The notes: a model not told the origin generated them from the sequence alone. A stretch of 12,178 bases of DNA from an uncultured Deinococcales bacterium (GCA_964247135.1 CAXTTL010000146.1:1-12178), one strand, 5' to 3'; shown: positions 1 through 12,178, counted from the first letter of the stretch. Program-made: numbers and translations.

Positions 1-537
1 TTAACCGTAGAATTTTTTCCGTGGGGTGCGATCAAAATGCTCAGTCAAGACAAGACCCGTGAAAGTGTTGCCAACATTGAGTTCGATCCAGGTTTTCAAA
101 AACTCAGTCTGGCGCTCGAGCATCTCTTAAAAACGGGGCAACTTTCCCAAGCCGTAGAAATATTGGACGACTGGTTGATTCGTCGGTTTGGATTGGTCGC
201 GCCAGACATCACCCCTGCGATTTTTGCGGCTAGAGATATTATTGAAACCAAAGGGCAAACCAAAATTGAAACCCTCGCAGAAACCGTCGGTTTGAGCCGC
301 AGGCAACTCGAGCGTGGTTTCGGGCAAGATATTGGTTTCACACCCAAATTGCTATCGCGCCTGATTCGGTTTGAAGCGGCAACGCAGGAGCTTCAAAAAA
401 GCGAAACCCCGGATCTTTCACAGATTGCTTTTGAACTTGGGTTTTACGACCAATCGCATTTGACAAAAGAATTTCAAGTGTTTGGGCAGATCACACCGCT
501 GGCATTTTCAAAGCAGCGAATGGGTCCAGAAGGATAA
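1..537 (+). CDS. AraC-family transcriptional regulator, C-terminal part (5' truncated by window)
   Basis: Frame is open from base 1 (LTVEFFPWGAIKM...), so the true start is upstream. AraC double-HTH motifs are present: IETLAETVGLSRRQLERGF...IGFTPK and LSQIAFELGFYDQSHLTKEF. Confidence 0.9.
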   Translation, partial: LTVEFFPWGAIKMLSQDKTRESVANIEFDPGFQKLSLALEHLLKTGQLSQAVEILDDWLIRRFGLVAPDITPAIFAARDIIETKGQTKIETLAETVGLSRRQLERGFGQDIGFTPKLLSRLIRFEAATQELQKSETPDLSQIAFELGFYDQSHLTKEFQVFGQITPLAFSKQRMGPEG

Positions 538-551
538 ATAAAAAGTTTGTA

Positions 552-589
552 GCTCGAGAGAAACCACTGAACTGTGCCTTTTCTCGAGC
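552..589. repeat. Inverted repeat/hairpin built from two CTCGAG sites between araC and uraH
   Basis: GCTCGAGAGAA ... TTTTCTCGAGC with inner CAC/GTG pairing. No clear U-tract follows on +, so a terminator role is uncertain. Confidence 0.5.
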
Positions 590-603
590 CGCGACCTGCG
601 TTC

Positions 604-621
604 AAACCGTAAACTGGTTTC
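604..621 (+). promoter_or_regulatory. Leaderless-type -10 box (TAAACT) for uraH, inside an AAACC/GGTTT inverted repeat
   Basis: TAAACT at 610-615 lies 6 nt before ATG 622 and there is no Shine-Dalgarno. It is flanked by AAACC (604-608) and GGTTT (616-620). Confidence 0.65.
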
Positions 622-945
622 ATGGGTAAACTCACCACGCACGTTTTGGACACTTCCAGGGGCAAACCTGCTTCAAACCTCGAGATCAGGCTTTTTGATG
701 CAAGTCATGAACTCTTAAAAACCATTCGCACGAATGCCGACGGACGGGCTGATGCACCGTTGCTCGAGGGTGAAAGTTTGAAAACAGGAATGTACACGCT
801 CGAGTTTGAGGTGGGCGCGTATTTTGGAAGCGCGGACTTTTTAGGCGTTGTGCCGGTGCAATTTAGGGTTTCGGACGCGAACGCGCATTACCATGTGCCG
901 CTGCTGGTTTCGCCTTATGGTTACAGCACCTACAGGGGGAGCTGA
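622..945 (+). CDS. uraH: 5-hydroxyisourate hydrolase (transthyretin-like), cytoplasmic type
   Basis: Signature N-terminal [11 protein letters not shown] and C-terminal [18 protein letters not shown]. 107 aa, no signal peptide. Confidence 0.97.
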
Positions 946-2255
946 TGAGCCTCGAGAGCGTTTCAAGCGCAAACATCCTGGCATTGTCACAGCAAGCGCT
1001 CGAGCGTTGCGATGTGCTGGCATTGCACACCGAAGAACCTGGCAAGATCACGCGCACGTTCTTGTCCAAACCCGCGCGTGACGTGCAAGCCAAACTCGAG
1101 GCTTGGATGAAAGAGGCGGGTCTGTCAACTCGGGTGGACGCGGTTGGGAATGTGATTGGGCGGCTCGAGGGGAGTTCTCCAAGCGCCAAAACGTTGTTGA
1201 TCGGTTCGCACATTGACACCGTGCCAAATGCTGGGCGTTACGACGGCATTCTCGGCGTGATGCTGGGCATTGGGGCAGCAAAGGCGCTCGAGGGTCAAAA
1301 ACTGCCGTTCGCGCTCGAGGTGATCGCTTTTTCCGAAGAGGAAGGCGTGCGCTTTAACGTGCCGTTCATCGGTTCTAAGGCGGTGGTGGGTACGGTTGAC
1401 CGTACCTTGCTCGAGAAAACCGATGCTTTGGGAACCAGTGTCGCCCAGGCGATCATCGATTACGGCTTGAACCCAAATGACATTCCCAGCGCCGCCCACA
1501 AGCCCTCAGAACTGCTTGGTTACTTTGAGGTTCACATCGAGCAAGGTCCGATCCTCGAGAGCCGTCAAGCGCCCCTAGGACTCGTGGAAGCGATTGTTGG
1601 GCAGACGCGGGTCAACCTCGAGTTTCGGGGGCAAGCCGCGCACGCGGGGACAACCCCAATGAATTTGCGCAAAGACGCGCTGGTGGTCGCCGCCACGCTG
1701 GTGCTCGAGGCGGAGCGAATGGCGAGAACCATTCCTGGACTGGTCGCCACCGTCGGCACGCTCGAGGTCGAGAACGGCGCAGGAAATATTGTGCCAGGTC
1801 GGGTTCGCGCCAGCCTTGATGTCCGCCACAGCGATGATGCCACCCGAGAACGCGCCGTGGCGGATTTGCTCGATTTCACCTGGCACACGGGTCAAAAACG
1901 CAAGGTCAACTTGGAGCATCAGATCAAACTCGAGCAACGCGCCGTGCCGATGGATGGTTTATTAACCGAATTTCTTGCCGATGCGCTCGAGGATTGCGGT
2001 TTTAAAAACAAATCAAATATGCCCACGCTTCAAACCAGCCTCGAGAAAGTCGCCAGCGTTCACCGCCTGACCTCTGGGGCGGGACACGACGCCATGATTC
2101 TGGCGGGGTTGACTAAAGCCACCATGCTGTTTATCCGTTCGCCGCGCGGGTTGAGCCATCACCCAGACGAAGCCGTGATCCCAAACGATGTCAAAGCGGC
2201 GTTGACCGTGGTGCTCGAATTTTTGAGGAAGCTGACGCGCTGGCAAGCCAATTAA
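945..2255 (+). CDS. allC: Allantoate amidohydrolase / M20-family metal-dependent amidohydrolase
   Basis: Motifs GSHIDT, GRYDG, FSEEEG, EVHIEQGP, AHAGTTPM, SGAGHDA and SHHPDE. The TGATG overlap with uraH supports a purine-catabolic role; the exact substrate is inferred from context. Confidence 0.85.
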   Translation: MSLESVSSANILALSQQALERCDVLALHTEEPGKITRTFLSKPARDVQAKLEAWMKEAGLSTRVDAVGNVIGRLEGSSPSAKTLLIGSHIDTVPNAGRYDGILGVMLGIGAAKALEGQKLPFALEVIAFSEEEGVRFNVPFIGSKAVVGTVDRTLLEKTDALGTSVAQAIIDYGLNPNDIPSAAHKPSELLGYFEVHIEQGPILESRQAPLGLVEAIVGQTRVNLEFRGQAAHAGTTPMNLRKDALVVAATLVLEAERMARTIPGLVATVGTLEVENGAGNIVPGRVRASLDVRHSDDATRERAVADLLDFTWHTGQKRKVNLEHQIKLEQRAVPMDGLLTEFLADALEDCGFKNKSNMPTLQTSLEKVASVHRLTSGAGHDAMILAGLTKATMLFIRSPRGLSHHPDEAVIPNDVKAALTVVLEFLRKLTRWQAN

Positions 2256-2280
2256 AATCGGGGTCAGACGCTCGAGCCGT

Positions 2281-2763
2281 TCATTGCGATTGATTCTCGA
2301 TTGGTTCAGGTGTTTTTTCAAAAAGTCCTGGAACCCAAATGCCCAACAAACGCCGAATCCCCAATCGCAAACCCAGCACCCTGCCCAACATGATGCCCGC
2401 GCTGATGGCAAGCCCAACGGCGGCGACCTCGGAGGCATTTTGCACCCAAAGCCCAATCAGACGACTGCAAAGCAGCGAAAAAACAATATACGCCAGCAGA
2501 ATGATCGCGCCAATCCAGTCGATCCTCGAGACGACGGCACGGTTGTCTTCGTGCCAGGACAGTTTGTACATTCGGCTCAGCACCATGCCAATCACCACAC
2601 CCGTCAGCACCGCAAGAACTGCAATAACAAGCGGCAATCGCTTGTCAATCACGTCATACACGATGACACCCAACATGATGAGGGCAATGACCGAAAAAAT
2701 TCGCAATTGCGTTTTGAGTTTATTGTCAATATGAGGCAAGATTGCATCGCGTCGTGATTTCAT
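2281..2763 (-). CDS. Hypothetical integral membrane protein (about 4 TM helices)
   Basis: 160 aa with four long hydrophobic segments. A perfect TATAAT lies just upstream of the ATG. Confidence 0.8.
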   Translation of the reverse strand: MKSRRDAILPHIDNKLKTQLRIFSVIALIMLGVIVYDVIDKRLPLVIAVLAVLTGVVIGMVLSRMYKLSWHEDNRAVVSRIDWIGAIILLAYIVFSLLCSRLIGLWVQNASEVAAVGLAISAGIMLGRVLGLRLGIRRLLGIWVPGLFEKTPEPIENQSQ

Positions 2764-2768
2764 GAGGC

Positions 2769-2774
2769 ATTATA
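2769..2774 (-). promoter_or_regulatory. Consensus -10 box TATAAT, leaderless promoter
   Basis: Minus strand reads TATAAT-gcctc-ATG with no Shine-Dalgarno. Confidence 0.65.
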
Positions 2775-2828
2775 GGCAGTTCGCTCGAGCTTGATGGTAT
2801 CGGTTTTTGGATGCTCGTGCCGTGTTTT

Positions 2829-2865
2829 TTGAGGCGGCTGCCAGGTTGATTGAGGCGTCTGCAAG
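2829..2865. repeat. Tandem imperfect 16-bp direct repeat with 21-bp period
   Basis: TTGAGGCGGCTGCCAG (2829-2844) and TTGAGGCGTCTGCAAG (2850-2865), 14/16 identical. Confidence 0.6.
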
Positions 2866-2913
2866 AAAATTAAAACAAAAGAATTAAAACGTTAAGGCAA
2901 TCAAGAACAATGG

Positions 2914-2953
2914 AATAAAACAAGCTCGAGTCTGAAAAGAGTCTCGAGCTTGT
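2914..2953 (-). terminator. Rho-independent terminator of trxB
   Basis: Stem ACAAGCTCGAG (2920-2930) / CTCGAGCTTGT (2943-2953), followed on the minus strand by TTTTATT, about 35 nt past the trxB stop. Confidence 0.75.
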
Positions 2954-2986
2954 CCCAAAAACTTCAACTGGATTTTTGTATCAAAA

Positions 2987-3955
2987 TCAATCGGCTGCCA
3001 CCGCCACACCCGAGCTTGGTTGGACTAGCGCATGGTGATCCTCGAGGTCGGCGATGTACTTTTCGGCTTTCATGGCGGCTTTTGTACCAGCCCCAACGCT
3101 GGTGGACAACTGGCGGTAAATTTCGTCGCTGACATCGCCGGCGCTGTAAATGCCCTCTAAACTGGTGTAAATTTCGTCTTTGACCGCCACATAACCGTGG
3201 TTGTTCAACTCGAGCGTGCCCGCCAAAAAGCCGGTGTTCGGTTCGTGACCCACGTAAATAAACACGCCGTCGGTTGGCATGGTGCTGACCACACCAGTCT
3301 CGAGGTTTTTGACTTTGACGCCGGTCACGACGTCTTCGCCCAGCACCTCTTCGATCACGGTGTTCCAAACAAATTTCATTTTGGGATTCCTGAATGCACG
3401 GTCTTGCGCAACTTTATTGGCACGCAATTCCGTGCGGCGATGAACCACGGTCACAGTGTCGGCAAATTTGGTTAAAAACGTGCCCTCTTCGATGGCGGCA
3501 TCGCCACCGCCAACCACGATCACATGCTTGCCACGGTAGAAAAAACCGTCGCAGGTGGCACAGGTGCTGACGCCGCGCCCGTAAAACTTGTCCTCGCCTG
3601 GGACATTCAGGCGCTTTGGGTTCGCGCCCGTGGCAATGATCACGACTTTGGTGGTATAGGTTTTGTCGTAACCCTTTATGCTAAAACCGCCAGCAATTTT
3701 CTCGAGCGACATGACCTCATCAAAAACAATTTTTGCCCCGAATTTCTCGGCTTGCTGCACCATGCGGCTCGAGAGTTCGGGACCGGAGATCACGTCTGGA
3801 AAACCAGGGTAATTTTCGACCTCGTCGGTTTGTGCAATCTGCCCGCCAGGGTTGCCCTTCTCGAGGATGATGGTGTTTAAACTGCCGCGCCCGGCGTAAA
3901 TGCCTGCGGTCAAGCCTGCGGGTCCACCGCCAATGATTAAAACGTCGTATTCCAT
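2987..3955 (-). CDS. trxB: Thioredoxin-disulfide reductase
   Basis: FAD motif [11 protein letters not shown], active site [13 protein letters not shown] motif [12 protein letters not shown], and GDV. A GGAGG RBS lies 7 nt upstream. Confidence 0.97.
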
Positions 3956-4145
3956 TTCATTTCCTCCAAAGGTCGTACATCCTCAACAATCCAAAATACC
4001 AGTTTTCCTGGTGAGATGCAGTATTGAAAACCACTCGAGGTACGCAATCTCGAGCCTCAAAGTTCGATTCGCTCGAGTGAAAGCGATCTTCAACCTCCCG
4101 ACTCGGGAACTTTTTATTCTGAGCGGCACTCCAAGACAACAGAAC

Positions 4146-4165
4146 GATCTCGAGCGCTCGAGATC
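4146..4165. repeat. Perfect 20-bp palindrome made of two CTCGAG sites
   Basis: GATCTCGAGCGCTCGAGATC is its own reverse complement and lies in the divergent trxB/lipoprotein promoter region. Confidence 0.9.
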
Positions 4166-4257
4166 AATCGTCAAAAAATGATTCCAACGAACTGCTTTCA
4201 CCATCGACTCGAGTGGGTTGATGTGGCTCGAAATGGTCAATCAGGAGAACCTTTATC

Positions 4258-5475
4258 ATGCGAATTCAATTTTCGGTTGTTCTTATCAGCTCCGCCCTCA
4301 GCCTCGCCTCATGCTCGAGCAACACAGCCTTTCCGAGCACCTACACGCTCAACCCAGCCAGCAACAGCAATCAAATTGCAGCCTCTGGCTCGAGCGTCAA
4401 TGTCGCCGTGCAACTGGTCGATGTCGGTGGCGCTGGCGTGGGGAATATCAAATTGTCCGCGCTCGCCGATGTTCGCTATTGCACGGTCAGTCCAGCCGGT
4501 GCGACCACCGATGCCAGCGGCAACGCCTCGTTTAGCGTTACGGCACTCGGTATCACTGGCGTCAATTGCACCACTGGAATCACCGTGGTCGGGGCGAGCA
4601 CCTCACGTGCCACCGTCAACTTTGCGACCTTTATTCGCCCCGCCCAACGCGGACTGAGCGTTCCCGCCACGGTTGCCCTTCCAAACGGCGCTGCAACTGT
4701 GACCGATGCGGGGGCTGCCGCCTCGAGCATCAGTCTCTCGAGCATCGCCAATTTGCCAGCACCAGATTCCAACCATACTTACGGCGTCTATTTGGCAAAG
4801 CAAGACCTCAACGGCAACGTGACTGGGCAAACCTTGCTGGGCAAAACGGCGGTGCTTCCACCGCTGGCGGCTTTTGTTGGTCCAGTCAACCTTGCAAGTG
4901 GTGGTTACAACGTGCTCGAAGTGGCTTTGCAATCGGTGGGTGCGGGCAAGTTGGATGTCACCAATTCTGCCAGTTTGATCGGCAATTTCACGCCAGTCGC
5001 CGCCGGTACCGCCAATGTGACGCTTGGGGTCAATGCCGACGGTTTGCGGGTGACAACGCCTTTCAGCCTGCCCAGCGGCGCCAGCGCACAGATGACGCTG
5101 AGCAATCCCAACCTCAACCTTGGCGTGGCTGGTGACGGCATCAGTTTGGCTTGGTCTGGATTGCCACAAAATCCAGGTGGTTATTCGTATCTTGTCTACG
5201 CCACAGACGGCGCTGCCCTCACCTCACGCTTGGGTGCATTTACCTCAAACGGACGCAGTGGAACGTTTAAGTTTGAAAGCCAAGCCCCCGCCAACGGTGC
5301 AATTCCGAGCGGCATCACAGACCTAAAAACCAAATTTGATCGTGTCTTTGTGACCCTCGAGCCAACCAGCGCAGGCGATGGTGGCACAGCCAGCGGCACG
5401 CCTGGGACTTTGGTGGTGCTTGACAACGCCTCGAATGCTTGGACGTTTGCGACCACAAGCAGCGCTGAGCGTTAA
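4258..5475 (+). CDS. Predicted surface lipoprotein: Ig-like (Big_1-like) domain plus two RskA/anti-sigma-K C-terminal-like repeats
   Basis: AGGAG RBS. Signal peptide with lipobox LASC (Cys19). Ig-like motif ATTDASGNASFSVTA. Repeats LPAP...TYGVYL...LLG...LEVALQ and LPQN...SYLVYA...RLGAF...VFVTLEP. A/S/G/T/N-rich. Domain calls are by eye. Confidence 0.75.
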   Translation: MRIQFSVVLISSALSLASCSSNTAFPSTYTLNPASNSNQIAASGSSVNVAVQLVDVGGAGVGNIKLSALADVRYCTVSPAGATTDASGNASFSVTALGITGVNCTTGITVVGASTSRATVNFATFIRPAQRGLSVPATVALPNGAATVTDAGAAASSISLSSIANLPAPDSNHTYGVYLAKQDLNGNVTGQTLLGKTAVLPPLAAFVGPVNLASGGYNVLEVALQSVGAGKLDVTNSASLIGNFTPVAAGTANVTLGVNADGLRVTTPFSLPSGASAQMTLSNPNLNLGVAGDGISLAWSGLPQNPGGYSYLVYATDGAALTSRLGAFTSNGRSGTFKFESQAPANGAIPSGITDLKTKFDRVFVTLEPTSAGDGGTASGTPGTLVVLDNASNAWTFATTSSAER

Positions 5476-5504
5476 ATTTCTCGGGTTTTCAAACGCGTGA
5501 ATCG

Positions 5505-5544
5505 CAATGTTGGGAAAGTCGCTTGACTTTCCCAACATTGTCTT
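5505..5544 (+). terminator. Long perfect hairpin, probable terminator of the lipoprotein gene
   Basis: CAATGTTGGGAAAGTC-GCTT-GACTTTCCCAACATTG (16-bp perfect stem) 30 nt after the stop. Only a weak U-tract (TCTT) follows. Confidence 0.7.
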
Positions 5545-5663
5545 GCCCAAAAGCTGTGACTCGGGTTTCAAACACAGCTCTTGCACCACAGGCTCAAGCC
5601 GCAATCCAAATGAGAAACGCTTAAGATTGAGAGAAATGACCACCAGGACCCAAAAACTGCCTG

Positions 5664-5696
5664 TATACTTAACCAAGGTTGAGATTTACCGGAGGT
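5664..5696 (+). promoter_or_regulatory. -10 box and RBS for the 126-aa gene
   Basis: TATACT at 5664-5669, and GGAGGT at 5691-5696, 4 nt before ATG 5701. Confidence 0.6.
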
Positions 5697-5700
5697 AAGA

Positions 5701-6081
5701 ATGGGTTCAAAAACCGTAACACCTGTACTGGTCACTGAAACTTCGCTCGGAGAACTCGAGTTTTCGGCGCAAGAGGCGGTCGAACTTGCCGAAAACTTTA
5801 ACAAGCTGCCCATTTTGCAACAGGTCATTCGTTTTATGCGTGCCGTGGCAAGCGCCGGTCAAACCGAAGGCATCATGCCAATCGATGCCAAATGGGACAA
5901 GCACATTCAAGAGGTGGTCGAATGCGTTTTGTTCAGCCGTGGTTTTGAAGTCATCTGGAAACGCAAATTCATGGAATTCAGGATCAAACCGAGTTTGCGC
6001 AGGTCAATCAAACAGCAGATCAACGAACAATTTATTCCCGAGGTTCGCAATCCCACCATGCAAATCCCGTATCAGGCTTAA
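5701..6081 (+). CDS. Hypothetical protein (126 aa)
   Basis: Strong RBS and -10 box, fills the gap between two hairpins, and has globular alpha/beta-like composition. No family recognised. Confidence 0.75.
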   Translation: MGSKTVTPVLVTETSLGELEFSAQEAVELAENFNKLPILQQVIRFMRAVASAGQTEGIMPIDAKWDKHIQEVVECVLFSRGFEVIWKRKFMEFRIKPSLRRSIKQQINEQFIPEVRNPTMQIPYQA

Positions 6082-6093
6082 AGTTTTACCGCC

Positions 6094-6109
6094 AATGCTC
6101 GAGAGCATT
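6094..6109. terminator. Small hairpin between convergent genes (possible bidirectional terminator)
   Basis: AATGCT-CGAG-AGCATT, flanked by GTTTT and AAAAC. Confidence 0.45.
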
Positions 6110-6120
6110 CAAAACCATTT

Positions 6121-6717
6121 TTAGACCCGATCCCACCAGACAAAAACCACTCCAGGCTCGGGTTTTTCAGTGAACGTCCCAAACTTTTTGACCAACCACC
6201 CGAGTTGCCTTTTCACAAATTCGTGGTTGGTGTCGTAAAATCCCAAAATCATCCGTCCACCGCCCCGAGCCGCCGCAAACGCATTCTCGGCATAAGTTTG
6301 GTAAAGTGACCCGTTAAAATCCAGTCCGTCCCAGACGTTCCAGTAGACGTAATCAAAAGATTCTGGAAGTCCAAGTTCAACTCGGTCTGAAAGTCTCTCG
6401 AGCGAAAGTTGCGCAAAATGACTGGCGTATTCCGGCAGCAATGCCCGAGCCGTCTCGAGGCTGGCGGCGTCAATGTCAACACCGTATGGCGTGATCTGAT
6501 GCTCGCTCCAAAGTTGCAAACACGCCAGCAAAAATCCGTTGGCGCAACCAATGTCCAAAAGCGTCCCAGGCTTTTCAATGGCGCCGCAAATTGGTTTACG
6601 GTTTTTGACCCAATACTCGAGCAATTCCTCGATATTGCCACCACTGACGTGGCTGCCCTCGAGCAAGCTTTTGACGTTTGGGAAGGCGTTCAGTAATTCT
6701 TGCGCTTCGGGTTTCAT
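6121..6717 (-). CDS. Class I SAM-dependent methyltransferase
   Basis: Motif I LLDIGCANG, motif II YGVDID, then FDYVY and GGRMILG. The ATG overlaps the MerR stop (TGATG). Confidence 0.88.
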   Translation of the reverse strand: MKPEAQELLNAFPNVKSLLEGSHVSGGNIEELLEYWVKNRKPICGAIEKPGTLLDIGCANGFLLACLQLWSEHQITPYGVDIDAASLETARALLPEYASHFAQLSLERLSDRVELGLPESFDYVYWNVWDGLDFNGSLYQTYAENAFAAARGGGRMILGFYDTNHEFVKRQLGWLVKKFGTFTEKPEPGVVFVWWDRV

Positions 6718-7394
6718 CAGGCTGCCTTGGCGATTTTTTGTTCAAACTCGAGCGCTCGGGCGATACGTTGTTCAAGCTCGAGTTTTTTCTGCTCGAGTTT
6801 TTCGCGGGCGGCGCGGTATTCGCTCAAAAGTTCCTGCACCAAATTGCGGCGTTCTCGCTCAAGTTCGGGAGGATCAATCCAATGTTCGGATTCGTCAAGT
6901 CCGCTGGTGGTCGTCCAAAAACTGACGCGCTCAGAAATACGTTCGCCGTCAACCGTGCGCCCAACAAAGCCAATGCTGTGATCGATATCACTTTGCTGGC
7001 GCGGCTCGAGAAATCCTTTGAACAAAATCCCTTGGGCTTGACCTGCCTGTTTTCGGGCAACAATTTGCTCGAGACTCAAACCCAGATCAATCCATTGCCG
7101 TACCGATTCGGTCTGGGCGACGTTCACCACATGAAAACGGTATCTTGTGCCGACCAGCCACGGTTCGATCAAACCAAGCCGCACATAATGGCGCACGGTC
7201 GAAATCGGTAAATTCACCATTTTGCTGAACGCGCCAATCCCAACGCCTTTGGTGTCCATAAAGGCTCGAGCGTTGACTTGGGTGCCTGCCAGAAGCGTGA
7301 ACATACCGCGCATTTCGGGATCGTTTTCAAAATAATGGGCGTACTTTTGGGTTTGTTTGCGAAAACGCTCGGGACTGAGTTTGACCAAATCCAT
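6717..7394 (-). CDS. MerR-family transcriptional regulator with N-terminal extension (start re-assigned to ATG at 7394)
   Basis: MerR HTH IGAFSKMVNLPISTVRHYVRLGLIEP...RYRF...LGLSLEQI and a C-terminal coiled coil. An AGGAGG RBS precedes ATG 7394, and the ORF-track GTG at 7439 lies within the promoter spacer. Confidence 0.88.
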   Translation of the reverse strand: MDLVKLSPERFRKQTQKYAHYFENDPEMRGMFTLLAGTQVNARAFMDTKGVGIGAFSKMVNLPISTVRHYVRLGLIEPWLVGTRYRFHVVNVAQTESVRQWIDLGLSLEQIVARKQAGQAQGILFKGFLEPRQQSDIDHSIGFVGRTVDGERISERVSFWTTTSGLDESEHWIDPPELERERRNLVQELLSEYRAAREKLEQKKLELEQRIARALEFEQKIAKAA

Positions 7395-7418
7395 GATGAC
7401 CTCCTGTGCTCGGGTTCT

Positions 7419-7449
7419 ATCATGGAATGTGAAGTTCACTTCATGTCAA
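7419..7449 (-). promoter_or_regulatory. MerR-type promoter with 19-bp spacer and palindromic operator
   Basis: Minus strand reads TTGACA (7449-7444), 19 bp, CATGAT (7424-7419). The spacer contains the dyad TGAAGT-GA-ACTTCA (7430-7443). Confidence 0.8.
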
Positions 7450-7453
7450 GTCT

Positions 7454-8347
7454 TCAACCTTCAGGGACACCAGAACTCGGCTCGCTGCTCGAGCTGGCAA
7501 TGCTCACCGGTGAAATGTCTTTGGGCACATTCAGGTTCATTTGCGGCATCGGAATGCGCAAACCTGCGGCGTCAAAGGCGTTTTTGATGCGTTTTTTGAA
7601 CTCTCGAGAAAGTCCCCATTGCTCTTTGGGTTGAACCTTCATGACGGTGCGAATCGTCACGCCCACCGCCCCGAGGGCTTGCACGCCGAGCACTTCGGGG
7701 GCTTCGAGAAATTTTGGGGTCCAAATTGGGTCATCGTGCAAACTTTGGGCGACGCCACCGATCAACTCGAGGGCGGTATCGAGTTTCAGGTCGTGCGGAA
7801 CGTCAATATCGGCGACAACCCGCGCCCAATCTTTGGAGAGCACGCTGACGGTCAAGATTTGCCCGTTTGGAATGATGTGCGCCGTTCCCTCGAGGTCACG
7901 CAAAACGGTCACGCGCAAGTTGAGGTGCTCGACGCTGCCAGCCAAACCGCCCGCGCCATTGACCCGCACCACATCACCAACGCCGTATTGATCCTCCAAG
8001 AGCACAAAAAAACCGGTGATGACATCTCTGACCAGGCTTTGCGCCCCGAACGAAACCGCCAAGCCCAGAATCGAGACCCCTGCCAGCAGCGCGGTGACGT
8101 TGATGCCAATTTCGGACAAGATCGCGGCGAGTGCCGAGAGCAAAATCAGCAGGCGCAAACTCGAGGCGACCACCGAGCGCAAAGTTTGAACGCGCACGTT
8201 GTGGCGGCTAAATTCCGTGCCGATTGAGACTCGAGCCGCAACAAACTTGACCAGCCACAACGCCAAGATGGTGACCAGCAAGGTAATGACCAAACTTGGG
8301 GCAGCCTCGAGCAAACTGGCGAGCAACTTTTGCAAACGTGCCAACAC
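7454..8347 (-). CDS. mscS: Small-conductance mechanosensitive channel family protein (start re-assigned to GTG at 8347)
   Basis: MscS motifs LLAGVSILGLAVSFGAQSLVRDVITGFF, EDQYGVGDVV, G.VE..NLRVT.LR..EG...IIPNG. The GTG lies 1 nt after the plsX stop; the longer ORF-track start would overlap plsX by about 95 nt. Confidence 0.9.
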   Translation of the reverse strand: MLARLQKLLASLLEAAPSLVITLLVTILALWLVKFVAARVSIGTEFSRHNVRVQTLRSVVASSLRLLILLSALAAILSEIGINVTALLAGVSILGLAVSFGAQSLVRDVITGFFVLLEDQYGVGDVVRVNGAGGLAGSVEHLNLRVTVLRDLEGTAHIIPNGQILTVSVLSKDWARVVADIDVPHDLKLDTALELIGGVAQSLHDDPIWTPKFLEAPEVLGVQALGAVGVTIRTVMKVQPKEQWGLSREFKKRIKNAFDAAGLRIPMPQMNLNVPKDISPVSIASSSSEPSSGVPEG

Positions 8348-8348
8348 G

Positions 8349-9377
8349 TTAAACCGTTTCGGGTTTCTCGAGTTTTTGTGCCAGCACCTCGAGTTTGATC
8401 GCGGTTTTCTCGAGCAAATTCGCTTCGACCGCCCTTGCCGCAAAACTTATGGCGCTGTAAACAGCTTTGGCGTCGCTCGAGCCGTGACCGATGAAGACCA
8501 GACCTTTCACGCCCAAGAGTGGCTGTGCGCCGTACTCGGCTGGGTCGAGCTTGGCTGCCACGCCGCGCAGGGCTGGACGCACCAGCGCCGCGCCAAGTTT
8601 GGTCAGCCAGTTGCCGCCAGACAGCGCCTCGCGCACCCAGCCGAACAAGACTTTGGCTTCGCTCTCGGCGGCTTTTAAAACCACATTGCCGGTAAAACCG
8701 TCGGTCACGACCACATCGACCGTTCCCTTAAAAATATCACGCCCTTCGACGTTGCCAAAAAAGTTTAACCCTGGCGTAGATTTTAAGAGATCGAACGTCT
8801 CGAGCACGAGTTGATTGCCCTTGCCTTCCTCTTCGCCGATGGACAGCAATCCAACGCTGGGGTCGGTTTTGCCAAACATCGCGCTCGAGTACGCCGCACC
8901 CATGAGGGCAAAACCCTGCATGAACGAGGCTCGAGCGTCCGCATTCGCGCCGACGTCCACCAGGGTCACGCGACCTGTGGCGTTTGGGAAGTTCGCCACG
9001 ATGGCAGGGCGCTCCACGCCAGGCAAGCGCCCCAAACCGAACAAGGCACTGACCAGCGTCGCGCCCGTATGTCCCTGCGCCACGACGGCGCTGACTTTTT
9101 TCTGGCGCAACAAATTGATGGCGACATTGATCGACAGGTTTTTATTTTTGCGCGTGTCGGTGGCGTGGTCGTCCATGCCAATCACGTCCGAGGCGTGAAC
9201 CACCCCGATCAAACCGCTGGGTTCAAATTTCTCGAGTTCGCGCCTGACCTCGGTTTCACGCCCGACCAACGTCACCGGAATGCCCTCTTTGGCGGCACGC
9301 ACCGCCCCTTCGACCATTGCCGCAGGTGCAAAATCGCCACCCATCGCGTCGAGCGCAATTGGAAGGCTTAACGCCAC
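8349..9377 (-). CDS. plsX: Phosphate acyltransferase PlsX
   Basis: IALDAMGGDFAP, GVERPAI, DVGANAD, LLSIGEEEGKGN, FFGNVEGRDIF, VVVTDGFTGNVVLK, YGAQPLLG and IGHGSS. Confidence 0.97.
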   Translation of the reverse strand: MALSLPIALDAMGGDFAPAAMVEGAVRAAKEGIPVTLVGRETEVRRELEKFEPSGLIGVVHASDVIGMDDHATDTRKNKNLSINVAINLLRQKKVSAVVAQGHTGATLVSALFGLGRLPGVERPAIVANFPNATGRVTLVDVGANADARASFMQGFALMGAAYSSAMFGKTDPSVGLLSIGEEEGKGNQLVLETFDLLKSTPGLNFFGNVEGRDIFKGTVDVVVTDGFTGNVVLKAAESEAKVLFGWVREALSGGNWLTKLGAALVRPALRGVAAKLDPAEYGAQPLLGVKGLVFIGHGSSDAKAVYSAISFAARAVEANLLEKTAIKLEVLAQKLEKPETV

Positions 9378-9419
9378 AGCAGACCTCGAGCTTGTTGAAG
9401 ATCGAATTTCATTGGCTCG

Positions 9420-9425
9420 AGTTTA
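9420..9425 (-). promoter_or_regulatory. Candidate -10 box TAAACT upstream of plsX
   Basis: Minus strand reads ggTAAACTcgagccaATG, 7 nt before an out-of-frame ATG at 9412. Confidence 0.45.
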
Positions 9426-9491
9426 CCTTAGAACTCAGGGTTTCTCGAGCTTCAAAGCTTGACGCTGGCTCAGATTGAATTTGTGGCGGTA

Positions 9492-9737
9492 TCACTCGAG
9501 GTCAAATTTTTGTTTGATCTCCTGAACCAGCGCCTCAGCGCCAGAGATTTCCCCTTCATACCAGTTCGTCCATTCAAAGCAGAGTTTCAAGCCAGCTTTC
9601 TCGAGGTCAACCCGTCCGTAATCGATCCAGGCGTCAACGCCGTTATAAACAAAAACCGCCCGCCAACCCGCCTCGAGATAGACATCCAAAATGCGGTTGA
9701 AAGTTTCGGTTTTAATGTCTTTGAGGCTCAATTCCAC
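9492..9737 (-). CDS. Small hypothetical protein (81 aa; start re-assigned to GTG at 9737, probably leaderless)
   Basis: Minus strand reads TAAGCT-tgctt-GTG. The product MELSLKDIKTETFNRILDVYLEAGW...DAWIDYGRVDLEK...FEWTNWYEGEISG looks globular, whereas the upstream 28 codons do not. Confidence 0.7.
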   Translation of the reverse strand: MELSLKDIKTETFNRILDVYLEAGWRAVFVYNGVDAWIDYGRVDLEKAGLKLCFEWTNWYEGEISGAEALVQEIKQKFDLE

Positions 9738-9832
9738 AAGCAAGCTTACAAAATAAAATCGGAATTTGACCGCGAGAACCTGTATCAAAACGCTATGATT
9801 CCAATGGCGAAAGTGGCTCACGCCTCGAAATT

Positions 9833-11644
9833 ATGGTCAACGGCATCAATGCTCAAAAATCTTTTCTTCACTCGCGGTTCGTGACATTGCTGATCGTGCT
9901 GATGGCACTTTGTGCTTGCAGCCCTCAAAAACCCGAGGTTCAACCAAAAGTGATTCAAGGCGTGCTGGACTTGCGCAACTGGGATTTCTCGACAGACGGT
10001 TCGGTCAAACTCGATGGCGATTGGGAATTTTACTGGGACAAATCCATGCGTTCGCTCGAGCCTGAAGCCAAAGCACAAGAGTTTATTCGCGTGCCTGGGG
10101 CATGGCTCGAGAATCACCATCCCGCAATCGGCAAAGCCGTGTATCGGCTGCACATTTTGACCAGCGCGGCAAGTCAGGTGTTGGGCATCAAGTTATACGA
10201 ATTTCCACAAAGTTACAGGTTGTACGTCAACAACCATTTCCTGATCGAAAATGGCAAGTATTCCGAGACTCCAGGACGCAACAACCGTTCTTTGATGCGT
10301 CCATTTGTGGTCTTTGCCACCTCGAGTTCCACCATTGACCTCTCGATTGAAGTGGTCAATGGTCTGAGCACCGAAGAACCAGGTCCAAGGCGTTCGATTG
10401 TTCTTGGTTTGGAACCAAATGTCCGTCAAGTTCAAGATGGACAATTGATTTCTGACATGCTGACCACGGGCGTTCTGGTCATCATGGCGGCGTATCATCT
10501 TGGCTTGTACCTGCAACGCCGCCGCGAGACGGGCAGTCTGTTGTTTGGCTTGCTGTGTCTGATCATGATTTTTAGGATTGCCGTCACCGAAGAGCATTAC
10601 CTGCAAAAGTTCATCCCCAGCTTTCCAGGCAACCTCGAGCATTTCTTTGACGTGTTCTCTTTCTTTATTTTGGTTCCCGCCTTTGCTTGGATTTTTCAGA
10701 ATTTTTTTGAAAAAGACTTTGACAAACGCATTTTGAAGCTTATTTTTGGCGCGTTTGTAGTGATTGGTGGTTTGTACTTTTTAACTGCCATCGAAATCTT
10801 CTTCGACGCTTACCTTGTCTTTACCTTGCTGGTCGGGCTTTACCTGACCTATGTGCTCTTGCTGGGGGTTCAGCGTCGGCGTTTGGGGGCATGGGTTTTC
10901 TTGGCTGGTTTCCTGATTTTTCTGGCAACCGGTATTTGGGACATTCTTTCCTTCAGCAACATTGTTCGCGCCATTTACGTGTCGCAAATTGGTTTTGTCT
11001 GCTTTATCTTCTCGCAAGCCTACGTGCTCTCGATGCGTTTTAACCAAGCCCTGCACATGTCCGAAGAACTGACGGTCAACCTCGAGGGACTGGTCAAAGA
11101 ACGCACCCAGGCGCTCGAGGAATCAAACCGAAAACTGAGCGTTTTGAACGTGACCGATGCGCTGACCGGCATTGCCAACCGACGGCATTTTGATGAGGTG
11201 TTGCAGCTCGAATGGAACAGGGCATTGCGCGATCACACGCCGCTGGCGCTGCTCATCCTCGATATCGACCATTTCAAGGCGTACAACGATTTTTACGGAC
11301 ATCTTGGCGGGGACGCCTGTTTAAAAACCGTGGCTGACGTGCTGTCCACCCATGTCCGGCGAGCCGGCGATACCTTTGCTCGCTACGGCGGCGAAGAATT
11401 CGTGATCATGCTCGCCAAATGCAGCACCCAAGAGGCACTCGAGCTTGCCGAGCAGCTACGCCAAGCCGTTGAGACACGCGCCATACCGCATCAGAAATCA
11501 AACATCGGACACGTGTCGATCAGCATTGGCGTGACCAGCCTGATTCCAAACCAGACCACTTCAGCCGATCAGTTGGTCAAGATTGCCGATCAAGCCTTGT
11601 ACCGTGCCAAAGATTTGGGCAGAAACCAAACGGCAAGCGCTTAA
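9833..11644 (+). CDS. Membrane-bound diguanylate cyclase: extracellular beta-sandwich sensor + 7TM-DISM + GGDEF
   Basis: Signal/lipobox-like N-terminus, GVLDLRNWDF...LDGDWEFYW sensor motif, about 7 TM helices starting near YHLGLY, and a coiled coil. Then DALTGIANRR, LDIDHFKAYNDFYGHLGGDACL, RAGD I-site, ARYGGEEF and ADQALYRAK. Confidence 0.93.
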   Translation: MVNGINAQKSFLHSRFVTLLIVLMALCACSPQKPEVQPKVIQGVLDLRNWDFSTDGSVKLDGDWEFYWDKSMRSLEPEAKAQEFIRVPGAWLENHHPAIGKAVYRLHILTSAASQVLGIKLYEFPQSYRLYVNNHFLIENGKYSETPGRNNRSLMRPFVVFATSSSTIDLSIEVVNGLSTEEPGPRRSIVLGLEPNVRQVQDGQLISDMLTTGVLVIMAAYHLGLYLQRRRETGSLLFGLLCLIMIFRIAVTEEHYLQKFIPSFPGNLEHFFDVFSFFILVPAFAWIFQNFFEKDFDKRILKLIFGAFVVIGGLYFLTAIEIFFDAYLVFTLLVGLYLTYVLLLGVQRRRLGAWVFLAGFLIFLATGIWDILSFSNIVRAIYVSQIGFVCFIFSQAYVLSMRFNQALHMSEELTVNLEGLVKERTQALEESNRKLSVLNVTDALTGIANRRHFDEVLQLEWNRALRDHTPLALLILDIDHFKAYNDFYGHLGGDACLKTVADVLSTHVRRAGDTFARYGGEEFVIMLAKCSTQEALELAEQLRQAVETRAIPHQKSNIGHVSISIGVTSLIPNQTTSADQLVKIADQALYRAKDLGRNQTASA

Positions 11645-11673
11645 GTCTCTCGGGTTTGACCAAAACGCTCGAG

Positions 11674-12178
11674 CTAAACCTTTAAACCGCAAACCGTAAT
11701 GATGCTCGAGCTTGCGTCGGTCAGCGGCTCTTTGTTCCAGTTTCCGTATTGTCGAATGACGCTCAAACCATTTGCAGTTAAGAGTTTGTTCAAATTTTCA
11801 GCAGATGTAAACTTGCAATCGATTCTGGTCGTGCCAGTCAATTCTCGAGTGCCAACCAAACGGCGGAATGTCGTCCAGTGCAAGACTTGCGTTTGCGGGT
11901 CGTACTCTTGAATTCCCGAAACTTGAACCTCTTGCCCATCAATATTGCTGTACGCAAACCAATCTTCCTCGAGCAAGTTCGTCTCGAGGTCATGCCCGCT
12001 CGGGTTGCGGGTTTCAAAGGCGAATACACCGCCCGGTGCGAGGTGAAGTTTGATCGAGCCGAGCAATTTGTCTTGATCTTTGCGGGTCAAAAACATTTGA
12101 AACGCATTGCCAGTCATGAATGCAAATTGAAACTGTTGTCCAAGACTAAAATCTCGAGCGTCGGCGTGAACAAATTCA
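11674..12178 (-). CDS. Class I SAM-dependent methyltransferase, C-terminal part (5' truncated by window)
   Basis: Frame is open to the window edge: EFVHADARDFSLGQQFQFAFMTGNAFQ...HLAPGGVFAFETRNP, typical post-motif-II methyltransferase elements. Confidence 0.85.
   Translation of the reverse strand, partial: EFVHADARDFSLGQQFQFAFMTGNAFQMFLTRKDQDKLLGSIKLHLAPGGVFAFETRNPSGHDLETNLLEEDWFAYSNIDGQEVQVSGIQEYDPQTQVLHWTTFRRLVGTRELTGTTRIDCKFTSAENLNKLLTANGLSVIRQYGNWNKEPLTDASSSIITVCGLKV

Follow-up and report, generated by a model that had tools for sequence, protein, structure and literature searches.

The window analysed here, the whole stretch of 12,178 bp from an uncultured Deinococcales bacterium, contained 14 called genes, the calls being ORF-based and in agreement with the Pfam-supported genes. 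They included an M20-family peptidase gene (945..2252, plus strand; PF01546 and PF07687), a thioredoxin-reductase-like gene (2990..3955, minus strand; PF07992), an MscS-type channel gene (7457..8347, minus strand; PF00924) and plsX (8352..9377, minus strand; PF02504), which carried 14, 6, 7 and 8 copies of the hexamer CTCGAG, respectively, the first being the densest gene of the window. By their Pfam matches the window genes were ordinary housekeeping genes, in line with the preliminary description, which had seen no gene responsible for the motif. The nearest named relatives of PlsX came from a Thermaceae MAG (57%) and, both at 56%, from Deinococcus and a Trueperaceae MAG, a similarity that fits placement in the Deinococcota.

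Exact copies of CTCGAG numbered 89 across the whole window (115..12158; first copy at 115, last at 12153-12158), of which 71 were genic and 18 intergenic, compared with 2.31 on average (sd 1.52) in 200 dinucleotide-preserving shuffles, the richest of which had 8 and none of which attained 89. The hexamer occurred at least once in each of the 14 genes (range 1-14 per gene), at a density of 1 per 155 bp in coding DNA (10,974 bp) and 1 per 67 bp in intergenic DNA (1,204 bp). These figures bear out the earlier hand counts, which had given about 89 copies, about 17 of them in about 1.2 kb of intergenic DNA, about 1 per 150 bp in CDS and at least one in every gene. The 71 coding sites were distributed over the reading frames as CTC|GAG (54), xxC TCG AGx (12) and xCT CGA Gxx (5), and the examples named beforehand, x-Ser-Ser at 4314, 4389, 4722 and 4737 and Ala-Arg at 8230 and 8930, were read in the same frames by us.

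The intergenic copies included a cluster of 6 in 180 bp (4034..4213), read directly in the sequence, which separates the divergent genes at 2990-3955 (minus strand) and 4258-5472 (plus strand). Three more were located at 2784..2948, with the genes 2284-2763 and 2990-3955 on either side, and another three within 65 bp upstream of plsX (9385..9449). It was also observed that one-mismatch variants (e.g. CTCGGG and CTCGAA) adjoin the cluster at 4034..4213.

Comparison with orthologs revealed how individual sites behave. Nearly all of the 14 sites in the M20-family peptidase gene were Leu-Glu codon pairs, and a 5-genome site matrix indicated that the majority are retained in four genomes of the same genus, with a few gains and losses. 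Sites of the thioredoxin-reductase-like gene were kept within the genus and shared only in part between genera. In a codon alignment of 15 plsX sequences, the family orthologs had 4-8 CTCGAG versus 0-1 in the outgroup orthologs, and at several sites LE in the family corresponded to LA, LG, LR or VE in the outgroups.

The assembly containing the window (G000; 386 contigs, 5,091,702 bp, 52.65% GC, 84% complete) had 33,925 copies of CTCGAG, about 1 per 150 bp and 24.7 times the zero-order expectation; it was by far the commonest hexamer and occupied roughly 4% of the genome. All 386 contigs carried it and none was without it, thereby ruling out that the enrichment is limited to one contig, an outcome that the preliminary description had named as a refutation. 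The one-mismatch variants numbered 96-2,216 each genome-wide, and the reverse word GAGCTC had 0 occurrences, though the dipeptide Glu-Leu is normal (O/E 1.01). The core was palindromic and exactly 6 bp long, its flanks displaying a weak G/C preference with little information; CTCGAG is a bare word that is embedded neither in a longer repeat nor in a mobile element. Placement along genes was near uniform, and motif-poor genes and windows were accessory or atypical DNA. Spacing was evener than random, with 0.25-0.55 times the expected distances below 20 bp, 1.2 times at 50-200 bp and 0.73 times at 400-800 bp.

Genome-wide, intergenic DNA contained 4,242-4,397 CTCGAG where base composition or a first-order Markov model predicts 109-118 (37x), and the cores of long spacers contained 1,384 versus 44-104 expected. 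The coding DNA contained 29,563 versus 4,110 +/- 65 in 10 within-gene synonymous shuffles (7.2x), the excess by frame being 5.7x, 14x and 11.5x, with frame 0 accounting for 62% of the coding sites. The share of CTC among Leu codons rose from 24.6% overall to 91.8% before GAG, and that of GAG among Glu codons from 45.6% to 93.6% after CTC, such that 18,428 of the 24,009 Leu-Glu pairs (77%) were written CTCGAG. Peptide contexts compatible with the hexamer used it in 76.8%, 42.5% and 48.4% of cases, compared with expected values of 11.2%, 2.0% and 3.7%, and Leu-Glu was the most over-represented dipeptide (O/E 2.34). Codon usage cannot explain the excess, because CTCGAG is enriched in intergenic DNA and in all three frames; the earlier opinion that codon bias is insufficient was upheld by the 7.2-fold excess left in CDS by the protein-preserving shuffles and by the 37-fold excess between genes. 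CTCGAG is favoured at the DNA level against mutation and protein constraint.

The profiling across lineages that had been proposed revealed the trait in all 19 genomes of an uncultured Deinococcota family (57-94% complete). The 18 genomes other than G000, including a single-contig genome of 5.1 Mb, each had 4.3-6.8 CTCGAG sites/kb; three sister families had a weaker enrichment, a Thermus-like sample (n=1) was neutral and Deinococcus-like genomes were depleted. For seven sampled genomes from five families, with the single-contig relative (G011) sampled over 100 kb, the excess over synonymous shuffles was 0.1x, 0.9x, 2.0x, 2.9x, 3.4x, 5.5x and 6.9x, and the Leu-Glu O/E climbed in parallel (0.96, 1.18, 1.40, 1.43, 1.69, 2.03 and 2.34).

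Site turnover was analysed between G000 and a second species, G005 (254 kb aligned, 85.7% identity). CTCGAG was conserved at 64-89% versus 45-47% for all hexamers, and the intergenic copies at 75-82% versus 45%, the aligned intergenic DNA being biased to conserved stretches. Loss of the hexamer occurred at 0.24-0.36 times the phase- and base-matched baseline, while one-mismatch neighbours turned into CTCGAG at 3.9-5.1 times the baseline (9.8-11.1 times in intergenic DNA). Both effects were present at all three symmetric position pairs and in transitions as well as transversions. These results agree with the active motif maintenance suggested in the preliminary description. As the deviation is two-sided, with losses slowed and gains speeded, the substitution pattern suggests that a fixation bias, either weak per-site selection or a drive by biased transmission or gene conversion, lies behind CTCGAG; its scaled strength would be ~ln(25-37), roughly 3.2-3.6, for one unpolarised species pair under assumed stationarity and with crude gene calls of our own.

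Two explanations would deny the site any advantage. That the hexamer simply follows from codon usage, preferred dipeptides or codon-pair bias, or else is an assembly or library artefact, has practically no chance of being correct: CTC and GAG are indeed common codons, frame 0 holds most coding sites and the Thermus-like sample has just the count expected from codon shuffles (0.9x), but the intergenic and off-frame counts (37x and 11-14x) refute such an origin, as do the strong dependence of synonymous choice on context and the absence of GAGCTC despite normal Glu-Leu. An artefact is further contradicted by the trait being common to 19 independent assemblies and by independent short contigs from the public runs X1 and X2, which on the window showed no listed difference inside any CTCGAG site. 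A purely mutational origin, in which a bias of very-short-patch (VSP) type repair or a context bias of the polymerase creates CTCGAG, has a precedent in E. coli, where VSP repair has reportedly shifted oligonucleotide abundances, and the fast conversion of one-mismatch neighbours would be expected from it. However, Vsr (PF03852) had no match in the G000 assembly, and the bias extends over all positions and change types, beyond one T:G context, so that the hexamer was rejected as a very-short-patch repair word. Moreover, a bias of creation only is disfavoured because losses are suppressed as well, by 3-4 fold, and the sites are positionally conserved. We regard a mutational origin as very improbable.

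Two other explanations grant the site a function. An orphan methyltransferase may mark all CTCGAG, the mark being used in strand discrimination during repair, replication timing, regulation or transformation, with selection keeping the sites. HIP1 and GATC are its classical precedents, and the effect of HIP1 on transformation is reported to depend on methylation in the part of the source accessible to us. Methylated CTCGAG occurs in some hot-spring genomes (bioRxiv 10.64898/2026.06.24.734251), according to the accessible part of that preprint, the phylum of whose 'Group 2' may differ. DNA methyltransferase genes are many in the family (about 12 in G000), and in a sister family 5 of the 23 genomes have XhoI-family endonuclease genes with an adjoining 340-aa PF01555 methylase, one such genome (G015) displaying a mild 2.0x enrichment of CTCGAG. 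Against this, the XhoI-family endonuclease (PF04555) was found in none of the 19 family genomes and in 6 of 151 genomes of the order, all outside the family, and no ortholog of the XhoI-linked methylase was present in any of the 19; the best match in G000 reached 25% across 276 aa, and those in the rest of the family reached no more than 33% across 238 aa, or 43-47% across stretches of 70-90 aa. The six G000 methyltransferases examined included none with orthologs across all five genera: three had best matches of 30-39%, one was matched solely by a pseudogene of G005, one was present in 2 of 5 genomes and one occurred patchily, in 14 of 18. PF01555 was absent from G011 and from G043, and the weak Eco57I matches of about 500 aa were diverse HsdM-type proteins (22-32% identity for most pairs, 22-91% overall). 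The CpG cytosine showed no excessive C>T decay (ratio 0.29 versus 0.32 at position 1), which argues against unrepaired m5C there. The orphan XhoI/PaeR7I/TaqI-like methyltransferase coupled to repair, as first put forward, therefore failed to find support, there being no XhoI endonuclease in the family, no Vsr in G000 and no conserved methyltransferase among those examined, and substitutions being unlike T:G patch repair. The enzyme may belong to a methyltransferase family outside those searched or lie in unassembled DNA, given the incompleteness of the genomes, or non-orthologous enzymes of like specificity may serve; even so, we consider methylation unlikely. Rather improbable, too, is that an abundant nucleoid-associated or chromosome-organising protein binds CTCGAG, each site conferring a small gain in compaction or domain structure, a role proposed earlier for HIP1. 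A symmetric hexamer suits a dimeric binder, the sites are near uniform along genes and evenly spaced, the deficit below about 20 bp would fit a footprint, and the conservation of sites in and between genes parallels the argument made for HIP1 by Xu et al. 2018 (PMC5861425), as far as its accessible text goes. But no candidate protein was found, and in intergenic DNA distances of 13-25 bp were not depleted and a 10-11 bp periodicity was not seen.

The reading that we prefer is that CTCGAG belongs to the highly iterated palindromes (HIP type) and is under a DNA-level fixation bias across the family, to which we assign a probability of roughly 70%. What characterises HIPs in the broad sense was found here, namely abundance, a codon-corrected excess, occurrence in coding and noncoding DNA, conservation (in one species pair) and lineage-wide presence. 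HIP1 (GCGATCGC) and its variants, among them GGCGCC, a hexamer of Calothrix PCC 7103 (Elhai 2015, PMC4390886; Xu et al. 2018, PMC5861425), share with CTCGAG a short palindrome that is hyper-abundant throughout a lineage, genic and intergenic, in excess of what codon usage predicts, conserved in position from genome to genome and different in intensity among related lineages. However, HIP1 is an 8-bp word of cyanobacteria whereas CTCGAG is a 6-bp word of Deinococcota, and the HIP1 core CGATCG occurred here only 47 times (O/E 0.03), unlike in HIP1 proper, a feature of which is a 10-90 kb periodicity along the chromosome. The density is 4,300-6,800 per Mb for CTCGAG versus 300-2,700 per Mb quoted for HIP1, and the O/E about 25 versus 55-228. 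CTCGAG also differs in having a measurable dipeptide imprint and in that no conserved cognate methyltransferase was found among those examined in these incomplete genomes, the specificity of such enzymes not being evident from sequence.

The uptake sequences USS (Pasteurellaceae) and DUS (Neisseriaceae) are 9-12 nt long, non-palindromic and present about once per kb, and are thought to spread by molecular drive. CTCGAG resembles them as a lineage-specific dense word with evener-than-random spacing, located in coding DNA at a protein cost (a Leu-Glu O/E of 2.34 and replacement of outgroup residues by LE), with possible molecular drive and with ComEC present; unlike them it is short and palindromic, and the enrichment is missing from its competent Thermus- and Deinococcus-like relatives. 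The target word is the same in restriction-modification systems of XhoI/PaeR7I type, but such targets are normally avoided whereas CTCGAG is 25-fold enriched, and this reading was rejected as the endonuclease and an ortholog of the paired methylase are absent in 19 of 19 family genomes. Dam GATC and Dcm/Vsr of enterobacteria are likewise short palindromes with abundance shaped by a methylase or by repair, the effects being a few-fold at most; unlike for Dcm/Vsr, no Vsr was found in G000 and the substitution bias goes beyond one mismatch type.

For the HIP-type palindrome preferred here, the most likely mechanism, put forward by analogy and tentatively, is that CTCGAG would tag self DNA during uptake or homologous recombination and would spread through the genome by molecular drive, with methylation by a conserved enzyme being unnecessary. 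Because the hexamer is symmetric, the putative reader may be a dimeric protein recognising double-stranded CTCGAG; no protein reading it was identified. For HIP1, a role in uptake has lately been proposed and methylases fell below significance in a phylogenetic screen (PMC13756078), and positional conservation has been interpreted as selection (PMC5861425), as stated in the accessible parts of these papers. ComEC (PF03772) was matched in 18 of 19 family genomes but is non-discriminating, since it was also matched in 10 of 14 control genomes, including Thermus thermophilus and Deinococcus radiodurans; its presence in controls, together with the lack of enrichment in Thermus-like and Deinococcus-like genomes, indicates that competence alone does not predict the trait. 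A 6-bp word discriminates little, an observation speaking against an uptake tag.

Our literature searches found no earlier report of CTCGAG hyperabundance, and we read the hexamer as HIP-like, its motif and its phylum both being new for such elements. At about 1 per 150 bp and 4% of the genome, it is denser than any other such palindrome of which we found a description. It is conceivable, if still doubtful, that it represents an independent second invention of a HIP outside cyanobacteria, in which a putative protein would read unmethylated CTCGAG, no dedicated methyltransferase being involved, and the word would label self DNA for uptake, recombination or gene conversion; the drive would prevail over the choice of synonymous codons in half to three quarters of the contexts that permit the word and shift proteins toward Leu-Glu. 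If this is true, the gradation across the order, which goes from avoidance and neutrality to 2-3x and 7x, would mean that drive strength is an evolvable quantitative trait, and the sister family with the weaker form and genomes of cultured size would provide experimental access to it.

Exact counting revealed 89 copies of CTCGAG in the window, the number estimated in the preliminary description, whereas 200 dinucleotide-preserving shuffles gave a mean of 2.31 copies (sd 1.52, maximum 8) and none reached 89. Based on our own ORF-based gene calls, which in the window agreed with the Pfam-supported genes, the 1,204 bp of intergenic DNA held 18 copies (1 per 67 bp) and the 10,974 bp of coding DNA 71 (1 per 155 bp), and all 14 genes carried at least one. 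These values match the earlier figures of about 17 sites in roughly 1.2 kb of intergenic DNA, about 1 per 150 bp of coding sequence and a site in every gene, and the positions then quoted as x-Ser-Ser and Ala-Arg readings were correct when checked. In the whole assembly (G000; 386 contigs, 5,091,702 bp, GC 52.65%), 33,925 copies were counted (1 per 150 bp, 24.7 times the zero-order expectation), and the only hexamers approaching this number were words overlapping CTCGAG. Every contig carried the word, so the excess is not confined to a single contig, a possibility raised earlier; on the 297 contigs of more than 5 kb, its density was 2.6 to 10.5 per kb (median 6.8). The word is exactly six bases long: flanking preference was restricted to G at -1 and C at +1 (0.38 to 0.39), the 18 one-mismatch variants had 96 to 2,216 copies each, and the commonest 12-mer in the flank check had 109 copies. 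The weak flanks and the low 12-mer count rule out a longer motif, repeat or mobile element, and half-sites at other spacings were dismissed as CTC-N(1-8)-GAG counts were ordinary after masking of CTCGAG. The maximum-order Markov ratio was only 1.24, but a model of this kind carries no information on an iterated word, whose own copies supply the sub-words CTCGA and TCGAG.

The genes in the window, among which the preliminary description saw none that might be responsible, are indeed ordinary, with Pfam matches to an M20 peptidase, a thioredoxin-reductase-like protein, MscS, PlsX, a GGDEF protein, and MerR and AraC regulators. Two had no Pfam match at E ≤ 0.001, one of 405 aa (4258-5472, plus strand), in which CTCGAG is mostly read as x-Ser-Ser, and one of 160 aa (2284-2763, minus strand). 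A 36-bp inverted repeat (AATGTTGGGAAAGTC...GACTTTCCCAACATT, 5505-5540), detected as an opposite-strand self-match 30 bp past the stop codon of the 405-aa gene, looks from its sequence like a terminator hairpin. It was also noticed that the contig end (12150-12178) was identical over 29 bases to the beginning of another contig of the assembly (G000:C68:1-29), probably an assembly-graph overlap that would join both contigs. Two public DNA sequencing runs with small shares (0.10 and 0.08) gave scattered contigs of 151 to 226 nt on the window with 0 to 5 differences, and no RNA sequencing run was listed as containing the stretch.

Codon usage was rejected as the cause, in line with the earlier claim that codon bias could not explain the sites, on account of the excesses in intergenic DNA, in all three frames and over synonymous shuffles. 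Intergenic DNA of G000 (GC 46%) contained 4,242 to 4,397 copies against 109 to 118 expected under zero-order or first-order Markov models; the second-order expectation, 332, comes from a model inflated by the motif itself, and the cores of long spacers held 1,384 copies against 44 to 104 expected. In coding DNA, 29,563 copies were found against 4,110 ± 65 in ten within-gene synonymous shuffles preserving the protein and the per-gene codon counts, with 1) 18,428 against 3,208 in frame CTC GAG, 2) 4,392 against 314 in frame xCT CGA Gxx, and 3) 6,743 against 588 in frame xxC TCG AGx. Under the Markov and protein-preserving models proposed in the preliminary description and run genome-wide, the enrichment thus persisted in coding and intergenic DNA. 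CTC made up 24.6% of Leu codons overall and 91.8% of those before GAG, and GAG 45.6% of Glu codons overall and 93.6% of those after CTC. The word was borne by 76.8% of Leu-Glu, 42.5% of [TPAS]-Arg-[VADEG] and 48.4% of x-Ser-[Ser/Arg] contexts, against 11.2%, 2.0% and 3.7%, respectively, from context-free codon usage. The proteome is bent by this DNA-level force: Leu-Glu was the most over-represented of all dipeptides (O/E 2.34; Glu-Leu 1.01), and in codon alignments of window genes the positions read as LE in the family often had LA, LG, LR, VE, VA or IG in the outgroups. In four window genes so aligned, CTCGAG was mostly common to the genus and only partly common between genera, and plsX had 4 to 8 copies in family members versus 0 to 1 in five outgroup orthologs.

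Other palindromes are strongly avoided in G000. GAGCTC was absent from the 5.09 Mb, the window included, though Glu-Leu is a normal dipeptide; GGCC occurred 380 times (O/E 0.016), GRGCYC and RGATCY words had 0 to 25 copies each, and 28 of 64 hexamer palindromes had an O/E below 0.1. Most family genomes were also nearly without GAGCTC (0 to 25 copies). Avoidance of GAGCTC was rejected as the cause of the CTCGAG excess, as genome G116 had normal GAGCTC (51 in 100 kb) yet 3.4-fold enriched CTCGAG, and genome G008 had 568 GAGCTC and 21,883 CTCGAG. The background of G000 was unusual at 52.6% GC, with AAAA/TTTT, CAAA/TTTG and AAAC/GTTT 2.3- to 3.1-fold enriched and the TA dinucleotide at 0.39.

Along genes of G000 the density of CTCGAG was nearly flat (6 to 7 per kb), with a modest peak immediately downstream of stop codons, where the first 20 bp had 14 per kb and the initial 3-bp bin 25 per kb. 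Sites were densest in the smallest spacers, those of 12-50 bp having 11.7 per kb. Spacing was more even than random scatter, at 0.25 to 0.55 times the expectation below 20 bp, about 1.2 times at 50-200 bp and 0.73 times at 400-800 bp; a distance of 6 never occurred, because GAGCTC would arise. Among genes of at least 900 nt, 14 of 2,051 lacked the word versus 1.3 expected. Pfam analysis of ten of these 14 gave three solute-binding proteins, an ABC permease, a Wzy-like ligase, a reverse transcriptase-trypsin fusion, an AAA_16 protein, a weakly matching helix-turn-helix regulator-like protein and two unknowns. The 542-aa fusion of a reverse transcriptase and a trypsin-like protease (G000:C4:51606-53231), with no CTCGAG in 1.6 kb, looks like a recently acquired defence-type reverse transcriptase. 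Motif-poor 2-kb windows had lower GC and more of the otherwise-avoided words (0.79 vs 0.12 per window), and look like recent arrivals still to be remodelled. A scan of viral contigs for three CTCGAG within 100 bp gave at least 120 matches; among the matches listed, the dense ones were mostly contigs of 58-70% GC, many carrying GAGCTC about equally often, which points to a codon effect, and resemblance to G000 was found for none by blastn and for seven, weakly, by tblastx.

To follow the sites between species, G000 was compared with a relative of the same genus, G005 (373 kb used, 254 kb aligned, 85.7% identity). According to frame and direction of comparison, 64-89% of CTCGAG sites were preserved in the other genome, versus 45-47% of all hexamers in the corresponding frame class; in intergenic DNA, 75-82% were preserved versus 45%. 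Relative to a baseline of alignment columns outside the motif, matched by base and codon position, CTCGAG sites changed at 0.24 to 0.36 of the expected rate, and one-mismatch neighbours were aligned to CTCGAG 3.9 to 5.1 times as often as expected (9.8 to 11.1 times in intergenic DNA). The deficit of losses and the excess of gains were seen at each of the three symmetric position pairs, in transitions as well as transversions, and C>T at the CpG cytosine was unexceptional (0.29 vs 0.32 at position 1). The intergenic ratio of gain excess to loss deficit was 26 to 41, close to the 37-fold intergenic enrichment. All these estimates come from one unpolarised species pair, with crude gene calls and stationarity assumed. 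The sites thus behave as actively maintained by a force that speeds gains and slows losses of the whole word, in the manner of a fixation bias, and the active force in the motif-maintenance system postulated earlier is borne out in this species pair. A mutational hot spot that only creates sites fits poorly, since losses are slowed as well as gains sped, as does one-mismatch patch repair, since the bias acts over the entire word. The bias, whose scaled strength would be about 3.2 to 3.6, could consist of weak selection per site or of biased transmission or conversion.

PlsX placed G000 in Deinococcota, the closest named matches being from a Thermaceae MAG (57%), Deinococcus murrayi (56%) and a Trueperaceae MAG (56%). 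The 18 other genomes in its family span five genera and are 57-94% complete, one of them being a single contig of 5.1 Mb; all had 4.3 to 6.8 CTCGAG per kb. Elsewhere in the order, where densities rest on rounded genome sizes, the values were 0.01-0.27 in family f3 (36 genomes), 0.6-1.1 in genus g9 (22 genomes), 1.4-3.0 in genus g13, 3.4 and 3.1 in one genome each of genera g22 and g24, 0.3-2.6 in family f2 and 0.7-2.9 in family f4. The profile over relatives suggested in the preliminary description proved to be graded. In sampled stretches of 48-373 kb per genome, CTCGAG relative to synonymous shuffles and the Leu-Glu O/E were 0.1 and 0.96 in f3 (Deinococcus-like), 0.9 and 1.18 in g9 (Thermus-like; both labels inferred from GC and PlsX matches among other grounds), 2.0 and 1.40 in an f4 genome with a real XhoI restriction-modification system, 2.9 and 1.43 in f2, 3.4 and 1.69 in g13, and 5.5 and 2.03 in genus g3 and 6.9 and 2.34 in genus g1 of the window's family. 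Leu-Glu therefore climbs in step with the shuffle-corrected enrichment over seven samples, which, coming from related genomes, are not independent.

Neither an XhoI-family endonuclease nor Vsr was found in G000, an 84% complete assembly. Among 151 genomes of the order, XhoI-family endonuclease genes were present in six (five of 23 in f4 and one broken copy in f2), and in none of the 19 of the window's family nor in f3 or f5. In two f4 loci, L204 (G015:C1:73699-77256) and L205, the endonuclease gene overlaps by about 60 bp a convergent gene for a beta-class (PF01555) methylase of 340 aa; the methylases of the two loci share 78.5% identity, and neither G000 (best 25% over 276 aa) nor any other family genome had an ortholog. 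About 12 DNA methyltransferase genes, from the usual families, are present in G000. Protein searches covered six of them, five against one genome per genus and the one on contig C169 against all 18, with L081, L083, a 1,499-aa protein of contig C112 and two MmeI-like proteins outside their scope; scans of the 19 family genomes covered the Eco57I and N6_N4 families, leaving aside MT-A70, EcoRI-methylase and TaqI_C. None of the six was conserved across the five genera. Three had only paralogs of 30-39% identity; a 466-aa N6_N4-like protein matched only G005:C76:182942-184300 (89% identity), which has two in-frame stops (TGA, TAG) and is likely a pseudogene; and the HsdM-like enzyme of C169 was patchy (14 of 18). 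A Dam-like methylase (G000:C320:2155-2985) was present in two of five genomes and missing from three genera, and its identity of 84% to G011:C1:1609687-1610514, of another genus, and 76% to G005:C63:76350-77168, of the same genus, suggests that it has moved horizontally among family members. The Eco57I and N6_N4 families were patchy as well, with no N6_N4 member in the single-contig G011 or in G043, another family genome, and recurrent proteins of about 500 aa that matched Eco57I weakly proved to be diverse HsdM-type subunits (22-32% identical in most pairs, 41-91% in a few). The orphan XhoI/PaeR7I-like methyltransferase that the preliminary description named among several candidates is thus not supported, the XhoI-linked methylase having no family ortholog and the six tested genes not being family-wide. 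ComEC was found in 18 of 19 family genomes and also in the Thermus thermophilus and Deinococcus radiodurans control genomes, and hence does not discriminate. Thermus and Deinococcus are naturally competent.

By its behaviour, CTCGAG is an element of the HIP type, being a palindrome that is hyper-abundant throughout the lineage, conserved in position and present both within and outside coding DNA. Unlike in HIP1-bearing genomes, CGATCG was nearly absent from G000 (47 copies). The target of an XhoI-type restriction-modification system and a Vsr-driven word both failed the tests, and CTCGAG departs from uptake sequences as usually described. The fixation bias is probably exerted through a putative protein reading the whole symmetric hexamer. 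The most likely role, to which we give a probability of about 0.3, would be that of a self-DNA tag in uptake or recombination, spreading by molecular drive; this would parallel the current proposal for HIP1, for which one study puts forward an uptake role and reports a screen without significant methylase association (PMC13756078). A role linked to methylation is a serious rival: a 2026 preprint on hot-spring epigenomes gives CTCGAG as a methylated motif in Fimbriimonadia and an unnamed "Group 2" (bioRxiv 10.64898/2026.06.24.734251), and on the other side stands the patchiness of the methyltransferases described. Binding by a nucleoid protein is another serious rival, to be read beside the even spacing and the fact that no helical periodicity of 10-11 bp was seen between intergenic sites. 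Elhai (2015; PMC4390886) covers cyanobacteria only, with HIP1 at 300 to 2,700 per Mb (O/E 55-228) and one 6-nt alternative, GGCGCC, and Xu et al. (2018; PMC5861425) take the conservation of HIP1 sites as an argument for selection. A full-text search, with HIP1 supplementary tables outside its scope, found no report of CTCGAG over-representation.

For three decades HIP1 has remained a puzzle, and nearly all work on it has concerned cyanobacteria. An independent HIP-like case would allow comparative tests of what such words serve, and the present one differs in its word, its phylum and the lack of a conserved methylase among those tested, and offers a natural dose series over related families. 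Composition-based binning, gene finding and detection of horizontal transfer will all suffer from it in these genomes, and XhoI digestion would give fragments of about 150 bp unless the DNA is modified. For these bacteria, the density of CTCGAG separates native from foreign DNA, and the case is a measure of the extent to which a proteome can be reshaped by a force acting on DNA.
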